Shown: piece by piece, positions 1 to 43,685 of the stretch | Position numbering within the stretch: position 1 is the first letter of the stretch | Layout of the letters: every line of letters begins with the position of its first letter | The notes under the pieces: model-generated | Told to the model about the DNA's origin: nothing | What the model saw: the letters and a program-made list of their open reading frames with translations, nothing else | Database searches by the model: none | Made by a program: the position numbers and the translations under genes | Source of the DNA: a virus | Strand: one strand, 5' to 3' | DNA: 43,685 bases | IMG/VR virus record: IMGVR_UViG_3300045988_135432 | Span: 1-43,685 of that record

Positions 1-75
1 ATTTTTTTTGGTGGGGAGGGTCAACCGCGCCGCCTCCCCGGCAAATACACCCCCGGGGTACCCGCCGCGCCGGGG
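1..75. repeat. 75-bp terminal direct repeat; copy 1 of the end overlap of a circular or terminally redundant genome
   Basis: Bases 1-75 are identical to 43611-43685 by direct comparison. Confidence 0.95.
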
Positions 76-201
76 CTGCGACCCCGTCGAGACCACGCGA
101 AAGGGCGGAAAACAGCCCCTGAAAAGGTGTATAAAAATGCCATTTGAATTTGTGCAATGTGCTAATTCGCAAAAAATCAAGATTAAATCTCGCAAAAACC
201 C

Positions 202-230
202 TTGACAAGTAAATGCGAATGTGCTATAAT
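202..230 (+). promoter_or_regulatory. Perfect sigma70-type promoter TTGACA-17-TATAAT driving the plus-strand accessory module
   Basis: TTGACA 202-207, 17-nt spacer, TATAAT 225-230. The spacer holds the 18-mer ACAAGTAAATGCGAATGT (205-222), also present at 43578-43595. Confidence 0.75.
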
Positions 231-278
231 ATAGTCACAACAAAGGGAAAGCCCCGAGAGGGCAGAAAGAGGTACATT

Positions 279-1091
279 ATGATAACCAACGAAACCATCA
301 CCGCACGTTTCGCCGCAGACCGTCACGCCACCATCGCATGGAAGCAGCAGCTTTCCGCAGACCTTGACGTCATCGTCGCCGCATACGGCGCGGCAGACAA
401 GCCCGCCGACACCATCGCGGCCGCGGCCGCTGAAATCGGTATTGACCGTGTTCGCGCCATCATCGCGACCCTGACCGTCTACCGCGTCGCCATGTACGAT
501 CGCCGCATATCCGACGACACCGCCGCATGGGCGCAGACCATCGCGGACGCCCTGGACGCCGACGCCGCCCAGCGTGTCGGGCTGATATCCGACGCCATCC
601 ACCCGGCACACCTCGACCAGCTGGCACGCGCTGCCGCTGAGTACGTCGAGCCGGAGACCGTAGAGACCACCACCGAGACCCACGAGACTGCACCGGCAGC
701 AGAGCCGGAGACCGAGACCGCAGAGAGGGCAGCGGAGATCAACCCCATGTGCACCGACTGCATCCGCTGCGGCAGCGACTGTGACGGCACGACGTGCGAG
801 ACTTGGACGGGTTGCATTTACCGTGAGACCGCCGCACAGCGCGACATCAGGCTTTTTGACTTTTACAAGCGCCGTCTGCTGGCACTGGCGGGCGGTGAGC
901 CCCTACGCTGGGTGTGCGTGCAGTACCTGTGCAGCTTTCCCGGGCTCTCCCCCTATGACATGGGCGCAGAGCTTATGGCAGAGGGCGTGAAGATCATCTA
1001 CGACGACACAGCTATAACCCGCGCCGAAAATGCCGCAGAGCGACGGCGGGTGCAGCGTGCGTATGCAGCACGAGAGGGGGCGAGGGCATGA
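279..1091 (+). CDS. Hypothetical protein with an acidic ET-rich linker and a Cys-rich segment (CTDCIRCGSDCDGTTCETWTGC)
   Basis: ATG at 279 follows AGAAAGAGG (in frame with track ORF 213..1091). No family recognised. Confidence 0.65.
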   Translation: MITNETITARFAADRHATIAWKQQLSADLDVIVAAYGAADKPADTIAAAAAEIGIDRVRAIIATLTVYRVAMYDRRISDDTAAWAQTIADALDADAAQRVGLISDAIHPAHLDQLARAAAEYVEPETVETTTETHETAPAAEPETETAERAAEINPMCTDCIRCGSDCDGTTCETWTGCIYRETAAQRDIRLFDFYKRRLLALAGGEPLRWVCVQYLCSFPGLSPYDMGAELMAEGVKIIYDDTAITRAENAAERRRVQRAYAAREGARA

Positions 1092-1324
1092 CGGCATATC
1101 TGCCCACCTACGACGCCGGGCGCCGCGGAGCCGCTAAGATCGACTCGGCAGCATCGCGCCGACTGCCGCACGGCACCATCTTGCAGCATGGCACACTGTA
1201 CCACTGCGACGGCGTGCTATATCGCACGCACGACGCCGCCATGACGTCTTGGGATCGCTGGGCACACGTAGCAGACGCCCTGCGGATCACCGCAGACGCT
1301 TTTTACAGCATGGCGGGCAGATAA
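1088..1324 (+). CDS. Hypothetical protein (78 aa)
   Basis: ATGA overlap with the upstream stop; same operon. Confidence 0.5.
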   Translation: MTAYLPTYDAGRRGAAKIDSAASRRLPHGTILQHGTLYHCDGVLYRTHDAAMTSWDRWAHVADALRITADAFYSMAGR

Positions 1325-1385
1325 GCCCGCCACCACATACAATCGCCGCCCCGCCCGGCTACAGGCGGGAGAAAGAGAGATTATC

Positions 1386-1586
1386 ATGGCAAACATCAGC
1401 ATTAACAACGGCCGCAGCTACTGCACCCCGGCGGAGGCTATCGCCGCCGTCGGTATGGATGAGATTGCGTCCTGGATGGACGACGAGACCCGCGAGGCTG
1501 TGCACGCAGACTTGGCACCGTGCACGGAGGAGACGTTTTTGGCGGAGTATCTCCGCCGGGCGCCGTATGACCTTATTATCGGCTAA
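1386..1586 (+). CDS. Hypothetical small acidic protein (66 aa)
   Basis: ORF with an upstream GAGAAAGAGAG purine-rich SD. Confidence 0.6.
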   Translation: MANISINNGRSYCTPAEAIAAVGMDEIASWMDDETREAVHADLAPCTEETFLAEYLRRAPYDLIIG

Positions 1587-1590
1587 CCCC

Positions 1591-1619
1591 TTGACAACCG
1601 CTCGCCGGTGTGCTATACT
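1591..1619 (+). promoter_or_regulatory. Near-consensus promoter TTGACA-17-TATACT
   Basis: TTGACA 1591-1596, 17-nt spacer, TATACT 1614-1619. Confidence 0.7.
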
Positions 1620-1638
1620 GTAAGCGGGAGGTGATAGC

Positions 1639-1707
1639 GTGCTTGTAGTGCTGTATATCCTGATCGTGCCCGTGCTGATCCTGCTGGAACTCGCCCACCG
1701 TTCATAA
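1639..1707 (+). CDS. 22-aa strongly hydrophobic peptide (V/M)LVVLYILIVPVLILLELAHRS
   Basis: GTG start 6 nt after GGGAGGTG. Not in the ORF track because it is under 60 aa. Bracketed by its own promoter and terminator. Confidence 0.5.
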   Translation: MLVVLYILIVPVLILLELAHRS

Positions 1708-1712
1708 CCCCC

Positions 1713-1738
1713 GACCGCCCCGCGTGGGCGGTCTTTTT
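1713..1738 (+). terminator. Intrinsic terminator
   Basis: GACCGCCC cgcgt GGGCGGTC followed by TTTTT. Confidence 0.8.
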
Positions 1739-1849
1739 ACGCCCCTGTGGCCCGTCTGGACTGCCGAGGCTTTTTTGTGTCCGCGCTGTGACGTCCCACA
1801 AGCCCGCAGAACGTCTTGAAAGCCTCGAGAGGGTATCTATATCACCCGC

Positions 1850-2275
1850 AGTGTAAACGCCCCGCGCAGAGCCTCACAGAGCCTCGCAGCCCTATGCCCG
1901 CCGTCACCGCCTCGAGAGGGTGCGCAGCCGCCCGCGTGCCCGGCACGATCCGCCGCCGATCCGCACGCCCTCGAGGCTGCATGTCTCTGTGAGCGCCTAC
2001 AAGCCCCGTGAGCGCGTTTAATCCCTCGATATGGTAAATATACCGCCCCACCTATTTCTGCCCGTCCTGCGCCGTCTATGCGCGCCCTGGACGGTCATAT
2101 ACACCCGCCGCCCGTGCCGTTCTGCCGTCTCGAGGTGCCCCGGCAGCGCAGAAAAGGGACCGCCCCGCTCAGGCAGCCCCTCATTTTCCGCTCAATTTCC
2201 CGCCGATTTCCGAAAAATTTCCGATCCGGTTTTGAAAATCTTTTCTGCGAGTTTCAAAAACCGGATTTTTATTTT
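1850..2275 (+). ncRNA. Candidate non-coding transcript in a repeat-rich gap, ending at a strong orphan terminator
   Basis: Weak promoter TTGAAA-16-TATATC (1816-1843). Terminator stem 2224-2237 / 2252-2266 (14 bp, 1 bulge) plus TTTTTATTTT. No SD-preceded ORF. Confidence 0.25.
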
Positions 2276-2286
2276 CTCGGTTCGCA

Positions 2287-2347
2287 ATAGTCGCTGATAA
2301 TTTTTCGCGATAGTCGCTCGATAGTCGCTGACCGTCTGATAGTCGCT
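2287..2347 (+). repeat. Four direct copies of ATAGTCGCT (iteron-like array) in non-coding DNA
   Basis: Copies at 2287, 2310, 2321 and 2339; a fifth lies at 2451 inside the next gene. Confidence 0.85.
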
Positions 2348-2430
2348 GGGGCTTTCGTCATAATGCACAACACTTTTAGCAATGTGTCACTGCCAAAGTC
2401 GCTCGGCGTGTCAAAAACCTAAACTTTCGG

Positions 2431-3249
2431 TCACTTTATCGTCTTGTCCTCATAGTCGCTTTCCCTCATCCCCTGCAAATATCTTTCCTGTAGCTGCTTC
2501 GGCGTGAGGTTCGCTTCACCCATCGGATTTCGCGTAGTTTCTGGCAATTCTGCGTTATCCCGCATCCCGTAATAGCACTTCGCACGGAAGCAGTATGCTA
2601 AAAAATTCATCTTCCCGGCAACCACGAGTTTCGCATCAAAAGACTGTTGAAAATCTTTAGCTTTTTTGAGGATTTCAGGGGTGATAGCCGTGAACCCCCG
2701 CTCCGTCCCATGTATAATCGCGTTCACTTTCTGCAATCCATACCCCAGGCTCAGGCACACCTCCTCCCACACCGGCGTCCGTCCCTCGTTCGCGCAGCGG
2801 TCGTAGTAGTCGCTGATTCTCTCCGCCATTTCGTCGTCGTCCTTCACGGTTGGTTTCCGGAACTCGGTCAGCAGTTCGCGGAGAATCTGGCTCACGAATG
2901 CACGCTCGTCGTCGTTCTCCGGCGTCCAGACCTTACTCGGGAGGTACTTCGCCCTATCGGTCGTTTTCTTGTACTGCCTTGCGTCGGGCATATCCTCTTC
3001 GGGCAGCGTCAGCGCATTGACGATAGCCGCCTTATCTTTCTCGTCGACGCGCTCCGCGACGCTTTCGGCATACTCGACTGCCCGTTTCCTTGCGTAGGCG
3101 TTCGGCGGCGTCGGTGCGGCTCGTTCCTTCTTCGGCTTCGGCGGTGACTTCGGTCTGCCTCTCTTCTTCGGCGCGGGGCTGTCTGCTCCGGTCGCAGCCG
3201 CCTTGCCTTGCGCCGTGTTCTTCGCTCCGGCCTTCTTCTCTTCGTCCAT
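2431..3249 (-). CDS. terS: Terminase small subunit-like DNA-binding protein (GP3-packaging type) with an AT-hook-like N-terminal extension
   Basis: SD AAAGGAGA. The core ERISDYYDRCANEGRTPVWEEVCLSLGY ... KKAKDF ... GKMNFLAYCFRAKCYYGMRD follows the GP3/TerS pattern. RGRPKSPPKPKK lies near the N-terminus. Confidence 0.6.
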   Translation of the reverse strand: MDEEKKAGAKNTAQGKAAATGADSPAPKKRGRPKSPPKPKKERAAPTPPNAYARKRAVEYAESVAERVDEKDKAAIVNALTLPEEDMPDARQYKKTTDRAKYLPSKVWTPENDDERAFVSQILRELLTEFRKPTVKDDDEMAERISDYYDRCANEGRTPVWEEVCLSLGYGLQKVNAIIHGTERGFTAITPEILKKAKDFQQSFDAKLVVAGKMNFLAYCFRAKCYYGMRDNAELPETTRNPMGEANLTPKQLQERYLQGMRESDYEDKTIK

Positions 3250-3266
3250 GTGATCTCCTTTCGCCC

Positions 3267-3546
3267 GTTACCCCACATTACCCCTCGCCCCGAAAATGGG
3301 GTAACTGGAAAATGTCAGGTAGAATGGGCATATATTATATATGTTACCCCTGTTACCCCTGTTACCCCTATATTCTCGTATACGCGCGTACATTTTTGTG
3401 TCTATCTCAAAAAAATTTTTCTCGCGCGTATATAGCATATAAAATCGCAAAATTGGGGTAACGGGGTAACAACACCCGATTTTGCCAGGTTTTACGGGCA
3501 CTTTTCTGTTACCCCGGTGGGGTAATGGGGTGGTAACCGGGGTAAC
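3267..3546. repeat. Iteron field: about 11 copies of GGGGTAAC/GTTACCCC in both orientations around an AT-rich core
   Basis: GTTACCCC at 3267, 3343, 3352, 3361 and 3508. GGGGTAAC at 3298, 3455, 3463 and 3539. Variants at 3277 and 3519. AT-rich 3369-3454 with inverted CGTATACGCGCG / CGCGCGTATA. Confidence 0.85.
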
Positions 3547-3604
3547 TGCAAAATAAAGATACACAATATATGCCCGAAAAGTCGCTGGCAATTTGTGATT
3601 TCGT

Positions 3605-5455
3605 CTAAAATGTCAATTTCCCTTCCCCGTTGGGGCCTTCGTAAAGGCAGACACACTTCGCGAGCGCGCCGTGCACACGAACGGGGACGGTGTTCTTTTC
3701 GCCGATGCGGATGTGCCCATGATCGCGTGCCCACGACAGGAATGCCTTATAATTAAACCCGGCGTCGCTCATGATCCGGGACAGCACCGTGCCGATGATA
3801 GCGATAAACGGCTTGCCGTCCGAAATGTCCTTGTACTCGCCCCAGATTTCCCGCATAGGCATTCCGTCTTCGGCGACAAATTTCGACCGGTTCTCCGCGA
3901 TAGTCCCGTAAAGCCACTCGAGCGCCCGCTGATTGGCGTCAACGTCCTGTTTGGTCGGGAGGTATTTCGCGACGTCGGTCGCCGACAGCTGCGTGCCGGT
4001 GTGCCAGATCAGCAGCTCCGCGAGAGCATCCGCAGTGAGGATCAGCGACGCTGAGAGCGCGAGCTTTTCGGTAGTCGCTGACGCCTCAAATGCCGCGCGG
4101 CACTCTTCCTGCACCTTCTTCGCGGCTTCAAGCACCTGCGGTGTGAGCCCTTCGACGAATTCTTTCCCCGCAAAGCCCCAGTTGTGGGACAGCGTGTCGG
4201 ACAGCCCGCGATAGTCGTCAAGAAGTCGCTCATCCCCGCACGAGATTTCGATGACGCGGTTCATAGCGCCCGCGCCGGAAGAGTCGCTCGAGATCGGCAT
4301 TTCGCCGGTGGTGATGATGGTGTTCTGCCAGGATTTGATCTGCTGGAAAGACCCGTCCTTCGACCCTCGTGAGCGCCCTTGACCTTCGGCGAGCATATAG
4401 ATTATATCGTCAAAGTCGCGGCGGTTTTTGACGACTTGCAGCTCGTCCACGCAGAGGGGAGCGGAGTTGAAGAATCCCGCGGCGGTCTCAAGCCCGACGA
4501 TAGTCGAGTTGAAGTTGCGCACATACCCCTCCGACGAGTTGGGGGACGCCCAGACGGACGCGGCGAGCTTTAACAGCATAGTCTTGCCGTTTCCGGCTCT
4601 GCCCCAGACGTGCACGAAGAACGGCAGCGCGTGGAGCGGTCCGACGAGAACGGACGCGAGAGAGGCGGCGAGTACAATCCGCGCTATGGTGCTCTCGTTC
4701 CGCGCCTTCGACGCAGCCTTGAACCAGGCGTCGCGGTCTCCGTTCGGGTGGAAGGAGTCGAACACCGCCCGGAACCCGGGGGCACCGTCGAACTCGACAG
4801 AGTCGGCGTACGGCACGAATTTCCCGGAAGCCGTCCATCCGACCCGCGCGACGGAGTGGCGTTCGGGGAGTCGGTCGTAATTCCACGCCTCGAGGTCGGT
4901 AAAGTACTTGACGAGAGCTTTCGCGTTCTCGGAGTCGACAGCGATCCCGAGCCGGGCAAGGTCGATGATCTTCGCCGCCGACGCGAGGATGATCTTCTCG
5001 ACGACAACGGTCCGCCACTCTGCTGACCGCTTGAACGACACCTCGAGCCGGACCTCTCCGGAGTCGAGATTGACGAGCCGCCCGGAAATCAGGATCGGGT
5101 GCGGGCAGATAGTCGTGACCTCGCCGAGGGACGGAACGGAAACGCCCGTATCCGTACAAATGTACTTGCCGCAGTTCAGTTCGATGGGCTGTCCGGTGAA
5201 CTCGGTCGTGTTGGTATAGTCGCTCTCGTTGACCTTGCCGTCGCCGAATTCTTTCACATAGTCGCGCATTTCCGCCTTGAACCCGGGGTAGCCGATTTTG
5301 CGGGCAAATTCGTCTATTTTGACGAGTGCGCGACGATATGTAAAAGGATTCTTGTAATAGTTGCTGTAGAGCCAATTGTGCGGGACAGCGCTCTCGAAAT
5401 CCTCGAGCGTCCATGCCGGGAGTTCTTTGATTCTGGGCTCGATGATTTCAGCCAC
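3605..5455 (-). CDS. SF3-type replicative helicase, DUF927-like (primase-helicase family)
   Basis: 616 aa; Walker A GRAGNGKT and Walker B-like LCVDEL. The architecture resembles DUF927 phage/plasmid helicases. GTG start. Confidence 0.75.
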   Translation of the reverse strand: MAEIIEPRIKELPAWTLEDFESAVPHNWLYSNYYKNPFTYRRALVKIDEFARKIGYPGFKAEMRDYVKEFGDGKVNESDYTNTTEFTGQPIELNCGKYICTDTGVSVPSLGEVTTICPHPILISGRLVNLDSGEVRLEVSFKRSAEWRTVVVEKIILASAAKIIDLARLGIAVDSENAKALVKYFTDLEAWNYDRLPERHSVARVGWTASGKFVPYADSVEFDGAPGFRAVFDSFHPNGDRDAWFKAASKARNESTIARIVLAASLASVLVGPLHALPFFVHVWGRAGNGKTMLLKLAASVWASPNSSEGYVRNFNSTIVGLETAAGFFNSAPLCVDELQVVKNRRDFDDIIYMLAEGQGRSRGSKDGSFQQIKSWQNTIITTGEMPISSDSSGAGAMNRVIEISCGDERLLDDYRGLSDTLSHNWGFAGKEFVEGLTPQVLEAAKKVQEECRAAFEASATTEKLALSASLILTADALAELLIWHTGTQLSATDVAKYLPTKQDVDANQRALEWLYGTIAENRSKFVAEDGMPMREIWGEYKDISDGKPFIAIIGTVLSRIMSDAGFNYKAFLSWARDHGHIRIGEKNTVPVRVHGALAKCVCLYEGPNGEGKLTF

Positions 5456-5461
5456 GGTTTG

Positions 5462-6064
5462 TTACGTCCTTTCGTGAAATGGTGGAGGGAAAGTCTGTGC
5501 GAAACGAACAGGCGTTCTTAGCTGTTGCTCCCGTTGCAGCCCCTGCCGCATGGTCGAGATTATCTCGTCGACCGGGTAGCTGCTCGCGTCCCCGCGCTGG
5601 ATGATCTCGTCGATAGTCGCGGCGAGCGTGCGAACGCAGTTGTCGCGGAACGGAGTCGACGGAAGGTCCTGTACCTGGTGATAGAACGTTGCGAGTCGCC
5701 GGAAGTCGTCTTTTTCGCGTTCAGCCCGCCTTTTTCGTGCTTCCGCCGCGAGCTGCCGCCGCCTGATCGCCTCCGGATCAACGCCCGGGGCGATCCCGAA
5801 ATCCTCGGCGAGCTTCCGCACTGCGTCCGGGAAGGAGAGGTTAAAAATCTTCTCGACCAGTGTGATGACATCTCCGCCCGCGCCGCAGACAAAACAGTGG
5901 AAGGAGTTGTCCCGGAACGCGAGGTTGTTGTCCTTCCCGCCGTGAATAGGGCAGGGGCAGCGGTTCCCGCGGCGCTTGGATAAGTCGCCGTACCGCTCGA
6001 GCGCGTCGGGAACGGAGACGGTCGCTTTGACCGCCTCCACGTCGTAACGGGGATAGTCGCTCAT
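5462..6064 (-). CDS. CHC2 (DnaG-type) zinc-finger protein, putative primase-associated
   Basis: CPCPIHGGKDNNLAF...FHCFVCGAGGDVI motif. ATG at 6064 overlaps the upstream stop (ATGA). Confidence 0.75.
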   Translation of the reverse strand: MSDYPRYDVEAVKATVSVPDALERYGDLSKRRGNRCPCPIHGGKDNNLAFRDNSFHCFVCGAGGDVITLVEKIFNLSFPDAVRKLAEDFGIAPGVDPEAIRRRQLAAEARKRRAEREKDDFRRLATFYHQVQDLPSTPFRDNCVRTLAATIDEIIQRGDASSYPVDEIISTMRQGLQREQQLRTPVRFAQTFPPPFHERT

Positions 6065-6306
6065 GGGCTCGTCCTCCCGTCGCGGCAGGATTGCAGGAGC
6101 TCGTGGATGAACTTCCGCCTTTCTTCGCGCCCCTTCGGCGATTCCTGCCACAGCTCGATGTAGTCGAGAAGGGTTCCGTTCCCGATGCCCTCCAGCTCCG
6201 CCTCGGGAATAACCACGCGCTCCGGATAATGCGCCGCGAACCACAGAATCAGTCGGTCGCTGTTCTTCCAGTAGGTTCGCATTTTCAACAGCCTGCGGTT
6301 CATTTC
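6061..6306 (-). CDS. Hypothetical protein (81 aa)
   Basis: ATGA-coupled at both ends. Confidence 0.55.
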   Translation of the reverse strand, partial: EMNRRLLKMRTYWKNSDRLILWFAAHYPERVVIPEAELEGIGNGTLLDYIELWQESPKGREERRKFIHELLQSCRDGRTSP

Positions 6307-6764
6307 GCACCCCCCAGAATCTCGACGATCCGCCGCCCGGTGCATCGCTTGTCGCAGAACAGGAAGTCGACGCCGTAAGCGATGTGGACTTTGTAAATGC
6401 GCTCCATAAGTTCCTTCCCGCTTATCGCGTATGGAATTTTCCCCTGCATCGGATTGTGCCAGTCTTTCACGTCGCGGATCGACTTGCACCACCCGCCGTG
6501 CTCGCACAGCACGACGAGGTGGATTCCGAGTTCCTTCGCGAGTCGCACTTCACGCATGAACCGTCCGGAGTCGTTGGTGAGGTTGTTGGCCAGCTCGCTC
6601 AGATTGAATTTGCGGTCAACCGAAAGCTTAGGATTGTCAAGGCTCATATAGTCACCTACGATGAGTTTCGAGGAATAGTGCTTTATGCCTTCTCGATCGA
6701 AGTAGTCTAAAATCCTGCCGATAATATGTGCTTTTTCTCGGCTGTCGCAGATCACAGACATCAT
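6300..6764 (-). CDS. ERCC4-type (Mus81/Hef-like) nuclease
   Basis: Motifs CDSRE, GDY, VDRK...ELA and LVVLCE in ERCC4 order. SD AAGAGGTAA before ATGATG. Confidence 0.7.
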   Translation of the reverse strand: MMSVICDSREKAHIIGRILDYFDREGIKHYSSKLIVGDYMSLDNPKLSVDRKFNLSELANNLTNDSGRFMREVRLAKELGIHLVVLCEHGGWCKSIRDVKDWHNPMQGKIPYAISGKELMERIYKVHIAYGVDFLFCDKRCTGRRIVEILGGAK

Positions 6765-6768
6765 ACGC

Positions 6769-7302
6769 TTACCTCTTTTTACCACCGACAATGGAAGAGA
6801 TATGGGAAGCGCTGATACCTGACATTCGTGCAAGTTCCGACGTGGTCATTTCTCCGCCGTTGCGTTTATGGTGATTTCTAACCCACTCAACAAGTTCATC
6901 ACTGAACTTGCTCTGCGGATTCTTTATTCCGGCGGTGCAACCGTTCTTTGAACCATAGTTGTTGTTATATTTGTGATCGCACCATTCCAGATTACTGGCG
7001 CGGTTGTTCGTTTTATCCTCGTCCTTGTGGTTGACTTCATTTAGCCCGGCTACTGTAGGCAAAAATGCCTTTGCTACAAGGCGATGAACGTTTACGCTTT
7101 TTTGCCGACCGTCTTTGTACAGGGAAACATGAAGATAATTTTTCCCACCATCATAGCACGGTTTACAAACGCAAGAAGGATGATGGCGCCCCATAGAATC
7201 AATCCTGTCTATGCTGCGAACTCGCCCCTCGGAGCTCACCTCATATATATTTTCGTACCCCTCTACTGGTTTCCATATTTCGTTATTCATTGTCTCTGTC
7301 AT
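6769..7302 (-). CDS. HNH homing endonuclease (NUMOD4 + HNH_3 + C-terminal HTH)
   Basis: EIWKPVEGYENIYEVSSEGRVRS, VHRLVAKAF, NHKDEDKTNNRASNLEW. Confidence 0.85.
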   Translation of the reverse strand: MTETMNNEIWKPVEGYENIYEVSSEGRVRSIDRIDSMGRHHPSCVCKPCYDGGKNYLHVSLYKDGRQKSVNVHRLVAKAFLPTVAGLNEVNHKDEDKTNNRASNLEWCDHKYNNNYGSKNGCTAGIKNPQSKFSDELVEWVRNHHKRNGGEMTTSELARMSGISASHISSIVGGKKR

Positions 7303-7314
7303 ATTTCACCCACC

Positions 7315-7764
7315 TCAGAACGGCAGCACGTCGCCCTCAGGCAGCACCTCAAAGTTGGGAACGTCCTGAGACGCGCCAGGAGCGTCCGTGACGGTCGTTC
7401 TCGCCTGAGGGGTATAGTTGCCCGCCTGATAGTTTCCCGCGCCCTGAGCGCCGCCCTTCGCGCCGCAGAAGTGGCACTTGTCGACGTCGCAGATTATCAT
7501 GGAGCGTTTCTGTCCCTGATCGTCCGTCCACGAGTTGGTGATGAGCCGCCCCTCGACGATGACCTGATCGCCTTTGTGGAAGTATTTCGGCAAGAATTCC
7601 GCCGTCGTTCTCCATGCGCGGCATTTCAGGAAGCAGGTCGATTCGACCTCCTTGTACTTTTCGCTCCATGCGACGTCGAAGTTGCAGTAGCTGACGCCGC
7701 TCTGTGTCTGTTTCAGCTCCGGGTCGGCGGTGAATCTGCCCTGAAAAGTGACTTTGTTCAGCAT
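7315..7764 (-). CDS. ssb: Single-stranded DNA-binding protein
   Basis: OB-fold N-terminus, Gly/Gln-rich linker, acidic tip ending DVLPF. Confidence 0.9.
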   Translation of the reverse strand: MLNKVTFQGRFTADPELKQTQSGVSYCNFDVAWSEKYKEVESTCFLKCRAWRTTAEFLPKYFHKGDQVIVEGRLITNSWTDDQGQKRSMIICDVDKCHFCGAKGGAQGAGNYQAGNYTPQARTTVTDAPGASQDVPNFEVLPEGDVLPF

Positions 7765-8444
7765 TATTTCTTTTCCTTTCCGGCGGCGATTGCGGCGTCG
7801 AGAGCGGCGGTCATAGTCGCTGAGGCGCCGGTCTGTTTCTGCCTCGACGCTTCGATGTCCTCCGGCTCACCTTCGACTATCGCGCCGAGGAGCTCCGATG
7901 GGCAGTACATCCTCGCGAAGAACGCCGCCGCGCGGTAGAACAGCATCTGCTCCGGCATATTCTTCCACTTCGTATTACTCATCCAGCCTTCAGCCGCCGC
8001 CATTTTCATGGAGATTTCGGTTCCGTCGACGACTTCGCCGTCCGAAATCCGGATCGCGCGGATGAAGCAAGTACGAGTGTCGGTGCCCTTCGTACCGGAG
8101 TAAATCGGACGGGCGTCGCGGAAGCGTCCGCACGAGTTGATGATAGCCATGCACGCCTGACCGCTCCAACGGGGCTTGCCTTTCACGACGTCGACGTTCT
8201 GGAGGACGGCGAGCGGGGAGAGTCCGGCGCGTGCCGCCATTTCGATAGCGACGAAGCAGTCCTGGGGCTTGTTCTGGTATTTCTCCGGGATCATCTGTGA
8301 TTTCGACAGCATGATCGCGACGCGCTGAGTCTGCTCGAACGCGTCCTTGTCCACCCAGATGTTGGTGACGTTCATCGGCGCGGTGTTGATCGGCGCGACA
8401 GCCTGTTCGTTAGTCGCGGGAATGATTTCTTGTGCGTTGTCCAT
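7764..8444 (-). CDS. recT: RecT-family single-strand annealing recombinase
   Basis: RecT-like core (KSQMIPEKYQNKPQDCFVAIEMA...PLAVLQNVDVVKGKPRWS). SD AAAGGAG before the ATG at 8444. Confidence 0.85.
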   Translation of the reverse strand: MDNAQEIIPATNEQAVAPINTAPMNVTNIWVDKDAFEQTQRVAIMLSKSQMIPEKYQNKPQDCFVAIEMAARAGLSPLAVLQNVDVVKGKPRWSGQACMAIINSCGRFRDARPIYSGTKGTDTRTCFIRAIRISDGEVVDGTEISMKMAAAEGWMSNTKWKNMPEQMLFYRAAAFFARMYCPSELLGAIVEGEPEDIEASRQKQTGASATMTAALDAAIAAGKEKK

Positions 8445-8457
8445 TTTCTGTGCTCCT

Positions 8458-8868
8458 TTAATTAAAATTTTTCGGTATATCGTGGTGGACCATATTGTCC
8501 ATTTTCGCCCCGCAGTATGGGCAGTACGGCGTAGGCTTTGACGACGCCATCCCGCACCAGTCGCAGTACACCTTGTTGTCACATTCGTCGTACTTCCACT
8601 TCCCATGCTCTATAGGCGCGACGTCGGCGTTGGAGGCCCATAGCATCTTATTCATCGGGACGGCAAGCACGCTTATACCGTCGGGAACCGCCGCTGTGTG
8701 CTGCATCATTCGCTCGCCCATTCTGAATGCCTCCGCCTTGCTGATATACTGCTTTTCCAGTTCCGGCATCATGCTTTCCAGGTAGCCGCGGGCTTTCTCG
8801 TCCGCCCAGTCGCGGATCTTCTTAGCTTCTTTTGTTATCCAGTCCGAAGGTTGATATGTGTTTTCCAT
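8458..8868 (-). CDS. Hypothetical protein with a C-terminal zinc ribbon (CDWCG...YCPYCGAKMD)
   Basis: SD GGAGGAAA. The C-terminal motif is shared with 11620..11922. Confidence 0.65.
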   Translation of the reverse strand: MENTYQPSDWITKEAKKIRDWADEKARGYLESMMPELEKQYISKAEAFRMGERMMQHTAAVPDGISVLAVPMNKMLWASNADVAPIEHGKWKYDECDNKVYCDWCGMASSKPTPYCPYCGAKMDNMVHHDIPKNFN

Positions 8869-8879
8869 GTCGTTTCCTC

Positions 8880-9692
8880 CTATTCGAGTTCCTTTTCGAC
8901 CCATTTCGGCAATTTCAGCGTGTTCACCATCCCGAACGCGCCCTCGTACCCGTACCAGTTTCCGGAGTCGAGACAGGATTTGTAAATCCCGATAGCTTCC
9001 CGGAACCGGTCCTGCCCGCTCTTGATCATGAGATCGTCGGCTTGCAAGATGTTGATGAGATAGGGCGGTTCCTTCTCGACGCAGACGAACAGGAAGTCGC
9101 ACCCGACATTGCGTTCTCTGCTCACTGCCTCAATGAACATGGCGGCTTGCATATCGTACCCGAGGGCGTAGGCCTGCTTCACCATGGTTTCGGTGTCAGC
9201 CCTGGCGCAGGTTTTGAGGTCTACAATCAGCGCTTTGCCGTCGATCATCTTTACGCAGTCGGGGCGCGCCTGACAGTCGAGCCCGGTCATTTCGTCCTGC
9301 CAGTAGTAGGACGTTTCGACCTCGCCGCGGAGAAGGAAGTCGGCGCGTGGGTTTGCCCTGATAGCGGCGGTCATTTCATCGATAAGCACCATATCATCAG
9401 TGGAAATAACTGTTTTCCCTTGTGCACTTTCCACAAATGCCTGATATTCTTCTTTCCCGGCTTTCGTCCGTCGGTCGCATTGCGGCGCGACGGCGTACTC
9501 GTCGAAGAATCCGTCCGGCTCGAGCACGTATTTGTGCAGCGCGGAGCCGAATTGCATCGCGGCGGTTGGCGGCTCGGGATGGTCTTCGAGCCACTTGAAC
9601 TTCGCCGGGGTGTCGCTCAGGAGCCGCCAGAGCTTCGTCTTGCTGACACTCGGTTTTGCGTGGTACTCGGCAATGGAATCTTTAATGATCAT
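8880..9692 (-). CDS. PD-(D/E)XK exonuclease (RecE/YqaJ-like partner of RecT)
   Basis: D...IVDLKT catalytic pattern. SD GGAGGAAAA. Adjacent to recT. Confidence 0.75.
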   Translation of the reverse strand: MIIKDSIAEYHAKPSVSKTKLWRLLSDTPAKFKWLEDHPEPPTAAMQFGSALHKYVLEPDGFFDEYAVAPQCDRRTKAGKEEYQAFVESAQGKTVISTDDMVLIDEMTAAIRANPRADFLLRGEVETSYYWQDEMTGLDCQARPDCVKMIDGKALIVDLKTCARADTETMVKQAYALGYDMQAAMFIEAVSRERNVGCDFLFVCVEKEPPYLINILQADDLMIKSGQDRFREAIGIYKSCLDSGNWYGYEGAFGMVNTLKLPKWVEKELE

Positions 9693-9975
9693 GGCGCTTT
9701 TCCTCCAGCTTTTCAAGCCCCTCGAGCAGGAGCTTGAAGTTCTCTTCCGACGCGAGGAAGTCCATCGACTTGATGAGTCGCCCGTTTTCGATGTATCGGC
9801 ATTTCGCGACGGGCATTCCGAGCGCGTCAAGGTCGCTTTTGTAGTTGTAGCAGAACGACGCGCGAAGTTCGCGCTCAGGACCGACGCGCCAGATATCGAA
9901 ATCGGTTTCAAGCTCTGGGTGCTCCGCGATGAAGTCGAGGACTTTGACGATGAGGGTTGCGAGTTTAGCGTTCAT
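9682..9975 (-). CDS. Hypothetical protein (97 aa)
   Basis: SD GGAGGA before the ATG at 9975. Confidence 0.6.
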   Translation of the reverse strand: MNAKLATLIVKVLDFIAEHPELETDFDIWRVGPERELRASFCYNYKSDLDALGMPVAKCRYIENGRLIKSMDFLASEENFKLLLEGLEKLEEKRHDH

Positions 9976-10234
9976 CGTCGTTGTCCTCCAGACCGATCTT
10001 CTCTTCTTTCGAGCGAACCTCGAGGATATCGAGGTATGCCCGCATCGCGTCAAGCTGCTGTTCAAGAAGCCAGACCGGCGAGTCGAGGGTAAACTCGAGC
10101 TTGCCTGCATAATACTTTCTGAGTATCACATGCAGCTTCTCGTACCTGATTTTCGTCTGCTGATACTCGGCTACGAATCGGTCTCCGTAGTCGTTTGAAA
10201 GCATCAGGTCGAAGGTGTCTTTGAGGTCTTTCAT
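9965..10234 (-). CDS. Hypothetical helical protein (89 aa)
   Basis: ORF within the operon. Confidence 0.6.
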   Translation of the reverse strand: MKDLKDTFDLMLSNDYGDRFVAEYQQTKIRYEKLHVILRKYYAGKLEFTLDSPVWLLEQQLDAMRAYLDILEVRSKEEKIGLEDNDDER

Positions 10235-10419
10235 TCGAGTAACTGCCCCTCCTTTATTGCGGTAATGAGCGCGCGCTTATAGAGCGCCTTATATGGCTCG
10301 TCCAATGTCACATAGACATTCTCAACGATGTTCGCGACTTCGTTCGTGATCTCTGCGATTTTACCTCTCACTTCGATCTCGCAGATATCTTTCTTGTGGT
10401 CAAGTTTTGCTTTTATCAT
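10231..10419 (-). CDS. Hypothetical protein (62 aa)
   Basis: ATGA-type overlap with the downstream gene. Confidence 0.55.
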   Translation of the reverse strand: MIKAKLDHKKDICEIEVRGKIAEITNEVANIVENVYVTLDEPYKALYKRALITAIKEGQLLE

Positions 10420-10641
10420 GGGGTTCTCCTCTCATAATTCTTGCTTCATAATGGTAGCACGCCGCGCCGCACGTTGGGCATTTCATTGCAACGACAATGG
10501 TGTTGTCAGTACTGAATCTGGTTTGATAGTCCTCCTTTTCGCCCTCAAAGACGCACCCGCAACTGGTGCACTCGAACCGTTTCGTCGTATCGCGACGGAG
10601 ATATACAGCAGGACGAAGGGGGTTGATCTGAGAATTTTCAT
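10400..10641 (-). pseudogene. Zinc-ribbon ORF interrupted at a C5 run (frameshift, assembly error or recoding)
   Basis: The ATGA-coupled ATG at 10641 opens a frame with an implausible product. The -1 frame after the C5 run (10618-10622) encodes RFECTSCGCVFEGEKEDYQ...MKCPTCGAACYHY. Confidence 0.45.
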
Positions 10642-11006
10642 TCCTTTACCTCCTCGAGCCAGTACTTCTTCCGGCAGTCAGGGCATTCGCATTCGCTGTG
10701 ATCGAACTTCCCCTTCTCTGGGCAAGCAAACTCTTCGTCAAAGCTATTTGGGCAGAAATCTATCGTGCCGTTGCTGGCCATGCTCGCTCTCGGAAACATC
10801 TTCAAGAACTCGCTTTGCCGAGTCTTTAACGGATGCTCCTTGCTCCATTTCTCAACAATCACAACAGCTTCGGCGGGGCAGCGTTTGATATAATCGTTGC
10901 ACGATTCGTTGCCGTCCATGCGATTTGCTATTTCGCATCCCCTACAGCGATTGTTAAACGACTTGCACATTCTGTCGCGCGTCACGATAAATTCAACCGC
11001 GTCCAT
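10638..11006 (-). CDS. Cys-rich hypothetical protein (122 aa)
   Basis: CRGCE...C..YIKRCP...CECPDC motifs. Confidence 0.6.
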   Translation of the reverse strand: MDAVEFIVTRDRMCKSFNNRCRGCEIANRMDGNESCNDYIKRCPAEAVVIVEKWSKEHPLKTRQSEFLKMFPRASMASNGTIDFCPNSFDEEFACPEKGKFDHSECECPDCRKKYWLEEVKE

Positions 11007-11466
11007 TTTTCCTATCTCCTCTCAGGTCGCGCCCGCAGTGCGGGCAGAAATTGATTTGAAATGAATCCATCCTCGGACCGTTGCAATAGCTGTCACCGTA
11101 GGTCGGGCAATAGTAGCTTCTGACAAACAGAGTCTTTCCAGCCCACGGGAGATCACCGATGAACAGCTTCGTTCTGAATGTCTCCTGATAAGGTGTCAGC
11201 ATCTGACCGTTTTTCTCGTAAGGTACCGCGTGCTTCCCGTCGCAGAACTCGCAGGGTCTCGCGATCTCCTCGCGTCCATTTTCGTCCTCCTCTTTTTTTG
11301 CCCACTCATCCGGCTTCCATTGCCACGGCTCTTTGCGCCATGTGTAACAGGCATCACCGTTCGGATCATTCAGCGGACAGTCGTCGCAGTTTTTCTGCTT
11401 TCTGCACGTGTTTTTTATTGTTTCAAGTGCTTGTTTCAGTTCAGGTGTCATCTTCGTCATCCCCAA
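10993..11466 (-). CDS. Cys-rich hypothetical protein (about 155 aa; start approximate)
   Basis: KNCDDCPL...C and CEFCDG...FCPHCG motifs. Confidence 0.6.
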   Translation of the reverse strand: MGMTKMTPELKQALETIKNTCRKQKNCDDCPLNDPNGDACYTWRKEPWQWKPDEWAKKEEDENGREEIARPCEFCDGKHAVPYEKNGQMLTPYQETFRTKLFIGDLPWAGKTLFVRSYYCPTYGDSYCNGPRMDSFQINFCPHCGRDLRGDRKNGRG

Positions 11467-11623
11467 TCCACTCGTCTATACTCCATAACCAAATCCACGG
11501 TGCATGAACTTGTATATAGCACTTGCCTTCGTATTCTTTGCTCTTTGGACATATTGCACAATTCTTGTATTTGTTGCAAACGTCCCGCTTTATTTCGAGC
11601 GCTTTCTCTTCTTCAGGTGTCAT
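11441..11623 (-). CDS. Cys-rich small protein (60 aa)
   Basis: CNKYKNCAICP...C motif, similar to the N-terminus of the 10993..11466 product. Confidence 0.55.
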   Translation of the reverse strand: MTPEEEKALEIKRDVCNKYKNCAICPKSKEYEGKCYIQVHAPWIWLWSIDEWIGDDEDDT

Positions 11624-11922
11624 ATTTCGTCCTCCTCATCCATCTTCGCCCCGCAGTGTGGGCAGTATGGCGGCGTGTACTGCTTGTTCGACTTGTTGCA
11701 GTGTGAGCAGAACGCCTTTTCTTCGCCGCTGCCTTCGCAGCCGTTGACGTAGACACGTCTCATCTCCCATTTCGCATGGATGATCGGTGCGGCATCGGCA
11801 GCGGAAATGTCATCTTGAACGGCTTCAATCATCAATTCGATGTCTACTACTGGACTGCTGCTCTCCTCGCCTGCGCCTTTCAGCAGGTCGATCACTGCTT
11901 GTCTTTCGATGTATTCAGCCAT
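11620..11922 (-). CDS. Hypothetical protein with a C-terminal zinc ribbon (CSHCN...YCPHCGAKMD)
   Basis: Paralogous C-terminus to 8458..8868. Confidence 0.6.
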   Translation of the reverse strand: MAEYIERQAVIDLLKGAGEESSSPVVDIELMIEAVQDDISAADAAPIIHAKWEMRRVYVNGCEGSGEEKAFCSHCNKSNKQYTPPYCPHCGAKMDEEDEI

Positions 11923-12097
11923 TTTCGTCCTCCTTTGTTTCTATCTGTCTCCCCAGTCTGTTGATATCACCAAGAATTGTCTTAAGCCCATCTGAATCGC
12001 TGTGTAAGCACGTTTCGCAGATATAATTGCATCCGGCAGTGGATTTCCACGGGCAGTTCATAAACGCCATTGAGCGTTCTTCGAACGTGTTGTTCAT
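11915..12097 (-). CDS. Cys-rich small protein (60 aa)
   Basis: MNCPWKSTAGCNYICETC motif. Confidence 0.5.
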   Translation of the reverse strand: MNNTFEERSMAFMNCPWKSTAGCNYICETCLHSDSDGLKTILGDINRLGRQIETKEDENG

Positions 12098-13443
12098 TCT
12101 TCCTCCTCCGGAAATCTCAGCTTCGTCACGGCGATCGGGAATTCCTCAATCTCACTCGCCCATCTCGCCGAGCCCCTGCCGTGAAACGTCTCCCAACACA
12201 GCGGGAAGCCGCCGATCCCGTCGAACAGGCTGCCCATCGTCGCGCCGGCCGGAAGATATTCGCTCATCCGGCGGAGCATCCAGAGCCAGAAGGGGAGGGC
12301 GATTGAGTTCCCGAGTGCCTTATACCTCGGCGCGTCGGCGGATTTGTGTTTCTTGCCCTTCGTGTCGATCCAGTTGCCGATGTCCGTCCACCCGTCCGGG
12401 AAGCCTTGAAGCCGCTCGCATTCAAGCGGTGTCAGACGCCGGACCGCGCCATCCTGAACGCTCAGATCGAGCGAGGATAGCTTACATTGATTGCTACATT
12501 GCGTACTCGCCACATCGGATTCAGCCATGCCGCCGAACCCCTGATTCGAGAAGGTGAGTGGTATCTGATTCCCGCCCGTTCCCATCCTGCCTTGCAAGGT
12601 CGGCGACACCTCACCGCAGTCGCGGATCACGTCACTTGCGTGCGCCATGTCATAGCACACAGCCGGGCGGTCAATCGTGTTGAGCGTATAACTCACGTTT
12701 TCGCGCCATCCGCGACCGTTGCATCCCACTGTGTCGGCGCGGTCGATCACATTGCCTTGCAGACAAATCACTGCCTGATTATTTGCGCCGCTGTTTCTTC
12801 GTGCTGAGAGCGTAGGGAACACTCCCGCACTTTGATAAATCCGTCTGCTCTGGCAATCCCACGGGGTCAGGCATCCAGCGCCGTCTTTTTTAACACCGCC
12901 TTCAACGCTTCCGGCAGCTCCTTCCCGCGCCTCTCCGCGCGTCTCAGAATCCCCAGACACGCCGTCGCGCTCAAAGAGTATTTCGGGTGCGGTTTCTCCT
13001 CCAAAATCTGCGACAAGTGCGATTCGACGGCGACGTTGGGGGACTCCCCAGAATTGCGCGTCGTGCACTCGCCAGGCGACTGAATACCCATCGCCCACGA
13101 CGCATCCGGCGTGTGCCCATCTGCCTTTCGGAGGTTGAGGGACAGTAGCTGACTCGTCGACGACTTTGACGATTTCTTCGAGGACGATCCGGAAGTCTTC
13201 GCCTCGGTTGCTGCTGAATGCTCCGGGGACGTTTTCCCAGACCATGTATCGCGGTTTTCCATATTTTCTGCGCATCTCCTTTACAATCCTGATTTGCTCC
13301 ATAAACAGTCCGGAGCGTGCGCCGGATAACCCGGCGCGTTTTCCTGCCACACTCAAGTCCTGGCAGGGCGAGCCGCCGATAATGCAGTTGACGGGTTCGA
13401 TCTCATCCCCGCGGATAAGTGTGATGTCTCCTAAGTGCTTCAC
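12094..13443 (-). CDS. DNA (cytosine-5) methyltransferase, circularly permuted (motif order III-IV-VI-VIII-TRD-IX-X-I-II)
   Basis: GGSPCQDLSVAG (IV) at residues 23-34, ENVPG (VI), QRRRR (VIII), RRLTPLECERLQGFPDGW (IX), GNSIALPF (X). LFDGIGGF (I) and ASEIEEFPIAVTKLRFPE (II) form the C-terminus. GTG start after GGGAGGT. Confidence 0.85.
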   Translation of the reverse strand: MKHLGDITLIRGDEIEPVNCIIGGSPCQDLSVAGKRAGLSGARSGLFMEQIRIVKEMRRKYGKPRYMVWENVPGAFSSNRGEDFRIVLEEIVKVVDESATVPQPPKGRWAHAGCVVGDGYSVAWRVHDAQFWGVPQRRRRIALVADFGGETAPEILFERDGVSGDSETRGEAREGAAGSVEGGVKKDGAGCLTPWDCQSRRIYQSAGVFPTLSARRNSGANNQAVICLQGNVIDRADTVGCNGRGWRENVSYTLNTIDRPAVCYDMAHASDVIRDCGEVSPTLQGRMGTGGNQIPLTFSNQGFGGMAESDVASTQCSNQCKLSSLDLSVQDGAVRRLTPLECERLQGFPDGWTDIGNWIDTKGKKHKSADAPRYKALGNSIALPFWLWMLRRMSEYLPAGATMGSLFDGIGGFPLCWETFHGRGSARWASEIEEFPIAVTKLRFPEEEE

Positions 13444-13446
13444 GTC

Positions 13447-14250
13447 TTACCTCCCGACGATCTCAGCCGCGCAGGAAAACCGCCAGCTGAATCCAGCAGC
13501 CGAGGCTCTGCGTCCTGCAAGGGCGTTGCTTATGTTCTGCTGGCACGCCCCCGTTGCTTTTGCAGCGTCCCGTATGGAGCTATAAATCGCAACTATTTCG
13601 TCACCTTGCATTGCAACCACGGGTTTCATCCGCTTTTCGTTGCTCCTTTTTCGCCATTCCATTTCCGACACTGGCGCTGAGAGGCGTTCAGCAGTCTCTG
13701 CATATAGCTGCGGAGAATTTTCAGCGAATGATAAATAGACAAATCGCTGCCCGGAAACAGATAGCTCACCATTCGCTTTGCACGACCGCCCGATGTTTGC
13801 CGCACAACTGTGCAAATCTCTTGCCGCATCGGCTATATCTCTGTATTCCTTGCCGGTAGTTAACGAGATGACAGGAGATAGCGCCTTGTGATGCCCACTA
13901 TTCATAGAGTGTATTGTGTTTTCACCATTTGTGCACCATTCAAGGTTTTCAACGCGGTTGTCAGATCGGTCGAAATTTTTGTGATTGACTTGAGGCTTGC
14001 CCTGCGGATTGGGGATGAAGGCGTTTGCCACAAGACGATGCACGCTGTATGTTCTCCCCGCGAAAGTCACTTGCATATACCCCGTTTGCACGTTTCGGTT
14101 GAGCTTTCTCGTTCTCCCTCTTACCGGCTTCTGGTATGTGCGAGCATGATCATGGACGGTTATGACACGGTCGATGCTCCGAACGTTTCCTAAGCTCGAA
14201 ACCTCCAGCTGTCCGTCAACTTCTTCAACGGGCTTCCATATTTCTTGCAC
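13447..14250 (-). CDS. HNH homing endonuclease (NUMOD4 + HNH_3 + two NUMOD1/IENR-like HTH repeats)
   Basis: EIWKPVEEVDGQLEVSSLGNVRS, VHRLVANAF, NHKNFDRSDNRVENLEW. Its last codons carry the SD of the methyltransferase. Confidence 0.85.
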   Translation of the reverse strand: MQEIWKPVEEVDGQLEVSSLGNVRSIDRVITVHDHARTYQKPVRGRTRKLNRNVQTGYMQVTFAGRTYSVHRLVANAFIPNPQGKPQVNHKNFDRSDNRVENLEWCTNGENTIHSMNSGHHKALSPVISLTTGKEYRDIADAARDLHSCAANIGRSCKANGELSVSGQRFVYLSFAENSPQLYAETAERLSAPVSEMEWRKRSNEKRMKPVVAMQGDEIVAIYSSIRDAAKATGACQQNISNALAGRRASAAGFSWRFSCAAEIVGR

Positions 14251-14746
14251 TTATTTCGCCTCCCAGGCTCAAATAACCTACTCCATCTATAAAGCTATCT
14301 GCCTTATAGTTCCCGCTCCGAATCCGCGCGATTTTGAGGAGCGCCATCATTATGGCGATGTCCTCGGAAGAGATCGGGTGCCCGATGTAGGTCGTCCAGA
14401 ACTCGGCGATAACCGCGAAATTATCTTCCGGCTTCCCGTACTGCTTTTCTCTGTCCCCGGTCACGATTTTCTTCGCGGCGTCGAGTATTTCGGCGCGGGT
14501 AGTTGGTGTATCGGTTGGTGTGTCAGCCTCAGTTGGTGTATCAGTTGGTGTACTGACCTTTTTGTTGACGTCAACAATATGCTCGTCAAGTCCAAAATCC
14601 CTGTTCCATTCCGCCGGAACCCCGCGAAGTTTGCAGAGCAGGTCGCTGCGACAGAACAGGCAGCCCTTGCAGCTGTCGAGACGTTCCTCACAGCTCCTGC
14701 TGAGCATCCTCGCGGCTTCCGTCAGTTTTTCGTTTTCGCTTTTCAT
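14225..14746 (-). CDS. DUF6378-like protein with an N-terminal Cys cluster and a PTDT linker
   Basis: TGDREKQYGKPEDNFAVIAEFW...MMALLKIARI...KADSFIDGVGY pattern. SD GAGGAGAA. Confidence 0.6.
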   Translation of the reverse strand: MKSENEKLTEAARMLSRSCEERLDSCKGCLFCRSDLLCKLRGVPAEWNRDFGLDEHIVDVNKKVSTPTDTPTEADTPTDTPTTRAEILDAAKKIVTGDREKQYGKPEDNFAVIAEFWTTYIGHPISSEDIAIMMALLKIARIRSGNYKADSFIDGVGYLSLGGEISARNMEAR

Positions 14747-14757
14747 AATCGTTCTCC

Positions 14758-15099
14758 TCACTTAGATTTAATAACTATATGTGTTCTCCCGCGCCCGAGG
14801 AGTTCGTCCTGCATCATCTGTGCGACTTTGTCTTCCTCGGCGGTTTCGGGGCGGTAGTTCTTTCCGGCTCTTTCGGCGTAGTCGGATGTGATATCCTCGA
14901 TGCCTTGGAGTATGTACATCAGGCGCTTGTCGCCGAATCCGGCAATATCGTTCAGAGCCAGACACACGGCGAGCAGAATCCGGTTCGCGTAGATTTTCTG
15001 CCGTTCCGCAAACTCGGCGTCGACCATAGCCCGGACGGCTTCCTGCGTCCCCGCCGGTAGGTTCTGCCGCGCTGTGGCGGCGGACATTCGGGCTTTCAT
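14758..15099 (-). CDS. Hypothetical protein (113 aa)
   Basis: ORF within the operon. Confidence 0.55.
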   Translation of the reverse strand: MKARMSAATARQNLPAGTQEAVRAMVDAEFAERQKIYANRILLAVCLALNDIAGFGDKRLMYILQGIEDITSDYAERAGKNYRPETAEEDKVAQMMQDELLGRGRTHIVIKSK

Positions 15100-15641
15100 G
15101 TCTCAGCCCTCCTGTAGGTGTTCCGCCTCGACGGGAAGAGCTTGCGGTTTTCGGCGCGGAGTTGGTAGAAGTCGCTTCGCGACCTGTGCAGGGCGTTGCA
15201 GATTTCCGATTCGCTGATATCGCGGTCGGACCACATATCGGCGGCGCGGGCGATTTCCTCCGGCGACCAGATTCTTCCGCGTTCATGGCGGCGGGGGAAG
15301 AGTTCGCGGTTCCGCTGCATGACGCCGCGAACGGCTTGCTCCGACCGGCAGACGGCTTCGGCGATTTCGAAGATGTCTGCGCCGCGGTTCCAGCATTCTG
15401 CCATGTACTGAATGTCCTCGTCCGACCATCTGCCGCGGTTGACGCCTCTTTCGATGTGGCTTTCGGCGACGCGGTCGGTGTTGTCGTGTCCGCGCTCCGG
15501 CGGGACGACGGTGACGAGACCTTTCAGGATTTTCCGGATGACCATGACCGGTAGCCTCGTCCGGGCGGCGATTTCGTGGAGTTTCTTTTCCGGCTCGGGG
15601 GTGTTATCGAGTTCAGCGAGGATTTCGTCTTTGGCGATCAT
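15096..15641 (-). CDS. DNA-binding protein with repeated Myb/SANT- or GcrA-like HTH units
   Basis: Internal repeat RWSDEDIQYMAECWNRGADIFEIAE...NRELFPRR / IWSPEEIARAADMWSDRDISESEICN...NRKLFPSR. Confidence 0.6.
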   Translation of the reverse strand: MIAKDEILAELDNTPEPEKKLHEIAARTRLPVMVIRKILKGLVTVVPPERGHDNTDRVAESHIERGVNRGRWSDEDIQYMAECWNRGADIFEIAEAVCRSEQAVRGVMQRNRELFPRRHERGRIWSPEEIARAADMWSDRDISESEICNALHRSRSDFYQLRAENRKLFPSRRNTYRRAET

Positions 15642-15958
15642 GCTTTCGCCCTCCTTTTGTTCTTCCTCAAAAAGAGGTCGCGACGCCGCGTGATTATGTG
15701 CGCCAGGGTCTGGGGGTTCATATTGTACTTATGGGCGATCTGAGGGACCGTCCATCCTGCCCCCCAGAGCTTCGCCATGTCGGCGTACATCTTCTGCCGG
15801 GCTTCGCTCACAACGGAGCCTCGACGCTGCCATATGACGCTCCTGAGCGACGCGGCGCTGATTGCGTACTCTTCGGCGATATCCGCCGTTCTCTCTCCCG
15901 CCCGGATGCGGCTGAGAACGTCGTCGATCACAATGTCAGTCCAGAATCGCGGCATCAT
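15638..15958 (-). CDS. HTH-repeat DNA-binding protein, paralog-like to 15096..15641
   Basis: SD GGGAGGG before ATGATG. Repeat units TADIAEEYAISAASLRSVIWQRR / TVPQIAHKYNMNPQTLAHIITRRRDLF. Confidence 0.55.
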   Translation of the reverse strand: MMPRFWTDIVIDDVLSRIRAGERTADIAEEYAISAASLRSVIWQRRGSVVSEARQKMYADMAKLWGAGWTVPQIAHKYNMNPQTLAHIITRRRDLFLRKNKRRAKA

Positions 15959-16124
15959 AGAATTTCGCCCTCCCATGCTCAATTTCAATCTCAACGGTGT
16001 GCGCTGTCAGGAGTGCTCGCACCATTGCGCGGAGTTCGGCGTTCTCGCGCCTCAGCTCGTTGTTGTGCTCCTGCTCGATGCGATGGAGCTTGTCCGACGC
16101 GATTTTATTTGCTGCCTCTATCAT
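15936..16124 (-). CDS. Small coiled-coil protein (62 aa)
   Basis: ORF with heptad-like charged sequence. Confidence 0.45.
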   Translation of the reverse strand: MIEAANKIASDKLHRIEQEHNNELRRENAELRAMVRALLTAHTVEIEIEHGRAKFYDAAILD

Positions 16125-16326
16125 TGGGAATGAGCCTCCTTGTTACGAGTTCTGTGATTCCGGCGTTGTCAAGCCCTGAAACGTCGATTTCGAGATATCC
16201 GCCGTCGAAGATTATATAAACGTGCTCTTTTGTCCCCACCTTGCCGTAGGACACGGCGAGGATATCGTCGTCCAGCGCGCGGAGCAGCGGGGACAGGCGG
16301 GAGTGGACGAAATCGGTTTTCTTCAT
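16105..16326 (-). CDS. Hypothetical protein (73 aa)
   Basis: SD GGAGGGAGAA before the ATG at 16326. Confidence 0.6.
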   Translation of the reverse strand: MKKTDFVHSRLSPLLRALDDDILAVSYGKVGTKEHVYIIFDGGYLEIDVSGLDNAGITELVTRRLIPNDRGSK

Positions 16327-16619
16327 GCGTTCTTCTCCCTCCACTGTGTCCAATAGGCGCAGGGTCTTTCACCGCTGCGGTGCAGAATCGTTATGTTGTA
16401 CCAAAAATACGGATTCAGACCCCGTGGCGAGTACCCATTCGTGGAGAAAATATCGTTCTTCACTATCCAGTTCCAGCACCGGCGGAACATCTTAGCGTTC
16501 ATCCGGATTGCCTCGGGATAGAGGTCGGTGTGGCATCTTCCGTTCTCGGTGAAAACGCTGACCTGTGCCACAAGTGAGCAAACGAGATCGTTGTACTTCT
16601 TTTTCTGCCTTTTGTTCAT
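16323..16619 (-). CDS. Hypothetical protein (98 aa)
   Basis: SD GGAGGAGAAAA before the ATG at 16619. Confidence 0.6.
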   Translation of the reverse strand: MNKRQKKKYNDLVCSLVAQVSVFTENGRCHTDLYPEAIRMNAKMFRRCWNWIVKNDIFSTNGYSPRGLNPYFWYNITILHRSGERPCAYWTQWREKNA

Positions 16620-16635
16620 GGTTTTCTCCTCCTTT

Positions 16636-17019
16636 TTATTCCTCGCACATTTCGTCTGCCATCTGGCATGATATCTTCCAGAGCGTTTCCTGGTCATGCT
16701 CGATGACGGCGCGGACGGCTCTCCGGAGGTTTTCTACGGTGAGTTTTCCATCATCCACCATGATGTAGCAGTGCACCTCCGGGAACGCGAGCGTGAGGCG
16801 GTCGTTATCGACTGTCATCTTGAGATTGTCAAGCCTGTGCCCGTTTATGGGCTCCTGGTTTCCGGCGCGGTGTGCCAGCCAGCCGAGCATTGCGTCGGCG
16901 TCGTCTCCGAACTGGCTCATGGTGTGCTCGACCTGCATCTTCGAGACGATTTTTCTTATCGCGTCGGCAGTGTCTTCCTGCGCGGTCTCGGTCTTGTTGT
17001 TCTTCTTCTCTTCGTACAT
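16636..17019 (-). CDS. Hypothetical protein (127 aa)
   Basis: ORF within the operon. Confidence 0.6.
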   Translation of the reverse strand: MYEEKKNNKTETAQEDTADAIRKIVSKMQVEHTMSQFGDDADAMLGWLAHRAGNQEPINGHRLDNLKMTVDNDRLTLAFPEVHCYIMVDDGKLTVENLRRAVRAVIEHDQETLWKISCQMADEMCEE

Positions 17020-17037
17020 TTTGGTTTTCTCCTTTAA

Positions 17038-17286
17038 TCAATTATTCTCCCCGAGCAGTGTCGGGATAGTGACGTTAAGTGTGTTCGCGATACGCTGGAT
17101 TTCACCTATCGTAAACGTTTCCGGTCTTTTCCGCCGGTCGCGGAGGGTTGAGTACTTGAACCCCAGCGCGGCGGCGGCAGTTGAGCAGTCAACGCCGTCT
17201 CGCGTCCGTTTCATCATGTAGATGTCAACGGAGTCTCTGAGCGCGTCGAGCTGCTTTTCAGCGACCGTTTTGGACAGCCTCGGCAT
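17038..17286 (-). CDS. Small HTH DNA-binding protein (82 aa)
   Basis: SD AAAGGAG. AAALGFKYSTLRDRRKRPETFTIGEIQRIANTL is HTH-like. Confidence 0.6.
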   Translation of the reverse strand: MPRLSKTVAEKQLDALRDSVDIYMMKRTRDGVDCSTAAAALGFKYSTLRDRRKRPETFTIGEIQRIANTLNVTIPTLLGENN

Positions 17287-17497
17287 TCGCGGCGCTCCTT
17301 TCGTCCATGCTTTTTTCGTAGCGGTAGCAGATGGCGGTTGCCGCCGCGCGGACTTCCTGCGCATAGTCGGAGTTCCGCTCGCCGGAGAGAATCCGGCTGA
17401 GGAAACTGTCCGAGATTTCGTAGCCGAACATACGGAGCTGTGCTATAAGCCATCTCCCGGTCAGCTTATGTGTTTCCAGAAATTTCGATATATCCAT
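17258..17497 (-). CDS. XRE/Cro-like HTH protein (79 aa)
   Basis: LTGRWLIAQLRMFGYEISDSFLSRILSGER is HTH-like. Early operon position. Confidence 0.6.
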   Translation of the reverse strand: MDISKFLETHKLTGRWLIAQLRMFGYEISDSFLSRILSGERNSDYAQEVRAAATAICYRYEKSMDERSAANAEAVQNGR

Positions 17498-17909
17498 TGT
17501 TTATCATCACCGCCCTTTCTACTTCACGCCCGTGTCTTACCGTGCGGGTGTTCTTTCCTTCGCTGTCCCTCACGAGGTATCCATTCCTTGCGAGGGCGTC
17601 CAGCGCGTCTTTCGGTTTTACGCCGAGTTCTTTGAACCTGGCGTATGCCGCTTTCCGGCTTATCGCGATCCGGTGGTCGTATTTATCTTCCCAGATCGGC
17701 GTTTTAGCGAGTTCGTTGACCGCTTCGTACAGAGCTTTCAGGTCTGCCGCGATCTTCTCGTCTTTGGATTTCCGTTTTTGCTTTTCCTTGACGAGTGCCT
17801 TCTCGCACTCGGCGATCCGCTCGTCGAACCGGCGCATGGTCTCGGTGACGTCGGCGCGGAACGCCTTGATTTCGTCGAGAAGTTCCCTCAGCTCCTCGTT
17901 CGTGGTCAT
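17466..17909 (-). CDS. Hypothetical protein with an N-terminal coiled coil and a basic C-terminal domain (147 aa)
   Basis: SD GGAGGAGAA before the ATG at 17909. Confidence 0.6.
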   Translation of the reverse strand: MTTNEELRELLDEIKAFRADVTETMRRFDERIAECEKALVKEKQKRKSKDEKIAADLKALYEAVNELAKTPIWEDKYDHRIAISRKAAYARFKELGVKPKDALDALARNGYLVRDSEGKNTRTVRHGREVERAVMINNGYIEISGNT

Positions 17910-17925
17910 GGTGTTCTCCTCCATT

Positions 17926-18210
17926 TTAATCGTCGTCCTTCTCCGGGTTGTCTTCCTTCGGCGCCCCGTTGAGCAGCCATTCGATGATGTCAATCAGCTC
18001 TGCGATGTCCTGCGTCTCACCGTTGAAATGCAGATAGCTCTTGCCCGTGATGTTAAACGTTAGCCCGTCTGTGTCAACCCAGACAACGGCATGAACGCCT
18101 GCTGCTTTCGCCGCGCGGATCGCCTGATTGATGAGGCTGTAGACAAGTTCTTCCTGCCCGTGCTCGAGCTTCTCGAGCCATCCCTTGTTACTCCGTGTTT
18201 GTTCTGTCAT
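17926..18210 (-). CDS. Hypothetical protein (94 aa); first gene of the leftward early operon
   Basis: SD GGAGGAAAAAA before the ATG at 18210. Confidence 0.65.
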   Translation of the reverse strand: MTEQTRSNKGWLEKLEHGQEELVYSLINQAIRAAKAAGVHAVVWVDTDGLTFNITGKSYLHFNGETQDIAELIDIIEWLLNGAPKEDNPEKDDD

Positions 18211-18242
18211 GGTTTTTTCCTCCTTGAATTTGGCACAAAATC

Positions 18243-18271
18243 TTGACAAATCAATGGCAACGTGATATAAT
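18243..18271 (+). promoter_or_regulatory. Perfect consensus promoter TTGACA-17-TATAAT for the toxin-like mini-gene
   Basis: TTGACA 18243-18248, TATAAT 18266-18271. Confidence 0.75.
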
Positions 18272-18320
18272 AGTAGTACCACATAGCAACCGTCGGGTGA
18301 GGGCTCGACACCCTATACTG

Positions 18321-18338
18321 AGAGCGCCACAGAGCGCC
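18321..18338 (+). repeat. Tandem AGAGCGCC-AC-AGAGCGCC in the 5' leader, 10 nt upstream of the SD
   Basis: Exact 8-mers at 18321 and 18331. The same dyad occurs at 38414-38430 and 42192-42208 (minus sense). Confidence 0.85.
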
Positions 18339-18362
18339 GAACCGTAATGGGGAGGTGGTCTT

Positions 18363-18446
18363 GTGAGTAAATTCGAGAAACTGTACCTAACCGTATGCAT
18401 TCTCCAGCTCATCGTTGACCTCTTAATGCTTGGTCTGACGCTTTAA
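18363..18446 (+). CDS. 27-aa hydrophobic peptide (V/M)SKFEKLYLTVCILQLIVDLLMLGLTL, type I toxin / holin-like-toxin candidate
   Basis: GTG 5 nt after GGGGAGGTG. A single predicted TM helix. Under 60 aa, so absent from the ORF track. Confidence 0.55.
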   Translation: MSKFEKLYLTVCILQLIVDLLMLGLTL

Positions 18447-18501
18447 TCAACTGACCGTTTAAGCGACTGAGTTCACTGACATTTCGATTATCGCACATCC
18501 C

Positions 18502-18583
18502 AGAAAATAACCGCATTCAGGAATCCGCCTGAATACGGAGTACCCTCACCCGACGTCGTTTTGCCTGTCACGAATTTGTGACT
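18502..18583 (-). ncRNA. Candidate ~80-nt antisense RNA overlapping the 3' end of the toxin-like mRNA (or the attenuated leader of the early operon)
   Basis: It starts downstream of the perfect minus-strand promoter at 18590-18618. It ends at hairpin 18511-18538, which on the minus strand is followed by TTATTTT. Confidence 0.35.
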
Positions 18584-18589
18584 GATAAT
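18561..18589 (+). promoter_or_regulatory. Candidate repressor promoter TTGCCT-17-GATAAT with an inverted repeat GTCAC-N6-GTGAC in the spacer
   Basis: TTGCCT 18561-18566, GATAAT 18584-18589. Its -10 abuts the -10 of the divergent promoter. Confidence 0.45.
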
Positions 18590-18618
18590 ATTATACTCCA
18601 ACTTTCGTTCTATGTCAA
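18590..18618 (-). promoter_or_regulatory. Perfect consensus promoter TTGACA-17-TATAAT (leftward; early-lytic and/or antisense RNA)
   Basis: Reverse complement: TTGACA = 18618-18613, TATAAT = 18595-18590, 17-nt spacer. Confidence 0.75.
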
Positions 18619-18639
18619 GGGGTTAATAGAACTTTCGTT
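18600..18639. repeat. Two exact copies of AACTTTCGTT, 30 bp apart (operator candidates)
   Basis: Copies at 18600-18609 (inside the spacer of the leftward promoter) and 18630-18639. Confidence 0.6.
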
Positions 18640-18675
18640 GGATTCTGCGATGTGCACAAAGAGGGAGGGAGTACT

Positions 18676-19014
18676 TTGTTCAATATGGACATTTTCAAAG
18701 TTAGAATCAAAGAGCGTTGCAAGATCACCGGTGTGTCTCAAAAGCATCTATGCGATGCAGTTGGCAAAAGCAAACAATATCTGAACAACGTATGGGATGG
18801 TAAATGTAGCGCGACATCCGATGAGATTGCGTCGTTTGCATCAATCCTCTCTACTACTCCCGCCTACCTCACCGGTGAGACTGACGATCCCGCCCCCACG
18901 GGCAGCCCAGACGAGCTGTCCTCCGAAGAAAAAGAACTGCTCGAGCTTTACCGGAGCGTGTCCCCGGAGAAGCAGGAGTTGTTCAAGAAAATCATTGAGC
19001 AGATGAAAGGGTGA
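18676..19014 (+). CDS. XRE-family HTH repressor (CI-like)
   Basis: The TTG at 18676 lies 7 nt after GGAGG (an alternative ATG is at 18685). HTH GVSQKHLCDAVGKSKQYLNNVWDGK. Divergent from the early operon and upstream of int. Confidence 0.8.
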   Translation: MFNMDIFKVRIKERCKITGVSQKHLCDAVGKSKQYLNNVWDGKCSATSDEIASFASILSTTPAYLTGETDDPAPTGSPDELSSEEKELLELYRSVSPEKQELFKKIIEQMKG

Positions 19015-19452
19015 TTGGGTTTGAGCAAGAAATGCAACCGGTGCGGTAGAGAAGTCCCTGACGACGCGATACGATGCCCATACTGCACCGACAGCGGAAT
19101 CGGGGTAGATATGACCGGCGTGTCGCTGAAGGACGGCGATGAGACAGATAAGGTGTACCGTGAAGCGCACAGTGACAGCCGACCGGTGAAACAGTACGCG
19201 CCCGACTCCGTGCCGTGGCTGAGAAGAACGTCGGCGGTATTCAGTGTCGTGGCGGTGATTATATATGTTGCGGCGGTCATGGAGATAATCGGCGTATGCC
19301 TCAGCGGTATGTCGGGCGACGTCATCCCGTTTTGGGTAGGCGTTTTTTTCGGCTTGCTTGTAGTAGGCACTATTTATTCAGCAATCGGTGCGCACCTGAG
19401 CGGTATGGCGGATATAGTCGACGGTCTCGATGCGCTGAACAAAAAGAAATAA
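19015..19452 (+). CDS. Zinc-ribbon membrane protein (N-terminal CxxC...CxxC, two or three C-terminal TM helices)
   Basis: CNRCGREVPDDAIRCPYC, then hydrophobic segments. Co-transcribed with the repressor. Confidence 0.7.
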   Translation: MGLSKKCNRCGREVPDDAIRCPYCTDSGIGVDMTGVSLKDGDETDKVYREAHSDSRPVKQYAPDSVPWLRRTSAVFSVVAVIIYVAAVMEIIGVCLSGMSGDVIPFWVGVFFGLLVVGTIYSAIGAHLSGMADIVDGLDALNKKK

Positions 19453-19471
19453 AAAAGCCGCCCGAAGGCGG
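19447..19471 (-). terminator. Intrinsic terminator (T-tract on the minus strand; the hairpin may also stop the plus-strand repressor operon)
   Basis: GCCGCC cgaa GGCGGC, with an A-run on the plus strand upstream. Confidence 0.7.
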
Positions 19472-19479
19472 CGAGTGAG

Positions 19480-19635
19480 ACTATTCCTGCGACGCTTTGA
19501 GCCGCCGCAGGAGGGCGATTGCTTTGCGCTTGTTTTCAGGCGTAAGGGTGCGGAAGTTTTCGATGACACGGCGTTCATCTTGATCGAGGTGCTTGCTTCG
19601 GTCGGGCGGTTCGGGCTGATTCGATGTGTGCGGCA
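19480..19635 (-). CDS. 51-aa protein MPHTSNQPEPPDRSKHLDQDERRVIENFRTLTPENKRKAIALLRRLKASQE, resembling the C-terminal tail of the repressor
   Basis: SD GAGGA 6 nt before the ATG, with its own promoter and terminator. Under 60 aa, so absent from the ORF track. Confidence 0.55.
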
Positions 19636-19671
19636 TTTGTTGTCCTCGCTTTCGCGTTTATTTCATGATTC

Positions 19672-19700
19672 CATTATACACCTTTTTGCACAGAAAAGCA
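19672..19700 (-). promoter_or_regulatory. Promoter TTGCTT-17-TATAAT for the 51-aa ORF
   Basis: Reverse complement: TTGCTT = 19700-19695, TATAAT = 19677-19672. Confidence 0.6.
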
Positions 19701-19814
19701 AGGGCAATCGTAGGTCATTTTTCGACATTTTGTGGGTGATGGAGGACAATTCATGGTTAGCATAATAATAAATCCGGACATTTTGCGCCGGTTGATGGAT
19801 AAAGAGGTAATGAT

Positions 19815-20849
19815 ATGATTATGGACAAACTCCCGAGCGGCAGCTGGCGTGCAAGGGTGCTGATAGGAGAGAATAAGTACAAAACGTTTTCGGGCAAGGA
19901 TAAGAAGGACGTGCAGCTCCGCGCTGCACAGTTCGAGGCGGAGAGGAAGATGGACAAGCCTGACGATCCGTATGCGGGCATGACGGTTGGAGAGGCGATG
20001 GAGCGGTACGTCGAGGCGAAGAAGAATACCCTGTCGCCGTCGTCGTACCGCGAATTTACACGCATCAGGTTAAGCAATCTTTCTGCGTTGCGAAATGTAA
20101 AGCTCGCCGACCTGACGCAGGAGCAGGTGCAGCTTGCCATAAGCGCGGAATCCGCCGACCACTCGCCGAAGACTGTCCGCTGTATGCACGGGCTGTTGTC
20201 CTCGACGTTGAAAATGTTCCGACCGGATATGACGTTGCATACGAAACTCCCACAGACGCAGAAGAGTGAGATCGTGATTCCAGAGGAGGTTGACGTCATG
20301 TCTCTGCTGGCGACTGTGCGGGGAAGTGATATCGACGCCGCTGTTCACCTCGGCGCGCTGTGCGGGATGCGGATGTCGGAAATCCTCGGGCTGAGATGGT
20401 CTAAGGTGGACTTCGACGCGAAGACGATCCACATCTGCGCGGCGAAGATTAGAGGGATGGACAACAAAGCTACCATGAAGCTTCCGAAGACCAGAGCCGG
20501 CGACCGGACAATCAGGATGCTGCCCGCCGTCGAGGCGGCGCTCAGACGCGCGTATCAGCCGGATGCAGAGTTTGTCACCACACTGTCGGAGCGTACCGTG
20601 CGGAAGCACTATCAGCATGCGCTTGAGCTGTGCTGTGGCAAGCACTATACTTTTCACGCTCTGCGCCACTATGCGGCGTCTGTGATGATCCTGCTGAATA
20701 TCCCGGTGAAGTACATCGCCGACTATCTCGGGCACGAAACTGAAGACATGGTGAACCGCATCTATGGGCATATTATGCGGGACAAGAAGGATGAAATATT
20801 CGCCCGGCTTGAAGAATATTATAATAACATTTTGCAAAATCCGTCATGA
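19815..20849 (+). CDS. int: Tyrosine integrase
   Basis: Catalytic pattern R...HALRHYAASVM...GH...Y with an SAM-like N-terminal domain. Adjacent to attP. Confidence 0.92.
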   Translation: MIMDKLPSGSWRARVLIGENKYKTFSGKDKKDVQLRAAQFEAERKMDKPDDPYAGMTVGEAMERYVEAKKNTLSPSSYREFTRIRLSNLSALRNVKLADLTQEQVQLAISAESADHSPKTVRCMHGLLSSTLKMFRPDMTLHTKLPQTQKSEIVIPEEVDVMSLLATVRGSDIDAAVHLGALCGMRMSEILGLRWSKVDFDAKTIHICAAKIRGMDNKATMKLPKTRAGDRTIRMLPAVEAALRRAYQPDAEFVTTLSERTVRKHYQHALELCCGKHYTFHALRHYAASVMILLNIPVKYIADYLGHETEDMVNRIYGHIMRDKKDEIFARLEEYYNNILQNPS

Positions 20850-20860
20850 AATCCGTCACG
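20837..20860 (+). repeat. attP arm-type repeats AAATCCGTCATG / AAATCCGTCACG
   Basis: Tandem 12-mers overlapping the int stop codon. Confidence 0.7.
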
Positions 20861-20903
20861 CAAAAACCAAAGTGCCTTTATTTCAGACGTTTTTCGGATT
20901 AAG

Positions 20904-20934
20904 TTCACAAGTTCAAGTCTTGTCACTCAGACCA
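20904..20934 (+). other. attP core: 3' end of a tRNA (T-arm, acceptor 3' strand, discriminator A, CCA)
   Basis: ACAAG-TTCAAGT-CTTGT T-arm (20907-20923), CACTCAG, A, CCA (20932-20934). No 5' half is present. Confidence 0.75.
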
Positions 20935-21020
20935 AATGAATAAACCGCTTATCAAGCCGATAGGCGGTTTTTTCTTGTATTCATGCGGGTTTTCAGGCGC
21001 TCTTATTCCGCCTCACGTGA

Positions 21021-21086
21021 CGAAATTCCGCCGTCAAAAACGGTATTTCGGAATCAAATCTGTCACGAATCTGTCACGCTGTCATG
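21021..21086 (+). repeat. attP P'-arm repeats (CGAAATTCCGCCGTCA; AAATCTGTCACG, AATCTGTCACG, CTGTCATG)
   Basis: Direct repeats of C(C/T)GTCA(C/T)G-type sites in the same orientation as the P-arm copies. Confidence 0.6.
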
Positions 21087-21112
21087 AGAAAAGCCGGGGA
21101 TTTTTCCCCGGC
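21086..21112 (-). terminator. Intrinsic terminator at the end of the rightmost minus-strand units
   Basis: GCCGGGG aaaaat CCCCGGC followed by TTTTCTC on the minus strand. Confidence 0.75.
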
Positions 21113-21240
21113 TCCGTCACTCAACAATCCCGTGATAATATTCGGCGAGTTTCATCATAGGTTCGCCGCCGTCCTTATCAAACAGAAAATCCTTCGCGAG
21201 CTGCGCGTAAAACTCCACCAAATTTTTTTGAGTTGGCATA

Positions 21241-21262
21241 GAAAAAGGAGCGTTTCCGCTCC
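21241..21262 (-). terminator. Intrinsic terminator after 21269..21559
   Basis: GGAGCG gaaa CGCTCC followed by TTTTTC on the minus strand. Confidence 0.7.
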
Positions 21263-21268
21263 TCCGGC

Positions 21269-21559
21269 TCACGCCTTAAATTTCATGACCTTATCCAGCA
21301 GCTCCCGGTAAGCTTGCCGATGCCACTCGATGAGCTCGTCGGTCACTCCGTCGACAGCTCCGTGCATAGTCATTGCCCGGTCGTACCACTCTTTAACTTT
21401 CCCGAGCCGGTACTTCGCGTCCTCGATAAACAGCGCCGCGAGTTCCGGCTTTCCTGCTTCTTTCGCGTCTTCGGCGTAATCGTACGCCATCCCCGCGTCC
21501 TTGATGCCGTCGGTCGTCATCCAGATGACGCCGCGCATTACTTCGTCTTTCATTTTCAT
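21269..21559 (-). CDS. Hypothetical protein (96 aa)
   Basis: ORF overlapping the upstream stop. Confidence 0.55.
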   Translation of the reverse strand: MKMKDEVMRGVIWMTTDGIKDAGMAYDYAEDAKEAGKPELAALFIEDAKYRLGKVKEWYDRAMTMHGAVDGVTDELIEWHRQAYRELLDKVMKFKA

Positions 21560-21894
21560 CCTCCGATTATATAGTTGTAAAGCCTGTCGATATCGCCCGA
21601 GTTCACCGTCAGCGCGCCCATCAGCGGGATGTCAAAGGTAATCGCCCCGCGCTGAGCCTGTTTCGAGAACTCGCGGTAAATCGCGTCAATGTCGATTTGA
21701 TCCTGCTCGTCTATGACTCCCATCGCCGAGACGACGGGATTAGTTTTCAGCTGATTAAAAATCTCGGTCGACCGCGAGAGCATCCGCGACGCGCCCGCGC
21801 CGAGAACCCATTTCCGCCAGTCGGGGATTTTCGACAGTATTTCGGTTTCAAGATACTTCTCGACACCTGCCTGCACCTGTGCCAAAGTCACCAT
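21556..21894 (-). CDS. Hypothetical protein (112 aa)
   Basis: SD GAGGTG 5 nt before the ATG at 21894. Confidence 0.6.
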   Translation of the reverse strand: MVTLAQVQAGVEKYLETEILSKIPDWRKWVLGAGASRMLSRSTEIFNQLKTNPVVSAMGVIDEQDQIDIDAIYREFSKQAQRGAITFDIPLMGALTVNSGDIDRLYNYIIGG

Positions 21895-21910
21895 ACGCAC
21901 ACCTCACTTT

Positions 21911-21940
21911 TCAAAGACGGGGGCGGCGATTGCCGCCCCT
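21911..21940 (-). terminator. GC-rich hairpin terminator after 21947..22519
   Basis: GGGGCGGC aatc GCCGCCCC followed by CGTCTTT on the minus strand. Confidence 0.55.
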
Positions 21941-21946
21941 TGAAGC

Positions 21947-22519
21947 TTATCGGTTGCAGTCGCAGCCGCACCCGCACTTCGGGAGCGGATTGTACGTGCT
22001 CTGCGCTGTGGTCGCCGTGCCGGTCGTGACGTCCGCGACCATCTTGGGGTAGAACGTCGCGTTGGCGTAGGTGACGATGCTGTTGTCGCCGCAGCAGCGC
22101 TTTTCGGCTTCGTTGCGGATAGCGCCGTAAAGTTCGTTCTTGACGCAGTTGATGTCGGTGTGGACGGCTTCGAAGCTGTCCGCAACACGCTGATTTGTGA
22201 CCTGCTGTGCCGCGTCTGCCATCTCGAGTCCGCGCACCTTGCCGTCGAAATACTTGTACATATCAAGCATTTTCTGATCGGTGTAGGCGTTGGCGTCGCG
22301 CAGCTTCACTTCGGTCTCCAGCTCTGCGATTCTCGCCGCCTGCCCTGCCTCGTAGCGGTCGACGACGTGATCCTCGTTGCAGCCGTACGCGCCGTTTCTC
22401 CAGCCGCCGAAAAGTCCGTTCAGCCCGCCGTTAAGCAGTCCCAGACCGACGCCCGCCGTACCGATAATACCGGTCGTAAGAGCCGCGTTAGCCTTGCCGT
22501 TGCTTGCGAATTCTGCCAT
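21947..22519 (-). CDS. Moron-type protein: Gly-zipper N-terminus, coiled-coil middle, Cys-rich C-terminus (KCGCGCDCNR)
   Basis: 190-aa ORF bracketed by terminators, with its own upstream promoter-like sequence. No family recognised. Confidence 0.65.
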   Translation of the reverse strand: MAEFASNGKANAALTTGIIGTAGVGLGLLNGGLNGLFGGWRNGAYGCNEDHVVDRYEAGQAARIAELETEVKLRDANAYTDQKMLDMYKYFDGKVRGLEMADAAQQVTNQRVADSFEAVHTDINCVKNELYGAIRNEAEKRCCGDNSIVTYANATFYPKMVADVTTGTATTAQSTYNPLPKCGCGCDCNR

Positions 22520-22599
22520 GTGGATTCACCATCCTGTATATATACTCGGATTTATCATCCGGCACATATATGATACCACAGTTCCGCCGAAAAGTGTAC

Positions 22600-22630
22600 G
22601 ACAAAAACCGGACAGTTTTCACTGCCCGGT
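22600..22630 (-). terminator. Intrinsic terminator after the lysis cassette
   Basis: ACCGGGCAG tgaaaa CTGTCCGGT followed by TTTTTG on the minus strand. Confidence 0.75.
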
Positions 22631-22635
22631 TCGCT

Positions 22636-22848
22636 TTATAGATGATTTATGATTTTCCGCTCACAGCAGCTGACGATCCGCTGTGTCTGCCGCACAGACA
22701 GGTCGAATTCTTCCGCGAGCGGCTCAAATTTCACCCCGTCAAGCCAGCGGCGCTTAAAAATCCGCCGCCAGAGTTCGTCGTGTATCAGCTCATCGATCAG
22801 CCGCGACCACTCGGAGCGTGTGAGATCGGCGGCGTCGTCGGCTCTCAT
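22636..22848 (-). CDS. Small sigma-70 region-4-like HTH protein (70 aa)
   Basis: RRIFKRRWLDGVKFEPLAEEFDLSVRQTQRIV resembles a sigma region 4 HTH. Confidence 0.55.
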   Translation of the reverse strand: MRADDAADLTRSEWSRLIDELIHDELWRRIFKRRWLDGVKFEPLAEEFDLSVRQTQRIVSCCERKIINHL

Positions 22849-22850
22849 GA

Positions 22851-23186
22851 TCAGCTCTCACTTTCCTGCTTAAACTGGTTGAAAAGCTCCCAGACAGTCG
22901 AATCGATCAGAGCCTGCATGGTGTCGGCGTCGAAGGTTACGCCGCGAGCCTCGAGAAATGTCTTCGCGTACTGATACTTCGCCTTTTTGTCGATCAGCCC
23001 GGAACGCTCCGCTTCCTCAGCCGCCTGAACCGCGAGTTCTACCCAGCGGATGATTTTCTTCTGGTCACTCTCCGCAACCTTCGCCGCGAGAAGTGCCTTG
23101 ATCTTCGGGATCAGGAAAATCGTGATCAGGGTGAAGATCAGCTTCACCGTCAGCTCCAGTATCGGCGTTATATCCATCTTGTTCAT
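22851..23186 (-). CDS. Holin (LL-H / superfamily-6-like)
   Basis: N-terminal TM (ITPILELTVKLIFTLITIFLIP), then a helical charged domain. Next to the endolysin. Confidence 0.7.
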   Translation of the reverse strand: MNKMDITPILELTVKLIFTLITIFLIPKIKALLAAKVAESDQKKIIRWVELAVQAAEEAERSGLIDKKAKYQYAKTFLEARGVTFDADTMQALIDSTVWELFNQFKQESES

Positions 23187-23394
23187 GTTCGATATATCCT
23201 TTCTTGCTTACCTCTTTGTTTTCGGTGATTTTAATGACGCTCCCCAGCGCGAGTTCCACAGCCCCGACGATCCCGCCGACCGAAAAAGCGGCGGTCAGGT
23301 CGGTGCCGGTGAGGGCTTGCAGGACGGCGATAAACGGCAGGTAAATTGCGAGGTAAATTAAAACCGCGAGAATCAGCCGTTTTAAGTACCTCAT
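23065..23394 (-). CDS. Two-TM membrane protein, ATGA-coupled to the endolysin (3' extent uncertain; overlaps the holin start)
   Basis: MRYLKRLILAVLIYLAIYLPFIAVLQALTG...FSVGGIVGAVELALGSVI. The start overlaps the endolysin stop. Confidence 0.5.
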   Translation of the reverse strand: MRYLKRLILAVLIYLAIYLPFIAVLQALTGTDLTAAFSVGGIVGAVELALGSVIKITENKEVSKKGYIEHEQDGYNADTGADGEADLHPDHDFPDPEDQGTSRGEGCGE

Positions 23395-24191
23395 ATCGCC
23401 ACCCAGCTCACGATCTCTTTGAGCAGCACCGCGCCGGGCTTCGTCTGCCAGACGGTGTAAGTCTTCCCGACGAGCCGTGCGGGGACTTTCCGTCCTGTCG
23501 TGTAAAGGTCGCCGGGCTTGATCGTGTACTCGTCGCCGACTTTGTAGGTTTTTTTCGGCGCGAGGGGCTTTATCCCGTAGCCGTAGTCGATGTCCACATA
23601 CCCGACGGCTTTCGGCATTTTGCTCATGCCAAACTGCCAGATCATAGCGTTCTGAAACGCGGGCGGAAGGTCGGTCGGCAGGACGGTGTCGAAAGTCGCC
23701 TTGCCGTCCTTGCTTTTGTAGGACGCGATCCACAGCGCGTACTTCGACAGTCTGTCGGAGTTGAGCTTGTACAGCCAGTAGTCGGGATTCGTGTAAACTC
23801 CGGCTTTATACCCGCGCTTCGTCATTTCGGCACAAAATGTATCGATTATGTCCGTCCGGAGCTTTGGATTGTACGCTACTTTGTGCTTTTCGGCGTACCG
23901 CTCCGTGTCGTACTCAAAATCATAAAATACTGGCAGATCGAGCTGATGCCCGCGCAGTGTCTCCGCGCATACCTCGGCTTCCCGTCGCGCGTCGGCGACG
24001 TCGAGCGCATAGCAGAACCAGTACACGCCGACCAACATTCCGCAGTCTTGCGCCGCTTTTATGTAGGCTTCGAACTTCGCGTCGATGACCGTTCCGTACC
24101 CGGCGCGGATGACGCAGAACTCCACACCCTGTGACTTTATCGCGGGGAAAGACCGGATCGTGTTATGCCGGGAGATATCGATGCCTTTCAT
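23391..24191 (-). CDS. Endolysin: GH25 muramidase with a C-terminal SH3-like binding domain
   Basis: MKGIDISRHN...GVEFCVIRAGYG...GVYWFCYA GH25 pattern. C-terminal KVGDEYTIKPGDLYTTGRKVP. Confidence 0.88.
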   Translation of the reverse strand: MKGIDISRHNTIRSFPAIKSQGVEFCVIRAGYGTVIDAKFEAYIKAAQDCGMLVGVYWFCYALDVADARREAEVCAETLRGHQLDLPVFYDFEYDTERYAEKHKVAYNPKLRTDIIDTFCAEMTKRGYKAGVYTNPDYWLYKLNSDRLSKYALWIASYKSKDGKATFDTVLPTDLPPAFQNAMIWQFGMSKMPKAVGYVDIDYGYGIKPLAPKKTYKVGDEYTIKPGDLYTTGRKVPARLVGKTYTVWQTKPGAVLLKEIVSWVAI

Positions 24192-24502
24192 TCTCTCGCC
24201 TCCGTAGGTAGCTCCATGACCTCATTATATAGTCGCGTCGCGACGTCGTTGCCCTGAAGATCATGGTAAGCGTGATAAGCCCGCTTGAGGGCTTCCTTCG
24301 CATAGATCGGGCAGAACCCCCTGTCCATGCACTTTTCGTGGCTCCTTATTATTTCAGCCCGCAGTAAGCACTGTACTCCCTCGCCTATAGCGTCGATCCG
24401 CCTTTTCAGCGTCTTGATATATGCGACGATGCCGGTGATGACGCCGCCGCAGATAAACGGTATAGCCCATGCGAGGATTTTTTCGACGATGATCCGATTC
24501 AA
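24188..24502 (-). CDS. Single-TM membrane protein upstream of the endolysin (holin/lysis-accessory candidate)
   Basis: TTG start 7 nt after AGGAGG, with a TTGA overlap to the upstream stop. TM segment ILAWAIPFICGGVITGIVAYI. Confidence 0.6.
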   Translation of the reverse strand: MNRIIVEKILAWAIPFICGGVITGIVAYIKTLKRRIDAIGEGVQCLLRAEIIRSHEKCMDRGFCPIYAKEALKRAYHAYHDLQGNDVATRLYNEVMELPTEARE

Positions 24503-24927
24503 GCGGTTACCTCCTGCCACAGCGCGGCGGTTCCGACGGCTCCCGGCTCCCAGACGTTGTTGTCGACCAGAGATACCCAGACTTTCCCGTTGTGCTTCAC
24601 CTTGTCGCCTTTCATATACGGATTCGTCGAGTCTGGCTGTTCCCACTCGGGGACGACCGACGGATCGGGAATCAGTACCTTCGCGAAGAGCGACGGCGCA
24701 GCGGTCGGCTTCCATCCCGCCTGAGAGGTGTGGGCTTGAAGCACGGTGTAAAGCACCCCGTCGTACTGCACACGCTGTCCTTTCGCATACGCGACGCTGT
24801 CCCCGCTCCACTTCGGATACAGACAGGTCGCGGCGACGGCTTCCGCCTCGGTCAGGCTCACCGTTTCAGTCATCGCTTTCTCGATCAGCGGGCGGAGAGT
24901 CCGCGCGAGTTCGATCAGTGTCATCAT
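24499..24927 (-). CDS. Carbohydrate-binding (CBM5/12-like) protein with two W/Y-rich repeats
   Basis: YPKWSGDSVAYAKGQRVQYDGVLYTVLQAHTSQAGWKP and NPYMKGDKVKHNGKVWVSLVDNNVWEPG. Confidence 0.6.
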   Translation of the reverse strand: MMTLIELARTLRPLIEKAMTETVSLTEAEAVAATCLYPKWSGDSVAYAKGQRVQYDGVLYTVLQAHTSQAGWKPTAAPSLFAKVLIPDPSVVPEWEQPDSTNPYMKGDKVKHNGKVWVSLVDNNVWEPGAVGTAALWQEVTA

Positions 24928-25277
24928 TCTACCCCCAGTAAAATTTTCGCCGCGGCGAGCTGCTCCTCGAGGCTCGCGACCTTCGCGGCGAGTTCGGAGA
25001 CGTCGCCGGATTGCGTCGGCGGTTTCGGCTTCTCACCGTCCGCCGGATAAAATGTCCCGGTCGCGTCGTCATACAGCCAGCCCTCCGGCGGTGTGGGCTT
25101 GATGAAGCGAGCGTCGCCCTCGGCTGTTGGGTCGTAGCCCCAGCCCTCGAAGACATTATCCGGCGCTTCGACGAAGAGGACGTCCGGAGGGTATTTGCCT
25201 ACGGTGTCGGCGAGTGTCGGGTGCACCGGCGTCGCGTCGTAGTGACAGAGATTTTCGACTATCTGAAAGATTTTCAT
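24924..25277 (-). CDS. Tail-fibre-associated hypothetical protein (117 aa)
   Basis: Position between the fibre genes and the lysis genes. Confidence 0.55.
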   Translation of the reverse strand: MKIFQIVENLCHYDATPVHPTLADTVGKYPPDVLFVEAPDNVFEGWGYDPTAEGDARFIKPTPPEGWLYDDATGTFYPADGEKPKPPTQSGDVSELAAKVASLEEQLAAAKILLGVE

Positions 25278-25279
25278 GA

Positions 25280-26485
25280 CTATGCCTCCATGATGTATGT
25301 GACTATTACGATGCCGTTTCCACCCTTACCGACAGTTGGATTGCTGCTCGGCATATACGCTACGCCACCGCCGCCAGCGGCAATGCCGCCGTTGCCACCG
25401 TTGGCGCTGCTCCCGGTGCTCGTGTTGCCGCCGTTGCCGCCGTTGCCGTTGGCGCCGTAACCTCCGCCGCCTCCGCCGCCCGCGCCGTTGCCGCTGCTGT
25501 TACCGCCACTACCACCGTTTCCGCCATATCCGCCGCCAGCTCCGCCGCCAGCTTTTTGCCCTGTTCCCGCTATTCCCGCGGCGCCATCACCACCGGCAGC
25601 CGCGACGCCGGGCTCTCCATTGGCGGCGGCGCTATTAGATCTGCCACCTTTTCCGCCGTCGCCGCCGTATGATCCGGTTCCACCGTTGCCACCGTTGGCG
25701 CCGGGACCTCCGCCGCCGGATCCTCCGTTGCCGCCGCTGAAGTTTGTGCCGCCGTTGCCACCGTTGGCAGACAGCAACGTGCCAAAGGATGATGCTCCAC
25801 CGTTGCCGCCATCGGACGTTGCGCCCACTCCGACCGTTATTTGATAAATCGCCCCCGGGACGACTTCCAATGTCTTCGACTTCATATGACCGCCGCCGCC
25901 GCCACCACCGCCGCCGCCATCACTGCGGTATCCGCCTGCTCCACCAGCGCCGAACACTTGCACGTGGATCGACGTCACGCCCGCCGGGCACGTCCATGTG
26001 CCAGAACTGGTGAAGATTTCTGTGACCGTCTTCATCGTTTTGCTGACGACCACATAGCCGTCAAGCGCCGCTGAGTAAATGAGCACAAGCCAGACACCGG
26101 CTCGCACCGACCCTGAAAACGTTTCGCCGGAAGGAACAATGATGTTTTTCGCGCCAGTCCCGTTGATATTAAGTGTCGCTCCCGCGCCGATGTCATGCGC
26201 CGAGGTTTTAATTCGCACCTCCGCTCCATCTGTTAGCACAAAACCGTCCTGCGCGAGAGTCAGCGCGGAAGTCGTTCCGCCCGCCGTCCCCGATGCCGCG
26301 AGAATTTCGTCGAGGAGCTGTTTGTTAATTGCTGTGCCTTCATTCACTACAGTGTTTTTTAGTTCCAGCGCGACGTTTTCCGCGACTTTCGTCCCATCCG
26401 GGCGTTTGATGTCATACCGTGGTATCACCGTCGCGTCTGACGCCGCCGCTTTCGCGAGCACCTCATCTTGTCTTTTTATCGCCAT
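25280..26485 (-). CDS. Glycine-rich tail fibre protein
   Basis: The C-terminal ~200 aa consist of GGNGG/GGxGG repeats ending in IVIVTY. Confidence 0.75.
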   Translation of the reverse strand: MAIKRQDEVLAKAAASDATVIPRYDIKRPDGTKVAENVALELKNTVVNEGTAINKQLLDEILAASGTAGGTTSALTLAQDGFVLTDGAEVRIKTSAHDIGAGATLNINGTGAKNIIVPSGETFSGSVRAGVWLVLIYSAALDGYVVVSKTMKTVTEIFTSSGTWTCPAGVTSIHVQVFGAGGAGGYRSDGGGGGGGGGGHMKSKTLEVVPGAIYQITVGVGATSDGGNGGASSFGTLLSANGGNGGTNFSGGNGGSGGGGPGANGGNGGTGSYGGDGGKGGRSNSAAANGEPGVAAAGGDGAAGIAGTGQKAGGGAGGGYGGNGGSGGNSSGNGAGGGGGGGYGANGNGGNGGNTSTGSSANGGNGGIAAGGGGVAYMPSSNPTVGKGGNGIVIVTYIMEA

Positions 26486-26486
26486 T

Positions 26487-28169
26487 TCATATGCTCCTTA
26501 TCATCTGTCTGATATAATTTCCACCCGCCGAAAACGTTCCGGCTTGTCGGTATATGGATTTCATGCCGTCGAGCAGCAAATCGATATCCGCGAGCACCTT
26601 CTCGATGGTATTCGCCCCGGTGTATTTTAGCTTGTCCTCCGGCGCGGGAAGCGCTCCTGTCTCCGCCAGCGTATAGTACGCGTCCCGGAGTCGCTGCACA
26701 TTGTCGAGGTACGTCGTCCACTGCGGTCTGTACAGCACGTCGCCTTCCTGCCACTCGCGGTCTTCCGCCTTGCCGACCTCCGCACCGGCGGTAAAGCCGA
26801 CGATATCCGCCCCGGCGGTAAATGTGCCGCTCCCGGCGTTTGTGTAAAAAGCCCCGTTCACAGTGTCATACAGCCCGAGCGTGCCGGAGCTGTTTCGCGC
26901 GGGGACGAAATTTCTGACGAGTGTGCCGTTGTTATAAATCTGTGACGCGTAAATCTTCTCCGCATACGCTCTGACCGGCGAGTAATCGAAGCCGAAAAGG
27001 TACAGCGACGCCGATGCCGTGATTGCTTCGGTCGTGATGGATGTATCAACCGAGCCGGAGACAGTGAATTTTTTCGCGGGAATATCAAGGACATAAGTCT
27101 GCTTCCCAGACGTGGTATCGATATTGGTATTGTGGTCTGTAGTTCCACAGCCGTAATAGTATTTTCCGTTATACGTGCCCATGTAAAAATAGGCGTTCGA
27201 CACGTTCGAGCCGTCGACGAGCCATCCCGACTGCCCTTGCCCCTGCCCGATTTTTTCACACGTCACGGCAAATTTCAGTTGGCTGTAGTTCGACGGAGTG
27301 ACATCGATACCGGTGTCAATATACTGTAGACCGTTGGATTGCAGGTACTCGACCGGGGTATATCCTGCCGGTAATGCAGATGCTGTCGGTGTCGTGTAAA
27401 ACTTCCCGCCGACAAGATCATAGAGCCCGACAGTTCCAGCAGGGTTTTTGCACGGGACGAAATCCCGCACAGTGTTCGAGCCTTTTTTGATCTTAAAATA
27501 CCGCAGCTTCGCCTGTCCGCCATACGGGCGCATTGCGCCGGTGTTTCTCCGGATGCCGAATATCAGCATAGAGACGTTTTGCGGCGTGCCGGTCGACGCA
27601 GTGTGTGACACGCCGTTGACGGTGAGTTTGGCCGTCGTCCCGGTGATTTCTTCCGCAAGTTCTATGCTGTTTGCCGCCGTGAAGCCGATCTCGGTGTAGT
27701 TGTACTCGAGCATATTGTTCTTATAAATGCCGTTGTAGCTGAGATTGCTGTTATTTTGCTGAGAGCCGAGGAGATAGTCCGACGCGACGGTGTCCACATC
27801 AAAGTGACAGCTGACCGCCATGTCCGCGGTTTCGGTAACGCCGGAATCAATATACTGCGTCCCCGAACTCTGAATCCACTCCACTTCCGTGTACCCCGTC
27901 GGCACCCTCGAGCTTCCTTTAAGCACCGGCGTCACTTCCACCGGATACCCCGCCGACGTCAGCGCGGCGGCGAGGAGTTTGACCGCGGATTCGACGCGGT
28001 TGAGGGTGTTGTAGGTGAGGGCTCCGCGCTCTAACTGTGCCCTTTCGGCGTCTGTCAGCCCCGACCAGTTGCCGAGGGTCTGGTAGGATTTCCGTATCGT
28101 GGCGGAGGCGGTTTTGTCGCTTTCCGTGCGGTCATAGATTAAATTGAGGTTCGCTGTATCAAGGCTCAT
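26487..28169 (-). CDS. Tail fibre / receptor-binding protein with an internally duplicated module
   Basis: Duplicated GYT(E/P)VE(W/Y)(I/L)QS.G.QYID(S/T)G and VR(D/N)FVP..N..GT.GLYD.V.G.FYT segments. Confidence 0.75.
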   Translation of the reverse strand: MSLDTANLNLIYDRTESDKTASATIRKSYQTLGNWSGLTDAERAQLERGALTYNTLNRVESAVKLLAAALTSAGYPVEVTPVLKGSSRVPTGYTEVEWIQSSGTQYIDSGVTETADMAVSCHFDVDTVASDYLLGSQQNNSNLSYNGIYKNNMLEYNYTEIGFTAANSIELAEEITGTTAKLTVNGVSHTASTGTPQNVSMLIFGIRRNTGAMRPYGGQAKLRYFKIKKGSNTVRDFVPCKNPAGTVGLYDLVGGKFYTTPTASALPAGYTPVEYLQSNGLQYIDTGIDVTPSNYSQLKFAVTCEKIGQGQGQSGWLVDGSNVSNAYFYMGTYNGKYYYGCGTTDHNTNIDTTSGKQTYVLDIPAKKFTVSGSVDTSITTEAITASASLYLFGFDYSPVRAYAEKIYASQIYNNGTLVRNFVPARNSSGTLGLYDTVNGAFYTNAGSGTFTAGADIVGFTAGAEVGKAEDREWQEGDVLYRPQWTTYLDNVQRLRDAYYTLAETGALPAPEDKLKYTGANTIEKVLADIDLLLDGMKSIYRQAGTFSAGGNYIRQMIRSI

Positions 28170-29773
28170 TTGATGGTCACCTCCGCGACTTGTGCGGTTC
28201 CGGAGACGGTGTGTTTCATGCTGACGATGCGTCCGGTCACGTCGTCCATGTAGTCGTATTCCTGCGTCACTTTGTCGCCGACTTTGAGATTGCCGGTGAG
28301 TATCTTTTCAGATATTTCGCGGCGGGCGGAGTAGTAGTTGTACGCCGCTGTGGCGAGTTCGTCGGCGTTTGTCCGGTTCACGAGGGTGAAGTCTTTGAGT
28401 TCGACTACGTTCTCTTTGTCCCCGGCGAGGATGAGCGGATTCCGCTTCGTGATGATGGTTTGGGTTTTGTCGTATTTCTTGCCGGTCAGGACGCAGTTCG
28501 CGTTCGCGTTGATGACGGCTTGATTGACAGTCCGGGAGACTATCGTGCCGTTCGTGATGGACAGGGAGTGGAGCGGCTCGGGGAAGGCTACGGTGATGCC
28601 GGTTCCGGTTCCGCTGTCCGCCGCTTTGTACGCGGTATAGTCGGTTGTACCGGCGACGTAGGAGTACGCGGTGAGCCGCAGTTCGGTGAGCTTGTCGCGA
28701 AAGGTGGTCGTCTGCCCGGTGAAGGTGTTCGAGGCGTTCAGCGTGCCAGCGATGGTGTCGGACAGCTTGTACAGCTTCACTTTGTCGGAGTAGCTGGTGT
28801 CGACAACCGCGCCGAGAGCGAAGGCGATCTGATTGAGAGCTTCGCGGCAGGAGGATATCGCGAGGTATCCGGTGAGTGTCGCGTTTTGCAGACTGCCCGC
28901 GATTTCGTATTCCACCTTGAGCGGCGAGAGCATTTCGCCGATGAGCGCCGCCGCGTTCTTCGCGGAGTAGATACCGCCGCCGAACGGGGAGTCGTCGAGG
29001 ATTGACACGTAGTCTTCCGACTCGATATCGTATGTCCTGTCGGAATTCCGCTCGTAGTGCGTGATGAACGTGGTCTGCACGAGCGTGTCGTCGAAGTATG
29101 TGTAAACGGGCTGCTTTTCCTGGAAGATGAAGTCGACGTCGCTCTGCTTTTTGAGAGTGAAGCCCACGGTGTTGATCGAGACTGTTTCGGATACCGGCTC
29201 GATTTCCTGTAGCAGGGAGAAGTTTTCGATTTCGTCTTTCCCGAAGTTGCGGACGGTGCCGTAGAGGATATCCGTGAGATACAGCCGATTGCGCGGCATA
29301 TTCATGGCCGTGAAGCTGATTATCAGCTTGTTGTAGTTTTCGATTTTGTTCGCGCAGAAGAAATTCGGCCTGTCCGGCGTGAAGTTCTTGTCCGACAGAA
29401 GGGTGCTGTCGCGATACCATTTGATGTTGACCGCCGTCGCGTACCGGTTGGAGGTCTCATCGAAGACAAGCGTGATGCCTTGCGATGTGTACTGCCCGGT
29501 CGCGGTGAGCGTGAGGACGAGCGGAGTTTCGAAGCTGCCGTCGGTCGCGCTCGACAGACTGTCCGACACGAGGGCGTATTTCGGATCGTCCGGCGGAACG
29601 GTGAGAGAGCCGTCGAGGAGGACGGAGTATATCTCGCACGGGTTCGCGTACATCGGGGTCTGCTGTCCTTGCAGCAGTGCCGGAGTTGAGTTGTTGGTCT
29701 GCCCGGTCGCCGATGGGGCGAAGTTTTCTTTCGCCCCGACAGCGACGTCGGCGTAGGATACCCGGAGCTTCAT
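28166..29773 (-). CDS. Tail tip / baseplate-hub-like protein (535 aa)
   Basis: ATGA-coupled, with SD AAAGGAG. Position after the distal tail protein. Confidence 0.65.
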   Translation of the reverse strand: MKLRVSYADVAVGAKENFAPSATGQTNNSTPALLQGQQTPMYANPCEIYSVLLDGSLTVPPDDPKYALVSDSLSSATDGSFETPLVLTLTATGQYTSQGITLVFDETSNRYATAVNIKWYRDSTLLSDKNFTPDRPNFFCANKIENYNKLIISFTAMNMPRNRLYLTDILYGTVRNFGKDEIENFSLLQEIEPVSETVSINTVGFTLKKQSDVDFIFQEKQPVYTYFDDTLVQTTFITHYERNSDRTYDIESEDYVSILDDSPFGGGIYSAKNAAALIGEMLSPLKVEYEIAGSLQNATLTGYLAISSCREALNQIAFALGAVVDTSYSDKVKLYKLSDTIAGTLNASNTFTGQTTTFRDKLTELRLTAYSYVAGTTDYTAYKAADSGTGTGITVAFPEPLHSLSITNGTIVSRTVNQAVINANANCVLTGKKYDKTQTIITKRNPLILAGDKENVVELKDFTLVNRTNADELATAAYNYYSARREISEKILTGNLKVGDKVTQEYDYMDDVTGRIVSMKHTVSGTAQVAEVTIK

Positions 29774-30153
29774 GACGCGCTCCTTTGCGGCTCCATCGCG
29801 ATAAAGTCGAAGGAGAGGTTGCCCCAATACCGGTCCGTCTCGGAGTACTGGCGGAGGAGATTGTCGCTACCGCGCGAGACATACGCCTTGAATGAGAGCG
29901 ATTCGTTACCGAACGGGACGACGATATCGTGACTTGTGACCGGCGCGGAAATCGTCTTATAGAGGGCGTTGTATTCGCTCTGAGACATTCGGTCAGTGTT
30001 GATTGAAATGCTATAGTTGTAGTAAGTTCCGATGAGATCGCGGTGCATAACGCCGTCGAGTGTGCGCCCGGCGTTGTCGCCATCAACTACCTCGAAATTA
30101 CGGGTGAGCGCGGTAACGATAGCGCCGTATTCGGTTCCGTCAACTTTAACCAT
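29770..30153 (-). CDS. Distal tail protein-like (127 aa)
   Basis: Immediately follows the tape measure gene. Confidence 0.6.
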   Translation of the reverse strand: MVKVDGTEYGAIVTALTRNFEVVDGDNAGRTLDGVMHRDLIGTYYNYSISINTDRMSQSEYNALYKTISAPVTSHDIVVPFGNESLSFKAYVSRGSDNLLRQYSETDRYWGNLSFDFIAMEPQRSAS

Positions 30154-33100
30154 TACCGCGTCCCTCCGTTCGTGAATGTGATTTTGGTGTTCGCGCCGGA
30201 GCGTCTCTTCTCGGAGTCTATGGCGTCTCCGAAGGCGCGTCCGACGACTTGCTTGTCGAGGATGAGTTCTATCTTTCCGCCGCGCCCTGAGCCGCGCTGT
30301 GCGGCTGTCATCGCGCGGTAGACGGCGTTCTCGATGCCTTCGATGATCTGCGCGTTGTTCGCGACAGCCGTCCGCCCGTTCGAGAACCGTCCGACGAGCT
30401 CGCCGGAGTTCGCATAGAACATTCCGTCCTCGGGGAATCCGCCGGTCGCGAAGGCGGGAATCATGCGCGGCGTCTTGCCAATGATGGATTTCGCGGCGTT
30501 TCCGCCGTTAAATGACACCGATGAGAGCGTCTGATTCAGCTGATTGACGAAGGCTCTCGCCGACGCGAGCATACCGTTCGCGAAAGACGAGAAGTCGATG
30601 CGGATGGACGTCCAGACGTTTCCGAAAGCGTCCGTGACATTCGGGAGACCGAGCGTGACACCGTTCGCGAATCCAATGTCAACGTTGATGCCGTAGCCCT
30701 CAAAGACGGTCGACGGGGAGTGTATGCCGAGATCATCGGTGAAGAGCTGCATTGTCATCCGGCTGAGTTCCTGCATAGCTTTTGCGGCGTCTTGTGAGCC
30801 CTCAGACGTTCCGTTCGCGAATCCCTTCGCGACGTTTTTGCCCGCCGAAGTGCCCTTCTGGTTCAGCTCGTCCCCGACCTTATCCATCATATCATAGAGC
30901 GGCTTGTAAACGTCGCTGTTCGCGACATCGTTGATCCCGTTTTTGATGGTTTTTGTCGTGTTATTGACGATTGATTGTGAACTCTGGTTGGCAATCGTAG
31001 AGCTTGTATAGAATTGCCGATTGAGATTGTCAAGTTCGGAAGAAGTTGATTGGACGTTCTGCTTCGTGGCGGCGGTTACTTCGTTCAGCTTCGCGGCGAG
31101 TCTCGGGTCACCGAAAGTAGAAATGACTTTGAAAGTATTCTCGTCGATGCCGAACTGCGCTTTGAAGTCGAATGAGCCGAGGTCAACCGCCTTGTCGATT
31201 GTGTCTTTGAGGCTGTCTGTGACGCTCTTGATGCTGTGCCCGAGCGCTTCGGAAACCGCCTCAAACGCTTTCCGGCATTCGTCGGGGAATACCACGGCAC
31301 CGATTGTTGCGCCTATGATGATGGAGAGCGCACCGGCGAACAGTCCCACTGTACCTGCGGTTGCGGCGCCAGCTCCGAGTCTCGTTGCGACCTTCACGCC
31401 GGTGAGGGATGCCGCCGCGGTCGTGAGGAGCGCCCCTATACCGAGCTTTATCGCCCCGGCGAGGTCGTCCGCGCCGGTGTCGTTTCCGAGTTCGAATATC
31501 CCGGTCGCCGACATTGTGAGACCGGCAAGCCCGAGCGTGAGCGGAAGTCCGCCCGCCTTGAATCCTTTCGGACCGAGGGTAAACAGGGATATGGCGGCAC
31601 CACCGAGCAGAGCCGTTATTCCGGTTTTTGCGACGCCGAGAAGAGTCTGACCGCCAGTGGCACTCGGCGATCCGCCGATTGTTTCCGCCGCGATTGACAG
31701 AGCGGCGATGCTGAGAAGAAGATTCGGGATGGAGCCGCCGAATCCGTTGGCGCGCGAGAACAGGCTGATTGCTTTGAGACCGAGAAGTGTGCCGATTCCG
31801 ACGCCGAGGACTTTCCACAGGTCGGCTTTTCCGCTCGTTGTGCCGAGCGCGGTTCCTCCGAAGTCGAGGTCTATCCCGGCGACCTTGAATACCGCGGTTT
31901 TGAAGAAATCCCAGATTTTCTGGGGCACTTTCCATTTCAAGAGTGCTGCCGCAATCTCAGACGCGCCTTCGCTGATGCCCGAGAAATATTCCCAGACGTT
32001 CTTCGCCCACTCCTCAACGCCCTTGCCGTTCGTGAGCCATTTCTCAATCTGCGCCGCGATCTTGTCGGTCGCTTCGCCGAGATTCTTCGAGAACATATCG
32101 TCCTCGATCTTCGCGAGCCGGTTCAGCTCTGCTTCGAGCTTTGCGAGGTCGGCGGCGCTCATGCCGGTTCCGGACGAGGAGCTGTTCTGTGAGCCGAGAA
32201 TGTTCAGCTCATCGAAGGAGAGCTGATAGAGCTTTTTCATGCTCTTAGCGGCGTCATCGGCGGAGTCGGCGACGCCTTCGTTGCCTTTGATTACAGAATC
32301 GGCGTAGTCGAATTTCGGCAGTTCAAATCCCGCGAGGGCTGCGAACGCCGAGACGATGCGCTGTCCGACTTTGACGAACGCGATCATGTACGGGAGCGTC
32401 TTCTGCACGAGCGGCAGGAAGAGGTCACCGATAGCGCGTTCGAGAAGCGTCAGCTGCGCTTTGAGGATTCTGAACTGGTTCGCGGGCTGCTCGAGCGTTC
32501 TCGCCATGTCGCCCATGGCGGAGTTTGACTGTCTCAGCAGTGAGATCGTCCGGAGCATTGCCTTTTCGGACTGGTTCATTGCGTCGACGTTCGCGGTGAT
32601 GCCGAGTTCGGTCGCGAGGAGTTTGAGGTTCGCGACGGACAGGTCCTTACCGAGCGCGCGGATTGGCTCAATCTCGCCGACCAGAGCCGACCGGACCTTG
32701 TTCAGTGACTCGTCAACTTTGAGATTGTAGAGCGATGATATATCGTAAGTAAGCTGCGTCAGCGCTTTCGACATGGTATACGCCGTGCCGCTCGCCGTGC
32801 CGAAAGATTTCGAAACGTCCATGAAGGTAGCTTGCATCTTCATGAATTCGGCGGGGTCGACGCCGTAGCTGTCGCCGACGAGGTTAGCATAGTCCTGTGC
32901 CTTTTCGGCGTAGCTGCCCGTTGAGACGTAGAACAGGTTCAGGGCTTCGATGTACTCGTTGGCGGATTCAAGAGAATCCGTAGCTTTCAGCCAGACTTTT
33001 TTGATTGTGGCAATCGAAAATAGCTGTTTTGCAAAGTTCGTCAGCCCGGACGAGCTCTTTTTACTGCCCTTTGATATGGTCTCAAAGAATTTCTGCCATG

Positions 33101-33860
33101 TCGGTTCGGCTTTCTTTACGCTCTTGGTTGACGCTTCATTATTTTTAATGAAGGTCTGAATCCTCTGCGGGAACGCTGAGAATCCGCGGGCGATTTTGTC
33201 CATTTCGGTTGCGAGGGGTGCCATTGCCGCCGTGAGCCGTTCAATTGTCGCGGCAAACTTGTCCATGTCGACGGCTTCAAGATCCTTCGACAGCTGAGTG
33301 AATTTGCCGAGCTGATTTATAAATGAGGTGAGGTGCGCAGGGGTGAGAGCTGACAATGGCTGTAACGCGGTCGCAAGGTCTTTGAAGCGTGCGAGGTTGA
33401 CGCCTTGCAAGTTCTTTGCCGCGTCTCCGATGCTCTGGAGTTGATGCCCGATAGACGCTGAGATTTGCGGCATTTTCGCACCGCTGAGTTGGGTCAGAGC
33501 GGATGCCAGTGACGATATCCGCTTTACGTCCGACTCGGTGACGCCGCTCAGCGCGGTATCCAGGGCGGTGATCTGGTTCGAGAGTGATTTCGGCACGGCG
33601 GCGCTGACCTTCCCGACCGACTTGAGGTCGAGCAGTGACGAAGCGAGAGCCGTGATTTTGTCAGCGTTGTTCCCGATCCCGCCTATTGCCGTCGAAAGTG
33701 AGCCGAATTGTATAATCGCGTTGTTCAGATTCAGCCCCGCGACGCTCTTTTGCAGCTTCCGAAGCCCGGACGCGAGGCTCGAGAGGTCTTTCGACGCCGT
33801 GCCCGCGCTGTGCTCTATTGCGACAGACAGACTGTCTATCTGCACTTCGTTATCTGCCAT
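30153..33860 (-). CDS. Tail tape measure protein
   Basis: 1235 aa, helical with Gly/Ala-rich TM-like middle segments. Position after the tail chaperones. Confidence 0.92.
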   Translation of the reverse strand: MADNEVQIDSLSVAIEHSAGTASKDLSSLASGLRKLQKSVAGLNLNNAIIQFGSLSTAIGGIGNNADKITALASSLLDLKSVGKVSAAVPKSLSNQITALDTALSGVTESDVKRISSLASALTQLSGAKMPQISASIGHQLQSIGDAAKNLQGVNLARFKDLATALQPLSALTPAHLTSFINQLGKFTQLSKDLEAVDMDKFAATIERLTAAMAPLATEMDKIARGFSAFPQRIQTFIKNNEASTKSVKKAEPTWQKFFETISKGSKKSSSGLTNFAKQLFSIATIKKVWLKATDSLESANEYIEALNLFYVSTGSYAEKAQDYANLVGDSYGVDPAEFMKMQATFMDVSKSFGTASGTAYTMSKALTQLTYDISSLYNLKVDESLNKVRSALVGEIEPIRALGKDLSVANLKLLATELGITANVDAMNQSEKAMLRTISLLRQSNSAMGDMARTLEQPANQFRILKAQLTLLERAIGDLFLPLVQKTLPYMIAFVKVGQRIVSAFAALAGFELPKFDYADSVIKGNEGVADSADDAAKSMKKLYQLSFDELNILGSQNSSSSGTGMSAADLAKLEAELNRLAKIEDDMFSKNLGEATDKIAAQIEKWLTNGKGVEEWAKNVWEYFSGISEGASEIAAALLKWKVPQKIWDFFKTAVFKVAGIDLDFGGTALGTTSGKADLWKVLGVGIGTLLGLKAISLFSRANGFGGSIPNLLLSIAALSIAAETIGGSPSATGGQTLLGVAKTGITALLGGAAISLFTLGPKGFKAGGLPLTLGLAGLTMSATGIFELGNDTGADDLAGAIKLGIGALLTTAAASLTGVKVATRLGAGAATAGTVGLFAGALSIIIGATIGAVVFPDECRKAFEAVSEALGHSIKSVTDSLKDTIDKAVDLGSFDFKAQFGIDENTFKVISTFGDPRLAAKLNEVTAATKQNVQSTSSELDNLNRQFYTSSTIANQSSQSIVNNTTKTIKNGINDVANSDVYKPLYDMMDKVGDELNQKGTSAGKNVAKGFANGTSEGSQDAAKAMQELSRMTMQLFTDDLGIHSPSTVFEGYGINVDIGFANGVTLGLPNVTDAFGNVWTSIRIDFSSFANGMLASARAFVNQLNQTLSSVSFNGGNAAKSIIGKTPRMIPAFATGGFPEDGMFYANSGELVGRFSNGRTAVANNAQIIEGIENAVYRAMTAAQRGSGRGGKIELILDKQVVGRAFGDAIDSEKRRSGANTKITFTNGGTR

Positions 33861-34311
33861 TCAATTCACCTCCTCCGAACCTTTCCTGTAATTTTCTTTC
33901 TTTATCCTGATATTCCTGCATGAGGATCATTCTCCGTGCGTATTCCTCGGGGGAAATGGCGGACGCTTTTTCCTCCTGACTCCGCAGGTCATATGGCTTA
34001 TCCGGGAACTTTCCGTTCTTCGAGAAGCACGCTCCGATGGCGTCCCGGACGTATACGCCGGTCATATATGCGTGAAAGTTCATCCGATCACGTTCTTCAC
34101 GCTGGTTCTTTTCGTATATATCGAGAAAAGGCTTCATGCGGCGCGGATTGAGCCGCCAGAATGTAGTAAGGTCAAGCCCGATCCTGTAAGCCGCAGGAAG
34201 CCAGTTTTCGTATACCGTTTCGGCGGCGTTCGGAGTCAGGCGTTCGAGGCGATGCCCGCCGCCTGCTTCTTCTCCGCCGTCTTCGCCTTCGTGATCATCG
34301 CTTTGAAAAAA
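33850..34311 (-). CDS. Tail assembly chaperone extension (GT-like), reached by a -1 frameshift
   Basis: The -1 frame after the slippery site continues as FFQSDDHEGED...; this matches track ORF 33850..34326. Confidence 0.75.
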   Translation of the reverse strand, partial: FFQSDDHEGEDGGEEAGGGHRLERLTPNAAETVYENWLPAAYRIGLDLTTFWRLNPRRMKPFLDIYEKNQREERDRMNFHAYMTGVYVRDAIGACFSKNGKFPDKPYDLRSQEEKASAISPEEYARRMILMQEYQDKERKLQERFGGGELNGR

Positions 34312-34559
34312 GCGCTGTCGTCGCACGCCTTCATGAATGCCGCCGAGAGGTCGGAGAGGTCGCCGCCCCCTATGATGTGTGCTTCGATTTCCTGCCCCGC
34401 CTCTTCGGCGCTGACGCCCTCACAGTACGCAAGATAGGCTCTGAGTGCCGCGAGGGGCTTCGTGCCGAAAGAGTAGATGTCGCCGCCGAGATCGTTGAGC
34501 TCGATTGTGGCGTTGAAATCGATAGGTTTTGCCGTTATTTCTTTACCGTTGATGATCAT
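34236..34559 (-). CDS. Tail assembly chaperone (G-like, unshifted product)
   Basis: SD AAAGGAGA. Lies between the major tail and tape measure genes. Confidence 0.8.
   Translation of the reverse strand: MIINGKEITAKPIDFNATIELNDLGGDIYSFGTKPLAALRAYLAYCEGVSAEEAGQEIEAHIIGGGDLSDLSAAFMKACDDSAFFKAMITKAKTAEKKQAAGIASNA
34305..34311 (-). promoter_or_regulatory. Programmed -1 ribosomal frameshift heptamer T_TTT_TTC
   Basis: Minus-strand GCT TTT TTC AAA in the G frame; an X_XXY_YYZ pattern. Confidence 0.75.
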
Positions 34560-34581
34560 GGTTTATCTCCTTTTTGATATG

Positions 34582-35040
34582 TCAGCCGCCGATAGTGGGC
34601 TTTGCCGCGAGACCGGTGACTTTGTTTACGGTGATGGTGCCGGATACCTGGAACGCCGAGTTCGAGGTGACCTCGGGAAATCTGAGCATCGAGGGCGAGC
34701 CGGAGTAGTAGAAGCTCTTTTCGTAGTTCGGGATGACCTGGGTGAACCAGAGGGTTTTACCCGCTGCCGCCGCGGTCGACATGGCTTCTCTCATAGCCTC
34801 CCACGCGTCGATGAAATCAGAAGCCCAGTTGCCGGTGACGTCTACGCTGCCGGTGTCGGACAGTCCCTGCTCATAGCGCTTGAACGAGGTCTCGGAGACC
34901 GGCGTGATTTCTATGGTGTCTGGGGTCGAGCCGATTTCGCCCCAGCTGACGACGTTCGGAATTTCTATCCAGCCGGTGGTGGGCTGAGTGCCCGCGGTGG
35001 CTTCGGGGGCGTAATAGAATTTGATGCCGTTGGTGGTCAT
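34582..35040 (-). CDS. Major tail protein
   Basis: 152 aa, SD GGAGGT. Canonical position upstream of the chaperones. Confidence 0.8.
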   Translation of the reverse strand: MTTNGIKFYYAPEATAGTQPTTGWIEIPNVVSWGEIGSTPDTIEITPVSETSFKRYEQGLSDTGSVDVTGNWASDFIDAWEAMREAMSTAAAAGKTLWFTQVIPNYEKSFYYSGSPSMLRFPEVTSNSAFQVSGTITVNKVTGLAAKPTIGG

Positions 35041-35043
35041 TTA

Positions 35044-35439
35044 TCATACCTCCATTTTGGTTGATTGAAGTTTTGAATATCTCGCGACCATCCTGTAGAT
35101 GGACGCGTCGTTTTCGTTCGGGAAGGGGTTGCAGAATGTGCGCTGGAAGTGATAGCCCTGCATGGTCTCGTCGACCGCGGCCATGACCGCCTTGCATTCA
35201 CTCTTTTTCCCGCTTTTCTTGTTTGAAAACACGTCGACGGTATAGGAAAGCCGCGCGTTGGTCTCTCCGCCGGTCACACGGAAGGAGAGCGCCTCGGAGG
35301 CGTTATCGGTTTCGCGGATGTACACATGAGGGAAGGAGGACGGCTTCGGGACAAATTCGGAGACAACCGTTGCTTTCTGGAACTTCTTCGTGACAGCCGT
35401 TCGCACAGCGTCGACGAATGTGTTTTCAAAATCGATCAT
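35044..35439 (-). CDS. Tail terminator / tail completion protein
   Basis: Position and size (131 aa). Confidence 0.6.
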   Translation of the reverse strand: MIDFENTFVDAVRTAVTKKFQKATVVSEFVPKPSSFPHVYIRETDNASEALSFRVTGGETNARLSYTVDVFSNKKSGKKSECKAVMAAVDETMQGYHFQRTFCNPFPNENDASIYRMVARYSKLQSTKMEV

Positions 35440-35936
35440 CTCTTCATCTCCTGTAATACTTCTTCAAAAGCTCTGTACAGCGGCATTTGCGCCGCAGTTC
35501 CGTGCGTGATGACGAGGTTGCCGTCTTCGGCGTAGTAGCCCCACGCCTTCTGATTTCCCTGCCCCTTGCCATATCCGCCGATAACGAATCCGAGTTCGGC
35601 GCCTTTCGGGTGAGGGGACGCTCCGGCGGGGGGATTGTAATAGATTCCTGCCCCGAACTCGATGAACGTCACCTCGGGTCCTTCGGCGACGACTTTGTAG
35701 CCGGTGCCGGTCTTTTCCACCCGGCATTTCACGTCGGCTTCGCCTCTGACACCTCTCGCGAGGCTGTCGTACCACGCGGCGTCGAAGTTCGCCTGCGCTT
35801 TTTCGCATATCCGTTCGGCGATATCGCGCGCGGCGTCGTCGAGCCGGTCCCGGTTGGCTGACATGAGGGATGCGACCTCATCGAGAGCGGACTTGACGCT
35901 GCCGGGCGACAGCCGGACGGTTATGCGTTTCTGCAT
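35436..35936 (-). CDS. Head-tail joining protein (HK97 gp10-like)
   Basis: Position and size (166 aa); gp10-like N-terminal helix. Confidence 0.6.
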   Translation of the reverse strand: MQKRITVRLSPGSVKSALDEVASLMSANRDRLDDAARDIAERICEKAQANFDAAWYDSLARGVRGEADVKCRVEKTGTGYKVVAEGPEVTFIEFGAGIYYNPPAGASPHPKGAELGFVIGGYGKGQGNQKAWGYYAEDGNLVITHGTAAQMPLYRAFEEVLQEMKR

Positions 35937-35950
35937 GGCAATCTCCTTCG

Positions 35951-36304
35951 CTACGTTCCTACGTCGACTTGTTTCAGCGCGACGAGCGTTCCGTTTATCG
36001 ACTTCGACACGCGCCTGACGCGGTAGTTGTACGGGGCGGTCGGCTCTGCGTCGAGCCAGACAACCGAGTTCTCGTCAAGCTCCGTGGTCTCGGTGCAGAG
36101 CACTTTGTCGTAGTCGATCATCGTTCCGAATCCGGCGGCGTAAGAATCGCCTTTGGCGGCGGAGATGTTGCCCCACGCCTTTACGGGTTCGGTGTAGATG
36201 ACTTCCTGCTCGCCGGTGTAGTTGCCGTTTTCGTCGGTGACGTCCTGAGTGCCCGCAAAGAGGGCGTACCAGTACGGAATCCGGTTCTTCGCGAGTGTCC
36301 TCAT
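35951..36304 (-). CDS. Head closure / head-tail adaptor protein
   Basis: Position and size (117 aa). Confidence 0.6.
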   Translation of the reverse strand: MRTLAKNRIPYWYALFAGTQDVTDENGNYTGEQEVIYTEPVKAWGNISAAKGDSYAAGFGTMIDYDKVLCTETTELDENSVVWLDAEPTAPYNYRVRRVSKSINGTLVALKQVDVGT

Positions 36305-36633
36305 GAGATCACCCCTACATACGGCATTACGTTCTTGTGGATGTATTCGAGGCAGGACGAATACCCGAACTGTCTCGATATTCCGTTTTCATTGTGAGCG
36401 GTTTCGCCTTCGCCGCCGATCTGCGAGAAGCCGATCATGACGGCGTTCAACTGGACGCTTTCGTATTCCTGCGGCACGTCGGTCACGTCGTCCGGTATGC
36501 TCCCGGTAGCCCCGTACCTCCACGAGAGGATTTCGTCTCGTGTGAAGTCGAGGAACGCCGAGAGCGTGTCGTCGTCCGTGTCGGGAAGCCGCATCATCCG
36601 TTTCAGCCGGATCAGCTTCTCGTCTGCGGTCAT
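36301..36633 (-). CDS. Head-tail connector (gp6-like)
   Basis: Directly after the capsid gene; LKRMMRLPDTDDDTLSAFLDFTRDEI pattern. Confidence 0.65.
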   Translation of the reverse strand: MTADEKLIRLKRMMRLPDTDDDTLSAFLDFTRDEILSWRYGATGSIPDDVTDVPQEYESVQLNAVMIGFSQIGGEGETAHNENGISRQFGYSSCLEYIHKNVMPYVGVIS

Positions 36634-36636
36634 GGT

Positions 36637-37659
36637 TTAGCCGTTCGTGAGGAGGCGCGCGATCGGGATTTCCTTCGGAGCGAACTTAAGAACCCAGTTT
36701 GCGGACGCCTCGAGCTGCGCGTCGGTGGGGGAGTTGGTCCAGCCGGTGGAAGGCAGCTTGAACGAGAAGCCGTTCGGGTGGATGCACTCGCGGATTCTGG
36801 TGATGAGAGTGTCCTGACCGTTGTTCTTCGTCGGCTCGCGGAAAGTCTCGACCGGCACGTCCTGTCTTGCCCAGCAGTGGCGGAGAACGCCGGTACCGAG
36901 GAGGTAGGTCGTGTACTTCTTAAGGTCCTTGTTCGCCTCGGAGCCGCCGACCGCGGTGACCGGAACGCCGTCGTCGATGATGACGGTATAGCCGTTCACG
37001 GACGCGAGACCGAGGTTCCTCTGGATGCCGTTCGCGTCGGTCTGCTTCCAGTAATCGAGAACCTGGAGGTTTTCGAGGGTGCGGGCGACAGAGGAGTGCA
37101 TGATAGCGAGCTTGTACGCGTCCTTGTTGTCGCCGAGGGTATCGGTCGCAAGGTCGTTGAGGTCGGTCTCGTTAATCTTTCTCGCGGTCGCGGTCGCGGA
37201 GCCGACGTCGACGGTGTGAGCGGTCCACGCGGCGTTGCCGGTGATGCCGAAGATTGCGCCGAGGATGGCGATAATCTTCTTCTGGCGGTACTTCGCCCAG
37301 AATTTCGCGGTGGACGAGATGATGTGGCCCATCGGGTCTGCGCCGGAAAGCTCGCCTACGAAGTCACGCGCGGTCCATGCGACGTCGCGGCCGTACGCGA
37401 CATAGTTCTGCTGGTCTGCCTGGGTCTCGGTCGAGGTAATGTCGGTCTGGCCGTCGTGGTTCACGGGAGTGCCGGCGAGGGTCTTGTAGAACGGAATGGT
37501 GCCGTAGTTGCCGGAGGATATGAGTCTCGAGGCGAGCACCGGGTCTTCAACCATTACGCCGGAATCGAGGAGCGCGGTCTTTTCGGAGTCGGGCTCTGCA
37601 AGCCAGCGGGCAATGAAGAGATCGTCGTCAAAGGGGTAGTTGAGGTAGGTCTTGGACAT
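36637..37659 (-). CDS. Major capsid protein
   Basis: 340 aa; immediately follows the scaffold gene. Confidence 0.85.
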   Translation of the reverse strand: MSKTYLNYPFDDDLFIARWLAEPDSEKTALLDSGVMVEDPVLASRLISSGNYGTIPFYKTLAGTPVNHDGQTDITSTETQADQQNYVAYGRDVAWTARDFVGELSGADPMGHIISSTAKFWAKYRQKKIIAILGAIFGITGNAAWTAHTVDVGSATATARKINETDLNDLATDTLGDNKDAYKLAIMHSSVARTLENLQVLDYWKQTDANGIQRNLGLASVNGYTVIIDDGVPVTAVGGSEANKDLKKYTTYLLGTGVLRHCWARQDVPVETFREPTKNNGQDTLITRIRECIHPNGFSFKLPSTGWTNSPTDAQLEASANWVLKFAPKEIPIARLLTNG

Positions 37660-37695
37660 TGTTTAATCATCCTTTCGAAAAATGAGGTTGTGCGG

Positions 37696-38238
37696 TCACG
37701 CCTTGAAGAGTGCCGCGAATTCGGTCGGATTATCGTTCTTGAACTGGACCTGTTCGGCGAAAGTGAGCTTGCCGAAAGCTTCTTTGGTCATGGCGGTCGT
37801 TGCGGGAGCCTGCGAGGGGGCTTTGACGCCGGCCGCGAGTTCGCCCTTGACCTTGTTCGCCGTCGCTTCTCCATAAGCCTTGAACGCCGCCGCAATCGCC
37901 GTAGCGACCGAGGTCGTCTGTTCTGCGTCAGTGGTGACAATGCCATCGAGGAAGGTCTCGTAGGCTTCCTTGGTCATGCCGTTCCCCGCGAGGATGCTCG
38001 CGGCTTCCTGCCGGTTCGCCTTGACGGTGAGCTGCTCGATCTGCTGCCTCTGCGCTTCGAGGCGTTCGGTCAGAGTGCCTTCATTGGTCTTCATGTCCTT
38101 CTTCGCTTTGGCGAGGTCGGACGCGGTCTTGTCGAAGGTCTCTTTGTTCACGAAGTTCTTGGTCGAGAGCGCCGTCGCGATCTCTTCCGCAGTCATTCCT
38201 TCGCGGTAATCTTCACCGAGTAAATCTCTGAGTTCCAT
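37696..38238 (-). CDS. Scaffolding protein (GP20-like)
   Basis: Helical and charged; AAAGGGA SD before the ATG at 38238 (the upstream ATG at 38283 lacks an SD). Confidence 0.8.
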   Translation of the reverse strand: MELRDLLGEDYREGMTAEEIATALSTKNFVNKETFDKTASDLAKAKKDMKTNEGTLTERLEAQRQQIEQLTVKANRQEAASILAGNGMTKEAYETFLDGIVTTDAEQTTSVATAIAAAFKAYGEATANKVKGELAAGVKAPSQAPATTAMTKEAFGKLTFAEQVQFKNDNPTEFAALFKA

Positions 38239-38317
38239 GTGATAATCCCTTTCTGCGTTTGGTGAGGCGGTTCTCTCCGCCATAGATTCGCGTTTTTCGG
38301 ACTTCTCTGTCCATTGT

Positions 38318-38369
38318 TTAATAAATTAAAACCAGCGTCGCCCCGAGGAGTGGACTTAATAAATTAAAA
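38318..38369. repeat. Two exact copies of the AT-rich 14-mer TTAATAAATTAAAA, 38 bp apart
   Basis: Copies at 38318-38331 and 38356-38369, in otherwise GC-rich DNA upstream of the scaffold gene. Confidence 0.85.
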
Positions 38370-38421
38370 AGAGCGCCAGAACCGACAGGCTGTGTAAAAG
38401 CCTGTAGATATCTGGCGCTCT
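38365..38421 (-). terminator. Branched intrinsic terminator after portal and com
   Basis: Minus strand: AGAGCGCCAGA ... ACAGGCT tttacac AGCCTGT ... TCTGGCGCTCT followed by TTTTT. Confidence 0.7.
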
Positions 38422-38430
38422 TGGCGCTCT
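38414..38430 (-). repeat. Tandem AGAGCGCC-A-AGAGCGCC (minus sense); the second copy forms the 5' arm of the terminator stem
   Basis: ggcgctct at 38414-38421 and 38423-38430 on the plus strand. Confidence 0.85.
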
Positions 38431-38455
38431 GTGTTGTAGTGCGGGGTGTCCCCGC

Positions 38456-38641
38456 TTATGACGCGACCGTGCGTATGACGGCGTGTGAGCCTTCTGTGTG
38501 GGCTCTGACCGTCGTTCCGCAGCCGCGACACTTTATCTCCGCCACACCGTTTATTGCTCCGAGGAGCCGCCCACAGTGCGGGCAGCGGACTTTAATCAGT
38601 TCCGGAGCTTCCGCCGCCGGAATCGCTTTTGTTTCCGTCAT
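38456..38641 (-). CDS. com: Mu Com-like zinc-ribbon protein (61 aa)
   Basis: VRCPHCGRLLGAINGVAEIKCRGCG matches the Com pattern (RC..C..LL......E.KC..C). SD GGAGG. The start lies inside the last 50 nt of the portal gene. Confidence 0.75.
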   Translation of the reverse strand: MTETKAIPAAEAPELIKVRCPHCGRLLGAINGVAEIKCRGCGTTVRAHTEGSHAVIRTVAS

Positions 38642-40151
38642 TGCTTCCGCCTCCGGGCTTGTCCGGCCCTGAATTGTCCTGCCCGGCAGCCCCGCTCTGG
38701 AGCCGCGCGGCGAGGTATGGGATCGAGTCGATATACGCCTGGTTCGGATCGTCGAACAGGTGGGGTATACCGAACGCGATTTCGGGGTGTACTCCGGCGT
38801 CGAGAAGGTTCATGAGAGCCTGCGTTTTGACGAGCAGATTCTCGGTGTTGCCCTTCGTGAACCGGATGTCGATGTCGGCGAGCCCTAGGTCGAGCTTGCC
38901 GTATGTTCTGAGGAGCGACAGCGCGATGCGGAGGAACTGTTTTTCGCTTCGTTCCCACTGCATAACGGTGTCTCTGGCGCAGCTTTCCGCCATTGCCCAT
39001 CCGTCGCGGAGCAGTACGGCGTTGCCAGTGTCTCCGGTCGTGCGGTTCGCGCCGTTTCTGTCCGGCATACCGCAGATTGTGAGGGCTTGCTGATAGAGGT
39101 GGTCGATTTCGACCTGTGTCTGCGATTGGTCGAGTTCGGATGAGATGATATCGACGTCCGAGGGGTTTGAGTTGTCCGACTTGATGACGATAGCGCCTTC
39201 CTGCCGGAATTCCTTATACTTCTCGGGGTCTATCTGGCAGTTGACGAATTTAATGAAACTCTGGACGAACTGTTCCGTACCGTCGAGCCGGTTCGAGGAC
39301 AGTTTGTTGATGCCGTCGAGGACTTCGAGAACAACCTCGAAGGAACCGAGCCGCGCGTTGTTGAGCGGGTACTCGATGATCGGAACCGCCCCGATGCCGT
39401 GGAGCCTCGAGGACGTGACTGTGTTGTTCACGATCTCGAACTGCATTGTATCCGTCCAGACGGTGTAGATCGTCTGCTGCTTGTCTCTGAGCGTCTCCTG
39501 GAACGCCATGATGGGCTTCGCGCCGAGCTCTTTCGAGTAGACGACGCCGGTCCGTCTCGGGTCGAGACTGCCGATTTCGATTTTTTCGTCGTTTTCGAGG
39601 CTGCCGATGACATATCGGAACGCGGTTCCGCAGATGTGGTTCCACTCGGCTATGTCGTGGTCGATAGCTTCCTTGTCGAGGACGTGCATGATTTCGTTGA
39701 GCCGCCCGACCTTTTCGGACACCGGATCGCGCGTCTGCGCGGCGGTGATCTCGTCGGGGGTCATGGTCATGCGCGCCTCTCCGCTCCGGATTTTCCGGCG
39801 CGTGTACGCGATGGGCGCTCCGAGAAGATACGCGACCTTGAAGGAGACGATTTCCCACGCGTGATTTTCGACGATTTTGTTGTTGATCTCCGGTCGTACT
39901 TCCTTGACGCGGTTGAGGATGGGCTGTCTGCCCTTGTAGTAGCCGTAGAGATAATTTATGTCGCTCTGGTTCCGGTGAAAGGTCGGAAGGACCTCGTTCA
40001 GCACCTGTACGACGTTCTCCGCGTCGACCGTTTCCGCGTCGGTGTAGATGACGTGTCGTCCGGTCAGTACCGGAGAGACGTCGGGGAGGTCTGCCGCGCC
40101 GAATATGGGTGTTCCGTCGTCCGCATACCCTTCGACTTTTGGTTCCGCCAT
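38592..40151 (-). CDS. Portal protein (SPP1 gp6-like)
   Basis: 519 aa after terL; NYLYGYYKGRQPILNR...NNKIVENHA pattern; Gly/Ser-rich C-terminal tail. Confidence 0.88.
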   Translation of the reverse strand: MAEPKVEGYADDGTPIFGAADLPDVSPVLTGRHVIYTDAETVDAENVVQVLNEVLPTFHRNQSDINYLYGYYKGRQPILNRVKEVRPEINNKIVENHAWEIVSFKVAYLLGAPIAYTRRKIRSGEARMTMTPDEITAAQTRDPVSEKVGRLNEIMHVLDKEAIDHDIAEWNHICGTAFRYVIGSLENDEKIEIGSLDPRRTGVVYSKELGAKPIMAFQETLRDKQQTIYTVWTDTMQFEIVNNTVTSSRLHGIGAVPIIEYPLNNARLGSFEVVLEVLDGINKLSSNRLDGTEQFVQSFIKFVNCQIDPEKYKEFRQEGAIVIKSDNSNPSDVDIISSELDQSQTQVEIDHLYQQALTICGMPDRNGANRTTGDTGNAVLLRDGWAMAESCARDTVMQWERSEKQFLRIALSLLRTYGKLDLGLADIDIRFTKGNTENLLVKTQALMNLLDAGVHPEIAFGIPHLFDDPNQAYIDSIPYLAARLQSGAAGQDNSGPDKPGGGSNDGNKSDSGGGSSGTD

Positions 40152-40295
40152 TCTTTCACCACCAGTTCTTTGAAAATTCGCCCCGACGTGAGAAAGGTTA
40201 AAAACAGCGTCGGGGCGGAGGAGAAAACCATATCCGCAAACGGTGCGGAGCATGGCAGACAGGCGGAAGGGGAAAGGGGTCGCCCGTCATGTAAT

Positions 40296-40324
40296 ATTAT
40301 ACACCTTAAACGAATTTTTGTCAA
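40296..40324 (-). promoter_or_regulatory. Perfect consensus promoter TTGACA-17-TATAAT between terL and portal
   Basis: Reverse complement: TTGACA = 40324-40319, TATAAT = 40301-40296. Confidence 0.7.
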
Positions 40325-40353
40325 GTGTTCCGGATAAACTTGTTGCATTATTA

Positions 40354-40387
40354 CGAAATTCCGTCATGGAAGGCGAAATTCCGTCAT
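40354..40387. repeat. Two exact copies of CGAAATTCCGTCAT, 20 bp apart, upstream of the promoter
   Basis: Copies at 40354-40367 and 40374-40387. A related CCGTCATG lies at 40284-40291. Confidence 0.8.
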
Positions 40388-40392
40388 ATGTG

Positions 40393-42168
40393 TCAGAATA
40401 CTCGTTTCTGCACCGAGACGATACCCCAGTTTCCGGTGGCAAGGTCCATGAGCTGTGCGAGCGAATCGGGCGCGTCGTCGTGGACGTTCTTGCCGAGTGA
40501 GACGAAGGAGCAGAGCCATTCGATGAACGAACGGTACTCCGGCGTCGAGTGATCGAAATCGAGAAAATGAATCTTCGCGATGTCCGGCGCATATTGGATG
40601 ATGCGGGAGAGCTTTGAGGCGTTGCCGGGCGCGCGGCGCGTCGAGATGTTGAGCGAGCAGCCTTTCGCGCGGAGCATTTCGTCGATTGCCTGCGCGTATT
40701 CGGTTCCGCCGTTGTTCGCCTCGAACTGTACCTGATGCGGGCGGTGGATAAGCAGCTTGCCGACCACTTCGGGCTGTGTGAATACCTTGTTCGCGTTCGA
40801 GAACACCACATCGACGCAGTACATTGAGCCGTCTCCGTACACATAGACGATAGGCATTGACAGATAGTCCTCGCCGCCCCACGCGACGTCGCAAGCAGCG
40901 ATAATGCGCTCCGGCGATCCGCCCGGCAGCACGCCGTTGTAGCGGAGCAGTGAATCCGGCGGAAAGACGAGACCCTGACGGACGTACGGAGCGCCCTGGT
41001 ACTTCGCACACCATGTGCAGTCGTCGATTGACGCTTTCATGTCGCGGTAGTATTCGGTCGAGAATCCGACGCCGTAGTCGTACTGGAAATTGGATTCGCC
41101 GTTCGCGTCGAGCGCGGGAATGACGGTGAAGCGGTATTCGGGATTGTCTCTGTACTGTTCGCGGACGCGCCCGAGAGGATCCATTACGTTCCAGCGCGTA
41201 CCGACCATCAACTGGAGCGCGCCGTCCTTCATACGGTCTTTCATCTGGTTCAGGTAGATGTTGTACTTCGCGTCGAGACGGGAGGGAGACAGCGATTCTT
41301 CGAGGTCTTTCACGAGGTCGTCGACATAGAGGATACCGTCGCGCGAGATGTCGATAGCGCCCGTCCATGTACCTTCCGCCGACCGGCAGGTCATTGTCGG
41401 GAAGCGCTTCGGGTGGTTGAGGTTGATCTGGAGGTACTTCGCCGACCGGCTTTCGACCTGCGCGTGTGGGAACACGTCGTGCCAGAGGTATTCGCCGTCC
41501 GGGTCGAGCACGGCGTTCAGCTCGCCGTAGAAGCCGTTCACGAGCGTGTCGGAGTGCCCGCCCATAGCGGACGCGTCGTCCGGATGCCGCCCCATGTGCC
41601 AGGTCAGGAAAAATATACAAATCGTGGATTTTCCCACGCGAGGCGGCATACTCACCCCGAGAAATTTAATCTTGTGCTCTTCGAGGTCTTGCAGATCGTT
41701 GCACAGCCCCATCAGAACGCTTCTTCTCGGCACCCAGAACTTCCGTGCCGGCTCTCTGTTCCATTCGACGTACTGCATATAGTGATCGAACGAGTGCGGC
41801 GCGAGCAGCAGGCAGACTTTCCGTTTCAGCTCATACCATTCCGGCGCGGCGGCTGTCTTCGCGGCGGCTGACCTCGCGAGCATACGGTTCACGACGTCGA
41901 AGAATTCTTTCCCTTTCGCCACCATGTAGGCGAGCTCTTCCTCGAACGATTCCGCCGAATTGTCCTGCGCGAGCCCCCTCAGCGCGTCGAAGTAGTCTTT
42001 CGCGACCGACAGACTGTCCGTTCCGTACGCCGCGATAGCCTCGCACAGCGCCACGCACTCCGGCAGCCGGTCGTTCCAGTTCTCAAATCCGGGAAGAACC
42101 GTTTTGTTCCCATTCTTTACCTTTTTTGATTTCTTCTTTCCAGTATCTTCACATGAAAAAGCGCCCAT
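40393..42168 (-). CDS. terL: Terminase large subunit
   Basis: Walker A PPRVGKST, Walker B ILYVDDLV, and C-terminal nuclease motifs (ACDVAWGGEDY, HDDAPDSLAQL). SD GAAGGAGA before the ATG at 42168. Confidence 0.92.
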   Translation of the reverse strand: MGAFSCEDTGKKKSKKVKNGNKTVLPGFENWNDRLPECVALCEAIAAYGTDSLSVAKDYFDALRGLAQDNSAESFEEELAYMVAKGKEFFDVVNRMLARSAAAKTAAAPEWYELKRKVCLLLAPHSFDHYMQYVEWNREPARKFWVPRRSVLMGLCNDLQDLEEHKIKFLGVSMPPRVGKSTICIFFLTWHMGRHPDDASAMGGHSDTLVNGFYGELNAVLDPDGEYLWHDVFPHAQVESRSAKYLQINLNHPKRFPTMTCRSAEGTWTGAIDISRDGILYVDDLVKDLEESLSPSRLDAKYNIYLNQMKDRMKDGALQLMVGTRWNVMDPLGRVREQYRDNPEYRFTVIPALDANGESNFQYDYGVGFSTEYYRDMKASIDDCTWCAKYQGAPYVRQGLVFPPDSLLRYNGVLPGGSPERIIAACDVAWGGEDYLSMPIVYVYGDGSMYCVDVVFSNANKVFTQPEVVGKLLIHRPHQVQFEANNGGTEYAQAIDEMLRAKGCSLNISTRRAPGNASKLSRIIQYAPDIAKIHFLDFDHSTPEYRSFIEWLCSFVSLGKNVHDDAPDSLAQLMDLATGNWGIVSVQKRVF

Positions 42169-42191
42169 GACGCCACTCTCCTTCAAGAAAT

Positions 42192-42208
42192 GGCGCTCTG
42201 GGCGCTCT
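42192..42208 (-). repeat. Tandem AGAGCGCC-C-AGAGCGCC (minus sense), 6 nt upstream of the terL SD
   Basis: ggcgctct at 42192-42199 and 42201-42208 on the plus strand. Confidence 0.85.
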
Positions 42209-42655
42209 AAGTATAGGGGTACGGTACTCCGTGCGGCGGGATGCCGGTACGGGATGGTGCGCGGGAATGCCCGCCGATAATTGCTGTTGTTGCTTGTTAT
42301 TCCGTGACCGCTTCACGCGGTCAGGTGAACGTTTGCGGCATCTGTTTGCTGTCTTTCCTTTGCGGAACAGCCGGTTGTGGCTCGGAGACTTAACACTGAA
42401 TCAGCGTTAAATCAGCGTTAAGTCAGCGTTGAACTTGCGCCGCGCTTGCTCATAACTTGCGCCAGTTTACGGTTTGTTTACGTATTGGTTAAAACTTACT
42501 TTGCGCCGGTTGGAACACGGTTCAAGCTAACTTGAAACTAACTTGAAACTAACTTGAACCTGACTTGGAACCCGGTTCAAGGCCGCCGCCCCGTTACACG
42601 TGTTATTGTGTTACGGTGTTACGGCTTGTTGGAGCTTGATTGAGTCTTGGTGGAA
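42209..42655. repeat. Non-coding mosaic of short tandem repeats and hairpins (pac/cos or recombinase-site candidate)
   Basis: (A/G)TCAGCGTT(A/G)A x3 (42399-42431), AACTTGCGCC x2, GTTTACG x2, CTAACTTGAAA x3 flanked by CGGTTCAAG x2 (42518-42581), GTGTTA(C/T) x3 (42599-42620, in ACGTGTTATTGTGTTACGGTGTTACGG). Hairpin TGACCGC ttcac GCGGTCA (42305-42323). Confidence 0.8.
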
Positions 42656-43443
42656 TTATTTCAGTATCGGCTCGTGGGCTCCGGGAACGTAGTCCATGCC
42701 GTCGCCGTATTTGTACAGCCCTTCGTATACAGGCCTGTTGTCACGGATGCTGCGAATGTTCGATTCGCGGAATCTGCCGCCTTTGCGGGTCTTGTACCCG
42801 GCGTCGGATATTGAATCCGCAATTTCCCACAGCGACTTCTTCGCGGCGAGACCGTCGAATACCATGCGGACAATGGGCTCTTCCGCCGGATTGATGACCA
42901 GCTGACCGTGTTCGACTTGGTACCCGTACGGAGCGCGCCCGCCGCTGTAGCCGCCGACTTTCGCTTTGCACTCGCGTCCTTTGCGCGTGCGGAGGGTGAT
43001 GTTTTTGCGTTCCTGCTCTGCCACGAACAGCATAAGCGACCGGTAAATGTTCGACAGCGCGTCGTCACTGTCGAAATGCTCGTTGACTGACAGCAGCTTG
43101 ATGTTCTTCTTTTCGAGTACGTACAGGTAGTAGAAGTACAGCTTCGTGTCTCTTGACAGCCGGTCGGTTTTCGCAATGATCACTGCTTCGTACGGCGGAT
43201 TAGTCATATCGTCGCCGTAGAGCAGTTCGTTCAGCGCGGGGCGGTCTTCCTTCACGCCGCTCACGCCGTCTTCTTCGTACCACTTCACGATTTTGTACCC
43301 GTTGTCGTTGGCGTATTGAAGTATCTGCGCTTTCTGCGAATCTATTCCGAAACGGTCATCCCCGGTCTGCCCATCGGTGCTGACGCGGACATACCCGACC
43401 GCGCTCTTGATTCTGTTGTCGTCGTTCTTGATTTCTTTCCCCA
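42656..43443 (-). CDS. Serine recombinase, short form (resolvase catalytic domain plus recombinase domain; no zinc-ribbon/coiled-coil C-terminus)
   Basis: AVGYVRVSTDGQ catalytic Ser motif, then GGRAPYGYQV...INPAEEPIVRMVF recombinase domain. Ends after 262 aa. SD AAGGAGAA before the ATG at 43443. Confidence 0.85.
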
Positions 43444-43569
43444 TGATTGTTCTCCTTGCATCTATCAAATTTCGCGGAACTGGCCGCCTTCGCCCTCCGC
43501 GCCATGTTCTTGCTCGCGCACCGCCGCCGGTCATACCAGCTCTCGTAGTCATTGCTTTTCGCTGTTACT

Positions 43570-43598
43570 ATTATACCACAAGTAAATGCGAATGTCAA
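43570..43598 (-). promoter_or_regulatory. Perfect consensus promoter TTGACA-17-TATAAT for the serine recombinase
   Basis: Reverse complement: TTGACA = 43598-43593, TATAAT = 43575-43570. The spacer carries the inverted 18-mer (43578-43595). Confidence 0.75.
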
Positions 43599-43610
43599 GT
43601 ACTTTTTTGA

Positions 43611-43685
43611 ATTTTTTTTGGTGGGGAGGGTCAACCGCGCCGCCTCCCCGGCAAATACACCCCCGGGGTACCCGCCGCGCCGGGG
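43611..43685. repeat. 75-bp terminal direct repeat, copy 2
   Basis: Identical to bases 1-75. Confidence 0.95.

Follow-up and report, generated by a model that had tools for sequence, protein, structure and literature searches.

A naturally permuted family of gut-phage cytosine-5 DNA methyltransferases with new termini between motifs II and III

The product of an open reading frame (ORF) in the replication/recombination module of a gut-phage genome is very probably a functional orphan DNA (cytosine-5) methyltransferase of the phage whose chain is naturally circularly permuted, so that motifs I and II follow motif X at its end. The window, i.e., the whole stretch of 43,685 nucleotides analyzed here (IMG/VR record IMGVR_UViG_3300045988_135432), carries a tailed-phage genome with terminase, portal, capsid and tape measure genes. 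C5-methyltransferases (C5-MTases) are a textbook case of rigidly conserved motif order, and to our knowledge the natural exceptions described to date all keep the two structural domains intact. The MTase gene and the motifs of its product are located as follows.

13450..13455, minus strand: Shine-Dalgarno sequence GGGAGG, 6 nt 5' of the GTG, read from the sequence
12094..13443, minus strand: complete, permuted C5 DNA methyltransferase ORF of 449 aa with GTG start and TGA stop (ORF listing, sequence, PF00145, TIGR00675)
13420..13437, minus strand: motif III, HLGDIT, aa 3-8, now N-terminal; aligns to M.HhaI residues 58-63
13351..13377, minus strand: motif IV, GGSPCQDLS, aa 23-31, with catalytic Cys27; aligns to M.HhaI GFPCQAFS and is invariant in a 30-sequence alignment
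13222..13236, minus strand: motif VI, ENVPG, aa 70-74 (M.HhaI alignment and 30-sequence family alignment)
13024..13038, minus strand: motif VIII, QRRRR, aa 136-140; aligns to M.HhaI QKRER and is invariant in the family alignment
12388..12441, minus strand: motif IX, RRLTPLECERLQGFPDGW, aa 335-352; aligns to M.HhaI residues 268-289
12292..12312, minus strand: motif X, GNSIALP, aa 378-384 (family alignment and BLASTP against the canonical relative P0243)
12238..12291, minus strand: X-to-I linker, FWLWMLRRMSEYLPAGAT, aa 385-402, joining old C-terminus to old N-terminus (P0243 alignment)
12205..12237, minus strand: motif I, MGSLFDGIGGF, aa 403-413, the AdoMet loop; aligns to M.HhaI residues 14-24, with F407, D408 and G409 invariant
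12139..12162, minus strand: motif II, WASEIEEF, aa 428-435 (M.HhaI, family alignment, P0243)
12097..12120, minus strand: new C-terminus, LRFPEEEE, aa 442-449, ending one residue before the motif III start of canonical relatives

The GTG is the earliest possible start downstream of an in-frame TAA. The ORF matches PF00145 (E=2.2e-36, 126.3 bits against a cut-off of 22) and TIGR00675 (126.3 against a cut-off of 100.65), and the catalytic motifs of this superfamily, IV (PC), VI (ENV) and VIII (QxRxR), are all found in it, together with the AdoMet-binding motifs FDGIGG (I, aa 407-412), SEIE (II, aa 430-433), GDIT (III, aa 5-8) and GNS (X, aa 378-380). The linear order is III-IV-VI-VIII-TRD-IX-X-I-II and the canonical order from I to X is absent. 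A preliminary description of this DNA, made from the sequence alone, had assigned the ORF a GTG start preceded by a Shine-Dalgarno site and had listed its motifs from GDIT (aa 5-8) to GSLFDGIGGF (aa 404-413) and ASEIEEF (aa 429-435); start and site are as described, and every listed motif was found in the order given.

Alignment to M.HhaI places query residues 4-88 on residues 58-137 and query residues 403-447 on residues 14-56, and the break therefore lies exactly between HhaI residues 56 and 58. BLASTP against P0243 returns three segments, q1-296 on 45-334 (E=1e-91), q321-402 on 538-610 (E=4e-19) and q403-445 on 3-43 (E=2e-13), with the motif I-II segment 65% identical to the P0243 N-terminus. 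The ORF has the two defining properties of a Type B permutation, new termini between II and III and joined native termini: query 445 corresponds to P0243 43, query 1 to 45 and query 402/403 to 610/3. Relative to P0243 it is a clean circular permutation. The final 50 aa alone match PF00145 positions 3-43 (E=0.01), and as the motif I-II segment by itself scores weakly against M.HhaI (about 0-1 bit), its assignment relies on the canonical relatives and the Pfam positions. The earlier motif assignment and the proposal that the chain is broken between II and III hold in these non-collinear alignments, with the II|III breakpoint at M.HhaI 56/58 and P0243 43/45.

A cut at this point has been made in the laboratory. 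The engineered Type B variants cp62M.MpeI and cp58M.SssI, with termini between II and III, were the most active of 21 designs; cp62M.MpeI was about as active as the wild-type enzyme, and the fragments [1-61]+[62-395] of M.MpeI complement each other (PMC5944983, 2018). These permutants share with the phage MTase the new N-terminus between II and III, the fused native termini and the order III...X-I-II, but they are laboratory constructs of CG-specific Mollicutes enzymes, whereas the phage gene is natural, has an unrelated TRD and is the prevailing form of its family. The authors reported no natural Type B example among 20,677 REBASE entries, described natural permuted C5-MTases with variable-region breakpoints only, and puzzled over nature's avoidance of the II/III cut, for which they suggested an in-vivo AdoMet-affinity penalty (PMC5944983). 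Only two m5C classes are distinguished in a 2025 bioRxiv topology classification, and a search of the searchable literature for a natural Type B topology found only the engineered variants cp62M.MpeI and cp58M.SssI.

How does the phage MTase relate to the natural permutations? M.BssHII, M.Alw26I, M2.Eco31I, M.Esp3I and M2.BsaI (the zeta class, "Type H" or "class F") likewise carry X and then I in a single chain, and duplication and truncation are their presumed origin, as proposed here. Their breakpoint, however, lies in the variable region, with IX-X before I-VIII, so that the two structural domains stay intact; in the phage MTase III-VIII precede the variable region and the break falls within that half of the large domain which binds AdoMet. 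The variable-region breakpoint by which PMC5944983 and the 2025 bioRxiv study define the zeta/Type H/class F enzymes is thus absent. Plant DRM1 and DRM2 are also natural enzymes with a rearranged C5-MTase motif order, but they are eukaryotic multi-domain proteins in which VI-X come before I-V and the break falls between V and VI. In the phage MTase IV (aa 23-31) precedes VI (aa 70-74) and I-II follow X, and the alignment of DRM2 to the query is local only, in the motif IV region. The M.HhaI and P0243 alignments thereby bear out the initial view of a topology distinct from both the M.BssHII and the DRM types.

A very large gut-phage family has the permuted topology as its dominant form, and the gene is no singular case. 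It was found in all 120 of the nearest 90%-identity protein clusters (62-100% identical, 372-584 aa), each of which begins M-K-H-L-G-D-I-T and has motif I after motif X, and in 119 of the 150 best 50%-identity representatives. These 119 Type B representatives have diverged to about 45-65% identity, yet all have intact catalytic motifs, and their GNS-to-motif I spacing is 26-35 aa. Residues C27, E70, Q136/R137/R139, F407/D408/G409 and E431 are invariant in the 30-sequence alignment. Relatives are encoded at 354 IMG/VR viral loci. The 3.5-kb region had no Megablast match among GenBank phages, and matches were obtained at the protein level only. A regex check of motif order at 80 loci identified 24 clear single-ORF permuted genes, every one of them from a MAG, and the named isolates checked in a search for permuted genes in cultured bacteria look canonical, with motif I upstream of IV. 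The Roseburia and Waltera loci were left unclassified by the motif-order script, which did not detect its motif IX pattern there. In the annotation of cultured Faecalibacterium phages, the gene is divided into two distinct "DNA methyltransferase" CDS.

Could the arrangement be a product of assembly or annotation, with a contig joined wrongly or a repeat collapsed? The window is a contig assembled from a metagenome, but the same gene structure recurs on hundreds of independent contigs (ENA, Logan, JGI, NCBI), among them viral genomes of IMG/VR, prophages in bacterial MAGs and Faecalibacterium phages in culture; this recurrence refutes an artefact, to which we assign a negligible probability. 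A decayed remnant, raised as an alternative in the preliminary description, would consist of a 5'-truncated and then a 3'-truncated partial MTase gene fused in frame, with the enzyme lost. The architecture is as expected of such a pair of fragments, a Met stands at the junction (aa 403) and some relatives are frameshifted. Conservation of that architecture in 120/120 clusters and in 119/150 representatives as distant as about 45-65% identity, with invariant catalytic motifs and a constrained linker length, is nevertheless incompatible with neutral decay; it rules against this reading, which is largely refuted and highly improbable. A natural circular permutation thus accounts for the ORF far better, and the II/III cut, best in engineering in 2018 and reported absent from nature, is used naturally and on a large scale by gut phages. 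Such genes will be handled wrongly by annotation that relies on motif order and by REBASE-style classifiers.

The frameshift-broken relatives include FP_Toutatis, at a G9 run, and L004, at a C-run. As several relatives are frameshifted, the gene is dispensable or variable in some lineages. Programmed frameshifting was considered for these genes and rejected: L004, set against the intact L016, has simply lost 1 nt from a C5 run, the FP_Toutatis break falls at its G9 run, and no slippery site shared by the two was seen. Both look like indels, sequencing errors or phase variation.

The alignments suggest a chain that would begin at β-strand 3 (motif III), continue with catalytic motifs IV-VIII, a target-recognition region of several modules and IX-X, and then pass by a linker of ~18 residues to the AdoMet-binding β1-loop (motif I) and motif II. 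It would end in the surface loop that ordinary enzymes have before motif III. As the N- and C-termini of ordinary C5-MTases adjoin, the permuted chain should give the same Rossmann-like fold and active site. Closure of the fold would be supported by family-wide conservation and by the engineered precedent; an AlphaFold2 model from a shallow 30-sequence alignment (homologues 74-94% identical) had a mean pLDDT of 34, too low to be of use. The enzyme is expected to use its Cys in the usual way to transfer the methyl group of AdoMet to C5 of a flipped-out cytosine, and its likely role is to protect the phage genome from host restriction, probably at several target sequences. We infer fold closure, activity, multispecificity and biological role from the sequence comparisons. 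Phage C5-MTase homologues that add a non-methyl group do exist, e.g., the carboxymethyltransferase CmoX (PMC12783734), and an enzyme of this kind, or one with a non-DNA substrate, is conceivable here. It is very unlikely, given that the closest relatives, 51-58% identical, are Dcm-type enzymes of the ordinary kind in which motifs I, IV, VI and VIII are the same, that motif IX and TRD-like modules are typical of DNA enzymes, and that a search for hypermodification partner genes beside the MTase gene saw none.

Those canonical relatives are Dcm-type MTases of Clostridia prophages and mobile elements (e.g., P0243, P0165, and genes of Roseburia inulinivorans DSM 16841 and Oscillibacter valericigenes), 51-58% identical over III-X and 65% over I-II. 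They share with the phage MTase a modular variable region and an embedded +1-frame ORF (discussed below), but their motifs run from I to X and the C-terminal helix after GNS reads AIPCV..V..GI instead of ALPFW.WM..RM. In them the N-terminus is M(x)GSLFDGIGG and the junction reads ...RFP[DEN]-M-KHLGDIT. Both junctions of the permuted gene are homologous to these sequences: its start Met/Val is the internal Met of canonical RFPxM|KHLGDIT, and a Met is also present at the X-to-I fusion point, where M403 appears to be the retained ancestral start codon. The same clade that holds these canonical enzymes contains a few relatives with a breakpoint in the variable region (P0131, P0220, P0240, P0269). 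P0131-type relatives are stand-alone phage genes with the same X-to-I linker as in Type B. The coexistence of canonical and variable-region-permuted relatives in one clade fits a model of duplication, fusion and truncation. In the likely course of events a canonical gene would have been duplicated in tandem and fused in frame, and both outer ends then lost; the internal Met before KHLGDIT would have become the new start, and the old start Met would persist at the fusion point. With canonical, Type B and variable-region-permuted forms linked by homologous fusion linkers, the clade is a rare natural record of such a process. Pairing natural Type B enzymes with close canonical relatives also makes the AdoMet-affinity hypothesis directly testable.

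Upstream of the MTase gene lies an endonuclease gene.

13447..14250, minus strand: free-standing HNH homing-endonuclease gene (NUMOD4/HNH_3/NUMOD1), identified by domain matches; absent in the relatives L001 and L002

Beyond it in the upstream direction comes a DUF6378 gene. Domain matches thus agree with the initial account, in which the upstream neighbors were an HNH gene and then an unrelated gene. In a relative that is 86% identical, the same permuted gene abuts DUF6378 directly, without HNH. The HNH ORF terminates within the final ~9 codons of what was the DUF6378 gene, the junction GGGAGGTAGGACGTG is also present in L001, which is without the HNH gene, and the in-frame TAA-GAC-GTG goes back to the DUF6378/MTase junction. 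The HNH gene entered the DUF6378 gene recently, at its 3' end, and has nothing to do with the permutation. That the MTase gene had not simply been split by an insertion, as proposed at the outset, is confirmed by the HNH-free relative and by the position of the insertion in DUF6378. For the same reasons HNH was rejected as the creator or marker of the breakpoint, permuted relatives without HNH being known.

Between motifs VIII and IX the MTase is modular.

12442..12966, minus strand: variable region, aa 160-334, with several TRD-like modules, each with a ...TL...NQ... core

The TRD-like modules include FPTLSARRNSGANNQ, SYTLNTIDRP and SPTLQGRMGTGGNQ, and could represent separate target-recognition domains. 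Whole blocks of the region differ among relatives of 372-584 aa, with modules gained and lost. M.SPRI, M.Phi3TI and M.Rho11sI of Bacillus phages are orphan multispecific C5-MTases with several tandem TRDs and a canonical motif order. Compared by description only, they may resemble the phage MTase in the modular variable region, here with exchangeable ...TL...NQ... modules, and differ from it in that their motif order is canonical and not permuted.

The MTase gene also contains a second, overlapping reading frame.

12867..13262, minus strand: +1-frame ORF of 131 aa with ATG start, overlapping MTase aa 61-192 (motifs VI-VIII and the following linker)

This ORF is a candidate overlapping gene, separate from the permutation itself. 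It is open in all 65 distinct homologous genes, with a median probability of 0.03 per gene under synonymous shuffling, and has a conserved ATG and an SD-like site. Past motif VIII the +1 frame is conserved at 59.6% vs. 45.0% for the MTase frame and is the higher of the two in 84% of pairs. The ORF bears signs of purifying selection. A chance open frame in GC-rich DNA was rejected as an explanation of the peptide, with synonymous shuffling, comparison with the +2 frame and frame-specific conservation all unsupportive of it. Searches with the +1 product gave no match in Pfam and NCBIfam, a weak match to PHROG 16143 only in PHROG, and nothing below E=1 in Foldseek against PDB.

An alternative reading draws on this second frame and supposes that only an assembly of several chains is active, either with motif I-II also made separately from Met403 or with the +1 product as a required subunit. 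M.EcoHK31I is a precedent, an α/β heterodimer whose β subunit is encoded in another frame inside the α gene (PMC2836561), and the openness, conservation and start signals of the +1 ORF, the complementation of the M.MpeI fragments, and P0215, in which the +1 module is fused in frame within the methyltransferase directly after motif VIII, would all suit such an assembly. The second ORF in an alternative frame of a C5-MTase gene is common to both systems, but M.EcoHK31I β supplies motif IX, whereas the main chain here has its own IX and holds every canonical motif. The +1 product was rejected as a disguised motif IX or other MTase motif carrier (hhalign probability 0.1%) and is without detectable similarity to solved folds, and engineered single-chain Type B permutants are active. 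We consider an obligate multi-chain enzyme unlikely, and the single permuted chain remains the preferred reading. The fusion in P0215 and the M.EcoHK31I precedent suggest that the +1 product may be a partner or regulator of the MTase. A tentative and less probable proposal therefore joins two novelties, a permuted MTase in a clade with canonical and variable-region-permuted forms, i.e., a natural permutation-by-duplication series, and a conserved gene-within-a-gene (~130-185 aa, +1 frame over motifs VI-VIII), common to MTase genes, canonical as well as permuted, in Clostridia phages and prophages, that might act in this capacity. If real, the +1 ORF would encode a widespread, overlooked protein in the methyltransferase genes of mobile elements.

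By its profile matches, the product of 12094..13443 is an unambiguous C5 DNA methyltransferase (C5-MTase), with hits to PF00145 (E=2.2e-36, 126 bits) and TIGR00675 (126 bits, cut-off 100.65). No start codon lies between an in-frame TAA and its GTG, which has GGGAGG 6 nt upstream. The motif order claimed in the preliminary description (III, IV, VI, VIII, variable region, IX, X, I, II) can be read in the sequence and is borne out:

12094..13443, minus strand: C5 DNA methyltransferase ORF, 449 codons, GTG start
aa 5-8: motif III, GDIT
aa 23-28: motif IV, GGSPCQ
aa 70-72: motif VI, ENV
aa 136-140: motif VIII, QRRRR
between motifs VIII and IX: variable region, ~175 aa
aa 335-352: motif IX, RRLTPLECERLQGFPDGW
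aa 378-380: motif X, GNS
aa 407-412: motif I, FDGIGG
aa 430-433: motif II, SEIE

Alignment to M.HhaI, the check proposed for this order, places residues 4-88 of this protein (the query) on HhaI 58-137, 331-352 on 268-289 and 403-447 on 14-56. In HhaI numbering the chain therefore starts at 58 and stops at 56, a non-canonical order with the break between these residues. The motif I-II segment alone matches HhaI weakly (~0-1 bit), so the decisive evidence for its assignment comes from sequence comparison with closer canonical relatives. BLASTP against one of these, P0243 (617 aa), returns three segments: query 1-296 on 45-334 (53% identity, E=1e-91), 321-402 on 538-610 (E=4e-19) and 403-445 on 3-43 (65% identity, E=2e-13). 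The C-terminal 50 residues of the query, taken alone, match PF00145 positions 3-43. On these alignments, 12094..13443 encodes a true circular permutation of a C5-MTase.

A one-off or wrecked gene is ruled out by the topology, spacing and invariant motifs in the family. Every one of the 120 top-scoring clusters in the database (62-100% identity, lengths of 372-584 aa) starts with MKHLGDIT and has motif I behind motif X, and an exhaustive HMMER search finds the same topology in 119 of the 150 best-scoring representatives at 50% clustering. Spacing between GNS and motif I stays within 26-35 residues, and the family alignment shows no substitution of the catalytic Cys, ENV, QRRRR, FDG or the Glu of motif II. 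The first reading of both the motif order and the II/III permutation stands, and the gene encodes a natural, conserved C5-MTase that is very probably active.

Relatives are encoded by 354 viral loci in IMG/VR. Among 80 loci from bacterial genomes, a regex check of motif order found 24 clear single-ORF permuted genes, every one of which belongs to a MAG, chiefly of Oscillospiraceae, Clostridia or Eubacteriales. The order looks canonical, motif I preceding motif IV, in those named isolates from culture that were checked (Roseburia inulinivorans, Oscillibacter valericigenes, Anaerotaenia torta, Desulfosporosinus metallidurans and others); at the Roseburia and Waltera loci the script found no motif IX pattern and left them unclassified. 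The Faecalibacterium phages FP_Toutatis and Lelie give full-length matches to the query. In FP_Toutatis (NC_047915.1, record 6463-7874; locus L090) a run of nine G interrupts the permuted gene, whose annotation gives two separate “DNA methyltransferase” CDS, and at a second relative's locus (L004, ~4215) a C5 run is one C short at the position corresponding to RPRY/MVWENV. Phase variation could explain these breaks, as could pseudogene formation or sequencing errors in homopolymers.

How does this topology compare with known permuted C5-MTases? A 2018 study built 21 permutants of M.MpeI and M.SssI, and by far the most active were cp62M.MpeI and cp58M.SssI, the “Class/Type B” designs whose new termini fall between motifs II and III, with cp62M.MpeI equalling the wild type (PMC5944983). 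The query-type gene has these same new termini but is natural. The 27 natural permuted C5-MTases found by that study among 20,677 REBASE entries all break in the variable region (PMC5944983), in contrast to the II/III break of the query. The m5C classes in a 2025 structural classification of prokaryotic MTases are only canonical C and zeta-like F, and full-text searches of open-access papers and bioRxiv returned no description of a natural II/III permutant. That the breakpoint is separate from natural types agrees with this literature, within which the query topology stands as one known so far from protein engineering only. The gene should interest specialists in methyltransferases and protein evolution.

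The junctions suggest how the permutation could have arisen. Canonical relatives begin M(x)GSLFDGIGG and read ...RFP[D/E/N]-M-KHLGDIT across the II/III junction. Permuted proteins begin at exactly this internal Met, end in ...RFPE plus 2-5 residues, and keep a Met at the X-to-I fusion point (...LPAGAT-M-GSLFDGIGG). Such features are what would be predicted by the model of duplication, in-frame fusion and two-sided truncation (cited in PMC5944983), in which a canonical gene would have been duplicated, the copies fused in frame and both outer sides truncated. Four relatives (P0131, P0220, P0240 and P0269) are broken in the variable region, which gives them the order TRD-IX-X-I-II-III-IV-VI-VIII, and their X-to-I linker is clearly homologous to that of query-type proteins; three topologies therefore occur within one clade. 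P0131 (L086 1637-3259) is a stand-alone gene within a phage gene row, in independent samples.

The window is a tailed-phage genome whose minus strand encodes large terminase, portal, major head and tape measure proteins, primase/helicase, RecT and a protein resembling exonuclease VIII, and the MTase gene lies in the early replication/recombination block. Its upstream neighbour is:

13447..14250, minus strand: HNH homing-endonuclease gene (NUMOD4/HNH_3/NUMOD1)

In the alignment, this ORF interrupts the DUF6378 gene inside its 3' end, with junctions near 14231..14250 and 13447..13475. It ends through the original last ~9 codons and stop of that gene (CAAEIVGR-stop vs CAAEIAGR-stop in L001), leaving a truncated DUF6378 ORF (14225..14761) with a newly acquired C-terminus. 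L001 has an MTase of 86% identity, and there DUF6378 and the MTase gene adjoin directly; in L002 the neighbour is different again. The HNH gene is thereby ruled out as the cause of the breakpoint, in keeping with the earlier view that the MTase gene was not split by its insertion. Downstream (10638..12097, minus strand) lies a string of small ORFs of 60-157 aa, several Cys-rich with CxxC pairs; 11620..11922, the sole one scanned, gave zinc-ribbon matches below threshold.

The enzyme is probably an orphan phage MTase that would protect phage DNA from host restriction. In its family, the variable region consists of blocks around a ...TL...NQ... core that relatives have gained or lack as whole units. 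Multispecific Bacillus phage MTases carry tandem TRDs, which these blocks may resemble. Other variants among the relatives are inteins directly before the catalytic Cys of motif IV (GGSP/C...VVHN/CQDLS) in P0215 (Hint and LAGLIDADG matches), P0249 (L089 2274-5417; a similar insertion, judged by eye) and P0269 (a mini-intein). In P0068 (aa ~350-500) an HNH_3 and helix-turn-helix module lies in frame within motif IX (GFPE[...]HGWTDIG); an in-frame homing endonuclease is one possible reading, an unrecognised intron/intein-like element another.

The MTase gene also contains a candidate overlapping gene, proposed from comparative evidence:

12867..13262, minus strand: +1-frame ORF, 131 codons, overlapping motifs VI-VIII and the following linker

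The +1 frame is open in 65 of 65 distinct homologous genes from IMG/VR (median 153 codons), where synonymous shuffling predicts 3.2 stops and a median chance of openness of 3% per gene; elsewhere in these genes it carries 4.8% stops per codon. Downstream of motif VIII, mean pairwise identity is 59.6% in the +1 frame vs 45.0% in the MTase frame, and is higher in the former in 84% of 700 pairs. The ATG lies exactly 19 codons before ENV in 42 of the 65 genes, and an SD-like (A/G)GGAG precedes it in 54. The ORF matches 599 database proteins, at least one being the ORF itself, annotated where an intact MTase gene should have been called. In P0215 the module is fused in frame: a segment there matches the last 59 residues of the ORF product (58% identity, E=5e-20) and follows motif VIII, in a protein whose motif VI-VIII region has no such overlapping frame. 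Frameshifted genes pass from the MTase into the +1 frame in P0240, P0289, P0296, P0373 and FP_Toutatis, whose first CDS enters the +1-frame module. Canonical MTase genes from cultured Clostridia contain the ORF too, as does the variable-region-permuted gene, so it is either older than the permutation or independent of it. Pfam and NCBIfam scans of its product gave no match, PHROG 16143 only a weak one, and neither a PDB fold match nor profile similarity to the MTase was found. In the AlphaFold2 prediction the N-terminal half is basic and disordered, while a small helical domain at the C-terminus is modelled with confidence (aa 82-130, pLDDT 82-91). We know of no precedent other than M.EcoHK31I. 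There, a different frame of the alpha gene encodes the beta chain (PMC2836561). The +2 frame is likewise open for 143 codons (12975..13404, minus strand; MTase aa 13-156) in the window and its two closest IMG/VR relatives (L006, L075), probably a composition effect since the opening shrinks to 11-90 codons in relatives further away.

Follow-up and report, generated by a model that had tools for sequence, protein, structure and literature searches.

A face-to-face promoter cassette with a predicted leader terminator, a predicted clamped RNA and a small membrane-peptide gene in the lysis-lysogeny control region of a human-gut phage

An uncultured human-gut phage carries, where lysis and lysogeny are controlled, a pair of perfect promoters that converge across a conserved 310-bp cassette. 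Within the cassette are a base-paired closing helix, the gene of a 27-residue membrane peptide and a terminator that would act on the lytic transcript. The original prediction, made from a single sequence, described this as a mini-locus resembling a type I toxin-antitoxin module. The question is whether it is such a module or a part of the switch itself. Our answer is that the locus is type I in look and more probably an antisense and attenuation lock on lytic transcription.

The cassette was compared in 30 copies, namely the window (the whole 43,685-nt stretch of phage DNA that was analysed), 28 relatives that carry the peptide ORF and one variant that does not. In this variant (contig 3300045988_091180) the Shine-Dalgarno sequence (SD) and the ORF are deleted, and the perfect plus-strand promoter (P+), both helix arms, the terminator and the minus-strand promoter (P-) are retained. 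In the layout termed type B, 0.5-1.1 kb of other genes lie between the cassette and P-, the stretch from P- to the terminator includes oppositely oriented genes, and P+ is followed on the same strand by a zinc-ribbon ORF and the gene of a 138-aa protein whose N-terminus is hydrophobic. The 11 relatives found earliest are near-identical mosaic phages, 93-100% alike in most modules, and for that reason the idea that the intergenic region is exceptionally conserved was rejected. The first gene of the early operon is restricted to the window; the relatives have an unrelated first gene in its place, and the 94-aa protein used as a query found no relatives. No DNA similarity of the switch to cultured phages was found. 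A search for tRNA and tmRNA genes returned none; with the covariance models of Rfam 15, no part of the window reached the gathering score, and positions 18100-18800 gave nothing at E ≤ 10.

Table 1. Features of the control region and the related element near the terminase gene (window coordinates).
Feature	Position	Strand	Remarks
First early-operon gene, 94 aa, function unknown	17926-18210	-	ATG 18210, 33 nt from the P+ -35 box
P+ promoter, perfect TTGACA-17-TATAAT with TG extension	18243-18271	+	predicted start near 18278
5' helix arm CGTCGGGTGAGGG	18291-18303	+	13-nt perfect inverted repeat with 3' arm
28-nt 5'-UTR element CCCTATACTgAGAGCGCCacAGAGCGCC with tandem AGAGCGCC	18311-18338	+	upstream of peptide SD
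SD GGGGAGGTGG (18349-18358) and 27-aa ORF MSKFEKLYLTVCILQLIVDLLMLGLTL	18349-18446	+	GTG 18363 to TAA 18446
Weak extended -10 candidate TGcGATAAT	near 18492-18487	-	within the most variable stretch, 18466-18505
Predicted intrinsic terminator/attenuator for P- transcripts	18502-18538	-	stem 18538-18511, then UUAUUUUCU (18510-18502)
3' helix arm CCCTCACCCGACG	18543-18555	+	followed by non-conserved U-run, 18559-18562
Weak promoter CTGTCA-18-TATTAT	18565-18594	+	could serve the XRE gene
Palindrome TGTCAC-N6-GTGACT	18566-18583		+1 to +18 of P- transcript; inside spacer of weak plus-strand promoter
P- promoter, perfect TTGACA-17-TATAAT	18590-18618	-	predicted start near 18583
Operators O1, 18597-18613 (in P- spacer) and O2, 18626-18642 (upstream of -35)	18597-18642		each contains AACTTTCGTT
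XRE-family repressor gene, 109 aa	18676-19014	+	start TTG 18676 or ATG 18685
Zinc-ribbon membrane protein gene	19015-19452	+	directly after XRE gene
Second element copy CCCTATACTtAGAGCGCCcAGAGCGCC	42192-42218	-	leader of large terminase gene (ATG 42168)

Promoters and operators

Both promoters lie where the original prediction had placed them, with perfect hexamers, and their predicted starts are convergent and about 305 nt apart. P+ is perfect in all 30 copies despite three versions of its spacer, and P- is perfect in every copy whose region was read. The window holds six promoters that are perfect or have one mismatch, against 0.06 expected; the perfect promoters are thus real but a habit of this phage, not peculiar to the switch locus. 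Operator-like repeats in or near the perfect promoters are likewise common in this phage.

Upstream of the early operon P- stands alone as a strong promoter on the minus strand, in agreement with the original prediction, which saw no other sigma70-like promoter for the genes that begin at 18210. Two palindromes (O1 and O2) are arranged around its -35 box and are swapped for other paired palindromes wherever the N-terminus of the XRE protein differs, which gives four type-A immunity types plus type B. The XRE gene was assigned by PHROG matches to transcriptional regulators and repressors together with a weak HTH_31 match; its counterpart in type B is paired with an ImmA/IrrE protease. Since the paired palindromes track the XRE N-terminus and the early operon has no other strong promoter, comparison of the copies identifies P- as the repressor-controlled early-lytic promoter. 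The flanking operators, which co-vary with repressor type, also mean that the P- RNA should be off in lysogens, when P+ would be free to fire; no repressor operator is recognisable at P+. The palindrome TGTCAC-N6-GTGACT is retained beside P- in type B, and a similar one, TGGCAC-N6-TTGACA, overlaps the P+ -35 box (18231-18248); for TGTCAC-N6-GTGACT a role as operator is putative. A promoter candidate proximal to the XRE gene, overlapping the P- -10 box, is conserved as CTGTCA-18-TATTAT or TTGCCT-17-GATAAT.

Terminator, closing helix and peptide gene

The hairpin 18511-18538 ranks first among the terminator-like sites in a scan of the region. It has 11 pairs (6 G-C) and, as predicted, a T-run on the minus strand only (TTATTTTCTG). 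Folding of the 90-nt RNA predicted from P- gave z = -3.67. Stem and minus-strand U-tract are kept in 30 of 30 copies, including the ORF-less variant and the copies in which P- is 0.5-1.1 kb away. In the window the terminator precedes the first early gene by 290 nt, within the leader of the repressed operon. Promoter and terminator together predict a short antisense RNA of about 80 nt that would overlap the 3' region of the P+ transcript. The fallback offered with the original prediction, in which the hairpin is an attenuator in the early-lytic leader and lytic transcription itself runs antisense to the peptide gene, holds up well because P- is the sole strong promoter of the early operon. In type B the opposing genes between P- and the terminator complicate the simple picture of an 80-nt RNA.

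The two arms of the closing helix, 18291-18303 and 18543-18555, are exact complements, as had been claimed. Perfect 13-mer inverted repeats with a loop of at most 400 nt occur once in the window against a shuffle mean of 0.33, so that the repeat by itself is weakly significant and its real support is comparative. Among 20 distinct sequences, 95% of the cells pair when 14 pairs of the 13-14 bp helix are scored, compared with 36-48% for a slid partner, and four helix pairs show compensatory double changes. These observations support maintenance of the 5'-3' helix by compensatory change. The arms are predicted to pair with probabilities of 0.8-1.0 in the fold of the P+ RNA. Where a single arm has changed, some lineages are compatible with G-U pairs on the plus RNA and others with G-U pairs on the minus RNA. 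The covariation would look alike if the arms were two identical, inverted binding sites for a protein. The U-run reported after the 3' arm is present in the window but is not conserved among the copies; the window type has GTCGTTTTG at this place, and other copies have GTCATATTTG, GTCATATCTG or GTCATATTCAATTTTG. A 10-nt identity, ACGGAGTACC, joins the 3' end of the cassette with the region upstream of the terminase-leader element; it is marginal (p ~0.016) and not conserved in type B.

The SD-preceded GTG ORF for a 27-aa hydrophobic peptide was confirmed, with 27 codons at 18363-18446. Its SD and start codon are conserved, the variable sites by codon position number 7/0/7 (P = 0.005), and the five peptide variants have no indels and only conservative changes except K3E and Y8H. 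By this pattern it is evidently a genuine coding sequence under selection. The peptide has a charged N-terminus, a mean hydropathy of 2.19 over residues 7-27 and a C-terminus (...MLGLTL) without a charged residue. A search with it for toxin families, proposed with the original prediction, gave no match to Pfam or NCBIfam at E ≤ 10, and no PHROG family was found at E ≤ 0.01. A role as the phage holin was rejected because a canonical holin and endolysin are encoded elsewhere. The comparison also shows the ORF itself to be dispensable, as contig 091180 keeps the non-coding core without the peptide.

The 5' UTR of the peptide gene is the most conserved part of the cassette. The 28-nt element within it has no variable site in type A (0/28) and one overall (1/28); it has four repeats in type B and is degenerate in the ORF-less variant. 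GGUGGUCU, located at the SD's 3' edge, is the predicted pairing partner of the second AGAGCGCC repeat. Two matches to the element occur in the window against 0.06 expected, the second of them before the large terminase gene. At the terminase-leader copy Rfam gave chance hits only (potC and mir-885, E > 1). A hammerhead-like core in CUGAGAG was considered and rejected, since on visual inspection it departs from the consensus and the sequence is CUUAGAG in the terminase copy. Variability of the cassette peaks at 18466-18505, where 13 of 40 columns vary, and the weak -10 candidate in this stretch appears across the copies as GATAAT, TACAAT, TATGAT or TATAAC.

Readings of the cassette

We read the locus, tentatively and with a probability of about 0.45, as a face-to-face promoter switch with the logic of prgQ/prgX of plasmid pCF10, in which the lytic leader is subject to attenuation and the counter-transcript also serves as a peptide mRNA. 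The XRE repressor would shut P- through its two immunity-specific operators. When P- fires, the transcript would meet the intrinsic terminator after about 45-80 nt, so that most initiations would end as an RNA of about 80 nt and read-through alone would reach the early genes, 290 nt further on. P+ would make a highly structured RNA, its ends clamped by the 13-14 bp helix, which is antisense to the whole early leader and which in all examined copies but one would also serve as the mRNA of the 27-residue membrane peptide. Convergent transcription and pairing of the two 5' RNAs would together set a threshold on early-lytic expression. From the promoter and terminator models we infer that both transcripts exist and end where predicted, and the regulatory effect on the lytic genes is probably negative. 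Against antisense-driven attenuation, the short P- leader yielded no alternative structure that could act as antiterminator or pre-emptor. The peptide would be a cargo of the counter-transcript and not the reason for which the cassette exists, although 'mere cargo' may understate its role, given the purifying selection on the ORF and the conservation of its 5' UTR, the highest in the cassette.

The switch logic of prgQ/prgX in Enterococcus faecalis has been shown experimentally (PMC3181467). There PQ and PX converge over 223 nt (about 305 nt here) and their 5' small RNAs are mutually antisense; Anti-Q increases leader termination, and Qs combines the roles of leader, small-peptide mRNA and regulatory RNA (PMC3181467). 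Our locus shares the convergent promoters and would share two transcripts that overlap in their 5' regions, one of them controlled by a repressor. It also has a leader terminator upstream of the genes of the repressor-controlled operon, in 30 of 30 copies, a predicted opposing 5' RNA antisense to that leader, a very small hydrophobic peptide encoded by one 5' RNA, and a repressor gene on one side with a developmental operon on the other. It differs in several respects. In pCF10 the peptide ORF is on the repressed, attenuated transcript (Qs), whereas here it is on the counter-transcript. The pCF10 product is a secreted inhibitor pheromone sensed by the RRNPP protein PrgX. The present repressor is an XRE protein of 109 aa, and among the larger unknown ORFs of the phage none was found to resemble an RRNPP/Rgg receptor for a signalling peptide. 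One system is a conjugative plasmid and the other a phage, they have no sequence homology, and the closing helix has no counterpart in the portions of the pCF10 description drawn on here (PMC3181467).

A switch of the P2/186 type is an unlikely alternative, in which P+ would be a lysogenic promoter reading through P- into the XRE operon, interference between converging polymerases the main control, and the peptide the first cistron of the immunity operon, for example a superinfection-exclusion or other lysogenic-conversion membrane protein. The promoters of 186 reportedly overlap by about 62 bp, without a gene, terminator or structured RNA inside, whereas the overlap of about 305 bp here holds all three. 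In coliphages 186 and P2, as here, lytic and lysogeny-side promoters face each other with a repressor at the lytic one, and phage switches are known to use interference between converging promoters (PMC5001618). The scan of the region predicted no plus-strand terminator from the ORF up to the XRE gene, the copies do not share the U-run that follows the 3' arm, and in type B the zinc-ribbon ORF and the 138-aa protein continue on the strand of P+; all of this suits P+ as an operon promoter. So does a second group of gut phages (L039; XRE about 32% identical), in which face-to-face promoters, with about 80 nt between them, immediately precede the XRE gene; the facing arrangement in this group also speaks for our main reading. 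The conserved proximal candidate overlapping the P- -10 box argues that P+ is not needed for XRE expression, however, and in type B XRE would be reached from P+ only across 1.1 kb with oppositely oriented genes. The closing helix and the minus-strand terminator are left unexplained as well. Homology of the helix arms to the hairpin between the L039 promoters was considered separately and rejected, the local alignment scores being not above those of shuffles (p = 0.2 and 0.5).

We consider it somewhat less probable still that the locus is a true type I module. The P+ mRNA would then encode a 27-aa membrane-damaging toxin and be kept inactive by its own folding, and the P- RNA of about 80 nt would pair with the 3' end of this mRNA and trigger its degradation, as in txpA/RatA or bsrG/SR4, the module serving prophage stabilisation or acting at induction. 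All the sequence features named in the original prediction stand, as do selection on the ORF and the helix. The product is small (<60 aa) and hydrophobic with a potential transmembrane segment and is under coding constraint, a convergent perfect promoter and a terminator predict a 3'-overlapping antisense RNA, the 5'-3' helix is conserved by covariation, and the SD is predicted to be mostly paired (unpaired probability near 0.25). Type I modules are frequent in Gram-positive prophages, often without mutual sequence homology (PMC6563280). The pairs txpA/RatA and bsrG/SR4 of Bacillus subtilis and CD0956.2/RCd10 of Clostridioides difficile resemble the cassette in the small hydrophobic ORF, the convergent antisense RNA covering the 3' end, the prophage setting and the predicted occlusion of the SD (PMC6563280).

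The wiring of the cassette does not follow that of these modules. An antitoxin should be present whenever the toxin mRNA is made, but the antisense promoter here appears, from its operators, to be the controlled lytic promoter and should be silent in lysogens. It is also separable: with 0.5-1.1 kb of genes between cassette and P- in type B, toxin and antitoxin do not appear to form one conserved unit, and the sole local candidate there is a 9/12 match. P+ in type B appears to continue into further genes, and the ORF-less variant retains the RNA scaffold and all else. The peptide matches no toxin family in Pfam or NCBIfam, and its charge is at the N-terminus, whereas a charged C-terminal tail is usual in type I toxins (Clostridia review, PMC6563280). 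The peptide is probably not a lethal toxin.

The closure itself had been likened to that of hok and fst. Like hok/sok and aapA1/IsoA1, the cassette has a conserved 5'-3' helix in the mRNA of a membrane peptide of about 30 aa (PMC5416894). In those systems the full-length fold occludes the SD until 3' processing and the antisense RNA targets the 5' region (PMC5416894), whereas here the antisense RNA would cover the 3' end and the predicted accessibility of the SD is unchanged when the 3' arm is lost or blocked. The mean unpaired probability of SD and start is 0.247 for the full-length RNA, 0.256 for the 3'-truncated RNA and 0.256 with the 3' arm blocked, all in silico. The helix of the claim stands, but closure does not act in these folds as a translational lock of the hok/aapA1 kind, which was rejected as a model for this locus.

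The covariation of the arms could have another origin. They may be two copies of one protein-binding site, at about +13 of P+ and about +28 of P-, through which a conserved phage regulator could block or loop both promoters; we regard this as distinctly improbable. Each arm does have the same orientation relative to its promoter, covariation shows merely that both copies stay alike, the strand test of the helix is ambiguous, and operator-like repeats often accompany the perfect promoters of this phage. Against this, 15 of 20 distinct sequences have one or two mismatches between the copies, nearly all transitions, no candidate binding protein co-varies with arm type, and the helix is extremely stable as RNA in silico, with pair probabilities near 1.0.

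It is very unlikely that the P+ RNA is a multifunctional switch RNA new to phages, one that combines attenuator read-through control with a hydrophobic PrgQ/SHP-like pro-peptide, exported as a cell-cell or membrane signal for the choice between lysis and lysogeny, its translation gated by the element with the AGAGCGCC repeats that is also found before the terminase gene. If true, a pCF10-style, peptide-coupled bistable switch would be running a prophage.

Scarcely credible is an invertible segment, in which the 13-bp inverted repeats would be recombination sites and a phage serine recombinase would flip 18304-18542, so that P+ transcription would run into the terminator and the lytic transcript would begin with the peptide gene in sense orientation, with an inverted junction reading, for example, ATAGCAAC-CGTCGGGTGAGGG-TACTCCG: the repeats do flank a 239-bp segment between two promoters (which this reading calls outward), a 298-aa recombinase of the resolvase/invertase family is encoded at 42659-43552 and concerted change of the arms fits as well as an RNA helix does, but the repeat is short and without a dyad-symmetric site structure, the type-B right arm is not beside P-, which breaks the needed symmetry, and the segment faces the same way relative to P+ and the early gene in each of the 30 independently assembled copies, on which ground it was rejected as invertible.

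Place among phage switches

Textbook phage switches mostly have back-to-back promoters and protein repressors only. Short RNAs from control regions, such as P4 CI RNA, P1/P7 c4, lambda OOP, P22 sar and the countertranscripts of pT181 and pIP501, exert their effect through pairing to a leader in which complementary repeats or a terminator are present. To our knowledge none of these regulatory RNAs carries a peptide gene, and we know of none among these systems in which two consensus promoters occur together with a clamped RNA about 290 nt long.

What the locus adds to the textbook switches is the combination of facing consensus promoters, a terminator in the lytic leader and a predicted clamped antisense RNA that carries the gene of a membrane peptide under selection. 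A locus may look in every respect like a type I toxin-antitoxin module although its wiring misfits toxin-antitoxin logic, which calls for caution. The natural variants, namely the ORF-less copy, the copies with inserted cargo and the five operator types, are ready-made genetic controls. If the RNA layer works as proposed, the cassette would be a testable case of RNA threshold-setting in prophage induction, in a family of human-gut phages without a cultured member.

Position of the locus in the genome

Bases 1–75 of the window recur identically at its other end (43611–43685, 75 nt), and it is thus a complete, circularly closed phage genome of ~43.6 kb, without the host flanks of a prophage. The source is an uncultured human-gut phage; the closest cultured large terminase, from Clostridium phage Maintenon, is 46% identical. 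The locus occupies a 475-bp gap between the early operon and the lysogeny module. A scan of the region finds there the features named in the original prediction: two facing, perfect TTGACA-17-TATAAT promoters (P+ on the plus strand, P− on the minus strand), a 27-codon ORF with an SD in front, a perfect 13-nt inverted repeat (the 5' and 3' arms) and a hairpin with a T-run on the minus strand only. The ~310 bp from P+ to P− are referred to as the cassette.

Features of the locus and related sites (window positions)
Feature	Position	Strand	Remark
Early operon, first gene	17926–18210	−	first ATG at 18210; borders 475-bp gap
P+	18243–18271	+	perfect promoter
5' arm	18291–18303		closing helix
28-nt element	18311–18338	+	5' UTR
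Peptide ORF	18363–18446	+	GTG to TAA
Hairpin	18511–18538	−	predicted terminator
3' arm	18543–18555		closing helix
TGTCACGAATTTGTGACT	18566–18583		palindrome
P−	18618–18590	−	perfect promoter
XRE repressor gene	18676/18685–19014	+	lysogeny module
Zinc-ribbon membrane protein gene		+	lysogeny module
Tyrosine integrase gene	19815–20849	+	lysogeny module
TGTCACGAATCTGTCACGCTGTCATGAG	21061–21089	+	just 3' of integrase
Terminator-like hairpin	38370–38430	−	downstream of portal gene
Promoter	40296–40324	−	perfect
GGCGTCATGGGCGCT TTTTC	42174–42160	−	U-run after element
28-nt element, second copy	42192–42218	−	terminase leader
GTTTCAAGTTA and TTAACGCTGA repeats	42395–42575	−	non-coding
Serine recombinase gene	42659–43552	−	298 aa
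Promoter	43570–43598	−	perfect
Promoter	202–230	+	perfect
CAAGTAAATGCGAATGT	206–222, 43579–43595		promoter spacers

The relatives compared have an unrelated gene in place of the window's first early-operon gene (~60% nucleotide identity, which is noise level), so that a module boundary lies right at the cassette edge. The serine recombinase (Resolvase and Recombinase domains) has its own perfect promoter and coexists with the tyrosine integrase. Similarity to relatives stops just 3' of the integrase, at TGTCACGAATCTGTCACGCTGTCATGAG, which is closely like TGTCACGAATTTGTGACT; the likeness may reflect a shared protein-binding motif or integrase arm sites.

Five perfect promoters occur in the 43.7 kb, and perfect or one-mismatch promoters number 6 against ~0.06 expected. 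P+ and P− are real but not unique, perfect consensus promoters being habitual in this phage. Those at 202 and 43598 diverge, with ~215 bp between them over the circular junction, and their spacers have in common a 17-mer that resembles a shared operator; two copies of the direct repeat ATGACGGAATTTCG stand in front of the promoter at 40324.

Conservation of promoters, terminator and closing helix

We compared 30 copies of the cassette: the window, 28 ORF-bearing relatives and one ORF-less variant. The ORF-bearing relatives were drawn from IMG/VR, human-gut metagenome assemblies and one contig of 46 kb assigned by binning to a 'Candidatus Gastranaerophilales' MAG (GTDB contig CAVIXF010000341.1, locus L105, the only match among species-representative genomes). 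As this contig is as long as the phage genome, it may be a mis-binned phage contig rather than host evidence. The first 11 relatives are mosaic and near-identical to the window in most modules, so their 98–99% cassette identity is unremarkable in itself; the informative signal is the way in which modules vary. The ORF-less variant, contig IMGVR_UViG_3300045988_091180 (L149 3300–3760), has lost ~137 nt by a natural deletion, with them the SD, the 27-aa ORF and the first part of the 3' UTR, and retains a perfect P+, both arms (12/13 pairs), the terminator and P−.

The −10 box of P− is the exact limit of the conserved block. Past this limit a 14–17 bp palindrome occurs twice, once in the P− spacer and once upstream of the −35 box, and every immunity type has a different pair, which changes together with the N-terminal half of XRE. 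The most divergent relatives pair the repressor with an ImmA/IrrE protease. By this sequence pattern P− is the repressor-controlled early-lytic promoter. Since the minus strand between P− and the early operon holds weak promoter candidates only, early-lytic transcription should start at P− and cross the cassette antisense to the ORF, a layout that the original prediction had offered as its fallback. TGTCAC-N6-GTGACT at the P− transcript start may be an operator of the Cro-like kind; the −35 box of P+ bears a related site.

Downstream of the predicted P− start, at a distance of 45 nt, comes the hairpin, which is the best terminator-like site in the region. The predicted short P− RNA folds well beyond shuffled controls. 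The stem and its UUAUUUUCU tract are kept in 30/30 copies, even where 0.5–1.1 kb of other genes separate hairpin from P−, and likewise in the ORF-less variant; the internal stem position 18514/18535 is hypervariable and Watson–Crick paired in none of the copies examined. The hairpin is thus a conserved, predicted minus-strand terminator. In relatives, inserted cargo concentrates at the junction of 3' arm and P− (L103 1–1400, equivalent to L104 8100–6700; L105 1–350; L118). The cargo comprises a zinc-ribbon ORF (DUF1451-like), minus-strand ORFs of 93 aa and 63 aa and, on the plus strand, a 138-aa protein whose N-terminus is hydrophobic, in combinations that vary by contig.

A 13-mer inverted repeat (one in the window, shuffle mean 0.33) is alone only weakly improbable. 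Among 20 distinct sequences, 95% of the cells of a 14-pair helix are paired, against 36–48% with the partner slid; in four pairs both partners have changed, and single-step intermediates of either kind are found. This covariation argues that the closing helix is real. Single-arm changes are almost all transitions, some giving G-U on the plus RNA and others on the minus RNA, so the helix is not assignable to one transcript; alternatively, the arms may be two copies of one protein-binding site. The 3' arm is present as predicted; the U-run behind it is not conserved, and the region scan found no plus-strand terminator before the XRE gene. The P+ RNA may therefore not end at the U-run and may run past the 3' arm.

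The peptide and its leader element

Fourteen ORF columns vary, seven at codon position 1, none at position 2 and seven at position 3 (probability of zero second-position change 0.005, excluding codons fixed by the search pattern). There are no indels, and five peptide variants occur (K3E, L7M, Y8H, T10A, V11I, T26A). The substitution pattern indicates that the ORF is coding. The N-terminus of the peptide is charged and its tail is not; its hydrophobic stretch of 21 residues contains one Asp.

The most conserved part of the cassette is the 28-nt 5'-UTR element CCCTATACTgAGAGCGCCacAGAGCGCC, with 0/28 variable sites in type A relatives against 12/84 in the ORF (type A spans four immunity types; type B is the more divergent). 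In the form CCCTATACTnAGAGCGCCn(n)AGAGCGCC it has exactly two copies in the genome (0.06 expected), and no shuffle reached the 27/28 alignment. The second copy lies on the coding strand ~25 nt upstream of the large terminase SD and is conserved in ~17 related contigs. At both genes the AGAGCGCC repeats are predicted to be able to pair with the flanks of the SD and start codon. Type-B cassettes have four such repeats, and the element has decayed in the ORF-less variant (8 changes in 36 nt). Its sharing by the two leaders suggests co-regulation of the peptide, in translation or transcription, and the packaging genes.

The window contains 11 occurrences of AGAGCGCC (2.6 expected). In tandem, AGAGCGCC-A-AGAGCGCC is the 5' half of the terminator-like hairpin downstream of the portal gene (...TCTGGCGCTCTTTTT). 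The 450-bp non-coding stretch from serine recombinase to terminase has two sets of triple direct repeats, which may serve in packaging or regulation; upstream of the large terminase, a gene for a small terminase is not apparent.

A proposed convergent-promoter switch

The best explanation of the locus is a convergent-promoter antisense/attenuation switch, whose counter-transcript would encode a selected membrane peptide. Its conserved, ORF-independent core consists of two strong promoters converging over ~305 nt, a predicted terminator within the repressed operon's leader, and a counter-transcript with structure. The same layout is found in prgQ/prgX of pCF10, where the operons converge over 223 nt and produce 5' RNAs that are antisense to each other, leader termination is enhanced by Anti-Q, and Qs combines the roles of leader, tiny-peptide mRNA and regulatory RNA, the last by way of RNase III (PMC3181467). 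In the lysogen P− would be shut by XRE, the leader would be swept by P+ RNA and P+ polymerases, and stray P− starts would end at the attenuator. On loss of repressor P− would fire hard, and the abundant short P− RNA would titrate P+ RNA and aid read-through until the early genes cross a threshold. For these effects we infer both direction and size. A reading of the 186/P2 type, with P+ feeding the repressor operon, overlaps with this attenuation model.

Face-to-face promoters also occur in a second gut-phage group (L039 2825–2970 and ~20 similar loci; XRE ~32% identical). They match at 10/12 and 11/12 positions, are separated by ~80 nt and have a hairpin in between, the whole lying between the XRE gene and a Cro-like gene; its arms (GGTGAGGGG / CCCTTCAC) resemble those of the cassette, but the similarity is not significant by alignment score.

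That the cassette is a type I toxin–antitoxin module, as first proposed, appears unlikely. The proposal is partly supported, in that the architecture fits (a small hydrophobic ORF, a predicted convergent RNA overlapping its 3' end, a predicted clamped mRNA with occluded SD), but membership does not. Operator control of the antisense promoter should mean silence in lysogens, at odds with toxin–antitoxin wiring; in type-B relatives that promoter lies outside the conserved unit; and the ORF-less variant keeps both promoters, both arms and the terminator. The helix of the suggested hok-style closure is kept, but in folding the accessibility of the SD is ~0.25 regardless of the 3' arm, whereas the SD of aapA1 becomes exposed by 3' processing (PMC5416894). 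The charged C-terminus that a Clostridia review describes as usual for type I toxins (PMC6563280) is likewise absent from the peptide, which matches no family in Pfam or NCBIfam.

Follow-up and report, generated by a model that had tools for sequence, protein, structure and literature searches.

A Com-like zinc-ribbon gene between the portal and scaffold genes of a gut phage, and predicted Com sites at a terminator and a terminase leader

The DNA analysed here, hereafter the window, is IMG/VR virus record IMGVR_UViG_3300045988_135432 at its full length of 43,685 nt. Its 43.7 kb appear to make up the complete genome of a temperate phage of the human gut, and faecal samples are the source of one unannotated record in the phage GenBank collection that is 97% identical to it. 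The gene content includes a CI-like repressor, a tyrosine integrase, a serine recombinase, a DNA methyltransferase and replication genes. IMG/VR yielded fifteen relatives, whose contigs range from 12 to 48 kb and mostly measure 43-48 kb. Near-identical phage contigs (L216-L218) occur in MAG bins labelled Akkermansia, Gastranaerophilales and Coriobacteriaceae, that is, in three phyla, and these assignments are probably binning artefacts.

On the minus strand, the virion genes follow the order terL, SPP1-type portal, a 61-aa com ORF, scaffold and Gp13-like major capsid. The gene for the large terminase, terL (40393-42168, minus strand; phrog_38, 3.5e-52), has its start codon set by comparison with the relatives. 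The portal gene (38592-40151, minus strand) is SPP1 gp6-like (PF05133, 1.6e-62; phrog_64). Its longest ORF reaches 40253, and because the first 34 codons of that ORF span a hairpin and a U-run, the ATG at 40151 is likely to be the start. The scaffolding protein gene (37696-38238, minus strand) is followed by the major capsid gene at 36637-37659 (phrog_172, PF14265 and phrog_247). The longest scaffold ORF begins with an ATG at 38283, which lies within an RNA hairpin, just 5' of the hairpin at 38281-38266, and is mutated in most relatives, so that the ATG at 38238 is taken as the true start. Upstream of terL, about 450 nt of non-coding DNA (42210-42650, minus strand) separate it from the serine recombinase gene. 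This stretch contains two triple sets of direct repeats, GTTTCAAGTTA and TTAACGCTGA, each present three times; no small terminase gene is evident, and the stretch may be a packaging or recombination site.

The com-like gene (38456-38641, minus strand, ATG at 38641) encodes a 61-aa CxxC...CxxC zinc-ribbon protein. Its Shine-Dalgarno (SD) sequence GGAGG (38650-38654, minus strand) lies inside the 3' end of the portal gene and is kept in the relatives, and, with the portal ORF ending at 38592, the two ORFs share 50 nt. These coordinates bear out the original prediction of a 61-aa ORF with GGAGG that starts in the last 50 nt of the portal gene. Outside the portal overlap, nine alleles differ by synonymous and non-synonymous changes at a ratio of 18:11 in the com frame; in both alternative frames the ratio is 4:27. 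This indicates that the ORF is a real gene under purifying selection. Conservation of the ORF in related phages, the lack of which would have counted against the original prediction, is thereby confirmed.

The protein has the features by which the Com family is recognised here, namely a length of about 60 aa, an N-terminal CxxC-(14-16)-CxxC zinc ribbon and the pattern hRCxxCxxLL...EIxCxxC, and the predicted Com signature VRCPHCGRLLGAINGVAEIKCRGCG is present in it. The four cysteines, C20, C23, C38 and C41, are invariant in 36 homologues. In Pfam, PF10122 (Zn_ribbon_Com) is the top-ranked family with 22.4 bits (E = 8.3e-5), 0.5 bit under its curated gathering threshold of 22.9, and in PHROGs the protein is matched by phrog_6417, annotated as 'translational regulator' (2.7e-5). 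PF10122 is matched by 26 of 36 relatives of the protein, with a best E-value of 9.2e-10, and alignment of the family profile with Mu Com by hhalign gives a probability of 96% and E = 4.5e-9 over 43 columns across both knuckles. The HMM search suggested for Com membership therefore gives a positive answer in rank and in the comparison with Mu Com, but falls just short in the Pfam score. On these profile matches, the protein is accepted as a homologue of Com despite the formal Pfam miss. A HMMER profile search of 1.84 billion representatives gives 89 matches, of which the small ones carry hRCxxCxrLLGxxxGxAEIKCPRC, and a word-indexed protein search finds only three near-identical proteins. Close relatives bear the precomputed Pfam label PF22910. 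The AlphaFold2 model of the 61-aa protein is all β-strand with a mean pLDDT of 82; no Com homologue is found by sequence among PDB chains, and a fold search gives no significant match. As the original prediction stated, neither a mom nor a methylase gene follows com, the next genes being scaffold and capsid. The sole DNA methyltransferase of the window lies at 12094-13443, with no Com site nearby, and the arrangement of Mu com-mom, in which an overlapping downstream DNA-modification gene is activated, is not found in the window.

Directly after the com stop codon, the RNA contains a small GC hairpin, GCGGGG-ACA-CCCCGC (38441-38455, minus strand), at the place where it had been predicted. In the relatives it is kept as a 5-bp stem, a G-U variant included. 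Further downstream lies an intrinsic terminator (38361-38422, minus strand), in which a GC-rich hairpin (38422-38369) stands directly 5' of a U-tract, UUUUUAAUUU (U5AAUUU), on the transcribed strand. From base to tip, the hairpin consists of stems of 12 bp (lower), 3 bp (middle) and 7 bp (upper) and a loop of 7 nt, with a folding energy of -34.8 kcal/mol and a z-score of -10.3 against shuffled sequences. This terminator was initially described as branched; the outer stem AGAGCGCCAGA/TCTGGCGCTCT and the U5 are indeed present, but the RNA folds as a single long imperfect hairpin. A simple terminator scan missed it since the span between the outer arms exceeds the 8-nt loop limit of the scan. Changes in the terminator among the 15 relatives keep the pairing solely on the minus-strand RNA. 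They include a change from G-C to G-U in the lower stem, an upper-stem position with G-U in five loci and compensation to A-U in two others, and one double change from C-G to U-A. In Rfam, the window between 37500 and 39500 has no relevant match at E-values up to 1, and neither the window nor 11 related loci have a match at gathering score. An exact 14-nt AT-rich direct repeat, TTTTAATTTATTAA, occurs at 38369-38356 and 38331-38318 and nowhere else in the window. The first copy coincides with the U-tract region of the terminator, and both copies vary among the relatives.

The RNA target of Haemophilus Com selected by SELEX is the bipartite motif GAG(N)2CC-(N)2-3-GAG(N)2CC (Nowacka et al., 2019, PMC6483171). 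The motif occupies a hairpin that is closed by a C-G pair and has a stem of 3-4 bp, and the loop CC(N)2-3GAG is the part required for Com binding (PMC6483171). Between the GC hairpin and the U-tract, the window contains GAGCGCC-AA-GAGCGCC (38414-38429, minus strand; predicted Com site C), which fits this motif exactly, the motif being derived from a Com only distantly related to the 61-aa protein. Read one nucleotide further, positions 38430-38414 (minus strand), 3' of the GC hairpin, are AGAGCGCC-A-AGAGCGCC. Site C can fold into GCGC-CAAGA-GCGC, a hairpin closed by a C-G pair (-5.5 kcal/mol), so that positions 38429-38414 combine the selected sequence with a short predicted hairpin beside the com gene. 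The repeat units are invariant in 15/15 relatives, and the single spacer base differs in one of them. The second repeat is part of the 5' arm of the terminator (38422-38411), with an overlap at 38421-38414. When the Com hairpin is enforced, the folding energy changes from -36.8 to -23.0 kcal/mol, a cost of 13.8 kcal/mol; the terminator loses its lower 8 bp, and the leftover stem ends 7 nt before the U-tract. Site C has the layout of a RAT-type switch, in which a protein site overlaps the 5' arm of a terminator and the two folds are mutually exclusive.

The SELEX motif is found exactly three times in the whole window, against 0.25 expected, and each time in the sense of local transcription. The tandem GAGCGCC repeat and its two further copies were overlooked in the original prediction, as were two AGAGAA-loop hairpins in the leader of the scaffold gene and the start of that gene at 38238. 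Site A, GAGCGCC-CA-GAGCGCC (42192-42207, minus strand), provides with both of its repeats the 5' arm of a hairpin at 42159-42207 in the terL leader. This hairpin (z = -4.1) encloses the SD sequence of terL (about 42183-42176) and its ATG at 42168 and is followed by U5, so that it also looks like a terminator; enforcing the Com hairpin changes the energy from -33.6 to -15.0 kcal/mol. Site A is conserved in the relatives and is also found upstream of terL in distant phages. Site B, GAGCGCC-ACA-GAGCGCC (18322-18338, plus strand), lies in a leader 3' of a perfect promoter (18243-18271) and precedes the strong SD sequence GGGGAGGTGG and an ORF for a 27-aa hydrophobic peptide (GTG, 18363-18446). It is identical in the relatives; its second repeat pairs weakly with the SD region, and the structure is not significant (z-score 0). 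Immediately 5' of the Com repeats, CCCTATACT is present at sites A (42208-42216, minus strand) and B (18312-18320, plus strand) and absent at site C. It was considered as a -10 element, and no -35 element was found. A relaxed scan of the window gives 11 matches against 2.7 expected, of which the eight extra ones are unconvincing.

Upstream of portal and com, a sigma-70-type promoter TTGACA-17-TATAAT (40296-40324, minus strand) agrees with the consensus at 12/12 positions. In 15/15 relatives both of its hexamers are invariant, and the spacer is variable. Five such 12/12 promoters are present in the window, at 202-230 (plus), 18243-18271 (plus), 18618-18590 (minus), 40324-40296 (minus) and 43598-43570 (minus). 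This is an unusually large number for a 43.7-kb genome, and one of them is placed in the terL-portal spacer, within the virion gene block. The promoters at 18243-18271 and 18618-18590 face each other about 320 nt apart beside the CI-like repressor gene, an arrangement that looks like a convergent-promoter switch; the rightward transcript from 18243-18271 carries site B and the conserved 27-aa hydrophobic ORF. From the terminator to the scaffold gene, the promoter scan predicts no sigma-70-like promoter.

The scaffold leader contains two hairpins with an AGAGAA hexaloop, UGGAC-AGAGAA-GUCCG (38298-38313, minus strand) and GGCGG-AGAGAA-CCGCC (38266-38281, minus strand), the latter invariant in the relatives. 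Such hairpins are found in the whole portal-com-scaffold clade (the window and L136-L213) in 1-3 copies, 15-146 nt after com. All 97 of them are on the com strand, with none on the opposite one; 33 distinct stems occur, and Rfam contains no matching family. A role as extra Com sites was considered and rejected, because CC(N)2-3GAG is missing from these hairpins and Com loci outside the portal-scaffold clade do not have them. Another factor may use them as an operator, for instance in autoregulation of the scaffold.

The gene order described above extends to distant phages. The succession of terL, portal, com, site plus terminator, scaffold and MCP is kept down to 40% portal identity, in phages with portal identities of 40-52% and scaffold identities of 32-36%, where homologous scaffold genes are again 3' of the com module. 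In another phage (L055; 36-39% identity), both the site in the terL leader and the site after com are present, as in the window. A sample of 80 diverse Com loci (424 kb), gathered starting from the protein, has 37 matches to the strict motif, all of them on the com strand and nearly all at the 3' end or stop codon of com. The relaxed motif is present in 39/51 unique Com contexts, and in 33 of these 39 the variable NN dinucleotides are complementary (CG/CG, CA/TG, GT/AC or GC/GC). When the span searched downstream of com is widened, the motif is found in 44 unique contexts. Of these, 31 show pairing of the second repeat with an arm that precedes a U-run, and the 3' arms covary with six sequence types of repeat 2. 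In a subgroup (L172, L190, L195 and L214), repeat 2 pairs with an SD sequence followed by AUG, and a U-run is absent, as in the design of Mu. These comparisons suggest that the Com family uses both outputs, the terminator type being the commoner in the present sample.

Searching from the DNA motif alone, nine unrelated viral loci have a Com-like ORF on the same strand within 500 nt upstream. The exact-match scan of viral contigs for AGAGCGCC-N1-2-AGAGCGCC yields mostly chance matches in coding DNA, and terminator-type sites account for only 17 of its 105 non-relative sites; these 17 are tandem sites not beside com. In many phages (L136-L171; proteins P0023, P0034 and P0056) the Com site falls within the coding sequence of com and reads ERQRAP or ERQRVP in translation, so that one stretch is protein tail and RNA operator at once. 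A second lineage of the Com domain (L196, L206 and L211; about 3320-3400) has the ribbon at the C-terminus of longer proteins. There, GAGCACC-N7-GAGTGCC, with a spacer longer than that of the SELEX motif, precedes a terminator directly upstream of terL.

Taken together, it is likely that Com binding holds the small hairpin at site C, prevents formation of the terminator and lets the virion genes be transcribed. We infer that the 61-aa Com binds these predicted sites and that binding prevents termination. In this mechanism, portal and com would be transcribed from their own consensus promoter (40324-40296), and without Com their transcripts would end at the terminator (38422-38361). The nascent RNA would expose GAGCGCC-AA-GAGCGCC first and could fold into the 4-bp GCGC/GCGC hairpin with the loop CAAGA, the sequence and shape selected by Com in vitro. 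Com bound there would hold repeat 2, the lower 8-9 bp of the terminator next to the U-tract could not form, and RNA polymerase would then read into scaffold, capsid and the downstream virion genes. At site A, the same Com would unfold the hairpin in which the ribosome-binding site and start codon of terL are buried, and it may also act at site B. Since portal and com have their own conserved consensus promoter, Com would be made upstream of the terminator that it opens; with no sigma-70-like promoter predicted in the spacer before the scaffold gene, portal and Com could therefore come first, and the virion genes once Com accumulates. Since the small hairpin is much less stable than the terminator, Com would need to act during transcription; its binding must offset about 14 kcal/mol, or act kinetically as the RNA emerges. 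The original idea that the Com-like protein acts on the downstream terminator accordingly gains support from three independent features, namely the overlap of the SELEX motif with the terminator, the recurrence of this design with covariation beside com genes of unrelated phages and the upstream promoter.

Another account is that the terminator merely ends the portal-com transcript, the Com site serves autoregulation of com through stability or translation, and scaffold and capsid are expressed from a separate promoter in the 217-nt spacer. The position of the Com site, always at or within the 3' end of com, suits autoregulation. The overlap between repeat 2 and the terminator arm is, on the other hand, kept through six covarying sequence types and also occurs at sites far from com, such as terL leaders, where autoregulation is inapplicable. 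As for a separate promoter, the AT-rich repeats at 38369-38356 and 38331-38318 could be an unrecognised one, a promoter of a type outside the coverage of the scan could lie in the AT-rich segment 38318-38369 and drive scaffold independently, and the AGAGAA hairpins would form a separate leader. Against this, no sigma-70-like promoter is predicted in the spacer, though the phage has five perfect consensus promoters elsewhere, and we regard this account as unlikely. Control by Com at translation only, as in Mu, is quite unlikely. It would operate at site A and perhaps B, the overlap at site C being a by-product of the position at the end of an operon. Burial of the SD and ATG at site A and the classic Mu-type design of the four loci named above agree with it. 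The site C hairpin, however, contains neither a start codon nor an SD sequence, the SD and ATG of scaffold lie 115-130 nt further on in a region whose fold is not significant, and 31 of 44 contexts are of the terminator type.

It is also conceivable, with very low probability, that the tandem GAGCGCC repeats are unrelated to Com and represent a DNA operator of another protein or a chance feature of GC-rich terminator stems. The many chance matches in coding DNA that the exact-match scan of viral contigs returns are in keeping with such an origin. They contrast with the complete strand bias in Com loci (37 versus 0), with G-U-compatible variation that points to RNA, with the Com-like ORFs found upstream of nine unrelated loci from the DNA motif alone, and with the exact match to an independently derived SELEX motif. 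Finally, translating ribosomes instead of Com could mask the terminator in the many relatives that have the site inside the com coding sequence; this is inapplicable to the window, where the com stop codon is 35 nt upstream of repeat 2 of site C.

With hairpin capture by Com retained as the preferred reading, a broader one can be drawn up, to which we assign roughly even chances as a whole. Com-family zinc ribbons would be widespread, unrecognised regulators of phage late genes that act by capturing hairpins at intrinsic terminators and translation starts. The 61-aa Com would gate terL, the scaffold-capsid-tail operon and the small membrane peptide, virion gene expression would depend on prior expression of portal and com, and the AGAGAA-loop hairpins would add to this control region a second RNA element, likewise undescribed.

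For decades Com has been regarded as a peculiarity of phage Mu, where it turns on a single DNA-modification gene; lately it has also served as a tool to recruit proteins to CRISPR guide RNAs. If the mechanism proposed here is true, the Com module would be a common switch of virion genes in many uncultivated phages of the gut and other habitats, and it would represent a protein-dependent antitermination mechanism not previously described for phage late genes. It would also explain how portal synthesis could precede synthesis of scaffold and capsid, and would offer a compact programmable terminator switch because the NN positions covary. The literature search found no report of Com-dependent antitermination, and the roles of Com that it yielded are confined to translational activation of mom or of substitute methyltransferases, in line with the earlier statement that a role in terminator coupling is undescribed for this family.

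The closest known system is Com/mom of phage Mu, with which the window shares a homologous small CCCC zinc-ribbon protein and a bipartite GAG(N)2CC RNA site at the 3' end of its own gene. In both, binding of a small hairpin would stop an adjacent inhibitory stem-loop from forming, and site A buries the SD and start codon of terL in just the way that the translation-inhibition structure of mom does. Unlike that of mom, the inhibitory structure at site C is an intrinsic terminator and not a translation block. The targets in the window are virion genes (scaffold, capsid and terminase) instead of a DNA-modification gene, three sites per genome are present instead of one, and the phage is an SPP1-like siphovirus of the gut, not a Mu-like transposable phage. 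In Mu-like prophages, Com homologues are encoded upstream of the hin1523 and nma1821 methyltransferases (PMC3299994). Like the present system, they combine a Com-like gene with a binding site presumed to lie at the start of the gene that follows; unlike it, they control a DNA-modification enzyme at translation and involve no terminator (PMC3299994).

At the level of mechanism, the proposed switch is similar to that of BglG, LicT and SacY with the RAT, where a protein stabilises a small RNA hairpin overlapping the 5' arm of a terminator and the two structures are mutually exclusive. Those proteins, however, have CAT-PRD domains, a fold unrelated to the zinc ribbon of Com, and the Com system is without sugar/PTS control, phage-encoded and located inside a morphogenesis operon. 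Lambda N with nut, and Q, likewise permit read-through of terminators by a phage factor for expression of later genes, and N recognises RNA hairpins. N and Q, which have no sequence relationship to Com, make RNA polymerase processively resistant to terminators, whereas the overlap of the Com site with one specific terminator points to a local, non-processive action of Com.

Follow-up and report, generated by a model that had tools for sequence, protein, structure and literature searches.

The tandem repeat AGAGCGCC-N1-2-AGAGCGCC is present in three copies (sites A, B and C, Table 1) in the window, the whole stretch of 43,685 nucleotides of viral DNA analysed here. Judging from sequence comparisons and predicted folds, the three dyads are most probably RNA operators for a small zinc-ribbon protein resembling Com of phage Mu, which is encoded by the phage itself and would compete with inhibitory hairpins for the repeats. 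A preliminary description had already proposed an element acting at the RNA level with the Com-like protein as the likely factor. The fit of the dyads to a motif selected in vitro, their strand specificity and their recurrence beside Com-like genes support this proposal. The same description suggested control of terL, of a small peptide and of read-through into the head genes; such a role agrees with all computational tests that were run.

Table 1. Positions of the dyads and of the genes and signals around them.
Feature	Position	Strand	Remarks
operator A, AGAGCGCC-C-AGAGCGCC (AGAGCGCCCAGAGCGCC)	42192..42208 (read 42208-42192)	-	terL leader; exact match
leader hairpin, site A	42156..42208	-	MFE -35.3 kcal/mol, z = -4.2
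G-free spacer CCCCTATACTT	42209..42219	-	invariant in relatives
extra Com-type half-site GAGTACC	42223..42229	-	14 nt upstream of operator A; fits GAGNNCC
terL	40393..42168	-	PHROG 38, terminase large subunit, E = 3.5e-52; putative target of operator A
com-like gene	38456..38641	-	61-aa CCCC zinc ribbon, VRCPHCGRLL...EIKCRGCG
operator C, AGAGCGCC-A-AGAGCGCC (AGAGCGCCAAGAGCGCC)	38414..38430 (read 38430-38414)	-	starts 25 nt after com stop codon; exact match
intrinsic terminator, site C	38366..38422	-	T-run 38370-38366; MFE -36.8 kcal/mol, z = -7.5
scaffold gene	37696..38283	-	PHROG 172; first gene past site C terminator
major capsid gene	36637-37659	-	PHROG 247; next after scaffold gene
sigma-70-type promoter TTGACA-17-TATAAT	18243..18271	+	12/12 consensus matches
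operator B, AGAGCGCC-AC-AGAGCGCC (AGAGCGCCACAGAGCGCC)	18321..18338	+	5' leader RNA; exact match
SD GGGGAGGTGG	18349-18358	+	from sequence; precedes 27-aa ORF
27-aa hydrophobic ORF MSKFEKLYLTVCILQLIVDLLMLGLTL	18363-18446	+	presumed target of operator B
HTH repressor	18652-19014		family match
degenerate fourth site GAGCGCC-GC-GAATGCC	17282..17297	-	uncertain, could be chance

Frequency of the repeat

Positions and strands of all three dyads were found as first described, and at three of three sites the repeat is oriented in the sense of the local transcript. With no copy in 100 dinucleotide-preserving shuffles, compared to three observed, the number of dyads is beyond chance. The generic form GAGNNCC-N2-3-GAGNNCC occurs at the same three places only (0.24 expected in a first-order Markov model). 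Read in this register, the dyads become GAGCGCC-N2-3-GAGCGCC with the spacers CA, AA and ACA across the three sites. A candidate for a fourth, degenerate site overlaps the SD (AAAGGAG) and the ATG of an early gene.

The count of the single 8-mer had to be revised. It occurs 11 times (2.6 expected) and not seven times, and the isolated copies are more than the one noted near 10283. Outside the dyads it was located at 10281, 20996 (-), 35286 (+), 38166 (+) and 38370 (+). The last of these (38370-38377, +) is the complement, which at site C provides the terminator with its 3' arm, and the remaining four are at chance level, two of them lying antisense within genes. A literature search for the 8-mer returned only primers and unrelated matches. 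When the whole window was compared with the Rfam covariance models, no match reached the gathering score; local scans by E-value in the surroundings of sites A and C found only chance matches of the miRNA type, and relaxed half-site scans with GA[AG]NN[CT]C were too noisy for use.

The Com-like protein and the operator of phage Mu

The best Pfam family for the window protein is Zn_ribbon_Com (PF10122) with 22.4 bits (E = 8e-5), just under the cut-off of 22.9, and the protein also matches PHROG 6417, a translational regulator (E = 2.7e-5). It has the pattern RCxxCGxLL...EIKCxRC in common with Mu Com, and BLASTP over the ribbon of the two proteins gave E = 4e-4. In an alignment of dyad-adjacent ORFs the cysteines C20, C23, C38 and C41 are invariant; six of 11 such ORFs, among them that of the window, match PF10122 at E <= 0.01 (best 1.1e-12), and an HMM built from this alignment recovers Mu Com with E = 2e-8. 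Searches with the 61-aa sequence itself revealed only three near-identical proteins (word-indexed protein search), a single unannotated near-identical contig (tblastn against phage records) and generic zinc ribbons (PDB sequence search).

For the zinc finger of Mu-type Com the SELEX motif NGAGNNCC(N)2-3GAGNNCCNN was reported in 868 of 999 sequences, the selected RNA being the bipartite GAG(N)2CC-(N)2-3-GAG(N)2CC (PMC6483171). All three dyads of the window fit this motif and no other such sites are present in it. In Mu, Com activates the translation of mom (Hattman, Kahmann; Nowacka et al. 2019, PMC6483171); the operator GAATGCC-TGC-GAGCATC lies 5 nt ahead of the mom SD and adjoins the inhibitory stem CCCAC/GTGGG.

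Similar to Mu, the phage studied here encodes a CCCC zinc-ribbon protein of about 60 aa and carries a bipartite GAG(N)2CC operator in the mRNA at or just after the com 3' end (site C), as well as one that adjoins or overlaps a hairpin in which the next gene has its SD and start codon hidden (site A). As in Mu, the dyad lies within the 3' part of the com coding sequence in the loci L006, L042, L077 and L145. The systems differ in the number of operators, one in Mu compared to three per genome here, and in their targets: a DNA-modification gene in Mu and, as predicted, terL, the scaffold-capsid operon and a 27-aa peptide in the window. A DNA-modification target of the mom type was not found; it is true of Mu and does not define the protein family. 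Furthermore, Mu-like phages are transposable, whereas the present gut phage is of the siphovirus type and has an SPP1-like portal. Both at site C and in numerous other phages, an intrinsic terminator is the competing structure. Com is therefore predicted to cause transcription antitermination, for which no report concerning this protein was found in the searchable literature.

Conservation and structure of the three sites

Related phages retain the dyad at the three positions, with 14 distinct relatives for site A, 15 for site C and four for site B. Operators A and B are unchanged in these relatives, and variation in operator C is limited to the spacer. The flanking columns are variable at 41 of 137 positions at site A and 68 of 163 at site C, so that 0 of 17 and 1 of 17 variable dyad columns stand against 30–42% in the flanks.

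At site C, sequence and fold bear out the earlier assignment of copy 2 as the 5' arm of the terminator following com. Of its 22 pairs, which are 97% paired across the relatives, four have changed on both sides, a number reached by one of 500 shuffles. The 3' arms accept C-to-T (C-to-U) changes preserving G-U pairs, with the dyad itself fixed. Copy 1 is unpaired in the terminator fold yet invariant. If the dyad is held in a mini-hairpin of copy 1 with copy 2 in a constrained fold, the stem next to the U-run is gone; the energy changes from -37.1 to -23.0 kcal/mol and the residual hairpin stops 8 nt before the U-run.

At site A the fold reproduces the pairing of CGCCA with TGGCG around the terL SD. 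Copy 1 (42208-42199) is paired with TGGGCGCTTT (42167-42158) and copy 2 (42196-42191) with TGGCGT (42175-42170), and the predicted hairpin encloses both the SD GGAGAG (42181-42176) and the ATG (42168-42166). The distance from dyad to SD, first given as 6 nt, amounts to 10 nt for GGAGAG or 7 nt for GAAGGAG. A T-run (42160-42156) ends the hairpin, which was flagged as terminator-like by the terminator scan, a property that had escaped the first inspection. Across seven sequences 98% of the cells are paired. Covariation is weak, with one compensatory pair, found in L006, and an observed score that 64 of 500 shuffles reach. This phage, whose TerL is 86% identical, exhibits compensated changes at both sites A and C, and its site A reads GAGCATC-CA-GAATGCC, which corresponds to the half-sites of Mu. 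The additional half-site GAGTACC upstream of operator A, likewise overlooked before, is kept in all close relatives and in L006 (there GAGCATC-AACA-GAGTACC).

The CCCTATACT part of the spacer is common to sites A and B. Its conservation upstream of both sites is counted against the Com model, which leaves CCCTATACT unaccounted for.

Operator B lies about 40 nt into the transcript predicted from the consensus promoter upstream, and the gap of 10 nt to the SD of the peptide was confirmed by reading the sequence. The 27-aa hydrophobic peptide matches no family. The fold of site B is no better than that of shuffles (z = -0.06), and according to the folds the operator mini-hairpin is compatible with the anti-SD helix. 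Binding of Com would probably control translation of the peptide here, and by analogy with Mu activation is the favoured direction.

Occurrence in other phages

The dyad module is widespread, which the preliminary description had missed. An identical dyad overlaps or adjoins Com-like ORFs in L042, L072, L077, L104, L116, L118, L132, L138, L145 and L069, the latter being a fusion counted among the at least 10 lineages that combine dyad and Com. The dyad-bearing phages have unrelated flanks, loops and base composition (36–65% GC). Where the dyad is non-coding, a complementary 3' arm with a T-run follows downstream in 16 of 35 cases and in none of 35 on the opposite strand, compared to none of eight for a permuted control dyad. 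A Com match was found at 22 of 118 loci with the real dyad and at none of 98 with the permuted one, a comparison that is partly circular because ORFs from nine dyad loci went into the training of the Com HMM. In eight of the 10 unrelated loci tested, genes for TerL, portal, protease, scaffold or tail proteins lie downstream.

Distant TerL relatives served as an unbiased set, chosen without regard to dyad or Com. In these phages com directly follows terL. The tandem GAG dyad of the distant Com clade differs in sequence, for example GAGCCAUU-GAGCCAUU, and its copy 2 is again the 5' arm of a terminator. The arrangement of com, dyad and terminator is thus common to both clades.

Other explanations for the repeats

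The repeats may be RNA sites for a different trans-acting factor, such as a host RNA-binding protein, another phage protein or a small RNA, with Com uninvolved. Binding by this particular Com is inferred from sequence, and the predictions include a small convergent RNA close to site B, which leaves some room for such a factor. However, the predicted RNA contains no GGCGCTCT complement, and in sense orientation such complements are confined to the terminator arms; with no other complementary RNA, the repeats were rejected as small RNA targets. A host factor would not explain why the dyad travels with Com genes over hosts of very different GC, and the operator sequence shifts when the Com clade shifts. 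We consider involvement of another factor instead of Com unlikely.

Cis-acting structure alone, with hairpin, terminator and attenuator arms made alike by duplication and no protein in trans, could account for the finding that the repeats form 5' arms of stable, conserved hairpins. It does not account for copy 1 at site C, which is invariant though unpaired in the terminator, nor for the same 16–18-nt dyad beside Com-like genes in phages of unrelated flanks. The dyad also fits a motif selected by a protein, and the permuted dyad shows none of these associations. Such an origin is therefore highly improbable.

The repeats can hardly be DNA sites, be it operators of a CI-like repressor in the manner of stoperators or late promoters with TATACT as -10 and the dyad at +1, even if an HTH repressor is encoded in the window, CCCTATACT precedes two of the three dyads and their orientation follows transcription as in the stoperators of mycobacteriophage L5. 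Sites A and C have no -35 element, site B is already served by a perfect promoter 50 nt upstream and TATACT is absent from unrelated dyad-bearing phages, on which grounds the promoter variant was discarded. Operators or stoperators were ruled out by the strand-specific coupling to terminators (complementary arm and T-run in 16 cases against 0) and by substitutions that preserve G-U pairs on the sense strand only. The stoperators bound by gp71 of L5 are short, asymmetric, transcription-oriented DNA repressor sites, found in early as well as late operons, and number dozens per genome. The dyads resemble them in being short, asymmetric and oriented with transcription; in contrast, there are only three, none of them at an early promoter, and they bear strand-specific signatures at the RNA level.

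Proposed mechanism

For the favoured reading, that the dyads are RNA operators of Com, the following course can be envisaged. Without Com, for instance in a lysogen or at an early stage of infection, the hairpins would form. Transcription of the portal-com unit would then halt ahead of the genes for scaffold and capsid, and terL would be neither read through nor translated. Com would be supplied by the portal-com transcript, which could originate at a consensus promoter (40324-40296). On accumulating, the protein would bind the dyad on the nascent RNA, ahead of transcription of the 3' arm; the bound dyad may be single-stranded or folded into a small GCGC:GCGC hairpin with CC-N-GAG in the loop. 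By withholding the 5' arm, binding would block the hairpin. At site C the terminator would then fail and allow read-through to scaffold, capsid and downstream genes, and at site A the SD and AUG of terL would be freed, so that Com may act as a feed-forward late switch.

At sites A and C the hairpins are 13–14 kcal/mol more stable than the state compatible with Com, and the model consequently needs co-transcriptional, kinetic capture. The mini-hairpin between copy 1 and copy 2 gains support from the variants GCGC:GCGC, GCGU:ACGC and GCAU:AUGC. As the dyad of the GAGCCAUU clade is not self-complementary and cannot fold in this way, the mini-hairpin was rejected as the universal bound form.

Relation to known regulators

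Similar to BglG, SacY and LicT at their RAT elements, a protein is predicted to act on a short RNA element overlapping the 5' half of a terminator and to block the latter by a local mechanism confined to a single terminator. The overlap of the binding element with the 5' arm is found at site C and at the 16 of 35 non-coding dyads elsewhere. The proteins are unrelated in build, a CAT-PRD dimer there and a 61-aa zinc ribbon here, so that Com would work alike and not be a member of that family. BglG, SacY and LicT further depend on a sugar/PTS signal and an imperfect RAT hairpin, whereas a tandem GAG repeat and no such signal occur here. With the lambdoid N-nut and Q systems and HK022 put, the proposed switch has in common the phage-encoded control of read-through into late genes and repeated sites in sense orientation. 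Those systems belong to other protein families and act through a processive modification of RNA polymerase. In the present phage each terminator or SD hairpin physically incorporates the operator, which points to occlusion at the site itself, unlike N, Q and put.

In Pseudomonas and Haemophilus, com-linked genes comprise llpA bacteriocins, tailocin cargo and lysis genes, levansucrase and hin1523-type methyltransferases, and the general regulatory role of the Com homologues was called unexplored by the authors, including in a 2018 review (PMC6240691, PMC3299994). Those loci likewise have a short com gene directly ahead of a gene that is harmful if expressed untimely. They differ in concerning single accessory genes of Proteobacteria, for which a coupling of operator and terminator is not described.

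For about 40 years Com has been regarded as specialised in activating the translation of a single accessory gene, mom. We tend, on balance, towards a broader role, in which Com-like zinc ribbons are a widespread and hitherto unrecognised class of RNA-binding antiterminators and translational activators that switch on the late genes of many tailed phages across bacterial phyla, with an operator that co-varies with the Com clade. The operator would be a tandem GAG repeat that also serves as 5' arm, be it of an intrinsic terminator or of a hairpin sequestering the SD, and is placed ahead of terL, portal, protease/scaffold or tail genes. In the phage studied here the regulon would reach the lysogeny module, with three operators including that of the type I toxin-like peptide encoded there. 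If this holds, a 60-aa zinc ribbon and a 17-nt tandem repeat would make up a compact, portable switch, and antitermination would gate terminase and head or tail genes in many uncultured phages, among them those of the human gut. The repeat would provide a simple sequence signature by which the limits of late operons could be annotated in metagenomic phages. The switch would also offer a testable model of what keeps strong consensus promoters harmless within a prophage, as well as a small orthogonal pair of protein and RNA with which termination could be controlled synthetically.

Near-identical whole-phage contigs were also encountered within MAGs of Akkermansia and Gastranaerophilales, where they are probably binning artefacts.

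Results and Discussion

The window derives from a temperate tailed phage of human gut origin. As claimed in the preliminary description, the tandem dyad AGAGCGCC-N1-2-AGAGCGCC occurs in it exactly three times, with exact matches in the terL leader (site A), in a peptide leader (site B) and after com (site C), and in none of 100 dinucleotide-preserving shuffles. All three dyads are in sense orientation relative to local transcription, confirming the orientation reported earlier. The assumption of only one isolated 8-mer elsewhere was too low: AGAGCGCC was counted exhaustively at 11 copies versus 2.6 expected. Six of these are members of the dyads, and the site C terminator provides a seventh as its complementary 3' arm (38370-38377, +). 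The remaining four (10281, +; 20996, -; 35286, +; 38166, +) are at chance level, two of them antisense within genes.

Features of the window (positions in nt)
Feature	Position	Strand	Remark
Site A dyad	42208-42192	-	terL leader
Site B dyad	18321-18338	+	peptide leader
Site C dyad	38430-38414	-	after com
Extra half-site GAGTACC	42229-42223		conserved
Degenerate dyad GAGCGCC-GC-GAATGCC	17282-17297	-	conserved in relatives
TerL gene	40393-42168	-	
SPP1-type portal gene	38592-40253	-	
com-like gene	38456-38641	-	61-aa zinc ribbon; best Pfam family Mu Com
Scaffold gene	37696-38283	-	
Major capsid protein gene	36637-37659	-	
27-aa hydrophobic ORF	18363-18446	+	
HTH regulator gene	18652-19014	+	lysogeny operon
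Zinc-ribbon membrane protein gene		+	lysogeny operon
Tyrosine integrase gene	19815-20849	+	lysogeny operon
Resolvase-like gene	42656-43552	-	298 aa; resolvase and recombinase domains
Promoter upstream of site B	18243-18271	+	12/12 TTGACA-17-TATAAT
Promoter facing it	18618-18590	-	12/12
Late-region promoter	40324-40296	-	12/12; between terL and portal
Fourth promoter	43598-43570	-	12/12
Terminator of convergent RNA	18538-18511	-	
13-nt inverted repeat CGTCGGGTGAGGG	18291-18303, 18543-18555		
CCC(C)TATACT at site A	42209-42219	-	directly 5' of dyad
CCC(C)TATACT at site B	18311-18319	+	directly 5' of dyad
GACGGAATTTCG, two direct copies	40354-40385	-	20 nt apart
Palindromic relative of GACGGAATTTCG	21019-21032		
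AACGAAAGTTC direct repeats	18599-18641		minus-strand reading

In SELEX against a Mu-like Com zinc finger, 868 of 999 sequences carried the bipartite RNA motif NGAGNNCC(N)2-3GAGNNCCNN, and the authors suggested that CC(N)2-3GAG is recognised within a hairpin loop (Nowacka et al. 2019, PMC6483171). With spacers CA, AA and ACA between GAGCGCC halves, the dyads fit this motif exactly and are the only sites of this type in the window. In phage Mu, GAATGCC-TGC-GAGCATC lies inside the com 3' end; it precedes the mom SD by 5 nt and adjoins the CCCAC/GTGGG inhibitory stem. Its two half-sites are those of site A in L006, a relative with 86% identical TerL (L numbers denote contigs compared). Motif fit, strand specificity and com co-occurrence support, at the level of sequence, the earlier proposal of an RNA element with the Com-like protein as candidate binder. 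Com family and operator motif are already known, and no Rfam family covers the dyad element. In the searchable literature we found neither a Com operator coupled to intrinsic terminators nor Com control of core morphogenesis genes nor several Com operators per genome; a 2018 review regards the general role of Com homologues as still to be explored.

Structures at the Three Dyads

Site C starts 25 nt past the com stop codon. In a long hairpin that TTTTT follows, the second (3') copy together with AGA makes up the 5' arm and TCTGGCGCTCT the 3' arm; the first copy is unpaired within this fold. With -36.8 kcal/mol (z = -7.5), 22 pairs that are 97% paired across nine sequences, and four pairs changed on both sides (matched in 1 of 500 shuffles), the previously assigned role of the second copy as terminator arm is well supported. 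At site A, both copies are paired: copy 1 (AGAGCGCCCA) with UGGGCGCUUU, which contains the terL AUG, and copy 2 (GCGCCA) with UGGCGU just 3' of the SD. The latter agrees with the CGCCA/TGGCG pairing noted before. A U-run follows the hairpin, whose fold has -35.3 kcal/mol (z = -4.2). The structure thus conceals both SD and AUG, and it also resembles an intrinsic terminator. The extra half-site is located upstream of this dyad.

At site B, transcription from the upstream promoter starts about 40 nt before the dyad, which is therefore part of the RNA leader. The distance of 10 nt between dyad and SD of the hydrophobic ORF was verified. The local fold at this site is not better than shuffles; longer folds enclose the dyad in a pairing between CCCUAUAC and the AUGGGG of the SD. 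The Mu precedent and the recurrent link of Com to harmful genes (PMC6240691, PMC3299994) favour activation of the peptide by Com late in infection.

The surroundings of site B (18243-18620) are laid out like a type I toxin-antitoxin system. A perfect minus-strand promoter faces that of the peptide ORF, and its terminator would yield a convergent transcript some 75 nt long. The 13-nt inverted repeat predicts 5'/3'-end pairing of the plus-strand RNA; in the relative L099 it carries one change, with a U-G pair kept. CCC(C)TATACT is invariant in relatives, pairs with the SD in site B folds and is dispensable as a promoter.

Occurrence in Other Phages

The search of related phages (TerL 93-99% identical) revealed that sites A and C are kept in 14 and 15 distinct versions, respectively. 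Variable columns amount to 0 of 17 in dyad A and 1 of 17, a spacer column, in dyad C, compared to 30% and 42% in the flanks. The 3' arms accept C-to-T changes that preserve sense-strand G-U pairs. As the dyads do not vary in this way, the 5' arm must be constrained beyond base pairing. In L006, diverged dyads (GAGCATC-CA-GAATGCC at site A, GAGCGTC-ATG-AACGCC at site C) are compensated by matching 3'-arm changes. In the early region, the degenerate dyad overlaps the SD (AAAGGAG) and ATG of a gene; it may represent a further, repressive Com site, the fourth in the window, or have arisen by chance.

An exact-dyad scan of viral contigs returned at least 119 stretches, compared to 98 for a control dyad with the same bases in permuted order; many of the exact-dyad matches are located in long ORFs and probably due to chance. 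Among the matches listed, 35 of 109 distinct contexts lie outside long open frames (control: 8 non-coding). A GGCGCU-type complement with a T-run within 110 nt downstream accompanies 16 of these 35, with none on the opposite strand and none for the control. Com-HMM matches were obtained at 22 of 118 listed loci versus 0 of 98. In unrelated contigs, Com-like ORFs adjoin or overlap the dyad, which lies within the com 3' coding region in L042, L077 and L145, and 0-210 nt after the com end in L118, L132, L116, L072, L104 and L138. In L069 (447-2775), a portal-MuF protein carries a Com-type zinc ribbon as a C-terminal fusion. In an alignment of 11 ORFs, the window Com and dyad neighbours from unrelated contigs, six match Pfam Zn_ribbon_Com at E ≤ 0.01 (best 1.1e-12), and an HMM built from the dyad-adjacent Com-like ORFs recovers genuine Mu Com (E = 2e-8). 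Morphogenesis genes follow the dyad in 8 of 10 unrelated phages tested (2 TerL, 1 portal, 2 head protease, 2 scaffold, 1 tail protein). In L069, a tRNA-Met gene (2648-2723) lies between the fused ribbon and the Com operator with terminator, which precede a protease/capsid gene.

Distant TerL relatives (36-42% identical), chosen regardless of dyads or Com, have a Com-like gene immediately 3' of terL. At its 3' end a different tandem dyad was found: GAGCCAUU-GAGCCAUU, GAGCCAU-U-GAGCCGAUU or GAGCCGU-GAGCCAUUAAG. Here too the second copy supplies the 5' arm of an intrinsic terminator, and AAUGGCUC and a U-run make up its 3' arm. Scanning for GAGCCATTGAGCCATT gave three further lineages with terminators. 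These are flanked by a small Cys-rich ORF on one side and a scaffold-like gene on the other, or by a resolvase-like gene and terL. These loci indicate a conserved architecture of com, tandem GAG dyad and terminator, in which the operator sequence shifts with the Com clade.

Proposed Mechanism

The operators overlap terminator or SD hairpins, and Com bound to the nascent dyad would keep it from the 3' arm. Where half-sites are self-complementary, they could form a 4-bp mini-hairpin that displays CC-N-GAG in the loop, in line with the proposal of the SELEX study. The pairings are GCGC:GCGC in the window, GCGU:ACGC in L006, L082, L131, L132 and L152, GCAU:AUGC in L006 and AUGC:GCAU in Mu. Enforced at site C in a constrained fold, the mini-hairpin leaves a residual stem ending 8 nt short of the U-run, which is not terminator geometry. 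This state lies about 14 kcal/mol above the MFE, which implies that capture by Com must be co-transcriptional. The dyad of the GAGCCAUU clade is unable to form such a mini-hairpin, so that direct occlusion of single-stranded RNA is the more general description. The late-region promoter could drive portal and com; Com would then open its own downstream terminator, with read-through into scaffold, capsid and following genes, and would also open the terL leader. Com-dependent terminators may be part of how strong consensus promoters stay silent in the lysogen.

The two exact GACGGAATTTCG copies lie just 5' of the -35 in the late-region promoter, and a palindromic relative is found near 21025; they may be bound by another regulator. 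At the minus-strand promoter starting at 18618, the AACGAAAGTTC repeats flank the -35; lying shortly before the HTH regulator gene, they are candidate repressor operators.

L154 and L155 are whole-phage contigs of 44-46 kb (TerL 97-99% identical), binned in MAGs named Gastranaerophilales and Akkermansia muciniphila, host assignments that contradict each other. In the near-identical relatives L008, L010-L012 and L155, the terL match spans 2256 nt rather than 1773. The terL insertions in some near-identical relatives (L007-L012, L155), measuring about 483 nt or, near the 5' part, about 1 kb, are a possible intron, intein or homing element. Upstream of terL (42232-43552), no recognisable small terminase gene was found. 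The resolvase-like gene located there is followed by a 450-nt spacer with four short tandem arrays (period 8-11 nt, about 3-4 copies each), and protein and arrays might act as a TerS/pac surrogate. The order resolvase-like gene, Com operator, terL also occurs in the unrelated contigs L193 and L075.
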